Origin: Candidatus Caribbeanibacter nitroreducens | Lineage (GTDB): Bacteria; Gemmatimonadota; Gemmatimonadetes; Palauibacterales; Palauibacteraceae | Direction of reading: 5' to 3' | Length of the DNA stretch: 64,000 nt | Assembly: GCA_947581645.1 (NCBI GenBank) | Contig: CANPVF010000123.1 | Location: 12,838 to 76,837, forward strand | In this document: one piece after another, positions 1 to 64,000 of the stretch | Numbering within the stretch: position 1 is the first letter of the stretch | Layout of the letters: each line of letters opens with the position of its first letter | Notes under the pieces: generated by a model | The model's database searches: none | The model's input: the letters and a program-made list of their open reading frames with translations, nothing else | What the model was told of the DNA's origin: nothing | Translations under genes and position numbers: made by a program

Positions 1-447
1 CGGATCTTCATGGCCGTGGTCCTGGGCCTGCTGCTGGCCTTCGGGCTCTCGGTGTGGTGGGAGGTCCGGGCCAGCTCCGAGGAGACCGGGAGCTCCGACG
101 CTGCCGCCGACACGGCTGCCGGGGAGGAGCCGCCGCGGGTGGAGGTGCTGAACGGCGCCGGGGAGCCGGGCATCGCCGAGACCACCGCGGAGCGCCTCCG
201 GAGCCGTGGCTTCGACGTGGTCTTCTACGGGAACGCCGAGGACTTCGACGTCCCGGCGACCCGGGTCATCGCCCGCTCGAACCGGGCCGCGGCCGCCCGG
301 AAGCTGGCGGCCGCCCTGCGCCTGGACAGCGCAGAGAGCGAGCCCCGCCCCGACCTCTACCTGGACGCCACCGTGATCCTCGGCGCCGACTGGCAGCAGC
401 ACATGCCGTCGGCCTCCGGCGACAGCGCGGGAGCGCCCGGAAGCTGA
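1..447 (+). CDS. LytR_C (cell-envelope-related transcriptional attenuator C-terminal) domain protein, 5'-truncated by window edge
   Basis: ORF runs from the window edge. The motif 'VEVLNGAGEPGIAETTAERLRSRGFDV...' is typical of LytR_C domains and the N-terminus is hydrophobic. Family call from memory. Confidence 0.5.
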   Translation, partial: RIFMAVVLGLLLAFGLSVWWEVRASSEETGSSDAAADTAAGEEPPRVEVLNGAGEPGIAETTAERLRSRGFDVVFYGNAEDFDVPATRVIARSNRAAAARKLAAALRLDSAESEPRPDLYLDATVILGADWQQHMPSASGDSAGAPGS

Positions 448-480
448 TCCCCGGGGGGCTCCGGGCCGCCCTCCTGCCGG

Positions 481-1590
481 CTACTCCGCGTCCTCCCCCT
501 CTCCGGACTGCTCCAGGCGGAGCTGGCCGCAGGCGGCGGCGATGTCCCGCCCCCGGGGCTGACGGACCGCCGCGCTGACCCCGTTCCGGTGCAGCCGCCG
601 GGCGAAGGCGGCCACCCGGTCGTCGGGGGTGGGCTCCCACTCCACGGCCGGGATCGGGTTGAAGGGGATCAGGTTCACGAAGCAGTCGAGGTCGGCGCAG
701 AGGTCGGCCAGCTGGTCCGCCAGCTCCTCGCTGTCGTTGAGCCCGTCGATGAGCAGGTACTCGAAGGTCACCCTCCGCCCGGTCTCCGCCTGGTACTCCC
801 GGATCGCCTCCATCAGCTCCGGGATGGGAAACCGCTTCTCGATGCGCATGATCTCCTGCCGGAGATCGTGGTTCGGCGCGTGGAGCGATACCGCCAGCCC
901 GAAGTTCTCCGGCCGCTCCGTCAGGGCGCGGATCCCGGGCACCAGGCCCACCGTGGAGACGGTGATGCGGCGCGCGCCGATCCCGAAGCCGCGGTTCAGC
1001 ACCGTCAGGGCGGGGAAGACGTTGTCCCGGTTCGCCATGGGCTCGCCCATGCCCATGAACACCACGTTCGTGATCTCTCGATCGTACTCCCGCCGGGCGG
1101 CCCGCTGGGCGTTCCGGAACTGGGCCGTGATCTCCTCCGTGCTCAGGTGGCGGTTGAAGCCGAAGTGGCCCGTGGCGCAGAACCTACATCCCAGGGCGCA
1201 GCCCGCCTGCGAGGAGACGCACAGGGTGAGGCGGTCCTCGGTGGGGATCAGGACCGACTCCACCTGTTCGCCGTCCTCCAGCTGCCACAGGTGCTTGATC
1301 GTGCCGTCCTCGGAGCGCGCCGTGTACGCGGGCTCCACGGCGGTGAGCGAGAAGCGGCGGCCGGCCTCGGCCCGCAGCTCGGTGGGGAGGGTGGTGATCT
1401 CGTCGAAGTCCAGGGCGCACTGGTCGTAGACCCAGTTCACGACCTGCTCGGTGCGGAACGACGGCTCCCCGGCCTCCTCCATGAAGGACCCGATCCGCCG
1501 CTCCAGGTCGTCGGGCTCCAGTCCCAGCAGGGGGACGGCGCCGGCGTCGTCGCCGGCGGTCGCGTTCGGGGCGGTGGTCTCGGCGGTCAT
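481..1590 (-). CDS. rlmN: 23S rRNA (adenine2503-C2)-methyltransferase RlmN (radical SAM)
   Basis: Radical-SAM 'CALGCRFCATG' CxxxCxxC motif, 'GMGEPMAN', and C-terminal 'AAACGQL' are typical of the RlmN/Cfr family. ATG at 1590 gives an N-terminal length matching RlmN; the ORF track's earlier start at 1650 is less likely. Confidence 0.85.
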   Translation of the reverse strand: MTAETTAPNATAGDDAGAVPLLGLEPDDLERRIGSFMEEAGEPSFRTEQVVNWVYDQCALDFDEITTLPTELRAEAGRRFSLTAVEPAYTARSEDGTIKHLWQLEDGEQVESVLIPTEDRLTLCVSSQAGCALGCRFCATGHFGFNRHLSTEEITAQFRNAQRAARREYDREITNVVFMGMGEPMANRDNVFPALTVLNRGFGIGARRITVSTVGLVPGIRALTERPENFGLAVSLHAPNHDLRQEIMRIEKRFPIPELMEAIREYQAETGRRVTFEYLLIDGLNDSEELADQLADLCADLDCFVNLIPFNPIPAVEWEPTPDDRVAAFARRLHRNGVSAAVRQPRGRDIAAACGQLRLEQSGEGEDAE

Positions 1591-1908
1591 GCAGGCTCCG
1601 GTGGGGTTCGTGCTCGGTTGCCGGTCCAGAATAGCTCCGGTTATACTCACGGGGCTCGGTTGCCCGACCGGCGGACGCCCGTCGGTCGGGTCTTAATACT
1701 GGACGTGCACCGTCGCCGTTCCCCCGTCCCCTGCCGATCGGCGGCGACGAGCGGCAGCGGCCGACCGCCCCGCGGCGACCATCTTCCCGCTCTCCTCCCC
1801 CGAGGGATGGCCCGTCGTGCCGCGGCCCGGGCGGCGGTTTCCCGACCGGGGGGAGGACGAGCCGGATGCAGCCGACGACCCGAACGACGCGCCAGGGAGG
1901 ACCGGAAG

Positions 1909-3771
1909 GTGACCGAAGGATCGGACGAGGACAGGAGCGAGACCGGAGCCACCGCCCTGCGTGACCTCCGGTGCGGCGAGGTGAGGGCCGGGGACGTCGG
2001 CCGGCAGGTGACGCTGACCGGGTGGGTCCATCGCCGCCGTGACCTGGGCGGCCTCTTCTTCGTCGACCTGCGGGACCGGGCCGGGGTGGTCCAGGTCTCG
2101 CTGGGGCCGGAGTGGACGTCGGAGGAGGCCCTGGAGCTGGGGCAGGAGCTGAATCCGGAGGACGTGATCCGGGTCACGGGCGAGGTGGTCCGTCGGCCCG
2201 AGGACGCGGTGAACCCCGACCTGCCCACCGGTGAGGTGGAGGTGCACGCGGAGGAGGTGGAGCGGCTCTCCGAGGCCGATTCGCTTCCCATCCTCGTGGC
2301 CATGCCTCCCGAGGAGGAGCTCCCCTCCGAGGAGCTCCGGCTCAGGCACCGGGTGCTGGATCTCCGCCGCCCGGAGATGCTGGAGAACTTCCGCGTTCGC
2401 CACCGTGCCACCGCCGCGGCCCGCCGGGCCCTGGACGAGGAGGACTTCCTCGAGGTGGAGACGCCCCTGCTGACCCGGCGGACGCCCGAGGGGGCCCGTG
2501 ACTTCCTGGTCCCGAGCCGCATGCACCGCGGCGAGTTCTACTCCCTGCCGCAGTCGCCCCAGCTCTACAAGCAGCTGCTCATGGTCTCCGGCTTCGACCG
2601 CTACTACCAGGTGGCGAAGTGCCTCCGGGACGAGGACCTGCGTGCGGACCGACAGCCCGAGTTCACCCAGATCGACGCCGAGATGGCCTTCGTGGGGGAG
2701 GAGGACGTGCAGCGCGTCTGCTCCCGCATGCTGGCCCGGATGTGGGAGGAGGGCGCGGGGGTCCGTCCCGAGCTCCCCTTCCCGAAGATCGCCTACGACG
2801 AGGCGTTGGAGCGCTACGGCACCGACTCTCCCGACCTCCGGGTCCCCTGGGAGCTGGAGGACTTCTCCGAGTCCCTCACCGGCATCGGGTTCCGGATCTT
2901 CGACGGGGCGGTGAAGGCCGGCGGACGGGTGCGGGGCTTCGTGGCCAGCACCGGCGCCGGGCAGGAAGCGGCCGCCGATCGCCTCTCCCGCTCGGACCTG
3001 GACGAGCTGGACGCCCTGGCGCAGGACCGGGGAGCCAAGGGCGTGCTGTGGCTGAAGTCGGAGGAGGACGGCTGGTCGGGGCCGCCGGCGCGCTTCCTGG
3101 AGGACCATCCGGAGGCCGCCGAGGCCCTGGGGCGCGATCACGGCGTGGAGCAGGGAGACGTGGTCCTGCTGGTGGCGGGGGCGGACGCGGAGACCGGCCC
3201 GCCGCTCTCCGCCCTCAGGCGGGAGACGGCCCGCCGGCTGGATGCTCTGGAGGAGGACGCTCATCGCTTCGCGTGGATCGTCGAGTATCCGCTCTTCGAG
3301 GAAGATCCCGAGACCGGGGAGCCCGTGCCGAGCCACCACCCGTTCACGCTCCCCAGGACCGACGATCCCGAGCGGGTCGTCGAGGAGCCCCTGGCCGCGA
3401 AGAGCCACGCGTACGACGTCGTGTACAATGGAACGGAGATTTGCAGCGGGAGTATTCGTTGCCACGATTCGGCCCTTCAGCGGGCCATCTTCACGGTTCT
3501 CGGACTCTCCTCCGAGGAGGCGGAACAGCGCTTCGGATTCCTGCTGGAGGCCTTCCGGTACGGCGTTCCGCCGCACGGCGGCTTCGCCGTGGGCCTCGAT
3601 CGGACCGTCGCCCTGCTGGTCGGCGCGGACTCGATCCGTGACGTGATCGCGTTTCCGAAGACGACGGCGGCCCGGGGCCTGATGGAGGGGGCGCCGTCCC
3701 CGGTGGACGAGGCGGAGCTGACCGAGCTGGGCCTGGAGCTCCGGCGCGGAGGATCGGGCCCGCGCGGATGA
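1909..3771 (+). CDS. aspS: aspartyl-tRNA synthetase
   Basis: N-terminal anticodon-binding OB fold 'RCGEVRAGDVGRQVTLTGWVHRRRDLGGLFFVDLRDRAG', class II motifs ('FYSLPQSPQLYKQLLMVSGFDRYYQVAKCLRDEDLRADRQPEFTQID' and 'GFAVGLDR'). GTG start at 1909 is preceded by GGAAG. The upstream part of the 1060-aa track ORF is antisense to rlmN and spurious. Confidence 0.9.
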   Translation: MTEGSDEDRSETGATALRDLRCGEVRAGDVGRQVTLTGWVHRRRDLGGLFFVDLRDRAGVVQVSLGPEWTSEEALELGQELNPEDVIRVTGEVVRRPEDAVNPDLPTGEVEVHAEEVERLSEADSLPILVAMPPEEELPSEELRLRHRVLDLRRPEMLENFRVRHRATAAARRALDEEDFLEVETPLLTRRTPEGARDFLVPSRMHRGEFYSLPQSPQLYKQLLMVSGFDRYYQVAKCLRDEDLRADRQPEFTQIDAEMAFVGEEDVQRVCSRMLARMWEEGAGVRPELPFPKIAYDEALERYGTDSPDLRVPWELEDFSESLTGIGFRIFDGAVKAGGRVRGFVASTGAGQEAAADRLSRSDLDELDALAQDRGAKGVLWLKSEEDGWSGPPARFLEDHPEAAEALGRDHGVEQGDVVLLVAGADAETGPPLSALRRETARRLDALEEDAHRFAWIVEYPLFEEDPETGEPVPSHHPFTLPRTDDPERVVEEPLAAKSHAYDVVYNGTEICSGSIRCHDSALQRAIFTVLGLSSEEAEQRFGFLLEAFRYGVPPHGGFAVGLDRTVALLVGADSIRDVIAFPKTTAARGLMEGAPSPVDEAELTELGLELRRGGSGPRG

Positions 3772-3881
3772 CAGGGACGACACGAACGAGGTAGCACGAG
3801 CATGGACAACGAACGACGGAGCTTCTGACGATCGAACAGCAGAGCGCAGTCGACAGTTCCACCGTCGAGCACCGGCTCTCC

Positions 3882-4838
3882 GTGGAGGGCGCCGACCAGC
3901 TCCTCCTCGCCGGCGTCAACGATTCTCACCTCACCGCCCTGTCCCGCCTGGCCGACTGTCGGGTGATCCTGCGCGGCGACGAGCTCATCCTCTCCGGTCC
4001 CCCCGAGGCGGTCGAGGAAGTCGTCCCCGTGGCGAAGCGGATGGTCCGCCAGGCCCGCCTCCACGAGCCCCTGGACGTGGGCGACGTGGAGCGGTACTAC
4101 CGGGAGGCCACCGACGGCCAGGGCCCCTCGGAGTTCGACGCCTCCTCCGACGAGGCCGAGGAGGTGTCGGTCACGCTCCCCCAGGCCGGGAAGCTGATCC
4201 AGCCCAAGTCGGAAGGGCAGCGGCGGTACCTGGACGCCATGCAGAACAACGACGTCACCGTGGGCATCGGGCCGGCGGGGACGGGGAAGACGTACCTGGC
4301 CGTGGCGAAGGCCGTGGCGGCCCTCCACCGGAAGCGCGTCCGAAAGATCATCCTCACCCGTCCGGCCGTGGAGGCCGGCGAGGAGCTGGGCTTCCTGCCC
4401 GGCGACATCCGGGAGAAGGTGGACCCCTATCTGCGGCCCCTGTACGACGCCCTGGGCGACATGATGCCCCGGGAGGAGATGCAGCGGGCCATCGAGGAGG
4501 AGACGGTGGAGATCGCGCCCCTGGCGTACATGCGGGGGCGGACGCTGTCGGACGCCTTCCTCATCCTGGACGAGGCCCAGAACGCCACCACCGCCCAGAT
4601 GAAGATGTTCCTCACCCGCCTGGGCCTGAACTCGCAGGTGGTCATCACCGGCGACAAGACCCAGATCGACCTCTCGCATCCCGGCGCCTCCGGACTGATC
4701 GAGATCGAGGAGCTCCTGCGCGGCATCGACGGCATCGAGTTCGTCTACCTGAGCGAGACGGACGTCGTGCGCCACCGCCTGGTGAAGGAGATCATCCGGG
4801 CCTACCGGGACCAGGACGACGACGGCGGGCCCAGCTGA
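3882..4838 (+). CDS. phoH: PhoH-like ATPase (YbeZ family)
   Basis: Walker A 'GPAGTGKT' and a PhoH-family core, immediately followed by the yqfF and ybeY homologues as in the conserved ybeZ-ybeY operon. GTG start; the exact start is uncertain. Confidence 0.85.
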   Translation: MEGADQLLLAGVNDSHLTALSRLADCRVILRGDELILSGPPEAVEEVVPVAKRMVRQARLHEPLDVGDVERYYREATDGQGPSEFDASSDEAEEVSVTLPQAGKLIQPKSEGQRRYLDAMQNNDVTVGIGPAGTGKTYLAVAKAVAALHRKRVRKIILTRPAVEAGEELGFLPGDIREKVDPYLRPLYDALGDMMPREEMQRAIEEETVEIAPLAYMRGRTLSDAFLILDEAQNATTAQMKMFLTRLGLNSQVVITGDKTQIDLSHPGASGLIEIEELLRGIDGIEFVYLSETDVVRHRLVKEIIRAYRDQDDDGGPS

Positions 4839-4842
4839 CGAC

Positions 4843-7176
4843 ATGAAGGCCCCCGGCCGATGGCAGAAGTGGCGCCGCAGCCTGCGCGCCGTGGATCGGT
4901 CGCCGGGGAGCGGATGGCGGGAGCGCGTCTCCCACCACGGGTTCCGGGTGCTGATCGCTGCGGCCGGAGCCCTGGCCGTCGTCATCCTCTTCCCCCGGTC
5001 CCCCCTGCCGGACTTCGCCCTCCTGGAGGAGGGCATGGTGGCCCAGGAGGACGTGATCGCCGAGATCCCGTTCACCGTGGAGAAGTCACAGGAGCAGCTG
5101 GAGGAGGAACGGCGGCAGGCGGAGCAGAGCGTGTCGCCGCGCTTCGACCTGGCCCCGGGCGTCGCCGACAGCGCGGCGGCCCGGGTCGAGCGCTTCTTCG
5201 CCGGCCTCGACAGCGTGGCGGCCGCGGGTGGCGGGCGGCAGGCCGTGCGCAGCTGGCTCCAGGGCCGCGGGCTGAGCCCGAGCGCCGAGCAGGTGGACTA
5301 CCTGATGGGCGCCGGGAACCGGGCGCAGCTCCGGAGCGAGCTCACGGGCGCCTTCCGGAGCCTGCTTCCGGACGGCGTGGCCCCCTCCTCGGACCTGCAG
5401 CAGGTGACCGCCCCCCGGGTCGTCGTGCAGCGGTCCGGCGGCGAGGACCGCCTGGTGGACCGGGACTCCGTCACCTCGCTCGGCGAGTTCTACGACCGGG
5501 CCGCGTCCCTACCCCTGGCCGATTCCGCGGCGGCCTCGGTGGCCCTGTACGAGACGATGGTGGTCCGCTTCGCCCGCCCCACCCTGACCCTGGATCGGGC
5601 CGAGACCCGCCAGGCCCGGCGGCAGGCCCGGGCGGCGGTGGCGGAGACGGCCGGCGAAGTGCTGGAGGACGAGCTCATCGTGGCGGCCCACGAGCGGGTC
5701 GGGGCCGCCGAGATGCAGGAGCTGCGGGCGTACCGGGACGCCCTCCTGGAGCGGAGCGCTGCCAGCGGGGAGGGGCGCCTCGTGCAGGGACTCGGCGGGT
5801 TCGCCTACGCCGGGCTCCTCCTGGGCCTCTTCGGCGGCGTCCTCTTCCTGTACCGCCGGGAGGTGTACGAGAGCGCCAGCGGCTTCCTGATCGTCTTCGG
5901 CTCCATGCTGCTCGTCCTGGGGGCCGCCGCCATCGTCGCCCGGACCGAGGCCTCGGTCCTGCTGATCCCGGTGGCCTTCGCCGCGCTGATCACGGGCGTC
6001 CTGTACGACGGCCTGCTGGGCGTGCTCACGACCCTCTTCCTCACGGCGCTCCTGGCCGGACAGCCCCCGTTCGTGGGCATCACCGCTCCCTTCACCGCGG
6101 CGGTGGCCGGGACGGCGGCGGCCGTGGGCGTGCAGTGGATCGAGCGCCGGGCCCAGAGCTGGATGCTCATCGCCGCCGTGGCCGGCGGCTACGTGCTGGC
6201 CGGGGGGACCCTGGCCCTGCTCCGGTACTTCTCGCTGGGCGACCTGGCCGCCGCTGCGGGGTGGGGGAGCGTGAACGCCACCCTGAGCACCGTCCTGGCG
6301 GTGGGCGCCGTGGTGCCGGCCCTGGAGAACCTCACCGGCATCACCACGGACCAGACGCTCCTGGAGCTCTCCGACCTGAACCGGCCTCTCCTCCGCCGCC
6401 TCTCGCGCGAGGCGCCGGGCACCTACGCCCACTCGGTGAACGTGGCCAACCTGTCGGAGGCCGCCTGCCAGGCCATCGGCGCCAACGCGCTTCTGGCCCG
6501 GGTCGGCGTCTACTACCACGACATCGGGAAGATGGCCCGACCCCACTACTTCATCGAGAACCAGCCGAAGGGGCGGAATCCCCACGACCGGCTCCGGCCG
6601 TCGCGCAGCGCGGAGGTGATTCGCGAGCACGTCCGGGAGGGGCTGCGGATGGCGGAGGAGGCGGGCCTGCCGGAGGCCGTGAAGTGCTTCATCAGCGAGC
6701 ACCACGGGACGCGGAAGATCGGCTACTTCCTGGAGAAGGCGAAGCGCGAGGAGCCCGAGCTGGACCTGGATCCGGGCGACTTCGCCTACCCGGGTCCGAA
6801 GCCGCAGCGCAAGGAGACGGCGGTGGTGATGCTGGCCGACGGAATCGAGTCCGCCTGCCGGGCCCTGCAGGATCCGTCGCCGGAGAGGATCCGCGAGGTG
6901 ATCCGTCAGATCATCCGGGAGCGGATCGAGGAGCGCCAGCTGGACCAGTGCCCGCTCACGCTGCGGGACCTGAACCGGATCGAGGACCAGTTCGCCCGTG
7001 TGCTCACGGGCATGTACCACCACCGGATCGACTACCCGTCCGCCGCCGGCGGCGTGACGGCCGAGCCCACCCCCCCACCGGACGTGCGGCCCGAGGAGAC
7101 CCCGGCGGGCTCCGGGCGGGAGGCGCGCACCGGCGGTGAGGCCGCGGGAGCGGCCTCCGCCTCACCGTCCCGGTGA
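4843..7176 (+). CDS. 7TM receptor with intracellular HD hydrolase domain (YqfF / 7TMR-HDED family)
   Basis: Long extracytoplasmic N-region, a block of about 7 TM helices (aa about 320-520), and a C-terminal HD domain ('YYHDIGK...ISEHHGT'). It sits between phoH-like and ybeY and its stop overlaps ybeY (ATGA at 7173-7176). Confidence 0.8.
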   Translation: MKAPGRWQKWRRSLRAVDRSPGSGWRERVSHHGFRVLIAAAGALAVVILFPRSPLPDFALLEEGMVAQEDVIAEIPFTVEKSQEQLEEERRQAEQSVSPRFDLAPGVADSAAARVERFFAGLDSVAAAGGGRQAVRSWLQGRGLSPSAEQVDYLMGAGNRAQLRSELTGAFRSLLPDGVAPSSDLQQVTAPRVVVQRSGGEDRLVDRDSVTSLGEFYDRAASLPLADSAAASVALYETMVVRFARPTLTLDRAETRQARRQARAAVAETAGEVLEDELIVAAHERVGAAEMQELRAYRDALLERSAASGEGRLVQGLGGFAYAGLLLGLFGGVLFLYRREVYESASGFLIVFGSMLLVLGAAAIVARTEASVLLIPVAFAALITGVLYDGLLGVLTTLFLTALLAGQPPFVGITAPFTAAVAGTAAAVGVQWIERRAQSWMLIAAVAGGYVLAGGTLALLRYFSLGDLAAAAGWGSVNATLSTVLAVGAVVPALENLTGITTDQTLLELSDLNRPLLRRLSREAPGTYAHSVNVANLSEAACQAIGANALLARVGVYYHDIGKMARPHYFIENQPKGRNPHDRLRPSRSAEVIREHVREGLRMAEEAGLPEAVKCFISEHHGTRKIGYFLEKAKREEPELDLDPGDFAYPGPKPQRKETAVVMLADGIESACRALQDPSPERIREVIRQIIRERIEERQLDQCPLTLRDLNRIEDQFARVLTGMYHHRIDYPSAAGGVTAEPTPPPDVRPEETPAGSGREARTGGEAAGAASASPSR

Positions 7177-7685
7177 CGGTCGAGCTCCACTTCAACCGCT
7201 TCGACGAGTGGACGGCGGCCCGGGAGGCGCTGCCGGCGGCAGAGCGGGCGGCCCGGGACGCGCTCTCCCGCCGTGATCCTCCGGAGGGCGACGGCGGGGA
7301 GAGCCCGGGCGGAGAGGTCTCCTTCACCTGCCTGGCCGCGGACGAGATCACCGAGATGAACCGCCGCTACCTGGACCGCGACCGCCCCACCGACGTCATC
7401 GCCTTTCCCCTCTCCGACCCCGACGCGCCGCCGGTGGGCGACGTCTACCTGTGTCCGGACGTGGCCCGGGAGTCGGCCGCCGAGCGCGGGCTCCCGGCGG
7501 CGGAGGAGATCGTGCGGCTCGTCGTCCACGGCGCCCTGCACGTCCTGGGGCACGTGCACCCGGAGGGAGAGGGGCGCGAGTCCTCGGAGATGTACCGCCT
7601 GCAGGAGGAGATCGTGGAGCGGGCGCTGGAGCGGGGCGCACCCGGGCGCCGGGGCGGGGCGGCGGAGGGCGAGGACCGGGCGTGA
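7173..7685 (+). CDS. ybeY: rRNA maturation endoribonuclease YbeY
   Basis: Metal-binding motif 'HGALHVLGHVH' (HxxxHxxxxxH) typical of YbeY, with the right size and operon context. Confidence 0.85.
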   Translation: MTVELHFNRFDEWTAAREALPAAERAARDALSRRDPPEGDGGESPGGEVSFTCLAADEITEMNRRYLDRDRPTDVIAFPLSDPDAPPVGDVYLCPDVARESAAERGLPAAEEIVRLVVHGALHVLGHVHPEGEGRESSEMYRLQEEIVERALERGAPGRRGGAAEGEDRA

Positions 7686-8425
7686 AGGAGCTCGGCGAGC
7701 GGCTCCGGCGGTACCTGGTCCTGGGGCTCATCGTCATCGCCCCGCTGGGGGTCACCGCCTTCGTCCTCCGCTGGCTCTTCGAGCGCATCGACGTCATCAT
7801 TGGCCGGTACCTGCCGCCGATCGCCGGGACGCGGTGGCCCGGCCTCGGCATCGCCGCCCTGGTGGTGCTCCTGCTCATCGTCGGGTGGATCTCGGACCGC
7901 ACGCTGGGCCGGCGGGTGCTGGAGCGGTGGAACAACATGCTGTCGCGCGTCCCCCTGGTCCGACGGGTCTACGGCGCGTCCTCGCGGGTCGTGCAGTCGG
8001 TGCTCGACCGGGACGAGAACCTCTTCCGGTACTGCGCCCTCATCGAATACCCGGAGCCGGGCTCCTGGGCGCTGGCCTTCGCCACGGCCCGGGCGCCGGC
8101 GGAGGTGGAGCGGGAGCTCGGGTCCCGTGCGGTGAGCCTGTTCCTGCCCACCGTGCCGAACCCGACGAGCGGATACCTTCTCATCCTGCCGGAGGAGCGG
8201 GTGCGGCGTCTCGAGATGAGCGTGGAGGACGGGTTCCGGATGATCCTCTCCGTGGGAGCGGCCGTGCCCGCCGAGGGCGAGGTCGACGGGGACGGCGTGC
8301 AGCTGGCGGAGGAGCCGGGCAGCGCGCCGCCGGGATCGGCCGGGCCGGCGGAGCTGGACGAACTGGACGAGCTGGACGAGACAGCGGCGAGCGACGCGCC
8401 GGAGGCGAAGGGAGAGTCGGAGTGA
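7682..8425 (+). CDS. DUF502-family membrane protein
   Basis: GTG start overlaps the ybeY stop (GTGA). Two N-terminal TM helices and a conserved 'YLLILPEE' region typical of DUF502; acidic 'DELDELDE' tail. Family assignment from memory. Confidence 0.6.
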   Translation: MKELGERLRRYLVLGLIVIAPLGVTAFVLRWLFERIDVIIGRYLPPIAGTRWPGLGIAALVVLLLIVGWISDRTLGRRVLERWNNMLSRVPLVRRVYGASSRVVQSVLDRDENLFRYCALIEYPEPGSWALAFATARAPAEVERELGSRAVSLFLPTVPNPTSGYLLILPEERVRRLEMSVEDGFRMILSVGAAVPAEGEVDGDGVQLAEEPGSAPPGSAGPAELDELDELDETAASDAPEAKGESE

Positions 8426-9756
8426 AGCCGGAGGAGCGGGGCCCCTATCTCCAGAGCCTGCTGGAGCAGAAGAGCACCGGGGAGGTTCGCGAGTACTTCG
8501 CCAGCCTCCACCCCAGCGACGTCGCGGACCTCCTGGAGGACCTGAACGAGGACGAGCGCCTGTGGGTGCTCTCCATCCTCCCGACGGAGCTGGCCTCGGA
8601 GTCCCTGGCCGAGATGGAGGAGGCCGAGCACCCGGGCGAGCTCCTGACGCGGCTGGACCCGGACCGCGTGGACGAGCTCGTGGCCGAGCTGGCGGACGAC
8701 GACGCGGCGGACCTCATCGGCGAGCTGGGGCCCGAGGAGCAGGCCCGCGTCCTCTCCACCGTGGAGGGCGGGGACGAGATCCAGGAGCTCCTGGAGTACC
8801 CGGAGGAGACGGCGGGCGGGATCATGACCCGCGACCTCATCGCCGTCCCGTCGGGACACACCTGCGGCGAGGCCCTGGACGAGATCCGCCGGCAGGCGGC
8901 CGAGATGGAGGACTTCTACTCCATCTTCGTCACCGACCGGAACGGCAACCTCCGGGGGGTGGTCAGCCTGCAGGACCTGGTGCTGGCCCAGCCCGGGACG
9001 CCGATCCTGGAGGAGGTGGAGGACCCGCCGGCGCTGGTCTCGGTGGAGACGGACCAGGAGGACGTGGGGCGGGCGCTGTCCCGGTACAACATGGCCTCCA
9101 TCGGCGTGGTGGATCCGCTCAACCGGCTCGTGGGTCGCGTCACCTTCGACGACGTGATCGACGTCATCGAGGCGGAGACCACCGAGGACATCCTCCGCTT
9201 CGCCGCGGTCTCCGACGAGGAGGAGGTCCGGGGCGGCACGCGTGAGGCCATCCGGAGCCGGCTCCCGTGGCTCATCGCCAACCTGGGCACCGCCGCCCTG
9301 GCGGCCTCCGTGGTCTGGTACTACCAGGACACCATCGACGCCATCGTCACCCTGGCCGCCGTGATGCCGATCATCGCGGGCATGGGCGGCAACGCCGGTA
9401 CGCAGGCGCTGGCCGTCACGGTCCGACGCATCGCCGTGGCCGACGAGTCCCTCACCGAGCGGTGGCGCGTGGTGGGCAAGGAGGTCGTGGTCGGCCTGGT
9501 GAACGGCCTGGTGCTGGGCGGCATCCTGGCGCTGGCCGGGCTCTTCCTGGCCGGCCAGCCCATGTACGGCCTGGTGGTCATGATGGCCATGTGGGGCAAC
9601 CTGATCGTGGCCTCCTTCGCCGGCGCCTTCATCCCGATCTTCCTCGAGAGCCTGGGGGTGGACCCGGCGGTGGCCTCGTCCATCTTCGTCACCGCCCTCA
9701 CCGACCTGGCCGGCTTCTTCCTGCTGCTGGGCCTGGCGTCGGCCCTGCTGCTCTGA
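8422..9756 (+). CDS. mgtE: magnesium transporter MgtE
   Basis: N-domain, tandem CBS domains ('GIMTRDLIAVPSGHTCGEALDEIRR...') and a C-terminal 5-TM domain with 'MGGNAGTQ' and 'TDLAGFF' motifs. GTG start overlaps the DUF502 stop. Confidence 0.85.
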   Translation: MKPEERGPYLQSLLEQKSTGEVREYFASLHPSDVADLLEDLNEDERLWVLSILPTELASESLAEMEEAEHPGELLTRLDPDRVDELVAELADDDAADLIGELGPEEQARVLSTVEGGDEIQELLEYPEETAGGIMTRDLIAVPSGHTCGEALDEIRRQAAEMEDFYSIFVTDRNGNLRGVVSLQDLVLAQPGTPILEEVEDPPALVSVETDQEDVGRALSRYNMASIGVVDPLNRLVGRVTFDDVIDVIEAETTEDILRFAAVSDEEEVRGGTREAIRSRLPWLIANLGTAALAASVVWYYQDTIDAIVTLAAVMPIIAGMGGNAGTQALAVTVRRIAVADESLTERWRVVGKEVVVGLVNGLVLGGILALAGLFLAGQPMYGLVVMMAMWGNLIVASFAGAFIPIFLESLGVDPAVASSIFVTALTDLAGFFLLLGLASALLL

Positions 9757-9793
9757 TGGTGTTTCGGACACGGAGGACGGGGGGAGCGACCCG

Positions 9794-10828
9794 ATGAACG
9801 GGGTCGGCGGCGGGCGAGAGGAGAGGGGGCCGGAGCCCGGGGAGGAGCCCCCGGCCGGGCTCCTGGAGGAGTTCGGCCGGGGACGGCAGCGGGCCCTGGC
9901 CCGCGCCATCTCCATGGTGGAGGACGAGACGCCCGGATTCGAGGCGCTCCTGGACGCCGTGCACGAGCGGGTGGGGCGGGCGCGGCGGATCGGGATCACG
10001 GGGCCGCCCGGAGCCGGCAAGTCGACCCTGACGAAAGAGCTGGCCCGCTCCTACCGCCAGGAGGGCCTCCGGGTGGGGGTCATCGCCGTGGACCCCACGA
10101 GCCCCTTCAGCGGCGGCGCCCTCCTGGGCGATCGGGTGCGGATGACGGAGCTGGCGTCGGACCGCGGTCTCTTCATCCGCTCCATGGCCAGCCGCGGCTC
10201 CCTGGGAGGGCTGGCCACGTCCACGCGGGAGGCGGCGGACCTGATGGACGCCTTCGGCCTGGAGAGGGTGCTGCTGGAGACGGTGGGCGTCGGGCAGTCG
10301 GAGCTCGAGATCGCCCGCACCGCGGACACCACGGCCGTGGTGCTGGTGCCCGAGTCCGGCGACGGCATCCAGGCCATGAAGGCCGGGCTGAACGAGATCG
10401 CGGACCTCTTCGTGGTGAACAAGGCCGACCGTCCCGGGGCCGACCGGCTGCGCAAGGAGCTCGAGATCATGCAGCGGATCCGGGGCGGCCGGGACGAGGA
10501 GATCGACTGGGAGGTGCCCGTGCTCCAGACCGTCGCGTCCGAGGCGGAGGGCGTCGGCGAGCTCCTGGAGCGGCTGGACGCCCACTTCGGCCGCCTGCGG
10601 GAATCCGGCGCCCTGGAGGCGCGGCGCACGGACGTGCGCGTGGAGCAGGCCCGATCCGTGCTGCTCCGCCGCCTGGAGCGGGCGGCCGACAGCCAGTGGG
10701 AGGAGCGCCGGGACGAGATCCGCCGCCGGCTGGCCTCCGGGGAGGCGTCGCCGTACGCCGTGGCGGCGGAGATGGAGGCCGCCTTCCGCCGCGAGATGGC
10801 CGCCGGGGGGGATCCCGCGCGGAGCTGA
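9794..10828 (+). CDS. meaB: methylmalonyl-CoA mutase-associated G-protein chaperone MeaB/ArgK
   Basis: P-loop 'GITGPPGAGKST', 'VNKADR' and G3 'ETVGVGQSE' motifs of the MeaB/ArgK GTPase family, directly upstream of mutase genes. Confidence 0.85.
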   Translation: MNGVGGGREERGPEPGEEPPAGLLEEFGRGRQRALARAISMVEDETPGFEALLDAVHERVGRARRIGITGPPGAGKSTLTKELARSYRQEGLRVGVIAVDPTSPFSGGALLGDRVRMTELASDRGLFIRSMASRGSLGGLATSTREAADLMDAFGLERVLLETVGVGQSELEIARTADTTAVVLVPESGDGIQAMKAGLNEIADLFVVNKADRPGADRLRKELEIMQRIRGGRDEEIDWEVPVLQTVASEAEGVGELLERLDAHFGRLRESGALEARRTDVRVEQARSVLLRRLERAADSQWEERRDEIRRRLASGEASPYAVAAEMEAAFRREMAAGGDPARS

Positions 10829-10846
10829 TCCGCCGGTGAGCCGTTC

Positions 10847-10869
10847 GGACGGGCGGGCAACGCCCGTCC
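10847..10869 (+). terminator. perfect 9-bp GC hairpin after meaB (candidate terminator/attenuator)
   Basis: ggacgggcg-ggcaa-cgcccgtcc lies 19 nt after the meaB stop. No clear U-tract, as is common in high-GC genomes. Confidence 0.35.
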
Positions 10870-10972
10870 AGGGAACGGAACGCGACACGGGGTGGTATGG
10901 TGAGCGGGAGGATCCCCCGCCCCTGGAGCCGCGGAACCCCGTGCCGCCGCAACCGACTGCCGGAGAGGTACC

Positions 10973-12733
10973 ATGAGCACTGTCGAGCAGGAAGCCGAGC
11001 CCGAGGCCGCAGCCGACGAAGCGGAGGGCGCCCCCGAGCGGGAGGCCCTGGAGGAGGAGGTCCGGCGCAAGCGGCGCGAGCTGGCGGAGCTGGAGCGCGA
11101 GCTGGAGGAGTGGGACGAGGAGTACGACGACGTCCCCAAGCGGGACGCCAACTTCACCTCCGTCTCCGGCCGCGAGGTCCAGCCCCTCCACACCCCGCTG
11201 GACCTGGAGGAGGCCGACTTCGACTACCGGGAGGACCTGGGCTTCCCCGGCGAGTATCCCTTCACGCGGGGCCCGTACCGCAGCATGTACCGGACGAAGC
11301 TGTGGACCATGCGGCAGTTCTCCGGGTTCGCCACCGCCGAGGAGACGAACGAGCGCTACAAGTACCTGCTGGACCAGGGCCAGACGGGCCTGTCGGTGGC
11401 CTTCGACTTCCCCACGCTGATGGGATACGACTCCGACAGCGGGCGGGCCGAGGGCGAGGTCGGGAAGGTCGGCGTGGCCATCTCGAGCCTGGCCGACATG
11501 GAGACGCTCTTCGACGGCATCCCGCTGGACGAGGTGTCGGTCTCCATGACCATCAACGGCCCGGCCATGATGCTCTACTGCTTCCTGCTGGCCGCGGCCG
11601 AGAAGCAGGGCGTCCCCCACGAGGAGGTCCGGGGGACCATCCAGAACGACGTGCTGAAGGAGTTCATGGCCCAGCACGCCTGGATCTTCCCGCCGGAGCC
11701 GGCGCTGAAGATCGTGGCCGACACCTTCGAGTGGTCCTCCCGGAACGCGCCGAAGTTCCACCCCATCTCCATCTCCGGCTATCACATCCGGGAGGCCGGG
11801 GCCACGGCCGCCCAGGAGCTGGCCTACACGCTGAAGAACGGCTTCACCTACGTGGAGAAGGGCCTGGAGCGGGGCCTCGACGTGGACGACTTCGCCCCGC
11901 GGCTCTCCTTCTTCTGGGACGTCCACAACGACTTCTTCGAGGAGATCGCCAAGTTCCGGGCGGCGCGCCGGATCTGGGCCCGGCACATGCGCGAGGAGTA
12001 CGGGGCCGAGGACCCCAGGAGCCTCCGGCTCAGGACCCACGCCCAGACGGCGGGCGTCACCCTCACCGCCCAGCAGCCGCACAACAACATCGTCCGGGTC
12101 GCCTACCAGGCCATGGCGGCGGTGCTCGGCGGCACCCAGTCGCTCCACACCAACGCCATGGACGAGACCCTGGCGCTCCCCACCGAGGAGACGGCGCGCA
12201 TCGCCCTGCGCACCCAGCAGATCCTGGCGCACGAGACCGGCGTTCCGAACAGCATCGACCCCCTGGCGGGCTCCTACTACGTGGAGTCGCTCACGGACGA
12301 GCTGGAGCAGGAGGCCGAGGAGATCTTCGAGGAGATCGACCAGATCGGCGGTGTGGTCGAGGGCATCCGCTCCGGCTACTTCCAGCAGCAGATCGCCGAC
12401 TCCTCCCGCCGCCACCAGCAGGAGGTCGAGTCCGGCGAGCGGACCATCGTCGGCGTGAACGACTTCCAGGTGGAGGAGGACACCTCCATCGACATCCTCA
12501 AGATCGGCGAGGACGCCGGCAGGACCCAGGAGCGGCGCCTGGCGGAGCTCCGGGAGCGACGGGACGACGCCCGGGTGCGGGAGGCCCTGGACCGCCTCCG
12601 CGAGGCCGCCGAGGAGGACGAGAACCTGATGCCGCCGACGCTGGAGGCGGTCCGCGCCTACGCCACCCTTGGCGAGCTCCGTCAGACGCTGGAGGACGTC
12701 TACGGCCGCTTCCAGGAGCCGGTGGGGTTCTGA
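10973..12733 (+). CDS. methylmalonyl-CoA mutase-like, catalytic (N-terminal/large) subunit of a split mutase
   Basis: Acyl-CoA mutase TIM-barrel signature ('[12 protein letters not shown]', '[37 protein letters not shown]'). No B12-binding domain in this ORF. A 60-aa acidic coiled-coil N-extension is present. Substrate (methylmalonyl- versus isobutyryl-/other) is not determinable from sequence. Confidence 0.85.
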
Positions 12734-12871
12734 GCGGACGCCCCTCGACCGACAGACGGACTCCCGCCTCCCCGGTGCCCCGGCTCCGGCCCGCGTTGCT
12801 CACCTCGCGGCGGGCCGGGTATCTTCGCCCGCCGGACCTCTGCACGGGCACCAACCAAGGGACCGACCGAC

Positions 12872-13297
12872 ATGACCGACCGGAAGTACCGGGTGCTGGT
12901 GGCCAAGCCGGGCCTCGACGGACACGACCGCGGCGCCAAGGTGGTGGCCGCGGCGCTGCGCGACGCCGGCTTCGAGGTCATCTACACCGGCCTGCACCAG
13001 ACCCCCGAACAGATCGTGAGCACCGCCGTCCAGGAGGACGTGGACGTGGTGGCCCTCTCCATCCTCTCCGGGGCGCACATGACGCTCTTCCCGAAGGTGC
13101 TGGACCTGCTGGAGGAGGAGGGGCTCGACGACGTCCTGGTCACCGGGGGCGGGATCATCCCCGAGGACGACATCGAGAAGCTGGAGCAGCGCGGCGTCGG
13201 GAAGCTGTTCGGCCCGGGCACCGACACCTCGGAGGCCGTCGACTACATCCGGACCTGGTGCGAGGAGCACCGGGGCGACGGCGCCGGCCGGGAGTGA
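12872..13297 (+). CDS. cobalamin (B12)-binding small subunit of split acyl-CoA mutase
   Basis: B12-binding Rossmann domain with '[25 protein letters not shown]' (DxHxxG motif), 141 aa, directly after the catalytic subunit. Confidence 0.8.
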
Positions 13298-13319
13298 GGG
13301 TGGGAGCGCGGACCCCGGC

Positions 13320-14933
13320 ATGAGCGCACACGACGACACGCGAATGGGCCAGGCGGTGGAGGACCTGGACCGCCTCGAGGAGCGGATCCGCCGCGGCGGC
13401 GGCGAGGAGAAGATCGAGAAGCAGCACGACAAGGGGAAGCTCACCGCCCGGGAGCGGATCGACCTCCTGGTGGATCCGGGCGGCGGCTTCCTGGAGATCG
13501 GGCTGCTGGTGGCCCACGACGAGTACGACGGGGAGGCGCCGGCCGCCGGCGTGGTCACGGGGATCGGCGAGGTCACCGGCCGCGAGGTGGTGATCGTGGC
13601 CAACGACGCCACCGTGAAGGCGGGGGCCTGGTGGCCCGAGACCATCACGAAGATGCTCCGGGCCCAGGAGATCGCCATGCGGTGCCGGATCCCCATCGTC
13701 TACCTGGTGGACTCCGCCGGCGTGAACCTGCCGTACCAGGGCGGCGTGTTCCCGGGGCAGTACGGCGCGAGCCGGATCTTCTACTACAACTCGATCATGC
13801 GGCGCTACCTGGACATCCCGCAGATCTCGGCGGTGATGGGGCCGTGCATCGCCGGCGGCGCTTACCTGCCGGCCCTCTCCGACGTGATCGTCATGGTGGA
13901 GGACACCTCCTTCATGGGGCTCGGAGGCCCCAACCTGGTGAAGGGGGCCACCGGCGAGGAGGTGGAGGCCGACGAGCTGGGCGGGGCCGAGGCGCACAAC
14001 GAGCTCAGCGGGGTGGCCCACTACAGCACGCCCAACGACCGGGCCTGCGTCTCGAAGCTGCGCGACCTGGTGGCCGAGCTGGATCCGCCGGAGCGGCCGG
14101 AGCCCCACTCCGAGCCCCGGGAGCCGGCCCGGGACCCGCGGGACGCCTACGAGATCATGCCCGACGACCACCGGGACGCCTACGAGACCGAGGAGCTGCT
14201 GGGAACGATCCTGGACGAGGGGCACTTCGACGAGTTCCAGGCCGACTACGCCCGTGAGATGTGCACGGCCATCGCGCGCCTGAAGGGGCGGAAGGTCGGC
14301 GTGATCGCCAACCGGCGCGGCATGTTCCCGACCGACGACGGGCCGCCGAAGTTCGGGGGCATCGTCTACGCGGATTCCGCGGAGAAGGTGTCCTACTTCA
14401 TGGAGGTCTGCGACCGCCAGGACACGCCGCTCCTCTTCGTCCAGGACGTGAGCGGGTTCATGGTGGGCAAGGAGGCCGAGCACTCGGGCATCATCCGCGC
14501 CGGCGCCCGGATGGTGGAGTCCATGGCCACGGCCCGGGTGCCGAAGATCGTCCTCACGGTCAACCACGCCAGCGGCGCCGGATACTACGCCATGGCGGGA
14601 CAGGGCTTCGACCCCGACTTCATCTTCTCCTGGCCCACCGGACGGATGGGCGTCATGGAGGGGGAGTCGGCGGTCCGCGCCATCCACGGCCCGAAGATCG
14701 ACGAGGCGAAAGAGGCCGGCGAGGAGCTGCCGGAGGAGATCCGGGAGCAGGTCGAGAAGACGCGGCAGGAGTACGAGAAGCAGCTGGACGCCCGCTACGC
14801 CGGGGCCCGGGGCTTCGTGGACGCCATCATCCGTCCCGAGGACACCCGGGACGTCCTGGAGTTCGCGCTCCGGAGCGCGCTGAACAACCCGGCGCCCCAC
14901 ATCGGAGCCTTCACGCTGACCGACGATGCGTGA
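13320..14933 (+). CDS. acyl-CoA carboxylase carboxyltransferase (beta) subunit (propionyl-CoA carboxylase beta / methylmalonyl-CoA carboxyltransferase family)
   Basis: Full-length (537 aa) duplicated crotonase-like carboxyltransferase domain organisation. N-terminal '...KQHDKGKLTARERIDLL...' and conserved regions are typical of PccB/AccD5. Confidence 0.85.
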   Translation: MSAHDDTRMGQAVEDLDRLEERIRRGGGEEKIEKQHDKGKLTARERIDLLVDPGGGFLEIGLLVAHDEYDGEAPAAGVVTGIGEVTGREVVIVANDATVKAGAWWPETITKMLRAQEIAMRCRIPIVYLVDSAGVNLPYQGGVFPGQYGASRIFYYNSIMRRYLDIPQISAVMGPCIAGGAYLPALSDVIVMVEDTSFMGLGGPNLVKGATGEEVEADELGGAEAHNELSGVAHYSTPNDRACVSKLRDLVAELDPPERPEPHSEPREPARDPRDAYEIMPDDHRDAYETEELLGTILDEGHFDEFQADYAREMCTAIARLKGRKVGVIANRRGMFPTDDGPPKFGGIVYADSAEKVSYFMEVCDRQDTPLLFVQDVSGFMVGKEAEHSGIIRAGARMVESMATARVPKIVLTVNHASGAGYYAMAGQGFDPDFIFSWPTGRMGVMEGESAVRAIHGPKIDEAKEAGEELPEEIREQVEKTRQEYEKQLDARYAGARGFVDAIIRPEDTRDVLEFALRSALNNPAPHIGAFTLTDDA

Positions 14934-15008
14934 GCCGGGACGGGCGCCGGGGGCTCCGGACGGTGGGCCGACGCGAAACGTGACCACGCGCGACGAGGCG
15001 GGACGACG

Positions 15009-16385
15009 ATGAGCGACGATACGGTGCGCGTGGCCTCCGGCCAGGGGTTCTGGGGCGACTGGCTCGAGGCGCCGAAGCTCCAGGTCCGGCAGGGTCCCAT
15101 CGATTACCTGATGCTGGACTACCTGGCCGAGATCACGATGTCCATCATGCAGAAGCAGCGGTCGCGGAACCCGGATGCCGGCTACGCCCGCGACTTCGTG
15201 CCGCTGATCCGGGAGCTGGCGCCGGACCTGATCGAGCGGGACGTGACGGTGGTCTGCAACGCCGGCGGCGTGAACCCGGAGGGATGCCGGGACGCGCTGG
15301 TGGAGATCCTCGCCGACGTCGACCTCCCACGCCCGCTCCGGATCGGGGTGGTCACCGGCGACGACGTCCTGTCCGACATGGACGGCCTCATCGAGCGGGG
15401 GCACGACATGCGGAACATGGAGACCGGGGAGCCGCTCTCCTCGGTCCAGGACCGGGTGCAGGCCGCCAACGCCTACCTGGGTGCCGGCCCCATCGTCGAG
15501 GCCCTGGAGCGGGGGGCCGACGTGGTGGTGACGGGCCGGTCCACGGACACCGCGCTGACCTACGCGCCCCTGATCCACGAGTTCGGCTGGGGCCCGGAGG
15601 ACTGGGACCGGCTGGCCGCCGGCGTGGTGGCGGGCCACATCAACGAGTGCGGCGCCCAGGCGACCGGGGGGAACACCCTGGCCGACTGGCGGAGCGTGGA
15701 CCTGGTGGCGCCGGGATATCCCATCGTGGAGGCCCGGGAGGACGGCAGCTTCGTCGTCACCAAGCACCCGGGGCTCGGGGGACGGGTGACGTGGGCCACG
15801 GTGACCGAGCAGCTGGTGTACGAGATGGGCGATCCCGCGGAGTACATCACGCCGGACTGCGTCGCCGACTTCTCCACCATCGAGCTGGAGGACCTGGGCG
15901 GCGACCGGGTGGAGGTGAAGGGCGTCGAGGGACGGGAGCGGCCGGAGCAGCTGAAGGTATCCATCGCCTACCGGGACGGGTTCAAGGCCACGGGCACGCT
16001 CACCTACGCCTGGCCGGACGCGGTGGAGAAGGCGCGGCGCGCGGACGAGGTCCTCCGCGGCCGCCTGGAGCGTCTCGGGCTCGAGTTCGACGAGATCCGG
16101 ACGGAGCTGGTGGGGGCCGGCGCCTGCCACGGGTCGCTGGCGGGTGAGCCCCCGGAGGAGCTCCCGGAGGTGGAGATGCGGGTGGGCGTCCGGGCCGATC
16201 GCAAGGAGCACGTGGCCCGGTTCACCCGGGAGCTGGCCCCGCTGATCCTGGCCGGCCCGCCCAGCGTCACCGGCTTCGCCGGCGGCCGGCCCAAGGTGCA
16301 GACGATCATGGCTTTCTGGCCGGCGCTGATCGACCGCGAGGTGGTGGACGACCAGGTGGAGGTCCAGATCGTGGAGGCGGCATGA
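15009..16385 (+). CDS. AtuA-like acyclic terpene utilisation family protein (DUF1446)
   Basis: 458-aa protein with an N-terminal 'VASGQGFWGDW' motif and overall profile recalled for DUF1446/AtuA. Biochemical function unknown. Confidence 0.65.
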   Translation: MSDDTVRVASGQGFWGDWLEAPKLQVRQGPIDYLMLDYLAEITMSIMQKQRSRNPDAGYARDFVPLIRELAPDLIERDVTVVCNAGGVNPEGCRDALVEILADVDLPRPLRIGVVTGDDVLSDMDGLIERGHDMRNMETGEPLSSVQDRVQAANAYLGAGPIVEALERGADVVVTGRSTDTALTYAPLIHEFGWGPEDWDRLAAGVVAGHINECGAQATGGNTLADWRSVDLVAPGYPIVEAREDGSFVVTKHPGLGGRVTWATVTEQLVYEMGDPAEYITPDCVADFSTIELEDLGGDRVEVKGVEGRERPEQLKVSIAYRDGFKATGTLTYAWPDAVEKARRADEVLRGRLERLGLEFDEIRTELVGAGACHGSLAGEPPEELPEVEMRVGVRADRKEHVARFTRELAPLILAGPPSVTGFAGGRPKVQTIMAFWPALIDREVVDDQVEVQIVEAA

Positions 16386-16771
16386 AGGTGCAGCTCAGGG
16401 AGGTCGCCTTCGCCCGTTCGGGCGACAAGGGTGACACGGCCAACGTGGGCCTGATCACCTACACGGAGGAGGCCTACGAGGCGCTGGTCCGGGAGGTCAC
16501 CGAGGAGCGGGTCGAGGGACACTTCGGCGAGCTCTGTCAGGGAGGCGTGGAGCGGTACGAGATTCCGAACCTCCGGGCGCTGAACTTCCTCCTGCACGGC
16601 TCCCTGGACGGCGGCGGAACGCGGTCCCTGATGCTCGATGCCCAGGGCAAGACCTTCTCGACGGCCCTCCTGCGGATGGAGGTGGATCTCCCGGAGGAGG
16701 TCGTCGACGGGGTGCGGGACCGGATGCACGAGGAGCGACGGCGCTGGCGCGAGGGGGACGACGGTGAGTGA
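16382..16771 (+). CDS. DUF4387-family small protein (AtuA-associated)
   Basis: 129 aa, start overlaps the stop of the DUF1446 gene (ATGA). 'FARSGDKGDTANVG' is recalled as the DUF4387 signature; these two families are typically adjacent. Confidence 0.55.
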   Translation: MKVQLREVAFARSGDKGDTANVGLITYTEEAYEALVREVTEERVEGHFGELCQGGVERYEIPNLRALNFLLHGSLDGGGTRSLMLDAQGKTFSTALLRMEVDLPEEVVDGVRDRMHEERRRWREGDDGE

Positions 16772-17528
16772 CCTCGTTCACCTGGACGTGGACGACGCCA
16801 CGGGGGTCGCCTGGGTGGTCATGAACCGCCCGGAGCGGCGGAACGCCCTCAACCGCGGGCTGGTGAGGGACCTGAAGCAGGCGTTCCGGGAGGCCGACGG
16901 GGACGAGCGCGTCTCCGCCGCGGTGCTGGCCGGCTCCGGGCCCGACTTCTGCGCCGGGGCGGACCTGGCGGAGATCCGGGAGGCCGTGGAGGAAGGCATC
17001 ACGGCGAACCTGGCGGACGCCGAGTCGATGGGGGAGCTCTTCGTCCTGCTGCGCGGCCTGGAGACGCCGGTGATCGCGGCGGTCCACGGCCGGGCCCTGG
17101 CCGGCGGGAGCGGCCTGGCGGCGGCCTGCGACATGGTGGTGGCGTCCTCCGGCGCGGAGTTCGGCTTTCCGGAGGTGACCATCGGCTTCGTTCCCGCCAT
17201 GGTGATGGCGATCCTTCGGCGGGCCGTGGGCGAGAAGCAGGCTTTCGAGCTCGTGACCACCGGTGACCGGATCGACGCCGAGCGCGCCCGTGAGGTGGGG
17301 CTCGTGAACCGGGTCTACCCGGCCGACGACTTCGACGACCGGACGGAGGAGTTCGTGGAGGACGTGGCCTCCAACAGCGCCACGGCCATGGCCCTGACGA
17401 AGAAGCTCCTCTACCAGATGGACGGACAGAGCTTCCAGTCGGCGATCCAGGCCGGCGCGGAGATGAACGCCCTGGCTCGCCTCACGGAGGACTGCCAGGA
17501 GGGCATCGCCCGCTTCCTGGACGAGTGA
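16764..17528 (+). CDS. enoyl-CoA hydratase/isomerase (crotonase) family protein
   Basis: Crotonase fold motifs ('NRPERRNAL', 'GPDFCAGADL', 'AAVHGRALAGGSGLAAACD'). GTG at 16764 overlaps the upstream stop; start position is uncertain. Confidence 0.75.
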   Translation: MSDLVHLDVDDATGVAWVVMNRPERRNALNRGLVRDLKQAFREADGDERVSAAVLAGSGPDFCAGADLAEIREAVEEGITANLADAESMGELFVLLRGLETPVIAAVHGRALAGGSGLAAACDMVVASSGAEFGFPEVTIGFVPAMVMAILRRAVGEKQAFELVTTGDRIDAERAREVGLVNRVYPADDFDDRTEEFVEDVASNSATAMALTKKLLYQMDGQSFQSAIQAGAEMNALARLTEDCQEGIARFLDE

Positions 17529-17956
17529 GCCGGGACGGCGAGCGACCGGGCCTGGTGCCGCCCCCCGGGCTCCTGATCGCCCTGGCGGCGGCGCTGGCCA
17601 CGGCCGCGGGGTTCGCCGGACGCTTCCGGGAGACCGTGTGGCTGGGGATCCTCCTGGTCTGTGTGGCGGTGGCCTTCGGCATGGTGGCCGGCCTGGCCCT
17701 GCGGGTCTTCTGGCGGGGAGGGCTCGACGACGCCATCACCGGGGCCGGTGGCCGCTACCTCCTGTTCCTGGGCGGCGTGCTCTTCACGGCGGCCGAGGCC
17801 TACGCCTACGGGGTGGCCCTGGAGCAGGGCGCGCCGGCGGCCACGGCGGCCTTCCTGGTGCCCCCGGTGGCCATCGCCGCCCTCGCCTTGCGCAGCGCTG
17901 CGAGCCGGGTGAGGTTCGCGCCGGAGGCGGAGCGGGACGCCACCCCCGGCGACTGA
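17525..17956 (+). CDS. hypothetical small membrane protein
   Basis: GTG start overlapping the hydratase stop; three to four hydrophobic helices. No recognisable family. Confidence 0.4.
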   Translation: MSRDGERPGLVPPPGLLIALAAALATAAGFAGRFRETVWLGILLVCVAVAFGMVAGLALRVFWRGGLDDAITGAGGRYLLFLGGVLFTAAEAYAYGVALEQGAPAATAAFLVPPVAIAALALRSAASRVRFAPEAERDATPGD

Positions 17957-18026
17957 GCGGCCCTCCCGGCCGGATGCCTCCGAGCGACGCTTTCCACATC
18001 CAGGACCTCCAACCGACCCCATCCGA

Positions 18027-18812
18027 ATGTCAGGAACCACCGAGACGAGCGAGCGTGAGCCCGGGGACGGGCCGCCCTCCGATCCGACGCGCTCCCTGGA
18101 CGTCCAGTCCATCGGTCGCCTGGGAGCCGCGGCGGCGTGGATCGCCACACTGGGCGGCGGCGCCGGCTCGTACCTCCTGGTGACCGCCGGGGGGCGCACG
18201 GCGCTGACGGCCGGGATCCTCCTGGGAGTGGTGGCGCTGGCGGGCCTGGCCGTCGCCCTGCAGGCCACCGGGGAGTCGTGGCCCGGCGAGCCGGGATACG
18301 GCGAGGCCGGGGACGGGGAGACCGAGGCCGGCGCCGAGAGGTACCTGCCGCTGGCCGACCGGCTGGCCCTGGGCCTGCTGGGCGGCGCCCTGGGCGGGAT
18401 CGCCGTCACGCTGGGCGTGTGGGTGGCCGACGCCGTCGGGATCGCCGACCTGCTGGGTGTGCAGATCGCCGGCGCCCTGACCGCCACGGCGCTGGGGCTG
18501 CGGGCCTGGTACGGCGCGCTCTGGGGGATCGTGCTGGCCCTCCTCTATCCGCGTCTCCCGGGACGCTCGGCCGTGTCGAGGGGGACGCTGTTCGGCCTCG
18601 CGCCGGCGGTGTACGCGCTCCTGGTCCTGTATCCCCTGGTGCTGGATCTCGGCTGGTTCGGCGCCGACCTCGGCGTCCTCACCTTCGTCTTCGTGGTCCT
18701 CTTCCACCTGCTCTGGGGCGCCGTGGCCGGCGGCCTCTTCCGGTGGGCCGAGGTGACGGACCTCGGCGTGCTGAGCCGTCCCCTGGTGGAGCGTCACTTT
18801 TCCGACGCGTGA
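18027..18812 (+). CDS. hypothetical polytopic membrane protein
   Basis: 261 aa with about 6 hydrophobic Gly/Ala/Leu-rich helices and few Arg, unlike the spurious high-GC ORFs. No family recognised. Confidence 0.5.
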   Translation: MSGTTETSEREPGDGPPSDPTRSLDVQSIGRLGAAAAWIATLGGGAGSYLLVTAGGRTALTAGILLGVVALAGLAVALQATGESWPGEPGYGEAGDGETEAGAERYLPLADRLALGLLGGALGGIAVTLGVWVADAVGIADLLGVQIAGALTATALGLRAWYGALWGIVLALLYPRLPGRSAVSRGTLFGLAPAVYALLVLYPLVLDLGWFGADLGVLTFVFVVLFHLLWGAVAGGLFRWAEVTDLGVLSRPLVERHFSDA

Positions 18813-18818
18813 TCGACG

Positions 18819-19013
18819 GTGAGTGAGCCGCCGACGTCGACCCGGAAGTGGTGGCTGGGCCTCCAGGCGGGCTACGGGCTCGGGGGCGGGGCCGTGTGGG
18901 TCGCCGGCAAGGTCACGGAGAACGAGTTCGTGGCCGGGGCCGGTCTCGGCCTGGTGGTGGCCGCCCTCATCCTCCGGTTCGGCCGCATGGCGGCGGCGGA
19001 CGAAAATGAGTAG
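18819..19013 (+). CDS. hypothetical small membrane protein
   Basis: 64-aa ORF immediately after the previous gene, overlapping the next gene's start. Two hydrophobic segments. Weak support. Confidence 0.3.
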   Translation: MSEPPTSTRKWWLGLQAGYGLGGGAVWVAGKVTENEFVAGAGLGLVVAALILRFGRMAAADENE

Positions 19014-20160
19014 GAACCGGATCCGTCCGCCCGGCGAGGCGCTCGTCGCGATCGTCCTCGCGGCCCTGGCTCTCGGACCGTCGGGCGCCCTCGCCCAGGA
19101 CACCGTACCGGCGCCGGACACCGTCGCGGCGGGAGCGGGAGATGCCTTCTTCGGCCGCTCCTACGCCGTGCTCGCCTACGACGCGGCCTCCGGACAGCTG
19201 GGCGTGGCCGCCGCGTCGACGGAGTTCTCCGTGGCGTCCGACGGGGTGTACCTGGAGCCCGGGACCGGGGCGGTCTCGATCCAGGGACGGGGGAGCGGCG
19301 CCCCGGGGCGGCGGATCATGTCGGCGCTGCGGTCGGGACGGAATCCGGCCTCGGCCCTGGGGACGGCGTCGGGACAGGGGGCCCCGGTGCAGGCCGCCGC
19401 CCTCACGCCCGCCTGCGATCGCGCCACCTCCCGGGCTCCGGGATCGGAGGACGAAGCGGCGAGCCGCCCGGGGCGCTCCGGGGGCGTCTGCTACGTGGCG
19501 CTGGGCGTCCGGCTCCGGAGCTCCCGGAGCATGGATCGCCTGGTGCGTGCCTTCCGGTCCTCCGCCGGCCCCCTGACGGAGCGGCTCCTGGCCACCCTTT
19601 CCGCCATGGAGGGGGCGGCGCGGAACGTCGGCGGCAGCCGGTCGGCGGTGCTCTGGGTCGCCGCCGACGGGGCCGACGGAGCCGTACTGGGCCGACGCGA
19701 GCTGAGGCTCCAGGTGGACGACCACGAGCGTCCGGCGCTGGCCCTGGAGAAGCGTCTCGAGGTGGGGCGCGCCGAGTGGATGGCCGGCCGCGCGAGTCGG
19801 GCCATCGACCGCAGCGCCTACCGGCGGGCGGCCGCGCTGGCCGACTCCTCGCTGGCCCTGGACGTGTCGGCGCCCATGGCGTGGCTCCAGCGGGGACGTG
19901 CGCTTCTCTACATGGGGCGGGAGGAGGCGGCGGAGACCGCCTTCCAGCGGATGCTGGAGCTGGACCCGTTCCTCCTGCGGCTCCTGGGGGACGCCTCCGG
20001 GACCGAGATCACCGTCCGGGAGAGCGTGATACCGTACTATCCGCGGCTGATCCTGCAGCTCGATCTCTACCGCCGGAAGTACTTCGACGGCCTGGACTTC
20101 GGCCCGGAGCCGGCGCCCTTCGGATCGGGAGCGGCCACGCCGGACACGGCGGGCGGGTAG
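19006..20160 (+). CDS. secreted protein, possibly DUF1028/Ntn-hydrolase-like with C-terminal TPR-like helical repeats
   Basis: ATG at 19006 with a Sec signal peptide ('MSRNRIRPPGEALVAIVLAALALGPSGALAQD'). C-terminal helical TPR-like segment. The N-region's resemblance to DUF1028 is weak and the family call is tentative. Confidence 0.45.
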   Translation: MSRNRIRPPGEALVAIVLAALALGPSGALAQDTVPAPDTVAAGAGDAFFGRSYAVLAYDAASGQLGVAAASTEFSVASDGVYLEPGTGAVSIQGRGSGAPGRRIMSALRSGRNPASALGTASGQGAPVQAAALTPACDRATSRAPGSEDEAASRPGRSGGVCYVALGVRLRSSRSMDRLVRAFRSSAGPLTERLLATLSAMEGAARNVGGSRSAVLWVAADGADGAVLGRRELRLQVDDHERPALALEKRLEVGRAEWMAGRASRAIDRSAYRRAAALADSSLALDVSAPMAWLQRGRALLYMGREEAAETAFQRMLELDPFLLRLLGDASGTEITVRESVIPYYPRLILQLDLYRRKYFDGLDFGPEPAPFGSGAATPDTAGG

Positions 20161-20171
20161 AGACGCCCCCC

Positions 20172-20189
20172 GGCCCGTGCGGACGGGTC
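20172..20189. terminator. hairpin between convergent genes (secreted protein gene on + strand, Cys-peptide 1 on - strand)
   Basis: ggcccgt-gcgg-acgggtc is a stem-loop with one G.U pair, followed by a second short palindrome cgtacc-c-ggtacg in the 52-nt convergent intergenic gap. Confidence 0.3.
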
Positions 20190-20212
20190 GGGGAGCGTAC
20201 CCGGTACGGCGT

Positions 20213-20419
20213 CTACTCCATCTCCACCTCGCAGCCCGCCTTGCACCCCTCCCGCCAGCCGTCGCAGTACTCGTCGTCGATCTTCCCGATGGTCACGTTG
20301 CATCCGGCGCCGATCGTCTCGCAGTAGATCCGGCACAGGCCGGCCTCGGCCCGGGGCACGTCCGGGCCGACGATCGAGAACAGTACCAGGGCCGCCGTGG
20401 CGGCCAGCACGCGTCGCAT
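20213..20419 (-). CDS. small secreted six-cysteine peptide (paralog 1), 68 aa precursor
   Basis: Strong RBS (GGGAGAGGAAC) before ATG at 20419. Sec-type signal peptide 'MRRVLAATAALVLFSIVGPDVPRAEA'. Mature region 'GLCRIYCETIGAGCNVTIGKIDDEYCDGWREGCKAGCEVEME' has Cys spacing C-x3-C-x6-C-x11-C-x6-C-x3-C. Paralog of the adjacent peptide gene. Confidence 0.55.
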   Translation of the reverse strand: MRRVLAATAALVLFSIVGPDVPRAEAGLCRIYCETIGAGCNVTIGKIDDEYCDGWREGCKAGCEVEME

Positions 20420-20457
20420 GGTTCCTCTCCCGTGGTGTGGGTCCAGGTGGGGGCGGC

Positions 20458-20655
20458 TCAGAGCCGGGCGATGTTGCAGCCGGCCAGGCAGCCCATGATG
20501 TAGAAGCCGCATCGGAACGACTCGAGGTCGTCGCAGTCCGCGGCCGCCCGCTCTCCGCAGTACTCGGTGCAGGGCTGCGCCCACAGGGGCTCGGGACGTG
20601 GTCCCGTGGCCGAGAGCAGCGACAGGGCGGCGAAGGCGACGAGGAAGCGTCTCAT
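20458..20655 (-). CDS. small secreted six-cysteine peptide (paralog 2), 65 aa precursor
   Basis: ATG at 20655 overlaps the TGA of the upstream TlpA-like gene (ATGA), with a GGGAGA RBS. Signal peptide '[27 protein letters not shown]'. Mature 'PCTEYCGERAAADCDDLESFRCGFYIMGCLAGCNIARL' has Cys spacing C-x3-C-x7-C-x7-C-x6-C-x3-C and shares a 'C.AGC' end with paralog 1. Confidence 0.55.
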   Translation of the reverse strand: MRRFLVAFAALSLLSATGPRPEPLWAQPCTEYCGERAAADCDDLESFRCGFYIMGCLAGCNIARL

Positions 20656-21257
20656 GGTGTTCTCCCGCTGGGGGATGAGATCGGGGCGAATCCCGCCGGG
20701 ACGGTCCCGGCGGGCGACACCCGGCGAAGGCGATCGAGAACCCGGTCCACGTCGGCGGCGGTGAGGACGCCGGCCCTGCTCCACACGAGCCGGCCGCTGC
20801 CGTCCACCAGCTGCGTGGTGGGAACGGCCCGGACGCCCATCAGGTGCGTCGTCCTGTTCCTGTCGGCGGGACCGGCGGCCAGGGCACCGGGAAGCTGCTC
20901 CCGCGCGTAACCGAGGGCGGGGAGCCGCTCCTCCAGCCCCACGGCCACGGCCGGAACGCCCGGAGGGCGCTCCTCCAGCAGCCGGCGCCATGCCGGCAGG
21001 TTCCTGGTGCAGGCCGGACAGGTGGACTGGAAGTAGAGGAGCAGGGCGGGCCGGAAGCGGTCCAGCGCCGCCGTGTCGCCCGTGGCGAGCGAGACCAGGC
21101 CCAGGTCGCCCGGCACGGCCTCGCCGACCTCCACCACCCGGTGCGTCCGCCAGGCCGGCAGGAGGCGGTCGCGGACGAGGAGGGCGGCAGCCGCCGTCAG
21201 CAGGACCGCCGTGGCCGCGTTGAGCCATCGCTCGAATCCGATCCTCGTTCGTCCCAT
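20652..21257 (-). CDS. TlpA/ResA/DsbE-family membrane-anchored thiol:disulfide oxidoreductase (thioredoxin fold, CPAC active site)
   Basis: N-terminal TM anchor '[18 protein letters not shown]', thioredoxin '[15 protein letters not shown]' CxxC motif, cis-Pro region '[18 protein letters not shown]' as in TlpA/ResA. Stop overlaps the start of the first Cys-rich peptide gene. Confidence 0.75.
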
Positions 21258-21455
21258 CTCCGCCCCCGTTCCGGCGTGCCGCTCGTGGTGGGTTCTGTTC
21301 GCGACTCACCGTGCCGGCCGCCCTCAACGCCCCTTCAATCGGACCGTCGCCGGCTGCCGCGCCTCCCGGGAGGATTGAGGGCGTCGTGACGCGGACGGCC
21401 CCCGTGCGTTCCGGGAAGGGACCCGGTCCGGGTCGCGAGCAGGGAAGGGAGAGAC

Positions 21456-22967
21456 GTGGAGGCGGCGGGACGGAGGCCGGAGTCGGGGAGGACGGCGGCG
21501 GGGGAGCGGTGGCTCCGAGACGAGCTCGGTCGGGCCCGCCGGGTGCTCCGCCGCGTGTACGGCCACGCCGACTTCCGCCCCGAGCAGCGTCCCGTGGTGG
21601 CGGCCATGATCGAGGGCCGCGACCTGCTCGCCGTGCTTCCCACCGGAGCGGGGAAGTCCGTCTGCTTCCAGGTTCCCGCCCTGCTGGATCGACGGCTCAC
21701 CGTGGTCGTCTCGCCGCTGGTGGCGCTGATGGACGACCAGGCCACCGGTCTCCGGCAGCGGGGTGTCCACGCCGTGGCCGCGGTTCACGGCGGGCTGTCG
21801 GGCCGGCACCGAAGCGAGGCCCTCGACGAGGCCGCGGAGGGGAAGATCAGGCTGCTCTACGTGGCGCCGGAGCGCCTGGGCTCCCGGCGACTGGAGGCCG
21901 CCCTGGGACGCCGGGAGCTGGGGCCGATCGTGGTGGACGAGGCCCACTGCATCAGCCAGTGGGGGCACGACTTCCGGCCGGCCTACCGCCGGATCGGCGA
22001 GTTCGCAGCGTCGGTGGGTGCGCCGGGACTCGCCGCGTTCACCGCCACGGCGACGCCGGCGGTCGAGCGCGACGTGGTCGAGTCGCTGGGGCTGCAAAGC
22101 CCGGCGCGGATCCGGTACCCCGTGGACCGCCCGAACCTGCTCTGGTCGGCCGGGCGCGCCGCCTCCCGGCGGGCGGGGATCGGGCGGCTCGCCCGGCTGG
22201 CCCGCCGATGCCCCGGGGCGGCGGTCCTCTACGTCGGCACCCGGCGCCGGTGCGTGCGGACGGCCGCGGCCCTCCGCCGCCTGGGCGTGGCCGCGGCCCC
22301 GTATCACGCGGGCCTCCCGGACCGGGACCGGCGGACGGTCCAGCGTGCCTTCCTCGCCGGACGGGTGCGGGCGGTGTGTGCCACCTCCGCCTTCGGCATG
22401 GGCATCGACCACGATTCGGTGCGGCTGGTGGCCCACCTGGGGATCCCCGGGTCGCTGGAGGCCTACGTGCAGGAGGCGGGACGCGCGGGGAGGGACGGGC
22501 GCCCGGCACGCTGTCACCTGGTCTCGGTGCCCGGCGAGGTCGAGCTGCAGGAGCGGCTGGCCTCCCGCCACTGGCCGTCCCCGGAAGCGGTGCGGACGGT
22601 GTGGCGGGCGATGCAGCCCGGGCGGCCCCTCCGTCCCCGGGAGGTGGCCCGCCGGTGCCGGACGGTGGGGCCCGGGGAGCGGGCGGGGGCGCTCCGCGTG
22701 CTGCGGCGGGCCGGCCTCCTGCGCCGGACCGGCGAAGGGCAGGAGAAGCGGCTCCTCCGGGCGCCGGATTGCCTGTGGCGCAGGGTGGACCTGGACGAGC
22801 TACGGCGCGGTCGGGAGCGCGCCCTGGGACGGATCGCTCGCGTGGCGGAGTACGCCGCCGCGTCGGGCTGTCGCCGCGCCGCCATCGCGCGCCACTTCGG
22901 GGATCCGGTCCCGCGGTCCTGCCGGCGGTGCGACGGATGCGCTCCGGCGGCGGGGGTGAGTTTCTGA
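21456..22967 (+). CDS. recQ: RecQ-family ATP-dependent DNA helicase
   Basis: Helicase motifs I 'PTGAGKS', II '[19 protein letters not shown]', and the later helicase/RecQ-C region. GTG start with AGGGAAGGGAGAG RBS. Divergent from the TlpA operon. Confidence 0.85.
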
Positions 22968-23041
22968 GAGGCCGCGAGGTCCGTAAGATGACGCCCGGCC
23001 GTCCGGCCGATCCGCCGATCACCAACCAGGAACGCGGGACG

Positions 23042-24268
23042 ATGATAGACACCGACCTGAGCATGTATCTCGAGGACCACCACCGCATGATGCGGGACAT
23101 GGTCCGGGACTTCGCCGAGAGCGAGATCGCCCCGGTGGCCTCCGAGCACGACGAGAAGGAGGCCTTCCCCTGGGAGAACGCCGCCGCCATGGCCGAGCTG
23201 GGTCTGTTCGGCATCCCGATTCCCGAGGAGTACGGGGGGTCGGGCATGGACCTGCTGGCCGCCGTGGTCGCCGTGGAGGAGCTGGCCCGGGTGGACGCGA
23301 GCCACTCCATCACCGTGGGAGCCCACCTGTCGCTGGCCTGTGAGCCGATCCTCCGCTGGGGGACCGAAGAGCAGAAGGAGAGGTATCTCCAGCCCCTGGC
23401 CAGCGGTCAGGCCCTGGGCGGATTCGGCCTCACCGAGCCCGACGCCGGGTCGGACGCCGGAGGCACGAAGACGAAGGCGGAGAGGACCGACGACGGCTAT
23501 CGGCTGAACGGACAGAAGACCTTCATCACCCACGGCGGCGTCGGGGAAGTCTTCATCGTCGCCGCCCGCACCTCCCCCGGCGACAGCTCGGAGGGGATCT
23601 CCGCCTTCCTCCTGAACAAGGAGACGTGCGAGCCGGAGCGCGCCCGGGAGCTCGGCTTCGGACACGCCGGGAGCCTCGAGCCCATGGAGGGCTTCACCTC
23701 CGGCGACAAGCTGGAGAAGCTGGGCTGGAACGCCTCGGACACCCGCGAGCTGATCCTCCAGGACGTCGAGGTGCCGGCGGACAACCTCCTGGGGGAGGAG
23801 GACCGCGGCTTCCGGATCTTCCTGGACACCCTGGACGGCGGCCGGATCGGCATGGCCGCCCACGCCCTGGGGATCGCGCAGGGGGCGTTCGAGAAGGCGG
23901 CCCGCTACACGGACGAGCGGGAGCAGTTCGACCAGAGGATCAACGACTTCCAGGGCGTCCAGTTCATGCTGTCGGAGATGGCGACGAAGATCCACGCCGC
24001 GCGTCTGATGACGTACCACGCGGCGCGGCTGCGGATGGAGGGCGAGGAGCACAAGAAGGAGGCCTCCATGGCCAAGCTCCACGCCTCGGAGACGGCGATG
24101 GACGTCACGACCCGCGCCGTCCAGCTCCACGGCGGATACGGCTACACCCGCGAGTACGACGTGGAGCGGATGATGCGCGATGCGAAGATCACGGAGATCG
24201 GAGAGGGAACGAGCGAGATCCAGAAGATCGTCATCGCCCGGGAGCTCCTGAACGAGCTCCGGGGGTAG
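23042..24268 (+). CDS. acyl-CoA dehydrogenase
   Basis: ACAD family throughout ('[15 protein letters not shown]', '[11 protein letters not shown]', C-terminal '[32 protein letters not shown]'). ATG at 23042 gives a typical ACAD N-terminus '[14 protein letters not shown]'; an ATG at 22988 is an alternative. The 985-aa track ORF's upstream extension is spurious. Confidence 0.85.
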
Positions 24269-24469
24269 GGGCCGCGACGGTGCCCCTGCGGCGGAGACGG
24301 GTCCGCGGCGCCCGCGTCGGCGACGCGTCACGGCCCCGGCCGCCCCGATCGCTGGACGTTCGTCTCGCTCGTACCCGCCGGGCCGCGTGAGCGGCGCGGA
24401 CGCGAGACACTCAGCCTCAAACAGCTCCCGCTGTCCGGCCGGTGGCCGGGCGGTGGGCCGGACGCGAGC

Positions 24470-25966
24470 ATGAACCGAAAAATCCTGATCAACGCCGTGG
24501 GCCACGAGACCCGCGTGGCCATCCTCGAGGACGGCCAGCTCGTCGAGCTCATGTACGAGCGGCCCGAGACCCGCCGCATGGTGGGCGACATCTATCTGGG
24601 CCGGGTGGAGGCGGTGCTGCCGGGCATCCAGGCCGCCTTCGTGGACATCGGCACCGAGAAGGCCGGGTTCCTCCACGCCTCCGACATCGCCGAGCCCGAC
24701 CGGGACGACGACTCCGGCGGCTACACGCCGATCCAGGACCTGGTGGAGCAGGGCGACGAGATCCTGGTGCAGATCACCAAGGAGCCCATCGGCACGAAGG
24801 GGCCCCGGGTCACCAACGAGGTGAGCATCCCCGGCCGCTTCCTGGTGTGGATGCCCTACGGGGACCGGGTCGGGGTGAGCCGGAAGATCGACGACGAGGG
24901 CGAGCGCGACCGGCTCCGCGACATGGCCCGCGAGCTCCTGGACGACGGTCCGGGGGGCGTGATCGTCCGGACGGTGGGCGAGGAGCTCACCCGCGAGACC
25001 TTCGAGCAGGAGCTCCGGACCCTCCAGGGCACCTGGGAGAAGATCCAGGAGCGGGCCGAGGGGATGAGCGCCCCGTCGATGGTCTACGAGGAGGCCAAGC
25101 TCATCTCCGGGATCATCCGGGACGTGTTCAGCGAGCAGGTGGACCTGCTGACGGTGGACTCCCCGGAGCTGGCCCACGAGATCAAGTCCTACCTGGGCCA
25201 GGTGAACCCGGACCTCGTGAACCGGGTGCAGGTCTACCGCAAGGACGTACCGATCTTCGACGACTACGGCATCGAGGAGGAGATCCGGGGCGCCTTCCGG
25301 CGGAAGGTGGGGCTGGCCTCCGGGGGCCACATCATCATCGAGTCCACCGAGGCCCTCGTCGCGGTGGACGTGAACACCGGCCGCTACACCGGCAAGAAGG
25401 ATCCCGAGGAGACGATCCTCCGGACGAACCTGGACGCCGCCAAGGAGATCTCGCGCCAGCTCCGTCTCCGCGACATCGGTGGAATCATCGTCTGTGATTT
25501 CATCGACATGGAGAAGGAGGAGTACCGGGACCGGGTCCAGAACGAGATGAAGACCTGGCTGGGTCGGGACCGGGCGCGCACCAAGGTGTTCGGGATCTCC
25601 GAGCTGGGGCTCCTGGAGATGAGCCGGCAGCGGGTGCGGCCGAACCTCTACCAGGCCATGACCGAGCGCTGCCCCTCCTGCGAGGGCACGGGGCGCGTCC
25701 TGGCGCCGGAGACCCTGGTCCGGCGCATCGAGCGGGCGGTCCGGCGCGCGGCGTCGAAGGGCGAGGACCGCAAGCTCACGATCCGCGTCCATCCCGAGGT
25801 GGCCCTGTATCTGCTGGAGGACGAGCGGGGCTTCCTGGGCCGGATGAAGGAGGAGGCGGGCATCCAGCTGGACGTCCGGGACGATCCGCTCATGCCCATG
25901 GGGGAGTACCGTCTCCTGGCGGCCCCCTCCGACCAGGACGTGACCAGCCGCTACGCCGTGGCGTGA
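24470..25966 (+). CDS. rng: ribonuclease G / RNase E-family endoribonuclease
   Basis: S1 domain N-terminus ('GDIYLGRVEAVLPGIQAAFVDIG'), DNase I-like region ('ALVAVDVNTGRYTGKKD'), and Zn-link 'CPSCEGTGRV'. At 498 aa it matches RNase G size. Confidence 0.85.
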   Translation: MNRKILINAVGHETRVAILEDGQLVELMYERPETRRMVGDIYLGRVEAVLPGIQAAFVDIGTEKAGFLHASDIAEPDRDDDSGGYTPIQDLVEQGDEILVQITKEPIGTKGPRVTNEVSIPGRFLVWMPYGDRVGVSRKIDDEGERDRLRDMARELLDDGPGGVIVRTVGEELTRETFEQELRTLQGTWEKIQERAEGMSAPSMVYEEAKLISGIIRDVFSEQVDLLTVDSPELAHEIKSYLGQVNPDLVNRVQVYRKDVPIFDDYGIEEEIRGAFRRKVGLASGGHIIIESTEALVAVDVNTGRYTGKKDPEETILRTNLDAAKEISRQLRLRDIGGIIVCDFIDMEKEEYRDRVQNEMKTWLGRDRARTKVFGISELGLLEMSRQRVRPNLYQAMTERCPSCEGTGRVLAPETLVRRIERAVRRAASKGEDRKLTIRVHPEVALYLLEDERGFLGRMKEEAGIQLDVRDDPLMPMGEYRLLAAPSDQDVTSRYAVA

Positions 25967-26002
25967 TCCCGGCCGCCCGGAGCCCGTGGCCCGACTCCTG
26001 CA

Positions 26003-26031
26003 TTGACAGGGGGCGCCGGCGAGCGTAAGGT
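26003..26031 (+). promoter_or_regulatory. sigma70-like promoter candidate upstream of rplU-rpmA
   Basis: TTGACA (26003-26008), a 17-nt spacer, then TAAGGT (26026-26031). It lies about 140 nt upstream of the rplU ATG in the rng-rplU intergenic region. Confidence 0.4.
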
Positions 26032-26170
26032 AGCGGGCCGCTGACGCCCCGGGCTCCCGTCCCGGACGCGGCGCCCCAGCGATCGCCACAGCCGGGCTCT
26101 CCGGCGGCACGACGAGGTACCGAGCGACCGTTCGACGACCACCGAGATTCCCCAGACGGCCGAACAAGTC

Positions 26171-26950
26171 ATGTACGCGATCTTCCGCGCGAAAGGAAAG
26201 CAGTTCCGGGCCGAGCCGGACAAGACGATCCGGATCCCGAGCCTGGACGCCGAGCCCGGCGACACCGTGACCTTCGACGAGATCCTCCTCGCCGAGGAGA
26301 ACGGCGACGTCCACGTGGGCCGCCCCACCCTGCACGGAGGAGCCGTGTCGGCGGAGGTGGTGGAGCACGGCAAGGGCGACAAGATCATCGTCTTCAAGCG
26401 GAAGAAGCGGAAGAACTACCGCCGCAAGTACGGCCACCGCCAGCCGTACACGGAGATCCGGGTCGTGGACATCGACCTGGGCGAGCCGGGCGAGGCCGGC
26501 CCCGCGCCGGAGACCGCCGAGGAGGTGGCGCCGGAAGAGGCGCCGGAGCCGACCGCCGCCGAGGAGGCCGGGGAAGAGGCGGAGGAGGCCGCGGCCGACG
26601 AGGTGGACATCACCGACGCCGCCGAGGAGCTGGCCGACGAGCACGGCATCGACGTCGCGACCATCGACGGCACCGGCAAGGGCGGGCGAGTGCTCAAGTC
26701 CGACGTGCAGGACGCCGTCGACGCGCAGGAAGCCGACGAGGCGGAAGAGGAGGACGAGGCGGAGCCGGTCCGGGCCGAGGAGGAGCAGGGGCTCGCGGCC
26801 GAGGACGTGGACATCACCGACGCCGCCCGGGAGCTGGCCGACGAGCACGGCATCGACATCACGACCATCGACGGCACCGGCAAGGACGGGCGGGTTCTCA
26901 AGTCCGACGTGCAGGACGCCGTCGACGCCCAGGCGGGGAGCGAGGAGTAG
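26171..26950 (+). CDS. rplU: 50S ribosomal protein L21 with long C-terminal extension containing two E3-binding-domain-like repeats
   Basis: N-terminal about 105 aa is canonical L21 ('[40 protein letters not shown]...[31 protein letters not shown]'). It is followed by an Ala/Pro/Glu-rich linker and two 42-aa repeats '[42 protein letters not shown]'. rpmA is directly downstream. Confidence 0.8.
26597..26937 (+). repeat. in-frame tandem direct repeat inside rplU (two about 126-nt units, period 204 nt, about 90% aa identity)
   Basis: Units at 26603-26728 and 26807-26932 are near-identical at the nucleotide level and encode peripheral-subunit-binding-domain-like modules. Confidence 0.8.
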
Positions 26951-27104
26951 AGGGACGACCGGCGCCTCCCGGGGGAGCTCCCGGGAACAGCGACGGGGCT
27001 CGCCGGTACCGCCAACCGGCGAGTCGGCCGGACCACGGGAGGTGCGAGCACTCCCGACGCCGGCGACGCGAGCGAAGAGACGCATCACCGACCGCGAGGA
27101 CACG

Positions 27105-27365
27105 ATGGCTCACAAGAAGGGCGCAGGCTCCACTCAGAACGTCCACGACAGCAATCCCCAGTACCGGGGCATCAAGATGTACGGGGGCGAGCGGGCCCGG
27201 CCGGGCAACATCATCGTCCGCCAGTGCGGGACGAAGATCCACCCCGGCATCAACGTGGACCGCGGCAAGGACGACACCCTGTTCGCCACCGAGAATGGCG
27301 TCGTGACGTTCACGAGGCGCGGCGGCGGGCGGAAGTTCGTCAGCGTGGTGCCGGACGAGGCCTGA
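27105..27365 (+). CDS. rpmA: 50S ribosomal protein L27
   Basis: '[29 protein letters not shown]' is the highly conserved L27 N-terminus; 86 aa. Confidence 0.9.
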
Positions 27366-27490
27366 GCGACCCGGCCGGCCGCCGGCGTCGTCGGCAGCCG
27401 GCAGGACAGAGCACCGAGCGAGTGGACGAGCCCCGGCCCCAGCGGCCGGGGCTTTCGTCGTCGAAGGTTCAACGTCGGAGAGGAACGTCG

Positions 27491-29134
27491 ATGCGAGTAC
27501 CCGAGGCCCTGGGGGCGGGCCTGGTGGAGCTGGGCGTGGATCACGTCTTCGGCGTCGTCGGGAGCGGCAACTTCGAGGTCACGAACGCCCTGGAGGCCGC
27601 CGGCGCCCGTTTCGTGGCCGCCCGCCACGAGTGCGGGGCCGTGTGCATGGCCGACGGCTACGCCCGCGTCACGGGCCGCGTGGGCGTGGCCACGGTCCAC
27701 CAGGGCCCGGGCCTCACCAACGCCGCCACCGGGCTCACGGAGGCCGCCAAGGCGCGCACGCCCCTGCTCCTCCTCGCCGGCGACACCTCCGCCGGAGCCG
27801 TGCGCTCCAACTTCCGCATCGACCAGGACGACCTGGCGGAGTCGGTGGAGGCCGTGCCGGAGCGGGTCCACTCGCCGGAGAGCGCCATGGAGGACCTGGC
27901 CCGGGCTCACCGCCGGGCCGTCCGGGACCGACGTGCGGTGGTGCTGAACCTCCCGCTGGACGTGCAGTCCGGCCGGGTACCCGACGGGGCCGAGCTCCCG
28001 CCCTCGCCGTCCCTCCGCCCGCCGCCCCCCGGTGAGGAGGCGGTCCGGGAGGTGGCGGACCTGGTAGAGCGGGCCGAGCGTCCGGCCATCGTCGCCGGAC
28101 GGGGCGCCGTGCTCTCCGGCGCCGGGGAGAGCCTGGAGGAGCTGGGCCGGCGGATCGGGGCCGTCCTGGCCACCTCCGCCAACGGAAACGGCCTGTTCGC
28201 CGACAGCCCGTACGCCGTCGGCATCTCCGGAGGGTTCGCCTCGCCGACGGCCGCGGAGCTCCTGGAGGAGGCCGACCTCCTGCTGGCCTTCGGCGCCTCG
28301 CTCAACATGTGGACCACGCGGCACGGTACCTTCGCCGGCCCGGACACGGCGGTGGTCCAGGTGGACGTGGAGCCCGCGGCCATCGGGGCCGAGCGGCCGG
28401 TGGACGCCGGGATCGTGGCCGACGCCGATCGGACCGCTCGTGCCCTGACGGCCGAGCTGGACCGACGCGGGCACGACGCAACGGGATTCCGGGGCGAGGG
28501 GCTCGAGGACCGGATCGCCGCCGGACGCTGGAAGGAGGAGCCCTACGAGGACGAGTCCACCGCCCGCACCGTGGACCCCCGGACGCTCTCCGTCGCCCTG
28601 GACGAGCTGCTGCCCGAGGAGCGGACCCTGGCCGTGGACTCCGGCCACTTCATGGGATGGCCGGCCATGTACCTGGACGTCCCGGACCCGGCCGGCTTCG
28701 TCTTCAACCAGTCCTACCAGTCGGTGGGGCTGGGGCTCGGAGCGGCCATCGGCGCCGCGGTGGCCCGCCCGGACCGGATCACCGTGGCGGCGCTGGGCGA
28801 CGGCGGCGCCTTCATGGCCCTGGGAGAGCTGGACACCGCCGCGCGCCTCGACCTGCCGCTTCTGGCGGTGGTCTACAACGATTCCGCGTACGGGGCCGAG
28901 GTGCACCACTTCGGGCCCCACGGCGATCCGGTGGACATCGTCCAGTTCCCGGACAGCGACTTCGCGGCCCTGGGCCGGGCCGCCGGCTGCCGGGGCGTCA
29001 CCGTGCGCTCCCGCGACGACCTGGCCCCCGTGGCCGACTGGGCCGGGGAGCCGGACGGCCCCCTGGTCGTGGACGCGAAGGTCACCCCGGACGTCGTCGC
29101 CGGGTGGCTGGAGGACGCCTTCCGAGCCCACTGA
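27491..29134 (+). CDS. thiamine-pyrophosphate-dependent enzyme (acetolactate synthase / benzoylformate decarboxylase-like)
   Basis: Three-domain TPP enzyme layout: N-terminal Pyr domain 'GVDHVFGVVGSGN', central domain, and C-terminal PP domain with 'GDGGAFMAL...NDSAYG' Mg-TPP motif (GDG-x24-NN like). RBS GGAGAGGAAC before ATG. Confidence 0.8.
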   Translation: MRVPEALGAGLVELGVDHVFGVVGSGNFEVTNALEAAGARFVAARHECGAVCMADGYARVTGRVGVATVHQGPGLTNAATGLTEAAKARTPLLLLAGDTSAGAVRSNFRIDQDDLAESVEAVPERVHSPESAMEDLARAHRRAVRDRRAVVLNLPLDVQSGRVPDGAELPPSPSLRPPPPGEEAVREVADLVERAERPAIVAGRGAVLSGAGESLEELGRRIGAVLATSANGNGLFADSPYAVGISGGFASPTAAELLEEADLLLAFGASLNMWTTRHGTFAGPDTAVVQVDVEPAAIGAERPVDAGIVADADRTARALTAELDRRGHDATGFRGEGLEDRIAAGRWKEEPYEDESTARTVDPRTLSVALDELLPEERTLAVDSGHFMGWPAMYLDVPDPAGFVFNQSYQSVGLGLGAAIGAAVARPDRITVAALGDGGAFMALGELDTAARLDLPLLAVVYNDSAYGAEVHHFGPHGDPVDIVQFPDSDFAALGRAAGCRGVTVRSRDDLAPVADWAGEPDGPLVVDAKVTPDVVAGWLEDAFRAH

Positions 29135-29171
29135 TCGACGCGACACTCGAACGCAGCCCGGAGGAGACCGC

Positions 29172-29948
29172 ATGAGCACGCTGGCCGACCTCGCCGCAGG
29201 CATGAGCGACGGCTCCGTGGAGGTGGTGGACCTGACCGCCCCGCTGAGCGAGGAGACACCCGTCATCCAGCTCCCGGAGCCCCTGGCCAACACCCCGGGG
29301 CTGAGAATCGAGGAGCTGAGCCGGTACGACGACCGGGGGCCGGCCTGGTACTGGAACGTCCTGCACGTGGGCGAGCACGCCGGGACCCACTTCGACGCCC
29401 CCGTGCACTGGGTCACCGGCGAGGACGGCCCCGACGTCTCCGAAGTGCCGGCCGAGGACCTGGTGGGGCCCGCGGCGGTCATCGACATGAGCCGGGAGGT
29501 GGAGGAGGACCCCGACTTCCTGCTGGAGGTGGAGCACGTCCGCCGGTGGGAGGAGGAGCACGGCTCGCTGCCCGAGGGAGGCTGGCTCCTCTACCGGACC
29601 GGATGGGACGCCCGCTCGGAGGACGAGGAGGCCTTCCTCAACGTCGACGGGGACGGCGTCTCACACACCCCCGGCATCTCGGTGGAGTGCGCCCGCTGGC
29701 TGGCCCAGGAGGCACCGATCGTCGGCCTGGGCGTCGAGACGGTGGGCACGGACGCCGGGGCCGCGGCGGACTTCGACCCGCCGTTCCCCGTGCACTCTTT
29801 CCTCCTCGGGGCGGAGAAGTACGGCGTCACGCAGCTCCAGAATCTCGACCGGTTGCCGCCGACGGGGAGCATCGTGATGGTGGCACCGCTGCCCGTGGAG
29901 GACGGGTCGGGCAGCCCGTGCCGGGTTCTCGCACTGACGACACACTGA
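29172..29948 (+). CDS. cyclase-family protein (kynurenine formamidase-like)
   Basis: 'HVGEHAGTHFDAPVHW' (HxGTHxDxPxH) motif characteristic of the putative cyclase/arylformamidase family. Confidence 0.75.
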   Translation: MSTLADLAAGMSDGSVEVVDLTAPLSEETPVIQLPEPLANTPGLRIEELSRYDDRGPAWYWNVLHVGEHAGTHFDAPVHWVTGEDGPDVSEVPAEDLVGPAAVIDMSREVEEDPDFLLEVEHVRRWEEEHGSLPEGGWLLYRTGWDARSEDEEAFLNVDGDGVSHTPGISVECARWLAQEAPIVGLGVETVGTDAGAAADFDPPFPVHSFLLGAEKYGVTQLQNLDRLPPTGSIVMVAPLPVEDGSGSPCRVLALTTH

Positions 29949-29958
29949 GGAGGAGAAG

Positions 29959-30231
29959 ATGGTCGCTGCAGTGGTGATGATCGACTGCGTACGGGACGCG
30001 ATCCCCGACGTGGCGAAGGAGGTCGCCGGCATCGAGGGCGTCGCCGAGACGTACTCGGTCTCCGGCAAGCGCGACGTGGTCGCCATCGTCCGCGTCACCG
30101 AGTGGGAGCGGATCGCGGAGGTCGTGACCGAGGGCATCGCCGACGTGGACGGCATCGAGGACACGGAGACCATGGTGGCCTTCCGGGTCCACTCCGACCG
30201 CGAGCTGGCGGCGGCCTACGAGGGGTTCTAG
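29959..30231 (+). CDS. Lrp/AsnC ligand-binding (RAM) domain stand-alone protein
   Basis: 90 aa; 'VVMIDCVRDAIPDVAKEVAGIEGVAETYSVSGKRDVVAIVRV' matches the AsnC_trans_reg/RAM domain pattern. No HTH. Confidence 0.6.
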   Translation: MVAAVVMIDCVRDAIPDVAKEVAGIEGVAETYSVSGKRDVVAIVRVTEWERIAEVVTEGIADVDGIEDTETMVAFRVHSDRELAAAYEGF

Positions 30232-30301
30232 CAGACCATCCGGCGGGGACGGTGCCGCGCATCCCCGGGAGACCGACCGGGGGACCGGCCCTCCCGGGGC
30301 G

Positions 30302-31081
30302 CTACCGCCCCTCGAACTCCGCCTCCCGCTTCTCCAGGAAGGCGCTGACCCCCTCCTCCTTGTCGTCGGTGGAGAAGAGGAGGCTGAACCAGCCGCGCTC
30401 GAACTTGAGGCCCTGGTCCAGGGGCATCCGGCGGGAGGCCAGGATCGACTCCTTGGCGGCCTGCAGCGCCACCGGGCTCTTGTCGCCGATGGTCCGGGCC
30501 AGCTCCATGGACTCCTCCCGGAGCCGCTCGTCCTCGGTGACCTGGTCGACGAGACCGATCTCGCCGGCCCGCTCCGCGCTGATCTGCTCGCCGGTGAGCA
30601 CCATCCGCATGGCCTGTCCCTCGCCCACCAGGCGCGGCAGCCGCTGGGTCCCGCCGCCGCCGGGGATGATCCCCAGGTTGATCTCGGGCTGACCGAGGCG
30701 GGCGGACTCCGCCGCCACCCGGATGTCGCACGCCATGGCCAGCTCGCACCCTCCGCCGAGGCAGTAGCCGTTGATCATGGCGATCACCGGCTTCGGGAAC
30801 TCCTCGACGCGGGAGTAGATGTCGCCGGCCTGCATGCTCCGGTACTGCTCCACGGGACGGGCGTCCCTGAACTCGCCGATGTCCGCCCCGGCGACGAAGG
30901 CCTTGTCGCCGGCCCCGGTGAGGACCACGACGCGGACGTCGTCGTCCTCCTTCAGCTCGTCCAGCGCCCCCGTGATGGCGCACCGCACCTCGCCGTTCAG
31001 GGCGTTCATCTTGTCCGGGCGGTTCACCGTGAGCAGCGCCACGTGACCGTCCAGCTTCTCCGTCGTCAGCACGTCGCTCAT
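30302..31081 (-). CDS. enoyl-CoA hydratase (crotonase)
   Basis: 'LTVNRPDKMNAL', 'GAGDKAFVAGADI', 'INGYCLGGGCELAMACD' are canonical crotonase motifs. Confidence 0.85.
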   Translation of the reverse strand: MSDVLTTEKLDGHVALLTVNRPDKMNALNGEVRCAITGALDELKEDDDVRVVVLTGAGDKAFVAGADIGEFRDARPVEQYRSMQAGDIYSRVEEFPKPVIAMINGYCLGGGCELAMACDIRVAAESARLGQPEINLGIIPGGGGTQRLPRLVGEGQAMRMVLTGEQISAERAGEIGLVDQVTEDERLREESMELARTIGDKSPVALQAAKESILASRRMPLDQGLKFERGWFSLLFSTDDKEEGVSAFLEKREAEFEGR

Positions 31082-31136
31082 CGTCTGTCTCCTCGGTCCG
31101 ACGTCGTCGTTCGCTCGCGTCTCTCCGTCGCTGCCG

Positions 31137-32087
31137 TCACCACTGGTAGAAGCCCTCGCCGCTCTTCCTCCCGAGCCGGCCCTCCTCGACCATCTCCACC
31201 AGCAGCTCCGGCGGTTCGAAGCGGTCCCCCTCCAGCTCGCTGTCCAGGTAGCGCGCGATCTCCAGGCGCGTGTCCAGGCCCACCAGGTCGGTGAGCCGGA
31301 GGGGACCGATGGGGTGGTTGTAGCCGAGCTCCATGGCCTGATCGATGTCCTCGGCCGACGCCACGCCCTCCTGGAGCATCCGGATCGCCTCGAGCCCCAG
31401 GACCACGCCCAGGCGCGAGGAGGCGAACCCCGGGGAGTCGCAGACCACGATGGGCGTCTTGTCGGCCTCGCGGGCCAGGGCCACGGCGCGGGCCACCTGC
31501 CGCGGGTCGCTCTCGTCGCCGCGCACCACCTCCACCAGGTCCATGATGTGGACCGGGTTGAAGAAGTGGGTGCCCACGACCCGCTCCCGCGGTTCCAGGG
31601 CCGCGGCCAGGTCGGTGATCGAGAGCGAGGAGGTGTTGCTGGCCAGCAGCGCGTCGTCCGCGGCGTGGGCGGCGGCCTCGGCCAGCACCTCCTGCTTCAG
31701 CTCCAGGTCCTCGGGCACCGCCTCGATGACCACGGCGGCCCCGGCGGCCGCCTCCGACACCGTGCTGCAGGTGGTGAGCCGGGAGAGGGCGCCGTCGCGC
31801 GTCATCGGCGCCACCTTCTCCAGCTCCACGCCCTGCTCCAGGTTGTCGCGGATCCGGGCCACCGCGTGCTCGAGGGCCTCGGGGTCCACGTCCTGCAGGC
31901 GGACGGGATGGCCCGCCATCGCCATCAGCTGCGCGATGCCGTGCCCCATCGTCCCGGCGCCCAGGACGGCCACCAGCCCCTCGGGCGCCGGCTCGTCCTC
32001 CGGCAGGTCCTCGGTGGCCGGGCACTCTTCGAGCACGCCGGCGAAGGAGGTGGGGCGGGGGGATTCCCCGGTCTCGCCGTCATCCAT
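31137..32087 (-). CDS. 3-hydroxyacyl-CoA dehydrogenase (3-hydroxybutyryl-CoA dehydrogenase-like)
   Basis: NAD Rossmann 'VAVLGAGTMGHGIAQ', 'NTSSLSIT', and C-terminal 3HCDH domain 'GPLRLTDLVGLD'. Confidence 0.85.
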   Translation of the reverse strand: MDDGETGESPRPTSFAGVLEECPATEDLPEDEPAPEGLVAVLGAGTMGHGIAQLMAMAGHPVRLQDVDPEALEHAVARIRDNLEQGVELEKVAPMTRDGALSRLTTCSTVSEAAAGAAVVIEAVPEDLELKQEVLAEAAAHAADDALLASNTSSLSITDLAAALEPRERVVGTHFFNPVHIMDLVEVVRGDESDPRQVARAVALAREADKTPIVVCDSPGFASSRLGVVLGLEAIRMLQEGVASAEDIDQAMELGYNHPIGPLRLTDLVGLDTRLEIARYLDSELEGDRFEPPELLVEMVEEGRLGRKSGEGFYQW

Positions 32088-32610
32088 CGATCTGATCCTC
32101 CGGTGGCTCTGACCAGTCCAGCGGGCGGCGGCGCATGACCTCGACGGCCCGGAAGCCGAGCTCGTCGGCGATCTCGTTGGCCAGCACGTTGTCGGCCCCG
32201 GTGAACATCCGGAGCTCGGTCAGCTCCAGCTCCCGGGCCCAGCGGAAGGCGGCGGAGAGGAGCCGCTTCAGGTTGCCCCGCTTCCGGGCGTCGGGCCGGA
32301 CGTAGGGCGTCTGCAGCCGCGCGTACTGCGGGGGCTGGAAGTAGGGAAGGTTGTCCTCGACGAAGCAGGTGAGCATGCCGTCCAGGCCGCCGTCCTTGCG
32401 GGCGATCACGAAGACCGCCGACTCCTCGCCGCCGATGTGGCGCCGGAAGAACTCCTTCCGCTCCGCCAGGGCGTCGGGCGCCGGGCGGTAGGCCGGGTTG
32501 TCCCGGTGCGCCCGGATGTAGTGGCTCCACAGGGCCACGACCTCCTCGAGGTCGGCCTCCGTGGCCCGACGCACCTCCGTCTCGTCGTTCATCGCGTTCC
32601 GTTCGCTCAT
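32080..32610 (-). CDS. GNAT-family N-acetyltransferase
   Basis: 176 aa; acetyl-CoA binding region '[25 protein letters not shown]' (R/Q-x-x-G-x-G/A-like motif A). Confidence 0.7.
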
Positions 32611-33443
32611 GTCCCGAATTCGGGGTCGCGCTTCTCCAGGAAGGCCCGGACGCCCTCGCGGGCGTCCGGAGACTCGAAGCAGCGGGTCTGCGCCTCGAGC
32701 TCGTAGTCCAGCATCTCCTCCAGCGAGGCGTCCAGGCTCCGGCGCACGGCCCGCTTCGCCAGGCGGAGCGGCAGGGCCGGCTTCTCGACCAGCCGTCCGG
32801 CCAGCTCCTCGACTTCCGTCCGCAGCTCGTCGTCGGCCACGACGCGGTTGACCAGCCCGATGCGCTCCGCCTCACGGGCCTCCACCATCTCGCCGGTGAA
32901 GATCAGCTCCGCGGCCTTCGCCGGGCCGACCAGGCGGGGGAGAAAGTACGTGCCGCCCCAGTCCGGGTGCAGGCCGATGCGGTTGAAGGTCTGTCCGATG
33001 CTGGCGCTCTCGGCGGCGATCCTCAGGTCACAGGAGAGGGCCAGGTTCGCCCCGCCGCCGGCCGCCGGGCCGTTCAGCGCGGCGATCACCGGCTTCGGCA
33101 TCTCCACCACCGCCGTCACCACCCGGCGGCCGGCGTCCACCAGGGCCCGCGCCTCCTCCAGCCGCTGGCCCTCGATGAGTTCGGACAGATAGCGGACGTC
33201 GGCGCCGGCGGCGAAGGCCCGCCCCCGGCCCGTCACGACCACCACGCGGGCCTCGTCGTCGGCTCCGAGCCGCTCCAGTCCGTCGGCGATCTCGTCCCGC
33301 ATGTCGCCGTGGAAGGCGTTCAGCTTCTCGGGCCGGTTCAGGGTGAGGCGGCCCACGCCGTCCTCCACCGAGACCAGGACCCGGGGCTCCTCCCCGGCAG
33401 CCCCGGACTCCCCCGTCGTCCCGTCGCCGGCGGCCGGGCTCAC
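32607..33443 (-). CDS. enoyl-CoA hydratase/isomerase family protein
   Basis: Crotonase motifs '[12 protein letters not shown]', '[12 protein letters not shown]', '[18 protein letters not shown]'. GTG start overlapping the thiolase stop (GTGA); the track ORF's longer N-extension is spurious. Confidence 0.75.
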
Positions 33444-34684
33444 GTCGTCCCCTCGCGGTGGACGACCGAGGCGATGCCCTGTCCCACGCCGATGCACATG
33501 GTCACCAGGCCGGTGTCGGCCCCGCGTCGTCCCATCTCGTGCACCAGGGTGGTGAGCAGCCGGGCCCCGGTGCACCCCAGGGGATGGCCCAGGGCGATGG
33601 CCCCGCCGTTCACGTTCACCCGCTCCGGGTCCAGGCCCAGCTCGTCGATGCACGGGAGCGCCTGGGCGGCGAAGGCCTCGTTCAGCTCCACCAGGTCCAG
33701 GTCGCCGGCCTCCAGCCCGGCCCGGTCCAGGGCCTTGCGGGTCGCGGGGATGGGGCCGAGGCCCATGCAGGAGGGGTCGACGCCGGCCACGGCGGATCTC
33801 CCCACCCGTGCCATCGGCTCCAGCCCCAGCTCGCCGGCGGCGCGGCGGCTGGTCACCAGCAGGGCCGCCGCCCCGTCGTTGATCCCGGACGAGGTGCCCG
33901 CGGTCACGGTGCCGTCCTCGCGGAAGGCCGGCGGCAGCCGGGTCAGGCCCTCCGCCGTCACGCTCGGGCGCGGGTGCTCGTCCTTCTCCACGGTGACCGT
34001 CTCCCCGTCCGGGCCCGGCGCCTCCACGGGCACGATCTCGTCCTGGAAGCGGTCCTCCTCCAGGGCCCGGGCCGCCCGGCGCTGGCTCTCGGCGGCGAAG
34101 GCCTCCTGCTCCTCGCGGCTCACTCCGTACCGGTCGGCCACCACCTCGGCGGTCTCGCCCAGCCCCACGGTCCACTCCTCGGGCATCTCCGGGTTGGTGA
34201 AGCGCCACCCGACGGTGGTGTCCTCGGTGTCGGGGGAGGTCCGCGGGAAGCCGCGCTCGGGCTTGAGCGTCACCCAGGGGGCGCGGGACATGCTCTCCAC
34301 GCCGCCGGCGACGAAGACCTCGCCCTCGCCGCACCGGATCGATTGCCCGGCGCTGACCACGGCCTGCAGGCCGGAGCCGCAGAGACGGTTCACGGTCTGC
34401 CCGGCGACCTCCACCGGGAGGCCGGCCAGGAGGGCGGACATCCGGGCCACGTTGCGGTTGTCCTCGCCCGCCTGGTTCGTGCACCCCATGACCACGTCCT
34501 CCACCCGGTCGGGCGGGACGCCGGTGCGCTCCACCAGCGCCTCGATGGCCCGGGCCAGCAGGTCGTCCGGGCGGACGCGGGCCAGGGCGCCGCCGTGTCG
34601 CCCCACGGGGGTACGGACGGCGTCGACGACGACCGGATCCAGCGGTCCGTCCGCCCCCTCCCGGCTCAGTCCAGGTTCACCCAT
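33440..34684 (-). CDS. acetyl-CoA C-acyltransferase (thiolase)
   Basis: Thiolase active-site regions ('[11 protein letters not shown]' Cys, 'NEAFAAQ', C-terminal '[11 protein letters not shown]' and 'MCIGVGQG'). ATG at 34684 gives a typical '[15 protein letters not shown]' N-terminus. Confidence 0.85.
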
Positions 34685-36105
34685 ACGCTCTTCGTCTGGG
34701 TGTATTCGTCCAGGGCCTGCTTCCCGAGCTCGCGGCCGAACCCGGACTGCTTGTAGCCGCCGAAGGGGGACGCGCTGTCGTAGCGGTTGTAGGTGTTCAC
34801 CCACACCGTGCCCGCCTGCACGTCCCGGGCGAAGCGGTGCGCCTTCCCCACGTCGCGTGTCCACACGCCGGCGGCCAGCCCGTAGATGGTCTGGTTGGCC
34901 TGCTCGACGGCGTTCTCCAGTCCGTCGAAGGTCAGGGTGGCCAGCACCGGCCCGAAGATCTCCTCCCGGGCGATGGTCATCTCGGGGTCCACGTCGTCGA
35001 AGATCGTGGCCTCGACGAAGTAGCCGGTCCCGTCGACGGAGGTGGTCCCGCCGCCGGCCACCAGGCGGGCGCCATCGTCGCGTCCGGCCTCGATGTACTT
35101 CATCACCCGATCCCGCTGCTCCGCGGAGACCAGGGGGCCGAGCCGCGTGCCCGCCTCGGTGGGGTCGCCGGGCTTCATCTTCTCGGTCCGCTCCAGGAGC
35201 CGTTCCATGAACTCGTCGTGGATCGACTCCTCCAGGTACAGGCGGGAGCCCGCGGCACAGACCTCCCCCTTGCCGTAGAAGATGCCGGTGGTGGCGCCGC
35301 GGACGGCGGCCTCCACGTCGGCGTCGGCGAAGACCACGTTCGGCGACTTGCCGCCCAGCTCCAGGTGGACCTCGGTCAGGTTCTCGGCCGCCGACCGCAT
35401 CACCTTCTTACCCGTTTCCACCGAGCCGGTGAAGGAGATCTTGTCCACGTACGGGTGCTCCACCAGCGCCTGGCCCGTGGGCTCGCCGCGGCCCGGAATC
35501 ACGTTCAGCACGCCGGGCGGGAAGCCGGCCTCCAGGGCCAGCTCCCCGAGCTTGAGGGCCGTGAGCGGCGTCTGCTCCGCGGGCTTCAGCACCACCGAGT
35601 TCCCGCAGGCGAGCGCCGGAGCCACCTTCCAGGAGGCCAGCGATAGCGGGTAGTTCCACGGGACGATGGCTCCCACCACGCCCAGGGGCTCCCGCCTCGT
35701 GTAATTCAGGAAGGGGCCGGAGACGGGAATCGTCTTCCCGCCCACCTTGTCGGCCCACCCGGCGAAGTAGCGGTAGTTCTCGATCACCGACGGGAGGTCG
35801 ACGCGGGAGGACTCGAAGGAGGGCTTGCCGTTGTCCCGCGTCTCGATTTCGGCCAGCTCCGACGCCCGCTCCTCGATGAGGTCGGCGAGCCGGTTCAGGA
35901 GTCGCGCGCGGTGGTGCGGGTCCATGCCCCGCCACTCGTCGCTCTCGAAGGCCTCCCGGGCCGACCGGACGGCGTCGTCCACCTGGTCCGGTCCGGCCTC
36001 CGCCACCTCGGCGATGGTCTCCTCGGTGAACGGGTTCACGTCCTCGAAGCGGCCGGCCCCGTCGACCCACTCGCCGCCGATCAGGAGATCGGTCCTGAGC
36101 TCCAT
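34666..36105 (-). CDS. NAD(P)-dependent aldehyde dehydrogenase
   Basis: ALDH signatures 'ELGGKSP' (catalytic Glu) and '[10 protein letters not shown]' (catalytic Cys), plus 'GYFVEATIF'. 479 aa. Confidence 0.9.
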
Positions 36106-36115
36106 GGCGACCTCC

Positions 36116-36904
36116 TCAGGAACCGGAGAACTCGGCGTCGCGCTTCTCCAGATACGCGCTCAGGCCCTCGTCGGCGTCGGCCGACTGGAAGAGCTGCTGC
36201 TGCAGCTCCCGCTCGATGGCCAGGCCCTCGGAGAAGGGGACCTCGCAGCCGCTGCACACGGCGCGCTTGATGCCCCCCACCGCCTTCGACGCCTTGTTCG
36301 GCGGGGTGAAGCCGCGGGCGTAGTCCATGACCTGGTCCAGGAAGTCGTCGCCCTCGAAGACCTTGTTGAGCAGGCCGAGCTCCTCGCCCCGGTCGAAGCC
36401 GAAGGTGTCGCCCTCGGCCATGATCTCCACGGCCTTCGAGCGGCCGAGGATCCGGCCCAGGCGCTGCGTTCCGCCGGTGCCCGGCAGCACCCCCAGGTTC
36501 ACCTCGGGGAAGCCCATGGCCCCGGCGTCCTTCTTCGCGATTCGGAGGTCGGCGGCCAGGGCGATCTCCAGCCCGCCGCCGACGGTGTGGCCGTTCAGGG
36601 CGGCGATGACGAGCATGGGGCTCTGCTCCAGCCGGTTCAGGGTCTCGTTGGCGTGGAGACAGAAGTAGTACTTGAAGTGCGGATCCGACTCGTCGAGCAT
36701 CTGGATGTTGGCCCCGGCGGAGAAGAACTTGTCCCCGGCGCCGCGGAGAACCAGGACGTGGACGTCCTCGTCGAAGCGGGCGTCGAGGATCGCCTCGTCC
36801 ATCTGGCGCATCATCTCGTAGGTGTAGGTGTTGGCAGGAGGATCGTCCATCGTGATGATCCCCACGCCGTCGTCGACTTCGTAGTGGATGAGCTCGTCCG
36901 CCAT
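36116..36904 (-). CDS. enoyl-CoA hydratase/isomerase family protein
   Basis: ATG at 36904 with AGAGAGGAG RBS. Crotonase motifs 'GAGDKFFSAGANI', 'ALNGHTVGGGLEIALAAD'. Confidence 0.8.
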   Translation of the reverse strand: MADELIHYEVDDGVGIITMDDPPANTYTYEMMRQMDEAILDARFDEDVHVLVLRGAGDKFFSAGANIQMLDESDPHFKYYFCLHANETLNRLEQSPMLVIAALNGHTVGGGLEIALAADLRIAKKDAGAMGFPEVNLGVLPGTGGTQRLGRILGRSKAVEIMAEGDTFGFDRGEELGLLNKVFEGDDFLDQVMDYARGFTPPNKASKAVGGIKRAVCSGCEVPFSEGLAIERELQQQLFQSADADEGLSAYLEKRDAEFSGS

Positions 36905-37115
36905 GGTGGGCTCCTCTCTGTGTCCGAGTCGTGGCGCCGATCGCGGGCGGAGGACGACGACAGCGGTCCGGTCCCGGTGCGGTCGTCGTGCCCGTGCCTC
37001 GGGCTCCGGCAACGTGCGCGGAAGGAGCAAAGTATCCCTTCCGAACTCGCGTCCACAAGCAGACAGCCGGTCGGCGGCCCGCCCGGCGAGTCCTCAATCA
37101 GGAAGGTGGAGCAGG

Positions 37116-37514
37116 ATGGAGATCACGGTTCTGGGTGAGACGGAGCTGGTCGTCACGAACAGCGGCGCCGGGCTGACCGTCCGGGAAGAGGAGGGAGGGC
37201 GCTTCGGGCCGCTGCCGATGATGGCCGCGTCGCTGGGCACCTGTACCCTGTCGGTGCTCCTGAGCTGGGCGGAGAACGCCGACCTCGACCCCTCCGAGCT
37301 GGAGGTGGTCGTACGGTGGGAGTACGTGGACGACCCCTACCGCGTCGGGAGCTACGAACAGGAGATCCGCTGGCCGGGGCTCCCGGAGGATCGGTTCACG
37401 GCCGCCCGGCGCGTGGCCGACCAGTGCACGGTGCACCACACCCTGGAGCACCCGCCGGAGATGACCACGCGGGTGGCGGGCGACGGCGAGGACGGGGCGG
37501 ACGGGGACGAGTAA
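37116..37514 (+). CDS. OsmC/Ohr-family protein
   Basis: 132 aa; 'AASLGTCTLSVLLSWAEN' and 'ADQCTVHHTL' provide the two conserved Cys typical of OsmC-like peroxiredoxins. RBS GGAAGGTGGAG before ATG. Confidence 0.6.
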   Translation: MEITVLGETELVVTNSGAGLTVREEEGGRFGPLPMMAASLGTCTLSVLLSWAENADLDPSELEVVVRWEYVDDPYRVGSYEQEIRWPGLPEDRFTAARRVADQCTVHHTLEHPPEMTTRVAGDGEDGADGDE

Positions 37515-37569
37515 GGCCCCCGCGGGCGGCCCGTCGCGGGGGCGGCGATCCGCCGGTGGTGCCCGGCCG

Positions 37570-38403
37570 TCAGCCCCCCGGCTCCCGACCGACACGGCCC
37601 GGGTCCACGGCCCGGCCCTCGGGCCCCAGGTCGGGCTCCTCCCGCAGGTCGCTCCACAGGTACGCGGCCGTGCCGCCCAGGGCGATGACCGCGAAGCCGA
37701 ACCACTGGACCGCGTACCAGAAGTGCGGGCCGGGGTCCGGGGACGGCGCGGCCAGGACCTCCGGCAGGCGATCCTCCTCCCCGCCGGCTCTCCGTCGCTC
37801 GCCGCGCCCCTCCTCCGCCGTCCGCTGCACGTAGAGCGGAGCCACGGGGTACGGGAGCGAGTCCGCGAGGGCGGCCACGTCCACGTGGCTCGCCACCAGG
37901 TGCGGCTCCCCGTCCACCGAGTCCCGGGTGACGCCGGCTTCCTGTTCGGTGACGCTCGGAAGCAGGACGCCGGTCACCGAGACCGCGGAGTCGGGCCCGC
38001 TCGACGGCCTGCCCCGGGACAGGGGGGCGTGGACACCGTCGGCTGCGGGAATCCATCCGCGGACCACCAGGAGCGCCGGGGCCCCGTCGCGGCGGAGAGG
38101 GGTCACCACGTAGACGCCGGGCGTGCCGCCGTGGGCCCGGCCGCGGAGCACGATCTCGCGGCCGTAGTCGTACCGGCCCCCGACCCGAACCCGCCGCCAG
38201 GCCAGGGAGTCGGACGCCAGCGTCGTCGACGCGGCGTCCAGCGCCGGCGCCGACAGCCGGGAGCGGAGCGTGTCGTTCCGCGCCTGGCGCTGGCCGTGAC
38301 GGTCGGCCTGCCACAGCCCCAGGCCGGAGAAGAGGCCGGCCGCGCCGAGGGCCACGGCCAGCAGGATCCAGTGTCGGGTCTCGAGTCGGTGGAATCGGTT
38401 CAC
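37570..38403 (-). CDS. SURF1-family protein (cytochrome oxidase assembly)
   Basis: N- and C-terminal TM helices flanking a periplasmic domain, with conserved 'RGW' ('LLVVRGWIP') and 'HFWYAVQWFGFA' motifs typical of Surf1/Shy1. Confidence 0.7.
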   Translation of the reverse strand: MNRFHRLETRHWILLAVALGAAGLFSGLGLWQADRHGQRQARNDTLRSRLSAPALDAASTTLASDSLAWRRVRVGGRYDYGREIVLRGRAHGGTPGVYVVTPLRRDGAPALLVVRGWIPAADGVHAPLSRGRPSSGPDSAVSVTGVLLPSVTEQEAGVTRDSVDGEPHLVASHVDVAALADSLPYPVAPLYVQRTAEEGRGERRRAGGEEDRLPEVLAAPSPDPGPHFWYAVQWFGFAVIALGGTAAYLWSDLREEPDLGPEGRAVDPGRVGREPGG

Positions 38404-38537
38404 GGGGGCGGGAAACTCCGCCGCGTCCCTCGATGCGGCAACCGTCCCTGTCGCCGCCCGCGGGCCGGCTCCATCTTGGCCGTCCGCGGACGGGCTCGAA
38501 TCGAGGCGGTGCGCCGGACAGGGAGAGGAGAGGCGAC

Positions 38538-39182
38538 GTGGCCGAGGCCAGGGGACCGGTGGGACCGGACGAGGCGTACGACATCCTGCGGGCGCTCAGC
38601 TCGCCGCTGGTGGCCATCACGACCCGCCGCGGCGACCGGGTGAACGGCATGATCGCCAACAGCGCGCTGCGCGCCTCCCTCGTCCCCGGCCGCCAGCGGG
38701 TGGCCAACTACGTCTTCAAGAAGCACCTGACCCACGAGCTCCTCGTGGAGACCGGCCGGTACGTGCTGCACCTCCTGGCCCGGGACCAGTGGGACGTGAT
38801 CCGCGCCCTGGGCTTCGAGTCCGGTCGGGAGCGCGACAAGATCGAGGACGTGCCGCATGGCTTCACGGACACCTGGCAGCTGCCCGTCCTCGAGGGCTGT
38901 GTGGCATGGATGCGGTGCGAGGTGGCCAACGTGATGGACACCGGCGCGTCGACCTTCTTCATGGGCGACATCCGCGAGGTGCACCGGGGGAGCGGGGACG
39001 AGGTGATGGACAGCGCGTACTTCCGCGAGAATGCCCCCGACGCGTGGGAGGAGCCCTACCGGCGAAACCTGCGGGAGACGCAGGAGCAGGCCCGCCGGAT
39101 GCAGGGAGAGATCGACGACCGCCCGTGGCGGCGGCTGAGGCGCTTCGGCGCGGACGGGGAGGGGACTGAGGGCGGCCCGTGA
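38538..39182 (+). CDS. flavin reductase-like (FMN-binding split-barrel) domain protein
   Basis: 'VAITTRRGDRVNGMIANS' and later blocks match the flavin_reduct family. GTG start with GGGAGAGGAGAGG RBS. Confidence 0.65.
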   Translation: MAEARGPVGPDEAYDILRALSSPLVAITTRRGDRVNGMIANSALRASLVPGRQRVANYVFKKHLTHELLVETGRYVLHLLARDQWDVIRALGFESGRERDKIEDVPHGFTDTWQLPVLEGCVAWMRCEVANVMDTGASTFFMGDIREVHRGSGDEVMDSAYFRENAPDAWEEPYRRNLRETQEQARRMQGEIDDRPWRRLRRFGADGEGTEGGP

Positions 39183-39190
39183 CGGGCCGG

Positions 39191-39213
39191 GGGGCGGACG
39201 GATCGTCCGCCCC
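39191..39213 (+). terminator. GC-rich perfect hairpin downstream of the flavin reductase gene (candidate intrinsic terminator)
   Basis: ggggcggacg-gat-cgtccgcccc forms a perfect 10-bp inverted repeat, followed by 'tt'. Lies 9 nt after the stop codon. Confidence 0.4.
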
Positions 39214-39296
39214 TTGACCGCGGGCGGCTCCGGTGCCTTCGTAGGAGACCCCGCCCGCCCGGGTCTTCGGTGGCGCGGCGGGCGGTACGGTCTCGA

Positions 39297-39380
39297 GCCG
39301 GGGTGGCGGAACTGGCATACGCAGCGGACTTAAAATCCGCCGGCCTTCGGGCCATGTGGGTTCAAATCCCGCCCCCGGCA
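39297..39380 (+). tRNA. tRNA-Leu (anticodon TAA), class II with long variable arm
   Basis: Manual cloverleaf: acceptor GCCGGGG/CCCCGGC, anticodon stem GCGGA/TCCGC with loop CTTAAAA (anticodon UAA), variable-arm hairpin GGCC-TTCG-GGCC, T-arm GTGGG-TTCAAAT-CCCGC, discriminator A. No encoded CCA. Confidence 0.8.
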
Positions 39381-39395
39381 CTGATGTCGGGTTCG

Positions 39396-40754
39396 CTATG
39401 ACCCGGATCCCGCCGCTCTCCGTCGTTGCGCGGCCGATCGGGGCGACGCCCCGTCCTCACGATCCACGTTCCCGGCCTCGCGGCTGGGGAGCCCCAGCTG
39501 CAGAGCGCGGGTGACGACTTCCGGGTCGAACTGCTCGCCCGCATTCTCCTCGAGCTCCTCTGCGACGACCGACGGCGGCAGCGGCGCCTGATAGGACCGC
39601 TCACTGCGCATGGCGTCGATCGCGTCGACGACACTGATGATGCGAGCCGGCAGTGGGATCTCCTCTCCCGCCAGGCCGTCCGGGTAGCCCGCGCCGTCCC
39701 AGCGCTCGTGATGGTGGCGTACGCCTCCGAGCACTTCGTCGTCCAGCGCCCGAACCTCCGACAGCAGCTCCTCGCCCCGGATGGGGTGCTGTTCGATCAG
39801 TTCCCGCTGCTCCTCGCTGAGAGGACCGTCCTTGGTGAGCACACCCTGAAAGATCATCTCCAGCTTTCCGATGTCGTGCAGCAGGGCGGCGTATTCGACC
39901 ACCTCCACCTCGGAGGCGCCGAGGTCCAGGACCTCTGCGATTTCCCGACAGCGCCGCGCCACGCGCACGGAGTGACCCGAGGTGTAGGGATCCTGCTTCT
40001 CGAGCAGGGTGACGAGCATGCCCACCAGATCCCAGAGGACCTCGTGCAGGTGGGTCTGAACGGTCGTGAAGACGTGGGCCGCGACCAGCGGCAGGCCGAG
40101 CAGGGGCAGGGCGAGGGCCCCCCAGTCCAGGTACAGGTGGACCACCAGGAACGTGAGCACGGCGACGCCAAGGTCGACGGCGATGTTCAGCTCGTCGCGG
40201 ACCTTCTTCCAGCTGAGCCACCATTCGTCCTCTCCGGTGGCCGTGATGATCGAGGCGTACGCAACCGTGTTGACCGCGAAGAAGGTCACCGTGGCGGCCA
40301 GGTACGCCACGAACGTCGGGGCGGGGCGCAGCTCGGCGCCGGATCCCACCGCCCCCCCGAGGAACACGTAGACCCCGGCCGCCAGCACGGCCGACAGACT
40401 GATCTGGGCGACGTTGAAGATGGTCCGGCGAGCGGGGCGGGCCCGGTAGAGCCCGAACACGAGCGGTCCGGAGAGCGCCACCAGTCCCGTCCCCGCCGGT
40501 CCGACGACGACCATGGCCGCCAGGATGGGAATGTGGTCCAGCATGATACGACTGCCGTGGCGGCGGTACTCCACCCCTGCCAGCTCGGAGACCACCGCGA
40601 GCGCGGCCAGGGCGGCAACGAGGGCCCACCACGTCGGGCGGGCGAGCGCGGGCCCGGCCGTCAGGACGGCGGCCGCGAGCGCCAGAGCGGCGATCCCGGC
40701 GGTTGCAGCGATCACCTGGCGCGGACGGAGCGTACGGAAGAGTTGCTGGGCCAC
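39396..40754 (-). CDS. HD-GYP domain protein with N-terminal multi-TM sensor domain (c-di-GMP phosphodiesterase family)
   Basis: C-terminal HD-GYP domain ('HSVRVARRCREIAE', 'AALLHDIGK', 'HHERWDGAGYPDGL'). About 6 N-terminal TM helices. Start uncertain: the track ORF extends to a GTG at 40898 with no RBS. Confidence 0.75.
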   Translation of the reverse strand: MAQQLFRTLRPRQVIAATAGIAALALAAAVLTAGPALARPTWWALVAALAALAVVSELAGVEYRRHGSRIMLDHIPILAAMVVVGPAGTGLVALSGPLVFGLYRARPARRTIFNVAQISLSAVLAAGVYVFLGGAVGSGAELRPAPTFVAYLAATVTFFAVNTVAYASIITATGEDEWWLSWKKVRDELNIAVDLGVAVLTFLVVHLYLDWGALALPLLGLPLVAAHVFTTVQTHLHEVLWDLVGMLVTLLEKQDPYTSGHSVRVARRCREIAEVLDLGASEVEVVEYAALLHDIGKLEMIFQGVLTKDGPLSEEQRELIEQHPIRGEELLSEVRALDDEVLGGVRHHHERWDGAGYPDGLAGEEIPLPARIISVVDAIDAMRSERSYQAPLPPSVVAEELEENAGEQFDPEVVTRALQLGLPSREAGNVDREDGASPRSAAQRRRAAGSGS

Positions 40755-41172
40755 GAACGTTGGAGGGCTCGGAGACCGGGGGCGGACACGTTCCGAACTG
40801 GCGCAGGCGACGTTCCGCCGCCGCCATCCCGTGAGGTCGGAGGGGTATAAGTACGTTTGCCGGACTACATGGGCCGCCTCCCGATATCCCCAACGCACAG
40901 AGGGTACATTGCCCCACGTAGAAAATGACGGCCATCTGTCAGCGGCCGGAACGGGGGCATCGGGATCCCGATTCGGTTGATGCTGTCACGAATGGGCTCG
41001 CAGAAGGAGCCGGGTCAGGGGCTGAGCCCGTCCGAAGGGGTGGCAGGATGCAAGGAGCCTTGAACATTGCGGGATAGATCGCCCTCGTGCCCCCGGTGGG
41101 CTGCGAGGTGCGCGTCCGTGCGGTACCGGATCAATCAATCAGGAGCGTCTCCCGTCTCCCAACGGGGAACGG

Positions 41173-41478
41173 TCAGACCGGGTCCAGGCGTATCCGAACC
41201 GGCCGCTCCGTCCAGTCCGGCTCCGCGGTCCGGTCCGCCTCCACCGGGTCGAGGCGGAACCGTGCCTTGGCCGCCTCCTCGACGTCCGTGTGGTAGTCGA
41301 CCGTCACGCCCCCCTCCTCGAGCCAGTCGCTGAGGGGAGGATGCAGGTCGGCCGCCCCGATCGTGAAGCGGTACCCCCCGTCCCCGGTCTGCTCGAAGTC
41401 GCGGGGCGGCCGGGTGAACTCGTGCACCTCGTCCTCCCCGTCCAGGGGGCGCCGAAATCCGGGCATTCCCATGGGCAT
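41173..41478 (-). CDS. hypothetical protein (101 aa)
   Basis: GGAGAGG RBS before ATG at 41478. Acidic soluble protein, no family recognised. Confidence 0.4.
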   Translation of the reverse strand: MPMGMPGFRRPLDGEDEVHEFTRPPRDFEQTGDGGYRFTIGAADLHPPLSDWLEEGGVTVDYHTDVEEAAKARFRLDPVEADRTAEPDWTERPVRIRLDPV

Positions 41479-41620
41479 GTCCTCTCCGGTCGATACTCTG
41501 TCTCGTCTCGCCGTCCCGCCCCTGAAGATCGTCGGCGCCCGCTTCCGGGTCCATCGCTCGCCAGGGCGCGGTTCGCCGGACGCGCGGTGCCCGGAGGGGC
41601 TGTGCGGTGACGGGTCCGGC

Positions 41621-42535
41621 TCACCACCACCCGGCGGCCGTCACCAGGAGCGCGTAGACGGCGGGCAGGTAGAGCAGGGTGCCGAGGAAGAGTCGGCGCG
41701 CCCCGCGGTCCGAGGGGCTCACGCCCACGGGGAGCGCCAGAGCGATCAGGCCTCCCCCCAGCGCCGACGCCCCGGCGGCGTAGCCCGCCCCCAGCCCGCC
41801 GGCCGCCCACGGGAGGAGGGACGTGGCGGCGAGCAGGACGGTGGTCGACACCGCCGCCACCGACGTGGCGCCTCCGTCCGGGCGCAGGGTGGCCAGCGTC
41901 CGGAAGCCGCCGCGGCGGTAGTCCTCCCGGAGCAGCCAGTCCAGGGCGAAGAAGTGGGGCAGCTGCCACAGGAAGAGGAGGGCGAACAGGATCCAGGCCT
42001 CCGCCGAGAGCTCGCCGGCCGCCGCCTGCCAGCCGCCGAGGATCGGAAGGGCGCCCGGGACGCCGCCGACGATGGTCGCCAGCCAGGTGTGACGCTTGAG
42101 CGGCGTGTAGACCAGGTCGTAGACGGCCACGGTCAGCGCCGCCAGCGCCGCGGCCACGGGATCCACCAGCAGGAGGACCGCCGGCCCGCCGGCGGCCAGC
42201 AGGAGGCCGAAGCCCAGCGCCGCGCCGGAGGAGAGCCTGTCCCCGGGGAGCGGCCGATCCCGGGTGCGGCGCATGCGGGCGTCGGCGGCCCGCTCCAGCC
42301 ACTGGTTCAGGGCGTTCGTGCCCCCGGCGGCCAGCGCGGTGCCGAGCAGGGTGAGGGCCAGATCAAGCAGTCGGCCGTCCAGGTGGGCGGCCTCCAGCTC
42401 CCAGCCCGGGCCCGCGCCCAGCAGGAAGCCGACGCCGGCGCTGAGGACCACGAAGCCGGTGATGCCCGGCTTGGTCAGCTCCAGGCAGGCCCGGACCGCG
42501 CCCCGAACTGCGGGCGGCTCTCCGTCCTCCCTCAT
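41621..42535 (-). CDS. ctaB: protoheme IX farnesyltransferase (heme O synthase)
   Basis: UbiA-family polyprenyltransferase with about 8-9 TM helices and motifs typical of CyoE/CtaB ('GTNALNQWLERAADARMRRTRDRPLP'). Sits downstream of oxidase subunit genes. Confidence 0.85.
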   Translation of the reverse strand: MREDGEPPAVRGAVRACLELTKPGITGFVVLSAGVGFLLGAGPGWELEAAHLDGRLLDLALTLLGTALAAGGTNALNQWLERAADARMRRTRDRPLPGDRLSSGAALGFGLLLAAGGPAVLLLVDPVAAALAALTVAVYDLVYTPLKRHTWLATIVGGVPGALPILGGWQAAAGELSAEAWILFALLFLWQLPHFFALDWLLREDYRRGGFRTLATLRPDGGATSVAAVSTTVLLAATSLLPWAAGGLGAGYAAGASALGGGLIALALPVGVSPSDRGARRLFLGTLLYLPAVYALLVTAAGWW

Positions 42536-42573
42536 CCTTCCATCATCGCTCGTTGCGTCCGTCGCTGGCCGCG

Positions 42574-42750
42574 CTACGCGCCGAAGGTCGCCGTCAGGGA
42601 GCGAACGAAGCTGATCACCGACACCACGAACAGCAGGCCGAGCACGATCATCGCCGGCCAGTAGCCCGGATCCGTCTCGTCGTTGGCCGGGTCCGACGGG
42701 TCGCGTCGACCGGAGTCAGCGCCCGGCGCTTCAGCCTTCTCGTCTCTCAT
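42574..42750 (-). CDS. hypothetical 58-aa single-TM protein in oxidase operon (not in ORF track)
   Basis: My own translation gives 'MRDEKAEAPGADSGRRDPSDPANDETDPGYWPAMIVLGLLFVVSVISFVRSLTATFGA'. It is preceded by a strong RBS GAAGGAGGAGCC and lies between oxidase subunit I and ctaB. Confidence 0.4.
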   Translation of the reverse strand: MRDEKAEAPGADSGRRDPSDPANDETDPGYWPAMIVLGLLFVVSVISFVRSLTATFGA

Positions 42751-42823
42751 CGCCTGGCTCCTCCTTCACGGTGGAATCGATGCAGAATCGAACCTCGAAC
42801 CGGAGTCGATGACGGTGTCCTCC

Positions 42824-44533
42824 TCATGCCCCGAATTCCCACAGCCGGGCCAGCCACATCCAGTCCACTGCGTAGAAGAGGCCCAGCACGAAGAGCAGGA
42901 AGGCCGTCAGGGCCGCCGTGCCACGCATCGAGGTCAGGTGGGCCGACGTCCCGACCGTCTCCAGGCCGGAGTAGTCGGGCAGCATCTCCGAGGGGCGGGT
43001 CTCCTCGCCGAACAGGAGCGACCCCACGGCCACGATCACGAAGGCCGCCCCGGCGAGCACCGCCAGCACCGCGGTCACCCCCATGACGCCGAACAGAGGA
43101 GCGGACGCGGAGAAGTCGAACGCGGTGCCCGGGAGGTCCATCACCGACGGATGGCGGCGCGGCACCCCGTAGATGATGCCGATGTCCATCATCGCCAGCA
43201 CGACGATGCCCATGGCCCCGGCGTAGAAGAACGGCTGCGCCTTCGCCATCCACTTGGCCACCCAGTCGCGCCGGAAGAGCAGCTTGATGCCGTAGAAGGC
43301 GAAGCCCATGAAGGCCAGGGTCGTGCCCACCGCGACGGTGCCGTGGAAGTGGCCGGGCACGGCGAAGGTGTTGTGGCGGAGCGTGTTGAGCTGCATCTGC
43401 CCCATGAGGACGCCGGTGATGCCGCCCATGAAGCCGAAGAGGATGATGCTGAACGTGGTGGCCGAGAACCCGGGATCCGACCACGGGGCGCTCTTGAGCC
43501 ACCCGAACCATCCGTCGCCGAGCCCCTTCCGGCGGCGTCCCACCTCCAGGCCCGCCGGGATGGAGAAGGCGTGGATCAGGCTGGCCAGCACGGCCCCGTA
43601 GGTGGCGTACGAGCAGTTCCACATCCTCCACCCGGAGGAGACCACCGGGTCCGCGAGGATGTGGTGGGCCGCGCCCAGGTTGATGAAGAACACGTACAGG
43701 ATGAACGCCGACCGGGAGACTTTCTCGCTGATGACCTCCGCGCCGCCGGCCACGTAGGTCATGAAGTACCAGACGGTGATCATGGCCACGAGATTGATCT
43801 GCTGGGTGCCGTGGCCGATGGTCCAGTACATCTGCCGGTACCAGGAGGCGTCGATGCTCTCCAGCGCCCCGATCCGCCACAGGAAGGTGGGCACGTAGGT
43901 GATCAGGCCGCCCAGGAGCGCCTCCAGGGCGATGATGGAGGTCATGAAGGCCCCGAAGGTCACCAGCGGCAGCGACCGGTCCGGGTTCTCGACCTTCTCC
44001 TGCCAGATCGAGGTGAAGAAGGGCAGGGCGGCGACCACGGCGCCCAGGATGAAGAGGATCGCCCCCAGGTAGAAGAGCGGATGGGACTCCAGCGGGGCGT
44101 AGGAGGTGAGGAGCGGCTGGTAGTTCGGCGGGCTCGAGACCCACACGGCGTACAGGATGAGGCCCGCCGAGCCGACCATCAGGCTCCAGCCGGTCCACGC
44201 CAGCTTCGGCGCCGGCAGCTTCCGGCCCAGCACCATCGGCCCGCCCACGTACAGGATGGCGATCTCCATGAAGACCATCCAGAAGATGAGCAGGCTCCAC
44301 GCGTGCACGCTGAGCCACTTGTAGAAGTCGGCGGCCGGGAGGAGCCCCACCGCCTCCCACCGGGTGAGGGCCACCAGCAGCGCCGCGATCCCGCCCAGCA
44401 CCATCGCCACGACGGCGGTGATCACGAACAGCTTCACCGGCCGCTCGGCCGAGCGGTGCAGCTTCAGGCCGGTGACCGAGCAGCTGCGGAAGCCGTCCTC
44501 GTCGTAGGGTGCCGACAGCAGCGCGAGATTCAT
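42824..44533 (-). CDS. cbaA: heme-copper oxidase subunit I, B-family (ba3-type) cytochrome c oxidase
   Basis: 569 aa, about 13 TM helices, heme/CuB ligand regions ('ESHPLFYLGAILF', 'AAHHILADPV', 'GHFHGTVAVGTT'). The B-family call rests on its pairing with a single-TM subunit II and a IIa-like ORF. Confidence 0.85.
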   Translation of the reverse strand: MNLALLSAPYDEDGFRSCSVTGLKLHRSAERPVKLFVITAVVAMVLGGIAALLVALTRWEAVGLLPAADFYKWLSVHAWSLLIFWMVFMEIAILYVGGPMVLGRKLPAPKLAWTGWSLMVGSAGLILYAVWVSSPPNYQPLLTSYAPLESHPLFYLGAILFILGAVVAALPFFTSIWQEKVENPDRSLPLVTFGAFMTSIIALEALLGGLITYVPTFLWRIGALESIDASWYRQMYWTIGHGTQQINLVAMITVWYFMTYVAGGAEVISEKVSRSAFILYVFFINLGAAHHILADPVVSSGWRMWNCSYATYGAVLASLIHAFSIPAGLEVGRRRKGLGDGWFGWLKSAPWSDPGFSATTFSIILFGFMGGITGVLMGQMQLNTLRHNTFAVPGHFHGTVAVGTTLAFMGFAFYGIKLLFRRDWVAKWMAKAQPFFYAGAMGIVVLAMMDIGIIYGVPRRHPSVMDLPGTAFDFSASAPLFGVMGVTAVLAVLAGAAFVIVAVGSLLFGEETRPSEMLPDYSGLETVGTSAHLTSMRGTAALTAFLLFVLGLFYAVDWMWLARLWEFGA

Positions 44534-45081
44534 CAGCTACCCCCCTCCACCACGACGAACTTGCCCTGCATGCCGCTGTGGCCGAGCCCGCAGAACTCGT
44601 TGCAGACGACCCGGTAGGTGCCGGGGTCGTCGAAGGTCATGGGCACGACCCACTCGTAGCCGGGCAGCATCTGCAGGTTGAACTGCTGGATCAGGTCGTC
44701 CTCGTCCCGCACGGAGAAGCCGTGCTGGACGTCGTAGCTGCCCAGGTGCACCCGGTACTCCCGGCCGGCCTCGAGCACGACGGGAAGTCCGTCGAAGCCG
44801 AACTGCAGCCCCGCGATGTAGACGTCCCGGCCGGCGGGCCTGAGTCCCTGCTCGGTGCGGGTGGCCTTCTCCTTGTACGCGGCCACCTGCTTCCGGTACT
44901 GGGCGGAGCTAGTGGTATAGGTGCGGCCGGTGGGATTCTGGTCGCCGATGTGCATCCACCCGAACATCCACCCGAAGAGGATGACGGCGGTGATGATGCT
45001 CGCCCCGAGCCATTTCTTCTCGGTCGACGCCAGCGGGTTGTCCCACCAGTTGCCGTCCGGGGATCGAATCGGGGAGCTCAT
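44533..45081 (-). CDS. cbaB: cytochrome c oxidase subunit II, single-TM ba3-type (CuA cupredoxin)
   Basis: One TM helix and a cupredoxin domain with CuA ligands 'H...CNEFCGLGHSGM'. Stop overlaps the subunit I start by 1 nt. Confidence 0.85.
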   Translation of the reverse strand: MSSPIRSPDGNWWDNPLASTEKKWLGASIITAVILFGWMFGWMHIGDQNPTGRTYTTSSAQYRKQVAAYKEKATRTEQGLRPAGRDVYIAGLQFGFDGLPVVLEAGREYRVHLGSYDVQHGFSVRDEDDLIQQFNLQMLPGYEWVVPMTFDDPGTYRVVCNEFCGLGHSGMQGKFVVVEGGS

Positions 45082-45082
45082 C

Positions 45083-45248
45083 TCAACCTCCCGCGCCCGG
45101 CACGGAGAGGATGTCGACCAGGCCCCAGATCACGTAGGAGAGGAACCAGAAGACGATCGCGGCGCCGGCGATGAGCCAGACGCTGTCGTAGAGCTGCTGG
45201 GGCCAGGGGGGGGCGTCGTCGGCGGAAGCCGTCTCGTCATCGGACATC
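45083..45248 (-). CDS. candidate oxidase subunit IIa-like single-TM peptide (54 aa)
   Basis: GGGAGG RBS before ATG at 45248. 'QQLYDSVWLIAGAAIVFWFLSYVIWGLVDIL' is a single TM. Position matches cbaD immediately upstream of subunit II in ba3 operons. Confidence 0.45.
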
Positions 45249-45299
45249 ACGGACCTCCCGTGGGCCAGATGCGCGTGAACCGTCGGAGGCGATTCGGCC

Positions 45300-45340
45300 G
45301 CCTGCCCGGAGTTTCTAATAAAGGACCTCGATATGAGCAA
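45300..45340 (-). promoter_or_regulatory. AT-rich patch upstream of the oxidase operon (candidate promoter)
   Basis: Minus-strand 'cTTGCTCatatcgaggtcctTTATTAGaaact' is the most AT-rich stretch in the window, about 55-90 nt upstream of the IIa start. It has -35/-10-like hexamers with roughly a 14-15-nt spacer. Confidence 0.3.
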
Positions 45341-45407
45341 GCCGACCCGCCGGTGCGATCGGGGGACGGGACCCCGTCCGCGACCGGCCCGGTGATGTCC
45401 CTTCCGG

Positions 45408-47237
45408 TCAGGCGGACCGGGGGTTTTCGGCGGCCTCCGCCTCGCCGCCCTCCCCGGGATCGAGTTCGACCCCGGTCGGCTCCTCGTCCCGCCGCTGCAG
45501 CGTCCACAGCTCCGCGTATCGGCCGTCCCGCCGCAGGAGCTCCCGGTGGGATCCCGACTCGACGAGCCGTCCGTCCTCCAGGACGAAGATCGTGTCCGCG
45601 TCCTCGATGGTGCTCAGGCGATGCGCGATGACCACCGAGGTGAGCCGGTCGCCGCGGGCGAAGAGTCCGTCGAGCGCGTCCTGGATGACCGCCTCCGATT
45701 CGCTGTCGAGGTCCGAGGTGGCCTCGTCCAGCAGCAGGAGGCGGGCGTCGGCGAGGATCGCCCGGGCAATGGCCACCCGCTGCTTCTGTCCGCCGGAGAG
45801 CCGGACGCCGCGCTCGCCGATCTCCGTGGCGTAGCCCTGCGGCAGCCGGCGGATGAAGCCGTCGGCGTTGGCCATTCGGGCCGCCCGGCGCACCGCGTCG
45901 TCGGACGCACCGGGCTCGGCGTAACGGATGTTGTCGGCCACCGTGCCGGAGAAGAGCGTCGGATCCTGGGGCACCAGGGCGATGTGCCGCCGCAGGGCCG
46001 ACAGCTCGAACCGTCGCACGTCCCGGCCGCCGATCGCGACGCGGCCCTCGTCCGGATCCCGGAAGCGGCCGATGAGGTTGGCCACCGTGCTCTTCCCGGC
46101 TCCCGACGAGCCCACCAGGGCGGCGGTCCGACCGGGCTCGATGCGGAGCGAGAGATCATCGAGTGCCGGCTCGTCGGCGCCCGGATACGTGAAGCGAACG
46201 TCCTCGAGCTCGACCGCACCGACGGGCACCTCCTCCACGTGGCCGCCGGTCTCGGGGGCCGTGTCCACCAGGTCGGAGAGCCGCTCCAGGGCCGCCATCC
46301 CGGCCTGCAGCTTGTCGTTGAAGAACATCACCGACTGCACCGGACCCTGCAGCTGGCGCTGGTACATGATGAACGCCGTGAGCTCGCCGAGCGTGAGGCT
46401 GCCGCCCACCACCATCCCCCCGCCGATCAGGAGCAGGGCCCCGATGGCGTAGTTGGCCGTGATGTTGATGAGGCCCTCCATCTTCCCGACGTCCTTGCGG
46501 CGGTCCAGGTTGATGTCGACGTAGGCCCGGTTCTGGGTGCCGAAGCGGTCCCGCTCCTGCTGCTCGCCGACGAAGGCCTTCACCACCCGGATGTTCGAAA
46601 TCGTCTCCGTCGACGTGGCCGTCAGGCGCGCCACCGTCTCGCGGATGCTGCGGGACGCGGTGCGGAGAGGCTCCTGGAAGTGGTAGGTGATGGCGGCCAG
46701 GACGGGGAGCACCACCAGGTTCACCAGGGCCAGCTTCCAGTTCATCCATACAAGGACGCCGGCGACCACCAGGATGGAGACGAGCTGGCCCGAGAGGCGC
46801 GAGGCCGCCGCCTGGATCATGCCCTCCAGGGCGTTCGGGTCGCTCACGACGCGCGAGCTGAGCGAGCCGGACTGCTCGTCGTCGAAGCGGGAGACGGGCA
46901 ACGTGAGGAGATGCTCGTAGGCCTGCATCCGCACGTCGCTCACCACCTGCTGGGTGAGCGCGAAGCTCCAGTACATGCCCCCGTACTCGACGACGGCCCG
47001 GAACAGGTAGAAGCCCGCGAACGCGACGCCGAACCACAGGAAGCGTGAGCTGTCGCCGGCGGGTATCACCACGTCGAAGGCGTAGCGGACGAACTGGGGG
47101 CCCGCCGCCTCCAGGGCCGCGGTGAAGCTGATGAGCAGGGCCACCGCCACCACACGGTTCCGGTACGGCCTCAGGACGCCCCACAGCCGCTTCAGGATGG
47201 ACAGCGTGGATTTTCGGTCGGTCGCCGTGTCGGCCAT
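45408..47237 (-). CDS. ABC transporter, fused permease/ATP-binding protein (MsbA-like exporter)
   Basis: N-terminal 6-TM domain plus a nucleotide-binding domain with Walker A 'GSSGAGKST', signature 'LSGGQKQR', Walker B 'LLLDEATS'. Confidence 0.85.
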   Translation of the reverse strand: MADTATDRKSTLSILKRLWGVLRPYRNRVVAVALLISFTAALEAAGPQFVRYAFDVVIPAGDSSRFLWFGVAFAGFYLFRAVVEYGGMYWSFALTQQVVSDVRMQAYEHLLTLPVSRFDDEQSGSLSSRVVSDPNALEGMIQAAASRLSGQLVSILVVAGVLVWMNWKLALVNLVVLPVLAAITYHFQEPLRTASRSIRETVARLTATSTETISNIRVVKAFVGEQQERDRFGTQNRAYVDINLDRRKDVGKMEGLINITANYAIGALLLIGGGMVVGGSLTLGELTAFIMYQRQLQGPVQSVMFFNDKLQAGMAALERLSDLVDTAPETGGHVEEVPVGAVELEDVRFTYPGADEPALDDLSLRIEPGRTAALVGSSGAGKSTVANLIGRFRDPDEGRVAIGGRDVRRFELSALRRHIALVPQDPTLFSGTVADNIRYAEPGASDDAVRRAARMANADGFIRRLPQGYATEIGERGVRLSGGQKQRVAIARAILADARLLLLDEATSDLDSESEAVIQDALDGLFARGDRLTSVVIAHRLSTIEDADTIFVLEDGRLVESGSHRELLRRDGRYAELWTLQRRDEEPTGVELDPGEGGEAEAAENPRSA

Positions 47238-47447
47238 GGGGGGTGGGACTGTGAGGAGCGAGGACGCAGAAACCGATGCGCGGACAGTCGCCGTGTTGCC
47301 GGTTCACAGGCTGTGCCAGTGGAAGGACGGCGGCCGACGAACGGTGAGCTTGCCACGGGGCAGAACGAGCCGGACAATCGGGTACGGCAGGGCTGGACCC
47401 CGATCACGATCGAGGCGAGCACCGTCGCTCGAGTCCCGGGAGGAGGC

Positions 47448-47894
47448 GTGCGGAAACGGTGTACGGCAATCGCGGCCGCGGCGCTCCTGGTCGCTGCGTG
47501 TGACATCGGCCCGACGGCGCCGGAGTCCCTCAGCCGGGCCGGCGGCGATCCGGTTCGCGTGGCGGGGTGGGTGATCTACGGCGCCCGGGAGGTCGCCCCG
47601 CGGAACATGTGGGAGCGGCAGTACAGGGGCGCGGACGAGGCCATCCGGGAGGCGGACGGGGACCTCTCGCGCGTGCGCTGGTTCCTGGCGGACTCGATGC
47701 GCGGCGAGGAGCGCATCTGGTACGCCCGGGGGCTGTGGCTGGAGCCGCACACGATCGTGATGGCACAGGAGGCCGCGGACAGCAGGACGGGGGTGTGCCA
47801 CGAATCCGTGCACGAGATCCTGCAGACCAGGGACCACGGAGAGCCCGTCTTCGATCGGTGCCCCTTCGACACGACGAGCGGAGGTGACGGATGA
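47448..47894 (+). CDS. hypothetical lipoprotein with HExxH motif
   Basis: GTG start with GGGAGGAGG RBS. Signal peptide with lipobox 'LLVAAC'. Contains 'VCHESVHEIL' (HExxH). Stop overlaps the next gene's start (ATGA). Confidence 0.45.
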   Translation: MRKRCTAIAAAALLVAACDIGPTAPESLSRAGGDPVRVAGWVIYGAREVAPRNMWERQYRGADEAIREADGDLSRVRWFLADSMRGEERIWYARGLWLEPHTIVMAQEAADSRTGVCHESVHEILQTRDHGEPVFDRCPFDTTSGGDG

Positions 47895-48466
47895 TCGACG
47901 TGCTGGGGTTCGCGGGGAGCCTGAGGAGCGGGTCCCTGAACCGGAAGCTGCTGGAGTCCGCGCAGCGGTGCGCTGCCGAGGGCCTCCGGATCGAGCGGTT
48001 CCCCATCGACGACATTCCGCTCTACGACGCGGATCGGGACACGGAGGAGCGCCGGCCCCGGCCCGTGCGGGAGTTCAAGCGCGCCATCGACGAGGCGGAC
48101 GCCCTCCTGGTGGCGACGCCGGAGTACAACCAGGGGCTGCCGGGCGTCACGAAGAACGCCATCGACTGGGCGTCGCGACCGGGCCGTGACTCCGTGCTGC
48201 GGGGAAAGCCCGCCGGCATCATGGGCGCCACCATGGGGCCCTGGGGGACCGCCCGCAGCCAGGAGCAGCTGAAGCTGGCCCTCTCGGCCCCGCTCGCCCG
48301 TGTGATGCCCCACCCGGGCCTGTACGTGCGGCGGGCGCACGAGAAGTTCGACGAGGACGGGCGGCTCGTGGACGACGAGACCCGCCGTCGGCTCACCGGG
48401 TACCTGGAGAAGCTGGGGGAATGGGTGCGAGAGGTGGGAGACGTGAAGGCGGGACGCCGGGGCTGA
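47891..48466 (+). CDS. NAD(P)H-dependent FMN reductase family protein
   Basis: Flavodoxin-like 'VLGFAGSLRSGSLNRKLL' N-terminus and 'ALLVATPEYNQGLPGVTKNAIDW' are typical of the NADPH-dependent FMN reductase family. Confidence 0.8.
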   Translation: MIDVLGFAGSLRSGSLNRKLLESAQRCAAEGLRIERFPIDDIPLYDADRDTEERRPRPVREFKRAIDEADALLVATPEYNQGLPGVTKNAIDWASRPGRDSVLRGKPAGIMGATMGPWGTARSQEQLKLALSAPLARVMPHPGLYVRRAHEKFDEDGRLVDDETRRRLTGYLEKLGEWVREVGDVKAGRRG

Positions 48467-48477
48467 GGGCCGCTCAC

Positions 48478-49113
48478 ATGGAGGGACGCCCCGACCCTGC
48501 CGACGCGGTCGACGACGCGCGTGCCGACGACCGCGGCGCGCTGGAGACGCTCCGGGAGGCCACCCGGGGCGAGCACGAGCGGACCGAGCGGGCCATCGAA
48601 GGCCGGTTCTTCGGCGCCTCCGGGGGCATCGACCGGCGGGGCTACCGCGCGCTCCTGGAGGCCTTCCTGGGGCTCTACCGGCCGCTGGACGAGCGACTCG
48701 TACCCGCGTCCCGGCGACACCTGGCCTCCCTCCGTTACCGGCGGCGCGCGGACCGGATCGAGCGGGACCTGAGAGTCCTCGGCTGCAGCGAGGATCACCT
48801 GGACGAGCTCCCGACGTTCCCCCGCGACGAGCTTCCGGACGTCGACGGGCCGCACCGGCTGCTGGGATGCCTCTACGTGGTCGAGGGATCGGAGCTCGGA
48901 GGCCGGGTGATCCGGAAGCGCCTGGAGAAGGAGCTGGACGACGACGCTCTCCGCGCGGACGCCTTCTTCGGCACGGACCCGGGCCGGGTCCGGGAGCGCT
49001 GGACCGAGTTCCGGGCGGAGCTCGAGGACCGGCTGGCTCCCGGCGGCCCGGTGGAGGAGGCGGCGGAGGCGGCCCGGGCCACGTTCGGCGCCTTCCGGAG
49101 GTGGATGTCGTGA
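48478..49113 (+). CDS. heme oxygenase (biliverdin-producing, BphO-like)
   Basis: 211-aa all-helical protein. 'LREATRGEHERTE' matches the proximal-His helix region of HemO/BphO. Its stop overlaps the GTG start of the phytochrome gene (GTGA), the classic bphO-bphP arrangement. Confidence 0.65.
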   Translation: MEGRPDPADAVDDARADDRGALETLREATRGEHERTERAIEGRFFGASGGIDRRGYRALLEAFLGLYRPLDERLVPASRRHLASLRYRRRADRIERDLRVLGCSEDHLDELPTFPRDELPDVDGPHRLLGCLYVVEGSELGGRVIRKRLEKELDDDALRADAFFGTDPGRVRERWTEFRAELEDRLAPGGPVEEAAEAARATFGAFRRWMS

Positions 49114-51257
49114 GCGATCGGACGTTCCGCACCACCGGCAGCCTGGCCGTCGAGCCGGACATCGACCTGGAGGCCTGTCACACGGATCCGATCCACCGGT
49201 TCGCCTCCATCCAGGGGCACGGGACGTTCCTGCAGGTGGACCCGCAGGAGAAGCGCGTCCTGTCGGTGGCCGCCAACGTGGCGGACTACCTGGACCGGCC
49301 GGCGGACGACGTCGTCGGCGCTTCGACGGCAGCCCTCTTCGACCGCGGGTTCACGGCCAGGATCGAGCACTGGCCCCGGGGCGGCCGATCCGTCCGGGAG
49401 CGGCTCGTCCACGAGGGTGCGACCGGACGGCTCTCGGTCACGCTCTTCCCGGTGGGCGACACCTCCGGGATGGAGATCGAGCGGGCGCCGAGCGGCGGGG
49501 ACGTCCCCGAGGAGCTGATGATCAACGCCCGTCCCACGCTGGACCGCCTCCGCGGCCTCGACTCCCGCGAGGAGCTCTTCGGGGAGAGCGTGCGCGCGGT
49601 CCGACGCGTCTCGGGCTTCGACCGTGTGATGATGTACCGGTTCGACGAGGACGGCCACGGCTCCGTCGTCGCCGAGGACCGTCGCGACGACGTGAAGTCC
49701 TACCTCGGCCAGCACTTTCCCGCCTCGGACATCCCGGAGCCCGCCCGGCGCCTCTATCGGACGAACGGGATCCGGTACATCCCGGACGTGGACTACGCCC
49801 CGGTGGCGATCACGGGCCCGCAGGGAAAACGCCGCCGGGAGGAGCTGGACCTGACGCACTCGTTCCTGCGGGGCGTGCCGGAAGTGCATCGCCAGTACCT
49901 CCGGAACATGGGAGTCGGGTCGTCCCTCTCGGTCGCCGTCGTGGCGGAGGGCGAGCTCTGGGGGCTCATCGCCTGCCACGGCGTCGAGGCCCGTCGGATC
50001 GGCTGGGCCAGACGGAGCCTGTGCGAGCTCATCGGATCCACGGTCTCGCAGCAGATCGAACGACTGCGTGCCGGAGAGGAGCGGCGTCGCCGCCAGAGCG
50101 TACACCGCCTGGAAGACCGGCTCGAGTCGCCGACGGATCACACCGATCTGTTCGAACAGCTCCGGAGCGAGAGGTCACGGCTCCTGTCGCTCGTGGACGC
50201 CACGGCCTTCTACCTCCGGTTCGCCGGCCAGTCGCTGTGGCTCGCCGAGGACGGGTCGAGCGAGCCGCCGGAGGGGCTCGTGGAGCACGCCTCGAGCCAG
50301 CTGGACGGGAGGAAGTCGGCGGCCGTCCGATCCATCGCCGGCGAGCTGGACGACCGGTGGGAGCACTCGGAGCGATTCAGCGGCCTCCTGGCCGTCCGCC
50401 TGGGGCACTCGCCCCGTCACTTCTGCGCCTGGTTCCGGCCGGAGCATCGGGAGTCCATCGAGTGGGGCGGGGACCCGAGGCAGCCGGCCCGGGTGGACCC
50501 GGAGGGCGGGCTCTCGCCGCGGGACTCCTTCGAGGCCTGGACGCAGATCGTCTCCGGGCGGGCCCCGCGGTGGACGGACATGGACCGGATCACGGCCCGG
50601 GAGCTGGCGAAGCTCCTGGACGAGATGTTCATCGAGGTCCAGTCACATCGCCTCCAGCGCGTCAACCAGCAGCTCACGGAGAGAAACGCCGCGCTCGAGC
50701 AGGCGAAGAGCAGCCTGGAGGAGGCCAACGCCCGGCGCGAAGAGCTGCTGGAGGAGATGAAGGAGCTGGCCCGGACGGACGAGCTGACGGGACTCGCCAA
50801 CCGCCGCGAGCTCATGCGTCGTCTGGACGAGGAGGTCGACCGCGCCCGCCGCTACGGCAACTCGCTCTCGCTCGCCATCCTGGACCTGGACCGCTTCAAG
50901 GACGTGAACGACCGTCACGGGCATCAGGTCGGCGACCGGGTCCTGCGGCGCGTCGGGAAGCTCCTGGAGGAACGGACGCGCTCGCCGGACGTGGCGGGGC
51001 GGTACGGCGGGGAGGAGTTCGGGCTCGTCCTCCCCGAATCCGCCGCGGAGGAGGCGGTGGCGCTGAGCGAGCGCATTCTGGAGCGTATCCGTGACCTGAC
51101 GTTCGAGGTGGACGGCCGGACGTTCGGCATCACGGCCAGCGTGGGTGTGGCCGAGCTCCGGGACGGGGAAGAGCCGACGGACCGGCTGATCCGGACGGCG
51201 GACGAGGCGCTGTACAGGGCCAAGGAGGAGGGAAGGGACCGGGTCGTAGCCGGCTGA
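49110..51257 (+). CDS. bphP: bacteriophytochrome photoreceptor with C-terminal GGDEF diguanylate cyclase output (PAS-GAF-PHY-GGDEF)
   Basis: N-terminal 'LEACHTDPIHRFASIQGHG' provides the biliverdin-binding Cys and PAS motif. GAF 'VMMYRFDEDGHGSVVAED...YLGQHFPASDIP', PHY domain, then 'GGEEFGLVL' GGDEF active site. Confidence 0.85.
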   Translation: MSDRTFRTTGSLAVEPDIDLEACHTDPIHRFASIQGHGTFLQVDPQEKRVLSVAANVADYLDRPADDVVGASTAALFDRGFTARIEHWPRGGRSVRERLVHEGATGRLSVTLFPVGDTSGMEIERAPSGGDVPEELMINARPTLDRLRGLDSREELFGESVRAVRRVSGFDRVMMYRFDEDGHGSVVAEDRRDDVKSYLGQHFPASDIPEPARRLYRTNGIRYIPDVDYAPVAITGPQGKRRREELDLTHSFLRGVPEVHRQYLRNMGVGSSLSVAVVAEGELWGLIACHGVEARRIGWARRSLCELIGSTVSQQIERLRAGEERRRRQSVHRLEDRLESPTDHTDLFEQLRSERSRLLSLVDATAFYLRFAGQSLWLAEDGSSEPPEGLVEHASSQLDGRKSAAVRSIAGELDDRWEHSERFSGLLAVRLGHSPRHFCAWFRPEHRESIEWGGDPRQPARVDPEGGLSPRDSFEAWTQIVSGRAPRWTDMDRITARELAKLLDEMFIEVQSHRLQRVNQQLTERNAALEQAKSSLEEANARREELLEEMKELARTDELTGLANRRELMRRLDEEVDRARRYGNSLSLAILDLDRFKDVNDRHGHQVGDRVLRRVGKLLEERTRSPDVAGRYGGEEFGLVLPESAAEEAVALSERILERIRDLTFEVDGRTFGITASVGVAELRDGEEPTDRLIRTADEALYRAKEEGRDRVVAG

Positions 51258-51272
51258 GCCGTCCCCGTCGCC

Positions 51273-51677
51273 TCAGCCGTGGCCGTGACCGTCCGCCGCG
51301 TCTCCCTCCCCGTGGTCGACCTCACGGGCCTCCGCCAGGTACATCCGGTTTCCGTCGGGGTCCTCGAAGTAGGCCAGGGGCACCGCGGTGTCCTCGGTGA
51401 GATCGGTGACGAAGGTCACGCCCCGATCCGACAGCTCGCTCACGACCCGTTCCAGGTCGCCGTCGACGTGGAAGCCCAGCGTCGTGGAGCCGGATTCGCC
51501 CACCGTGGCGCTGTCCATGGCGTCGTGCAGCCCCACGGCGAAGCCGTCGGGAGCCCGCACCACCGCCCATCCGGGGCCCGCCCGGTAGGCCAGATCCAGG
51601 CCCAGGGTCTCGGTGTAGAACTCCAGCGCCCGGTCCACGTCCGTGACGTAGACCGTGACCATGCCGCCGGTGATCAT
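51273..51677 (-). CDS. VOC-family (glyoxalase/bleomycin-resistance-like) protein
   Basis: 134-aa two-module beta-alpha-beta-beta-beta fold pattern ('VTVYVTDVDRALEFY', 'GFHVDGDLERVV'). Confidence 0.65.
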   Translation of the reverse strand: MITGGMVTVYVTDVDRALEFYTETLGLDLAYRAGPGWAVVRAPDGFAVGLHDAMDSATVGESGSTTLGFHVDGDLERVVSELSDRGVTFVTDLTEDTAVPLAYFEDPDGNRMYLAEAREVDHGEGDAADGHGHG

Positions 51678-51711
51678 CGGAGCTACCCCTGCTCGTCTGG
51701 CGGAGGCGGGC

Positions 51712-52074
51712 TCAGCTGTCGGAGATCGTGTCCAGCGTCGAGCGGATCGACCGGAGCGTTCGGTGATACGCCGGATGGGTCTCGGCGCTCGGCAGGACCG
51801 CCTCCAGCTCGTCGAGCTGGCCCTGGATGCGCTGGCTGCGCTGCATCCTCTGCTCCCGCTCGGCGGGAGGCGCGGCGTAGACGGTCTCGGCCGGAGCGGC
51901 CCGGAGCTTCTCGACCGTGGACGAGAGCCGGGTGGTCTCCTGTCGCAGGGAGTCCGCCACGGAGACCGGTACCGTGCCCTGGCCGGCCCGATACCACATG
52001 AACCCCAGGACCACCGCCACCAGGGCGGCGATTGCGGTGAAGACCTTCCAGGGCGTCGCGTCTGAATCGCTCAT
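51712..52074 (-). CDS. hypothetical membrane-anchored protein
   Basis: Start overlaps the stop of the upstream S9 peptidase gene. One N-terminal TM then a helical region. No family. Confidence 0.4.
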   Translation of the reverse strand: MSDSDATPWKVFTAIAALVAVVLGFMWYRAGQGTVPVSVADSLRQETTRLSSTVEKLRAAPAETVYAAPPAEREQRMQRSQRIQGQLDELEAVLPSAETHPAYHRTLRSIRSTLDTISDS

Positions 52075-54197
52075 CGTGTTTCCTCGTCTTCGTTTCCGGG
52101 ACGCTCAGGCGCCGTCCAATCTTGCTGGCCCCGCACCCACTTCTGCAACCACCGGAGTTCCTCGATTCGCCGGGTGCGGTCGTGGCGGGGCTCCGAGATG
52201 CCGTGTCCCTCGCGCGGGAAGCGGATGAAGCGGGTCGGGACGTCGAACCACCGGAGCGCCTGGTGGAAGTTCATGGACTGCCCCATGGTGTCGATCCGGT
52301 CCTCCTCGCCGTGGAAGAGGATCGTCGGCGTCTCCACCTGGTCCATGTGGGTGTAGGAGGAGCGCTCGTCCCAGAACTCACCGTTGGACCAGGGATCGCC
52401 GCCCAGGTACCACCGGACGACGTCGTAGTGGAACCCCTGACCGAACTCGCTGGGCCAGTCCGACACCATGGCGCCGAGGCTCGCGGCCTCGAAGCGATCG
52501 GTCTGCGTGATCGTCCACCCGCCCAGGATCCCGCCGTAGCTCCATCCCTTGACAGCCAGGGAGTCGCCGTGGGCGACCCCGCGCTCCAGCATGTGGTCGA
52601 CGCCGGTCATCACGTCCCGGTAATCACCGCCTCCGATGTCCTCCATGTTGCCACGCAGGAACGCGTCCCCGTAGCCGGTGGAGCCGCGGACGTTGGGCTG
52701 GAGCACCGCGTACCCGTGGGCCGCCAGGACCTGGACGTCGGTGTCGAAGGAGCGGGTGAACACACCCGCCGGGCCGCCGTGGATGTTGACCACGAACGCG
52801 CCGGGACTCGACCAGCCGGCGGCCCGCCCGCCGCCGTCGGTCTCCGGCGGGCGCCAGAGAAGGCCCTCGATCTCGGTCCCGTCCTCGCTCGTCCAGTGGA
52901 CCTCCTCCGGCGTCGCCAGCGACTTCGCCTCCACGTCCGGGTTGGCCCGCGTCAGACGGGTGGGAGAGATCCGGCCGTCGCCTCCGGAGGGGAGGTCCGC
53001 CACGTAGAGGTCTCCGGGGCGCGTCGGCGTCTCCAGCGTGTAGGCCACGCGACCGCCGTCGCCGGTGAACGCGAAGTCGGCGGACCCCACGGTGCCCGCG
53101 TGCCGGGAGATCTGCCGCGGCTCGGAGCCGCTTTCCGGCCGTACCCGGTAGAGGTTGGACGTGGTGCTGTCCAGTGCGGTGAACAGGATCGATCTCCCGT
53201 CCGGCGACCAGCGATACTGGCCGATGGCCGGCTGGAAGTCCGCCAGGAGCTGGCGCGTCTCTCCGCTCTCCAGGTCCATGGCGTACAGGTTCCCCTGGTC
53301 CAGGCGCCAGTCCTGCCGGTCCGGCGCCATGAAGGTCAGGGTCTCCCCGTCCGGGCTCCACGCCGGATCGGACTCCGGGGCGTCGTTGTCGGTGAGCACG
53401 CGGATCTCCCCGCCCCCGCCCGGGACCACCGCGAGCTCCGCGTTGTTCGCGTCGTTCCGATGCTGCTCGGTGCGGAACGTGAAGGCCACGCGGCGACCCT
53501 CGGGCCCGACGGCGAAGTCGGCCACGGCCCGCTCACCCTCGGTGACGGGACGGGCCTCGCCGGAGTCCGGGTGTGCGGCGACGCGCCACAGGTTCGTCCA
53601 CCGGTGGCGGACCTGCCCGTTCGGTCCCTCGTTCACGAAGACCGCGTCGTAGCCGTTCTCCCGCCGCTCCTCCTCCTCGTCGGTGAGGCTGTCGTCGGCG
53701 GCGAAGTAGATGTGCTCGCCGTCGGGGCCCCAGCGATAGTCCCCGACGGAGGTGACGTGCTCGGTGAGCTGCCGGGCTTCGCCTCCGTCCGCGGGGAGCA
53801 GGAAGAGCTGGCGGACCTCGTCGTCTCCCTCGCCCGCCGGCCGGAGAAAGGCGAGCCACTCGCCGTCCGGCGACCAGCGCGGGGCGGCGTCGCCCTCCCC
53901 GGAGGTGTAGGGCCTCGCGTTCTCCCCGTCCGCTCCGACGATCCACAGGCGGCCGTCCCGCTCGTTGTCCTCCCAGTCGAGCTCGCTTCGGGCGTAGACC
54001 ACCTGCTCTCCGTCGGGGGAGAGGCGGGGGTTGCCGACGTCCACCAGGCCGATGGCATCGTCGACGGTGAACAGGTCGCCGGTGTCCGCCGCCGCGGCGG
54101 GGCCGGGTCCGGGCGACGCGGCTGCGGCGTCGGGAGCCGGGACCAGCATCAGGGACGTGGCCAGGAGGGCGATCAGGGGGCGCGTACGGCTCGTCAT
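52071..54197 (-). CDS. S9-family serine peptidase with N-terminal beta-propeller (prolyl oligopeptidase / acylaminoacyl-peptidase-like), secreted
   Basis: Signal peptide, repeated propeller blades, and a C-terminal alpha/beta-hydrolase with 'GWSYGG' nucleophile elbow. Confidence 0.85.
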   Translation of the reverse strand: MTSRTRPLIALLATSLMLVPAPDAAAASPGPGPAAAADTGDLFTVDDAIGLVDVGNPRLSPDGEQVVYARSELDWEDNERDGRLWIVGADGENARPYTSGEGDAAPRWSPDGEWLAFLRPAGEGDDEVRQLFLLPADGGEARQLTEHVTSVGDYRWGPDGEHIYFAADDSLTDEEEERRENGYDAVFVNEGPNGQVRHRWTNLWRVAAHPDSGEARPVTEGERAVADFAVGPEGRRVAFTFRTEQHRNDANNAELAVVPGGGGEIRVLTDNDAPESDPAWSPDGETLTFMAPDRQDWRLDQGNLYAMDLESGETRQLLADFQPAIGQYRWSPDGRSILFTALDSTTSNLYRVRPESGSEPRQISRHAGTVGSADFAFTGDGGRVAYTLETPTRPGDLYVADLPSGGDGRISPTRLTRANPDVEAKSLATPEEVHWTSEDGTEIEGLLWRPPETDGGGRAAGWSSPGAFVVNIHGGPAGVFTRSFDTDVQVLAAHGYAVLQPNVRGSTGYGDAFLRGNMEDIGGGDYRDVMTGVDHMLERGVAHGDSLAVKGWSYGGILGGWTITQTDRFEAASLGAMVSDWPSEFGQGFHYDVVRWYLGGDPWSNGEFWDERSSYTHMDQVETPTILFHGEEDRIDTMGQSMNFHQALRWFDVPTRFIRFPREGHGISEPRHDRTRRIEELRWLQKWVRGQQDWTAPERPGNEDEETR

Positions 54198-54314
54198 GGT
54201 AAGCTCCTCCGGATCTCTCGTCGGCCGGTGACCGTGGCCGACTCTGATGAAGCTCGGGTGAATCTCAGGTGCGCGGGTGACGAACGGGGATTGTGCTGGC
54301 GCGGCGCCGGCGGC

Positions 54315-54785
54315 TCATCTGTTCCGTCCCGGCAGGTCGTCCGGGAGTCGTTCGAGGCCCCCGGAGGCCATGGACCAGTCGATCAGGAGCTGACGCGCCT
54401 CCTCGGAGAGTCGCGCCTCCGGATGCATGATCCGGTAGCTCGTCGGGGGCATGGCGTCGCTCTCCACCTCGTCGCCGATCTCGCCGATCAGGTCGCGGGC
54501 CTCCTCCGGGTCGGTGGGCCAGTCCGTGAGGTTCATGTGCTCGCGGCCCTGGTGGACGTCGTTGGCGACGTACCAGGAGACGGGCGCCACGCGGCTGTAC
54601 CAGGGCCAGTCGGTGCGGTTCGAGTGGCAGTCCCAGCACGCACGGCGCAGGACGCTGTCCACGTCGGCCGGGGCACTGATCACATTCTCCACCGGCGGAT
54701 TCGTCCGGTCGACGGGCACGAACTGTATGCCGACGACCGCGACGACCAGGAGGCCGCCGGCGATCTTCCACCACGAGCGGTCCAT
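54315..54785 (-). CDS. haem-binding domain protein (single CxxCH)
   Basis: N-terminal TM anchor and a 'CWDCHS' heme c-binding motif. Size and motif fit the Haem_bd family as recalled. Confidence 0.6.
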   Translation of the reverse strand: MDRSWWKIAGGLLVVAVVGIQFVPVDRTNPPVENVISAPADVDSVLRRACWDCHSNRTDWPWYSRVAPVSWYVANDVHQGREHMNLTDWPTDPEEARDLIGEIGDEVESDAMPPTSYRIMHPEARLSEEARQLLIDWSMASGGLERLPDDLPGRNR

Positions 54786-54942
54786 GCGGAGGGGCCTCGG
54801 GCCTGTTCCGGTGGGGACGACGAGCGAGCGACGGGCAATCGTACCCCGACTTGCCTCGCGGCGACAATCGGCCTATTCACAGTTCGGCTCGACGGATGAC
54901 CGCGCGCAGCGACCGATTCAGAAGGAGGACCCTCCGGACCCG

Positions 54943-55746
54943 ATGAAGCCGACGACCGCCACCCGCGTCTTCGCCCTGGCCGCCGCACTCCTCCTGACCG
55001 GCTCCTCCCCAGCGGCTGCCCAGGAGTTCCAGTGGCCCGACGAGCCGGAGAACCTGGAGGTGCTCCCGGACACCCTCGGGCCCGACGGCCTCCGCCGAAC
55101 CATGGGCCACTTCACCGAAGCGCTGGGAGTCCGGTGCTCGTACTGCCACGTCGGGGAGGAGGGCGCGCCGCTGTCCGAGTACGACTTCGCCTCCGACGAC
55201 AACGACCACAAGCAGGCGGCCCGGGTGATGCTCCGGATGGTCGAGGCCATCAACTCCGAACACCTGGAGCAGCTGGAGCACGAGCACCAGGGCGAGGGGC
55301 ACGCCCAAGCCGGCTACACGCTCCCCGCGGACCGGGAGGTGAACTGCATCACCTGCCACCGCGGGACCGACCGTCCGGCCATGATCGAGGACGTGCTGGC
55401 GGGGGTCATCGAGCGGGACGGCGTCGGGGCCGCCGTGAAGCGATACGAGCAGCTCCGGGAGGAGTACTACGGCAGCTTCGCCTACGATTTCACGGTGGGT
55501 CCGCTGAGCGAGCTCGCCCGCAACCTGGCGACCCGCGGGCAGACGGACGCCGCGGTCCGGATGGCGGAGCTCGAGGTGAAGCATCACCAGGAGAGCTACC
55601 GGGCTCACTTCGTGCTGGCCCAGATGCTGGATCAGGCCGGAGACCGGGAGCGCGCCGTGGAGAGCATACAGCGGGCTCTGGACCTGGCCCCCGACGAGGC
55701 CCGATCGTTCCTCCAGCGGCAGCTGGAGCGCATTCGCGGCGGCTGA
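54943..55746 (+). CDS. secreted di-heme c-type cytochrome with C-terminal TPR-like region
   Basis: Signal peptide and two CxxCH motifs ('CSYCH', 'CITCH'), then a C-terminal helical repeat. Divergent from the Haem_bd gene. Confidence 0.6.
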   Translation: MKPTTATRVFALAAALLLTGSSPAAAQEFQWPDEPENLEVLPDTLGPDGLRRTMGHFTEALGVRCSYCHVGEEGAPLSEYDFASDDNDHKQAARVMLRMVEAINSEHLEQLEHEHQGEGHAQAGYTLPADREVNCITCHRGTDRPAMIEDVLAGVIERDGVGAAVKRYEQLREEYYGSFAYDFTVGPLSELARNLATRGQTDAAVRMAELEVKHHQESYRAHFVLAQMLDQAGDRERAVESIQRALDLAPDEARSFLQRQLERIRGG

Positions 55747-55907
55747 GCGGGAGTCGGGAGCCCGAGCCGAGCGTTGGCCGGGCGAGGACCCCGGTGTATC
55801 TTGAACCCGGCCCCGCGCGGCCGGGGCAGCTCGAGCACCGGCGGGAGCACCGTCGATCCCGGTCGCCCGGACGAGCGTCCCCCCTCACCTGAGCACGGAG
55901 GAATGCA

Positions 55908-56162
55908 GTGTCGCCCGGAGCGGTTTGGGTGATGTACGCGGGCAGGAAGTCCTCGTCCCCCATGGAGGAGGACGAGCCCGAGGAAAAGCAGGAGTTCAGG
56001 GATTCCGATGACGCCCGCCGCGCTGCCCGGGCGTATCTCCGCGACCGCTGCGGCGGGGACGCCGAGCTCGAGGAGCTGGTGGAGGGGGGATCGCTGTTCG
56101 TGAAGGCCAAGGACGAGCCGTACTCCGTGCGGATCGAACGAAAGCTCACCACCGAGGCCTGA
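55908..56162 (+). CDS. hypothetical protein (weak)
   Basis: Track ORF only; acidic; start unclear. Confidence 0.25.
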   Translation: MSPGAVWVMYAGRKSSSPMEEDEPEEKQEFRDSDDARRAARAYLRDRCGGDAELEELVEGGSLFVKAKDEPYSVRIERKLTTEA

Positions 56163-56167
56163 GGACG

Positions 56168-56752
56168 ATGCTTCTGTCGGGAGGGCGGCACCCGGGTCCC
56201 CGGGGGCACCGCGCTCTCCCGCTCCTCGCCGCCGCCGCGGCGGCGTACCTCTTCTTTCCTCTCCCGGCCCGAGCCCAGGACGGGGGGGCGAACGTCCGGC
56301 TCGTCTCGGCGCTCGGTCCGATCGTGCTCGACGGCGACTTCGGCCTCGAGGCGGCGACGGGCGTCGAGCTGCAGTGGAGCCGCTTCGCCGCCGCCCTCCG
56401 CGGCGCGGAGCTGGCCCTGGTTCCCGGCGAGGCGGAATCCGGCTACGCCTGGGAGACCCTGTCCAACGGTCAGCGGCGGTGCCGCGAGGCCGCTACCGGC
56501 AGGTTCGCGTCGGACACCCGCTGCATCGAGCTGGCCGCGGCCTTCGGCGTCTCCGCGGAGACCTCCTGGCGCGTCAGCCGGGGACGGCGCCCCCTGCACC
56601 TCGGCGCGGGCTTCCGCGCCGGGGAGGGGGGTGGCCCGTACGGCACCGTGAGGTGGCGCGCCGTGCCCGGAGCCGGCAGCGACTGGCACCTGCGGGCGTC
56701 GGCAGGGCCGTCGCTCTTCCGGCTGGCCGCCGGCTTCGGACTCTCCCTCTGA
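56168..56752 (+). CDS. hypothetical secreted protein
   Basis: Signal peptide 'LLAAAAAAYLFFPLPARAQD'. No family. Confidence 0.4.
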   Translation: MLLSGGRHPGPRGHRALPLLAAAAAAYLFFPLPARAQDGGANVRLVSALGPIVLDGDFGLEAATGVELQWSRFAAALRGAELALVPGEAESGYAWETLSNGQRRCREAATGRFASDTRCIELAAAFGVSAETSWRVSRGRRPLHLGAGFRAGEGGGPYGTVRWRAVPGAGSDWHLRASAGPSLFRLAAGFGLSL

Positions 56753-56777
56753 GGTCCTCCTGAGGTCCTCCGGCCGT

Positions 56778-57335
56778 GTGCCCGGGCGAGGGAGCGCCGG
56801 GTCTCCCGTGCCCATTCCCGCGCTGGTCATGCTCGGCGCGGCGACGCTGACGGCGGCCTGCGGCGGAGGCGGGCCGGGGCCCGGCGACGGGGCCGGAGCC
56901 CCGGATCGGGGTCCGCCGGCGGCCGCTTCCGTGGAATGGGCCGGGCTCCGCTACGAGGTCTCGGTGCTGGCGAGCCCGGAGGACCGGATCCGGCTACGGG
57001 CGGAGGTGACCAACGTGACCGGGCGCTACCGGGAGGCGGAGCTCCCGTGGTGCCTGATCCGGGCCCGGCTGCACCGCGACGGCCGCGTCGTCTGGGATCA
57101 GGCCCGGGCGGAGGGCTGCGGCGACGGGATCAGACTGATCCGCCTGGAGAGCGGCCGGTCGGAGGAGTTCCGGCGCACGCTCGGCGCGGACCGCGTGCTG
57201 GGGGACAGCCTCGCGCCCGGCCGCTTCGAAGTGAGCGTGCGGCTTCCCCGTGCCCGGGGCCTCGGACCTCCCCGCGCCGAGATGGAGCTGAGGCTGGGGA
57301 CCGTCACGCTGGAGCGGTCCGAGGGCGCCCGGTAG
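56778..57335 (+). CDS. hypothetical lipoprotein
   Basis: Lipobox 'LTAAC' after an N-terminal hydrophobic segment. No family. Confidence 0.4.
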   Translation: MPGRGSAGSPVPIPALVMLGAATLTAACGGGGPGPGDGAGAPDRGPPAAASVEWAGLRYEVSVLASPEDRIRLRAEVTNVTGRYREAELPWCLIRARLHRDGRVVWDQARAEGCGDGIRLIRLESGRSEEFRRTLGADRVLGDSLAPGRFEVSVRLPRARGLGPPRAEMELRLGTVTLERSEGAR

Positions 57336-57350
57336 CCGCCGGGCGGCGGG

Positions 57351-58316
57351 TCAGGCCTCCTGCTCGGAGCGGGTCAGCCCCAGGTCCAGCTCGTCGGCCA
57401 CGAGCGATCGGCCGCCGGCCTTCACCGTCAGCACGGGGGGAACGCTCCGGCGGATGACGCCCTCGGCCACCGACCCCAGCAGGGCCCGCTTCACGCCCGT
57501 GAGTCCGTGAGTGCCGACCACCACCAGGTCGGCTCCGTTCTCCGCGGCGAAGTCGGCGATGCCGGGCGCCGGCCGATCCTCGACCACGTGGACGGAGGCG
57601 TGGATTCCCGCCTCCTCGATGCGACCCAGCGCCTTCTCCAGCCGCTCGGTGACGCGCTCCTTGATCTCGGCGGCCATCTGCTCGCCGGTGAGGGGGGCGG
57701 GATAGTAGAAGTCCGGGTACGTGATCTCCTCGATGACGTGCAGGAGCTGCAGGTCGGCGTCGAACTCGCGGGCGAGCCCGACGGCGTGCTGCAGCGCCAG
57801 CTCCGAGTGCTTCGAGAAGTCCACCGGCGCCAGGATCGTCCCGAAGCCCGCCACCGTCGCCGGCTCCTCCTGCTCACGGGCGGTGAGCACGGGGCAGGGG
57901 ACGCGGCGCACGACTTCCTCGGTGACGCTGCCCAGCATCAGGTGCCGCAGCCCCCGTCGCCCGTGGGTGCCCATGACCACGAGGTCGATGTCCTTCTCGT
58001 CGACGTACTCCATCACGACCGGCGGCGCGGAGATGCCCCTGCGCTGCTCCCGCACCACGGTGAGCGGCTCGGGGGCGTGCTCCTCGACGATGTCCTTCAT
58101 CCGGGCGTCCGCCCGCTGCTCCAGCTCCGTCGTCAGGCTCTCCATCTCCGGGAAGTGGTGGCTCGGATTGGCCGGGTCCGACGCGTGCAGCACGTTGGCA
58201 TGGAGAAGATGGAGCTCGGCGTCGTGCGCCTCGGCCAGCGCCACCGCGTAGGGGAGGGCCTGACGGGAGGACTCCGAGAAGTCCGTCGGGAAGAGAATCC
58301 GGTCGATGTTCAGCAT
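57351..58316 (-). CDS. tandem universal stress protein (UspA) domain protein
   Basis: Two UspA domains, each with 'VVMGTHGRRGLRHLMLGSV' / 'VVVGTHGLTGVKRALLGSV' ATP-binding motifs. ATG at 58316 with GAGGA RBS. Confidence 0.8.
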   Translation of the reverse strand: MLNIDRILFPTDFSESSRQALPYAVALAEAHDAELHLLHANVLHASDPANPSHHFPEMESLTTELEQRADARMKDIVEEHAPEPLTVVREQRRGISAPPVVMEYVDEKDIDLVVMGTHGRRGLRHLMLGSVTEEVVRRVPCPVLTAREQEEPATVAGFGTILAPVDFSKHSELALQHAVGLAREFDADLQLLHVIEEITYPDFYYPAPLTGEQMAAEIKERVTERLEKALGRIEEAGIHASVHVVEDRPAPGIADFAAENGADLVVVGTHGLTGVKRALLGSVAEGVIRRSVPPVLTVKAGGRSLVADELDLGLTRSEQEA

Positions 58317-58502
58317 GGATGGTCCTCGGCTCACGGTTTCCGTTCACACGTCGCGAAGCGTCCGAATCGGCCGGTCCGCACCGGCCGCGCGGAACGTCAC
58401 GGCCAACCTACCGCGGGTCGCGGAGGGAGCGAAGTCGGGAGATCTCGCACGCCGGGGTGGAGAAAGGGAGACCGTCCCCGTGGGGAAACCCCCGCCCGCC
58501 GA

Positions 58503-59159
58503 TCACACCTCCTTCAGGAGCCCGACCTTCAGGGCGAACCGCACCAGCTCGGAGCGGTGGTTCAGCTCCAGCTTCTTCATGATCCGTGACCGGTAGGTGT
58601 CCACGGTCTTGGGGGAGATGAAGAGCTTCTCGCCGATCTCCCGGGAGCTGAAGCCCTCGGCCGTGAGCGCCAGGACCTCCTGCTCGCGGGAGCTGAGCTC
58701 GTGGAGGCGGCTCTGCTCGCCTCCCTCCTCGGCAGCCTTGTACTCCTTCAGGAGGAGCTTGGTGGCCTGCGGCGGGAGGTAGACCTCGCCCTTGGCCACG
58801 ACGTTGATGGCCTCCACCAGATCACGGTCGGCGCTGGTCTTGGTCAGGTACCCGCTGGCGCCCGCCTCCACCACGGGGACCAGGTACTCCTCCTCGGCGT
58901 GCACCGTGAGCACGAGGACGTCCACGTCCAGGTCCAGCGCGGAGATGCGGCGCGTGGCCTCCAGGCCGTCGGCCTCCGGCATGGAGAGGTCCATGATCAC
59001 GATGTCCGGATCCTCGGTCCTGGCCATATCCACGGCCTCGTCGCCGTCGGAGGCCTCGCCCACGATTGCGATGTTGCTCTCGGCATCCAGGAGGGCCCTG
59101 AGCCCCGCCCGAAACATGGCGTGGTCGTCGGCCAGAAGTACCTGGATCGGCCTGCCCAT
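58503..59159 (-). CDS. NarL/FixJ-family response regulator (REC + LuxR-type HTH)
   Basis: Receiver 'VLLADDH...DIVIMDLSMP' with phospho-Asp. C-terminal 'LSSREQEVLALTAEGFSSREIGEKLFISPKTVDTYRSRIMKKL' HTH. Confidence 0.85.
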   Translation of the reverse strand: MGRPIQVLLADDHAMFRAGLRALLDAESNIAIVGEASDGDEAVDMARTEDPDIVIMDLSMPEADGLEATRRISALDLDVDVLVLTVHAEEEYLVPVVEAGASGYLTKTSADRDLVEAINVVAKGEVYLPPQATKLLLKEYKAAEEGGEQSRLHELSSREQEVLALTAEGFSSREIGEKLFISPKTVDTYRSRIMKKLELNHRSELVRFALKVGLLKEV

Positions 59160-59406
59160 GTCAGTTCCTTCCCCGTGACTCTCTGTCCCGATTCGACGCG
59201 GCCGTGTGGGAGTTTTCCCGACCGGAGGGGCGGATCGGCCCTACGGCGGTCGCCCGCCGTTGCCCGACAGATCGGTGGCGTGACCGCCGGTAGGTTCCGG
59301 ATCGTACAGCGAAGAGGCGACCCCCTGCCCCCGAGATGACACCCATGAAGCATATCCAGCCACTACCGTCCGGACCAGAACGCGCCAGAAGCGGCGCCAG
59401 CGGACG

Positions 59407-60474
59407 ATGACCCCGGCGCGTCACGGTTGGATCGGCACCCTCCTGGGCGTGCCGCTCGGCTACAAGCTGGTGGCGGCCAGCGTCGCGGTAGCCGCGGCCG
59501 TGGCGGCGGTGACGCTTGTGGCGGTGCGGCACGTCCCGGCCGTGCAGGCGGCGCCGGACGGCCTCGTGATCGCCGGTGCATTCGCCGTCGGCGGCGTGCT
59601 CCTGGCCGTGCTGCACGGAGCGCTGGTGCGGCTGGCACTGCGTCCGATACGGGAGCTCGAGCGGGTCGCCGGGCGGGTCGAGGCGGGCGACTTCTCGGCT
59701 CGCGCGGAGCCCACGCTCTTCGCCGATCGGCAGCTGGAGCAGATCGCGGGGCAGTTCAACGACGCGCTGGACGGGATCACGGAGCTCCGGGCACGGCTGC
59801 GCGAGGTGGCGCGGCGCAGCGTGGAGCGGCGCGAGGAGGAGCGCCGGGCCCTGGCCGGTCACCTGCAGGAGGACGTGGCCCAGCGGATCGCCGCCTGTCT
59901 CCTCAAGCTCAAGGTGGCCCGCTCACCCGCCGACGACGAGGAGCGGAACGCCCTCCTCGACGAGCTCCGCGAGGAGGCGGCGTCGGTGCTGGAGAGCGTG
60001 CGTGGCCTCGCCCGGGATCTCCACCCGCCGGAGCTCGGGGACATCGGCGTGGGGCGGGCGATCCAGGCCTTCGCGCGCTCCTTCGCCGAGTCCACCGGGA
60101 TCGACGTGGAGGTGGAGCGGGACCCGGTGAACGGCGTCCTCGACGAGGAGGGGCGCCTGGCCCTCTATCGTATCGCCCAGGACCTGCTGATGAACGTGGT
60201 CCAGCGGACGCAGTGCCGCGACGTCGAGATGCGGCTCCGGACCAGCCCGGATCGGGTGACTCTGGAGCTGGCGGGACGCATGGAGGGACCGGCGGTGTCG
60301 GCGCGCTGGGCACGCTGGCCGGACTCGCCGGAGCTCACGGAGATCCGTGAGCGGGCGGTCTACGTCGGCGGCCGCGTGGTGGCCGACGGGGCGTCCGGCC
60401 CGGGGCGGATCCGGGTCGAGCTGCCGGCGGCCGTGCGCCAGGACGGTGCGGCTCGAGCGGCAGCAGTCGGATGA
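59407..60474 (+). CDS. sensor histidine kinase (two TM, HAMP, HisKA_3-type dimerisation, HATPase)
   Basis: Two TM helices, HAMP-like 'LRPIRELERVAGRVEAGDF', H-box 'LAGHLQEDVAQRIAA', and a C-terminal ATPase region. Divergent from the NarL-type regulator. Confidence 0.7.
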   Translation: MTPARHGWIGTLLGVPLGYKLVAASVAVAAAVAAVTLVAVRHVPAVQAAPDGLVIAGAFAVGGVLLAVLHGALVRLALRPIRELERVAGRVEAGDFSARAEPTLFADRQLEQIAGQFNDALDGITELRARLREVARRSVERREEERRALAGHLQEDVAQRIAACLLKLKVARSPADDEERNALLDELREEAASVLESVRGLARDLHPPELGDIGVGRAIQAFARSFAESTGIDVEVERDPVNGVLDEEGRLALYRIAQDLLMNVVQRTQCRDVEMRLRTSPDRVTLELAGRMEGPAVSARWARWPDSPELTEIRERAVYVGGRVVADGASGPGRIRVELPAAVRQDGAARAAAVG

Positions 60475-60660
60475 CCGCCGGGAGTCCGATCGGGCCTACG
60501 GGCCGGGTCCGATCCACCGGGAGGGCGGGAGGCCCGGCCCGCACGACTTGACCGATCGTCCCCCCGGGATTCCACTCTCCCCGGGGCAACGTCTCGCCGG
60601 TCCCCGTTGTTGGGAGGACAGAACCCGCGGGGACCGCCGCTCGGGGACGAGGGACGCAGG

Positions 60661-62010
60661 ATGGTCAAGAGGCTCTTCCAGAAGATCGTCGACGTCCGCG
60701 ACGAAGAGCTGAAGGCCCTCCTGTGGGCCACCGCCTACGGCTTCTTCATCCTGTTCTCCTACTACATCCTGCGGGCGGTCCGGGACGACATCAGCTCCGC
60801 CGACCGGGGCAACCTGCAGCTCCTCTGGACGGCGGTCTTCTTCGTGATGCTGGGGGCGGTCCCGCTCTACTCCTGGGTCTCGTCCCGCCTGAAGCGCACG
60901 GACTTCGTGCCGCTGGCCAACCGCTTCTTCATCGCCTGTCTGGTGGCGTTCTTCGCCGCCCTGGTGCTGCTCCCCGCCGGGGCCCGCCCCTGGATCGACC
61001 GCGTGTTCTACGTCTGGACCAGCGTCTTCGCCCTCTTCGTGGTCACGGTGTTCTGGGGGTTCGTGAACGACTGCTTCGACAACGACCAGGGGCGCCGTCT
61101 GTACGCGTTCATCGCCGTGGGCAGCTCCCTGGGGGGCATCGTCGGCTCCTCGGTCACCGCCGGCATCGCCGAGGCGGTGCCCACGTTCGGCCTCCTGCTG
61201 GTGGCCTGCGTGCCCCTGGAGGCGGCCTCCTGGTGCGTGAAGCCCATGAACCGGTGGTTCGCCGGCGAGGACCTGGAGTCGATCCGGGGGACGGAGGAGC
61301 GCCCGGACGAGGGCGAAGGCGACGCCGACGAGGTGGACGAGCCCCTGGCGGGGGACGCGTGGAGCGGCATCAAGGTGGTGTTCAGCAACCGCTACCTGCT
61401 GGGGATCGCGGCGTTCATCGCGCTCATGACCTTCGCGTCCACCATCCTCTACTTCGAGCAGGCCCACCTGGTGGGAGAGGCGATCTCCGACCGGGGGGAG
61501 CGCACCGCGTTCTACGCACAGATCGACCTGGCCGTGAACGTCCTCACGATCGTCTTTCAGGTGTACCTGACGGCCCGGATCATACGGGCGGTGGGCGTGG
61601 GGGTGAGCCTGGCGCTGATTCCGGCCCTGGCGTGCCTCGGGTTCGCGGCCCTGGGGGCCGTCCCGTCGCTGGCCGTGCTCGTGGTCGTGCAGGTAGCCTA
61701 TCGCGCCGGCCGGTACGGGGTCACGAGGCCGGCCCGGGAGATCCTGTTCACCGTCGTCGGACGGGAGCAGAAGTACAAATCGAAGGCCTTCATCGACGCT
61801 GCGGTGTACCGGGGCGGGGACCTGACCAGCGGCTGGATCTTCGCCGGCCTCCAGGCCCTGGGCCTCTCGCTGGGGGCCATCGCCCTGACGGCGGCTCCGG
61901 TGGCCGGCCTCTGGGCGCTGCTGGGGCTCAACCTGGGAGGAGAGCAGGACGAGAAGGCCGCGGCGGAGGACGCCGGGTCGTCCGGGACCGGGGTGGCGCC
62001 GACGGGATGA
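60661..62010 (+). CDS. TLC-family (ATP/ADP translocase / NTT nucleotide transporter-like) membrane transporter
   Basis: 12 predicted TM helices. N-terminal 'FFILFSYYILRAVRDDI' matches the TLC family 'ILF.Y.ILR..KD' signature as recalled. Central acidic loop. Confidence 0.65.
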   Translation: MVKRLFQKIVDVRDEELKALLWATAYGFFILFSYYILRAVRDDISSADRGNLQLLWTAVFFVMLGAVPLYSWVSSRLKRTDFVPLANRFFIACLVAFFAALVLLPAGARPWIDRVFYVWTSVFALFVVTVFWGFVNDCFDNDQGRRLYAFIAVGSSLGGIVGSSVTAGIAEAVPTFGLLLVACVPLEAASWCVKPMNRWFAGEDLESIRGTEERPDEGEGDADEVDEPLAGDAWSGIKVVFSNRYLLGIAAFIALMTFASTILYFEQAHLVGEAISDRGERTAFYAQIDLAVNVLTIVFQVYLTARIIRAVGVGVSLALIPALACLGFAALGAVPSLAVLVVVQVAYRAGRYGVTRPAREILFTVVGREQKYKSKAFIDAAVYRGGDLTSGWIFAGLQALGLSLGAIALTAAPVAGLWALLGLNLGGEQDEKAAAEDAGSSGTGVAPTG

Positions 62011-62059
62011 CGGGCCGCACTGTATCGCGACGTTTCACCATCGCGCAGGGAGGATTCAG

Positions 62060-62998
62060 ATGACGCTGTCGAGACGGGACCTGCTCAGGCTCGGACTGGG
62101 CGCCGGAGCCTTCCTCGCCGTCGGCGGCGGGGCGGGACGGGCGTCGGGGCGCGGGCTCCGGGAGATCCAGGAGGCGGACCTGATCCACCACACCATCCCC
62201 TCGAGCGGAGAGCGGATCCCGGCCATCGGGATCGGGATGCGGAACTACCGCACCGAGTGGATCGAGGAGGAGGGGCGGTATCGGCGCACGATCGAGGCCT
62301 TCCACGAGATGGGCGGCCGCGTGCTGGACACGGCCCCGTCCTACGGCGACTCGGAGAGCCACCTGGGCCGCATCCTGGAGGAGCTCGGGGTCCGGGAGGA
62401 CATGTTCATCGCCACCAAGGTGGACCGCCGGGGACGGGAGGCCGGGGTCGAGCGCATGGAGGCCTCGCTGGACCGGATCGGCACCGACTACGTGGACCTG
62501 ATGCAGGTCCACAACCTCCGGGGGTGGGAGACGCAGCTGGAGACCCTGCGGGACTGGAAGGAGGAGGGCCGGGTCCGGTACCTGGGGATCACCACCTCCA
62601 GCGACCGACAGTACGACCAGATGGCCCGAATCATGGAGCGGGAGGAGCTCGACTTCATCCAGGTCGACTACTCGCTGGGCGACAGGAGCGCCGCGGACCG
62701 GATCCTGCCCATGGCCCGGGAGCGGGAGATCGCCACCCTGATCAACCTGCCGTTCGGCCGCGGCGAGCTGTTCGAGGCGGTGGAGGGGGAGCCCCTGCCC
62801 GACTGGGCCGGAGAGATCGACGCCGACACCTGGGCGCAGGTCTTCCTCAAGTACGTGATCTCACACCCGGCCGTCACGGTGGCCATCCCCGGGACCACGG
62901 AGCCGGGGCACGCCCGGGACAACGTGGGCGCCATGATGGGGCGGCTCCCGGACCCGCCCATGCGGCGGAAGATCGAGGAGACCTACGACGCCCTCTAG
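62060..62998 (+). CDS. aldo/keto reductase with Tat signal peptide
   Basis: 'MTLSRRDLLRLGLGAGA' twin-arginine signal. AKR motifs 'LDTAPSYGDSE', 'YVDLMQVHN', 'YLGITTS'. Confidence 0.8.
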   Translation: MTLSRRDLLRLGLGAGAFLAVGGGAGRASGRGLREIQEADLIHHTIPSSGERIPAIGIGMRNYRTEWIEEEGRYRRTIEAFHEMGGRVLDTAPSYGDSESHLGRILEELGVREDMFIATKVDRRGREAGVERMEASLDRIGTDYVDLMQVHNLRGWETQLETLRDWKEEGRVRYLGITTSSDRQYDQMARIMEREELDFIQVDYSLGDRSAADRILPMAREREIATLINLPFGRGELFEAVEGEPLPDWAGEIDADTWAQVFLKYVISHPAVTVAIPGTTEPGHARDNVGAMMGRLPDPPMRRKIEETYDAL

Positions 62999-63280
62999 CC
63001 CTCGGCCGAGAGGTTGTGCACCAGGTGCCGGGCGAAGTCGTCCAGGGGCATCGTCTTGATCCGCGTGTTGCGCTTCTCCTGGTACGGTTCCAGGCAGTCG
63101 TCGTGGACGAAGGTCACCTCCCGGTAGGCGGCGGTTTCCTTCCGCTCCCAGCCGGCGCGGCCGTCGGAGCCGGGCTCGATGGTCCGGTCGCAGTACTCGC
63201 ACTTCACCAGGGGGCAGAAGCCGTCCGGTCCGCCGCGCTTGACGGTGGCCTTCTTCAGCTGTCGAACGACCAGGGGCATG
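62995..63280 (-). CDS. hypothetical small Cys-containing protein (95 aa)
   Basis: Strong RBS GAAGGAGGA before ATG at 63280. Contains 'FCPLVKCEYCDRT...HDDC' (possible Zn-ribbon-like). The track ORF's longer N-extension is Arg/Ser/Thr-rich and probably spurious. Confidence 0.4.
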
Positions 63281-63346
63281 GCGATCCTCCTTCGGAGGTG
63301 TTCGGGTCGCGGGAGATCGGGTAGGGGTGAGCGGAGACGTGGCCGT

Positions 63347-63907
63347 CTACGGCCTGGAACGGGGATAGGGACGAACGACGCTGGCCTGGGGGCCCTCCTC
63401 TCCGGACTCCTCGGCGAACGCCACCGGCGTGCCCTTCTCCAGCTGCTCGAAATCGCCCTCTCGAACGTCGTTCTCGTGGAAGTAGATCTCCCGCCCGTCC
63501 TCGCTCTCGATGAACCCGTAGCCCTCGCCCAGGAAGAGATCCCGGACCCGGCCCACGCTGTCCACGTCCGGGTGCTTGACGTCACCGCGCTGCTTGCGCG
63601 CGTAATCCTCCAGCTGCCGCTCCATGGCGTGGAAGGCCGAGGTGAGAGCCACGGACAGCTCCTCCCGGGAGGGATCGTCGCCCGGGTCCTGGCTCACCAC
63701 GAGCTCCTTCCCCGGCACCCGTGCGTCGATGCGCACGTGGTACTGGTTGCCGGTCTCGTGTCGCTTGTGCGGCATCTCCACCATGACCCGGCAGGTGATG
63801 ATGGGCTCGTAGAAGTTCTCCAGATTCTCGATCCTCCCGCGGATGTCCCGCTTGAGTTCCTCGGTAGGCTCCAGGTTGCGGAAGCTGATCTCCGGTGGTG
63901 TCTCCAT
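63347..63907 (-). CDS. hpf: ribosome hibernation-promoting factor (S30AE/HPF N-domain) fused to a C-terminal cold-shock domain
   Basis: N-terminal 'ISFRNLEPTEELKRDIRGRIENLENFYEPIITCRVMVE...VRIDARVPGKELVV...SAFHAMERQLEDYARKQRG' matches the HPF/YfiA fold pattern. C-terminal 'GRVRDLFLGEGYGFIESEDGREIYFHENDV...GTPVAFAEESGEEGPQASVV' aligns along the whole length with CspA (RNP1 'GYGFI', RNP2 'IYFHE'). Strong RBS GAGGAGGAA. Confidence 0.75.
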   Translation of the reverse strand: METPPEISFRNLEPTEELKRDIRGRIENLENFYEPIITCRVMVEMPHKRHETGNQYHVRIDARVPGKELVVSQDPGDDPSREELSVALTSAFHAMERQLEDYARKQRGDVKHPDVDSVGRVRDLFLGEGYGFIESEDGREIYFHENDVREGDFEQLEKGTPVAFAEESGEEGPQASVVRPYPRSRP

Positions 63908-64000
63908 CGTATTCCTCCTCGATGTCTCGTCGTCGACGTGCGTGGACGGTGCGGCGGGCTCCGTGGGGAGCGCTCATACGGGGCTCCGGTCCGCCACGAA

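Follow-up and report, generated by a model that had tools for sequence, protein, structure and literature searches.

The Coxiella burnetii protein CBU_0020 was found on the ribosome by cryo-EM and named HPFcold, with structures in the PDB as 9T0Z (the C. burnetii 30S-HPFcold complex) and 9TZE (Stuart et al., Nat Commun 2026, PMC13392368). In these structures, which are of monomeric 70S and 30S complexes, the S30AE domain occupies the tRNA/mRNA cleft of the 30S subunit and blocks the decoding site, and the cold-shock domain (CSD) lies at the mRNA exit, where it is clamped by bS21 and uS7 and wraps the anti-Shine-Dalgarno (anti-SD) 3' end of the 16S rRNA. Y142 stacks on U1534 and F132 on C1535, R123 pseudo-pairs with C1535, and R177 bridges phosphates. 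The beta2-beta3 loop carries an insertion that is present in CBU_0020 and not in the short HPF CBU_0745, and conservation within the HPFcold family is concentrated on the anti-SD-contacting surface (PMC13392368).

Stuart et al. also counted Legionella Lpg1206 (UniProt Q5ZW81) as an HPFcold (PMC13392368). This protein has been studied genetically under the name 'LhpF' (mBio 2026, PMC12977618). It has a conserved HPF N-domain, while its C-terminal domain does not resemble the one found in long HPFs. Lpg1206 is expressed during the stationary phase, influences 100S levels and, together with RaiA, contributes to Legionella starvation survival (PMC12977618). HPF-Csp, HPF-SigE and HPF-CBS chimeras coexist with canonical HPFs, and such chimeras occur at variable loci, sometimes on plasmids (Chan et al., bioRxiv 10.1101/2025.11.04.686544).

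Here we describe an HPF-CSD gene near the end of the window, by which we mean the whole 64-kb stretch of DNA that was analysed. Judged by its sequence, the encoded protein is a member of the published HPFcold class, and its architecture is not new, having been described in publications of 2025-2026. The sequence, the structural model and the analogy with Coxiella make it very likely that the window protein acts as an HPFcold-type hibernation factor in the way described for Coxiella.

A complete gene encoding an S30AE domain and a cold-shock domain

Table 1. Features of the window, given as window positions
Feature	Position	Strand	Remarks
Single tRNA gene	39297..39380	+	sole match from an Rfam scan of the window at gathering threshold
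Sensor-kinase/GerE/double-Usp gene group	59407..60474 and about 57351..59159	+ and -, respectively	
94-aa ORF downstream of HPF-CSD gene	62995..63279	-	ATG 63277-63279; called on three contigs
Shine-Dalgarno of 94-aa ORF, GAAGGAGGA	63285..63293	-	read from sequence
Gene for predicted HPFcold-type hibernation factor, complete	63347..63907	-	ATG start, 186 aa; ORF and Pfam
C-terminal cold-shock domain	63368..63559	-	aa 117-180; five-stranded OB barrel
Inter-domain linker	63560..63586	-	aa 108-116; predicted flexible, conserved start
N-domain of S30AE/HPF-YfiA fold	63587..63907	-	aa 1-107; beta-alpha-beta-beta-beta-alpha
Shine-Dalgarno AGGAGGA of HPF-CSD gene	63913..63919	-	5 nt 5' of ATG; read from sequence

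The 186-aa translation matched both of the Pfam domains that a scan was expected to return, each above its curated cut-off: Ribosomal_S30AE (PF02482) covers aa 6-107 with 49.8 bits (cut-off 23.7; E 5.9e-13), and CSD covers aa 128-179 with 44.7 bits (cut-off 27; E 1.2e-11). This agrees with the original prediction, which had read the first ~110 aa as S30AE/HPF/YfiA and the C-terminal ~65 aa as a CspA-type CSD. The C-terminal part contains the RNP1 motif GYGFI (aa 129-133) and the RNP2 motif IYFHE (aa 141-145), and its aa 119-178 align with residues 4-63 of stand-alone Csp structures. The Ribosom_S30AE_C dimerisation domain (PF16321) had no Pfam match in the protein at E <= 1, so the further proposal that the CSD replaces the dimerisation domain of long HPFs held as well. 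The gene lies on the minus strand, a detail that the original prediction had left out. The strong ribosome-binding site that had been described is the AGGAGGA tract (Table 1), and an SD-like purine tract also precedes the HPF-CSD gene in two relatives, at loci L084 and L088.

Against the NCBIfam equivalogs, TIGR00741 (HPF/YfiA) scored 23.7 bits, below its trusted cut-off of 40.9, and the top match, the CspE equivalog NF049933, scored 32.9 bits for a cut-off of 120. Since all yfiA and Csp equivalog scores fell under their cut-offs, both halves of the protein are, on these profiles, divergent versions of the HPF and Csp families. The N-domain likewise represents a divergent subfamily by sequence comparison; with the window protein as the query, a phmmer search of the PDB returned no canonical HPF/RaiA at E <= 0.01. 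Stand-alone Csps are single domains of ~65-70 aa that score over the equivalog cut-off; the CSD here is fused within a 186-aa protein.

The original prediction had named two outcomes that would undo it, a standard dimerisation domain at the C-terminus or a fusion artefact from a frameshift between two genes. In such an assembly or annotation artefact, an adjacent short HPF gene and csp gene would have been merged through a frameshift or the loss of a stop codon. We ruled this out because the exact 186-aa protein is encoded on three independent contigs (ENA, Logan, JGI), because there are 321 colinear homologous clusters among 5.8 billion proteins, almost all of them combining the two Pfam domains within 180-200 aa, and because colinear relatives are found in at least 590 species-representative genomes searched with one peptide pattern. 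The linker sequence is also conserved and the solved homologue is a single chain, and a fusion artefact is accordingly close to inconceivable. The window protein is identical to MDP2497891.1, annotated as 'HPF/RaiA family ribosome-associated protein' in a Candidatus Palauibacterales (Gemmatimonadota) MAG. There was no compositional anomaly that would signal horizontal transfer: the HPF-CSD gene (GC3 0.89, GC2 0.39) resembles the adjacent genes (GC3 0.91-0.97).

Distribution of HPF-CSD proteins

The taxonomic survey of the S30AE + CSD architecture that had been called for placed it in many phyla. Its hosts among the genomes counted above include Gemmatimonadota, Gammaproteobacteria, Alphaproteobacteria, "Deltaproteobacteria", Binatia, Acidobacteriota, Planctomycetota (Gemmatales, Brocadia), Nitrospirota, Thermodesulfobacteriota and Cyanobacteria. 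The N-terminus is uniform: of 112 aligned sequences, 109 begin at one common column. No phage homologues of the protein were found. Among plasmids and megaplasmids in PLSDB, four carried a full-length HPF-CSD gene (Azospirillum oryzae, Methylocella tundrae twice, and Sinorhizobium fredii). Several other Azospirillum megaplasmids and one Burkholderia plasmid matched the N-domain only (aa 1-111), without the CSD.

Some members of the family are longer. A subgroup of seven (P0061, P0048, P0056, P0058, P0066, P0069 and P0073) measures about 320-326 aa, with a ~135-aa C-terminal extension after the CSD in which a Gly/Pro/Asp-rich spacer precedes a conserved segment that looks helical; no Pfam family matched this extension. 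Another protein, P0006, has a BON domain before the S30AE-CSD pair, which could be a gene-call fusion; its contig is 1.4 kb long.

Predicted structure and comparison with Coxiella HPFcold

An AlphaFold2 (AF2) model of the window protein, built from 60 homologues (pLDDT 82.8), consists of two domains, one with the HPF/RaiA fold and one with the Csp fold, and a flexible linker between them (pLDDT < 50 at aa 110-114). The modelled N-domain, with elements E6-10, H16-29, E38-44, E57-64, E67-73 and H84-106, matched ribosome-bound RaiA/HPF at TMt 0.77-0.87 (Foldseek; 8rd8_D 0.80, 4hei_A 0.87, 4v4g). The modelled CSD matched CspB/CspE/CspA at TMt 0.83-0.87 with an rmsd of 1.7-1.8 A (Foldseek; 1hzb_A, TMt 0.86, 1.8 A), and in the structure-based alignments it was ~30-36% identical to stand-alone Csps. 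A 12-residue insertion in the beta2-beta3 loop (aa 45-56) appears in the model as a long loop between E38-44 and E57-64, and it aligns gap-free with the beta2-beta3 loop of Coxiella HPFcold.

The top PDB match of the window protein was chain 9 of 9t0z (phmmer; E 1.2e-30, query 1-178 versus 6-178), and by BLASTP it was 37% identical to CBU_0020 over 176 aa (E 8e-39). The two proteins share the two-domain layout, a similar length (186 aa in the window, 183 aa in Coxiella), the beta2-beta3 insertion, a conserved RGxVK linker, and F132 and Y142 at identical numbering. The window protein differs in that 5 residues are inserted in its N-domain ahead of helix 2 (aa 77-81) and its linker has one compensated 1-residue indel, the remaining domain and linker lengths being matched. 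Of the residues that contact the anti-SD in Coxiella, F132 and Y142 are kept, whereas R123 is replaced by D123 and R177 by V177. The N-domain is also much more acidic (pI 5.4, versus 8.8 in Coxiella), and the host belongs to the Gemmatimonadota and is free-living or environmental, whereas Coxiella is one of the Gammaproteobacteria.

Which of these residues matter across the family was judged from conservation counts in an alignment of 112 HPF-CSD sequences. Six residues were invariant (G131, Y142, F143, G159, G172 and Q174), and the window protein has all of them, as it does V162, G169, A175 and K111 (111/112 each) and H144 (108/112). Position 132 is F in 79 sequences and in the window protein. 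The start of the linker is similarly constrained (R107 in 102/112, G108 in 92/112, V110 in 90/112, along with K111), and the conserved basic residues of the N-domain, R10, R40, R59, R97, R104 and R107, are present together with K111. Only at position 73 does the window protein depart from a strongly conserved residue: it has Q73, and R stands there in 98 of the 112.

Position 123 is variable family-wide (R in 32, E in 32 and K in 25 of the 112), as is position 177 (T in 73, S in 19). Because both columns vary across the family, R123 and R177 read, in this alignment, as idiosyncrasies of Coxiella and not as family-defining residues.

The whole window protein has a pI of 4.86, compared with a family median of 6.06, and contains 40 D+E to 25 K+R. 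This acidity may be a proteome-wide trait of a marine or hypersaline host and not a functional change.

Relation to other hibernation factors and cold-shock proteins

The window protein has the N-terminal S30AE fold in common with the long HPFs of S. aureus, B. subtilis and L. lactis (PF02482 + PF16321), and by homology it would bind the decoding site as they do. Where a long HPF has the C-terminal dimerisation domain that makes 100S ribosomes, however, the window protein has a CSD. The HPF-SigE and HPF-CBS chimeras follow the same theme, in that the dimerisation domain is swapped for a stress-protein module, and differ in the domain that is fused. Lpg1206 resembles the window protein in its HPFcold membership and HPF N-domain, a likeness taken from the published description.

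The N-domain fold is also shared with E. coli RaiA and short HPF by Foldseek. RaiA uses an unstructured C-tail and not a folded RNA-binding domain. In E. coli, HPF and RMF together cover two sites, whereas HPFcold covers both with a single chain. RMF is an unrelated small helical protein that promotes 100S formation, and it reportedly binds at the anti-SD region, a placement said to come from work by Polikanov et al. in 2012.

With CspA, CspB and CspE the window CSD shares the OB fold, the difference being that it is fused and not free. Its RNP1/RNP2 aromatics are equivalent to CspA F18, F20, F31 and H33; the equivalent of CspA W11 is D123.

Proposed mode of action

By homology with the Coxiella protein, we infer that the window protein binds the ribosome and the anti-SD and serves a corresponding physiological role in its host. 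The S30AE domain would occupy the decoding centre of the 30S subunit, lie across the A/P-site mRNA-tRNA path and block translation. The conserved linker would follow the mRNA path, and the CSD, at the mRNA exit/platform side, would wrap the 16S rRNA's single-stranded anti-SD 3' end, holding it on its aromatic RNP1/RNP2 surface (Y130, F132, Y142 and H144). Such capture would shield the 16S 3' end from RNases and prevent SD pairing, so that idle 70S ribosomes would be kept as protected monomers. One chain would in this way do the HPF/RaiA job at the decoding site and an RMF-like job at the anti-SD.

Strong GGAGG-type SDs on both the HPF-CSD gene and the 94-aa ORF downstream imply that the host anti-SD is the canonical CCUCC; a rough tally of SD usage over the whole window was too noisy, with spurious high-GC3 frames. 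Genes for 16S rRNA, bS21 and canonical HPF were absent from the 64-kb window, as were a second S30AE gene and, by Rfam scan, any rRNA.

The CSD could instead act on mRNA, binding or melting it at the exit channel, for example in the cold, with the S30AE domain serving only to dock the protein on the 30S subunit. The generic nucleic-acid platform of Csps is kept in the CSD (Y130, F132, Y142, H144), its identity to stand-alone Csps is in keeping with such a role, and the base-reading R123 of Coxiella is not kept. In the solved homologue, however, the N-domain fills the mRNA/tRNA path, so that mRNA could not be threaded while the protein is bound, and the ligand of the CSD is the 16S 3' end (PMC13392368). 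Family conservation is moreover centred on the anti-SD-contacting surface (PMC13392368), and the locus gave no indication of cold regulation: the intergenic gap is 66 nt and there is no long cspA-like 5' UTR. We consider an mRNA-chaperone role very unlikely.

A second alternative is that the protein promotes 100S dimers as long HPFs do, despite having no canonical dimerisation domain. In Legionella, the exponential-phase 100S peak was reduced when LhpF was deleted, and a booster strain had a 100S peak in late stationary phase (PMC12977618). The Legionella double mutant still formed 100S (PMC12977618), so another factor drives dimerisation there, the Coxiella structures show monomeric 70S and 30S, and Ribosom_S30AE_C is absent from the window protein; a dimerising role is on balance very improbable. 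The original prediction had offered that, instead of dimerising ribosomes, the CSD perhaps tethers mRNA or 16S 3' ends. Tethering of the 16S 3' end is supported by the Coxiella cryo-EM and the full-length alignment, and the absence of dimerisation is the more tentative part, since Lpg1206 still influences 100S levels.

HPFcold-type storage of monomeric ribosomes thus remains our preferred reading, and the acidity of the protein, the lost R123 and R177 contacts and the Legionella 100S effect are reasons for caution about the mechanism. Genetic work on Lpg1206 ties the family to survival of starvation and to expression in stationary phase.

Genomic context

A Pyr_redox_2 oxidoreductase gene lies upstream of the HPF-CSD gene on the matching strand, with a 66-nt gap. 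The window lineage has it in full, as a gene encoding 423 aa (window about 63974-64000 and past the window end). In the relative L084, a 119-aa ORF (L084:2584-2943), the 3' end of which aligns with the Pyr_redox_2 3' end (L001:9880-9934), is apparently a remnant; in L088 the gene is absent and Kup is directly divergent. Because the upstream gene is truncated in one relative and missing from the other, the HPF-CSD gene probably has its own promoter. Scans around the gene found no sigma-70-like promoter and no inter-gene terminator, which is uninformative for this phylum. The upstream Pyr_redox_2 gene and the AKR gene had no tblastn match at 80 HPF-CSD loci.

Genes of the stress type stand in the wider neighbourhood, namely Usp, OsmC, Kup and MgtC along with two-component systems. 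A HAMP/HisKA_3-type sensor-kinase-like ORF, without a recorded HATPase_c match, has beside it a response regulator of the GerE type and a double-Usp protein of 321 aa. OsmC, Kup and MgtC lie just past the window end (on L001) and form a stress-gene neighbourhood with these kinase and Usp genes.

Genes lying within 4 kb of HPF-CSD at 80 loci in other lineages recurred as follows, in raw counts of loci: CBS-pair proteins at 13, RtcB RNA ligase at 10, Hsp20 at 8, alpha/beta hydrolase at 7, a LonC-like protein at 6 and archease at 4. Examples are L010:1726-3183, L013:3063-3569, L007:3363-3791 and L007:10421-10843, with others among loci L004-L083. RtcB has been reported to religate the 16S 3' end, which is the RNA end gripped by the HPFcold CSD.

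A lineage-restricted ORF downstream

The 94-aa ORF begins 67 nt past the HPF-CSD stop codon on the matching strand. The original prediction had drawn attention to a small ORF here with an equally strong ribosome-binding site; that site is present as the ORF's own GAAGGAGGA, although the upper end of the ORF is 63279 and not 63280. Homologues are few, only 13 clusters among 5.8 billion proteins, which are 71-89% identical except for one at 47%, and no Pfam or NCBIfam family was matched. By its sequence, the ORF is a real, lineage-restricted orphan. Across the family C22, C27, C30, H59 and C62 never vary, which suggests a metal site and makes the product a putative small metal-binding protein. 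The AF2 model was mediocre (pLDDT 67.6), and Foldseek found nothing significant, the best match being MerB at E 0.12 and zinc-ribbon ribosomal proteins all being non-significant.

Within the Palauibacterales-like lineage, the HPF-CSD gene is always followed by this ORF. It adjoins HPF-CSD in L084 and L088, where the factor is 80-96% identical to that in the window, but it was absent by tblastn from 80 other HPF-CSD loci, and its 47%-identity homologue adjoins a CBS protein and an ECF-sigma-like ORF and not HPF-CSD. We therefore rejected the ORF as a family-wide partner of HPF-CSD. Because the pairing is confined to a narrow clade, the co-expression that had been suggested is plausible there, in the form of co-transcription with the HPF-CSD gene, and a general partnership is unsupported.

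A perfect inverted repeat on the mRNA strand, CCTCC-GAA-GGAGG (63286..63298), would lock the SD of the 94-aa ORF into a hairpin of 5 bp; the repeat mimics an anti-SD:SD pair. As a regulatory element this hairpin was rejected, since it is not conserved in L084 and L088.

Two further alternatives, which we regard as very unlikely, are that the acidic HPFcold and the 94-aa Cys3-His-Cys protein form a hibernation module of two proteins specific to this clade, or that the CSD recognises an RNA other than the anti-SD. If the module were real, the putative metal-binding 94-aa protein would make good the absent basic contacts or provide a redox/metal switch.

Implications

The survey of at least 590 species genomes indicates that the HPF-CSD class is very widespread in environmental bacteria. 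So far it has been characterised only in Coxiella and Legionella, and this locus provides a Gemmatimonadota example. The separation of Coxiella contacts that hold family-wide (Y142, F132, H144 and K111) from those that appear idiosyncratic (R123 and R177) should be useful for generalising the mechanism.
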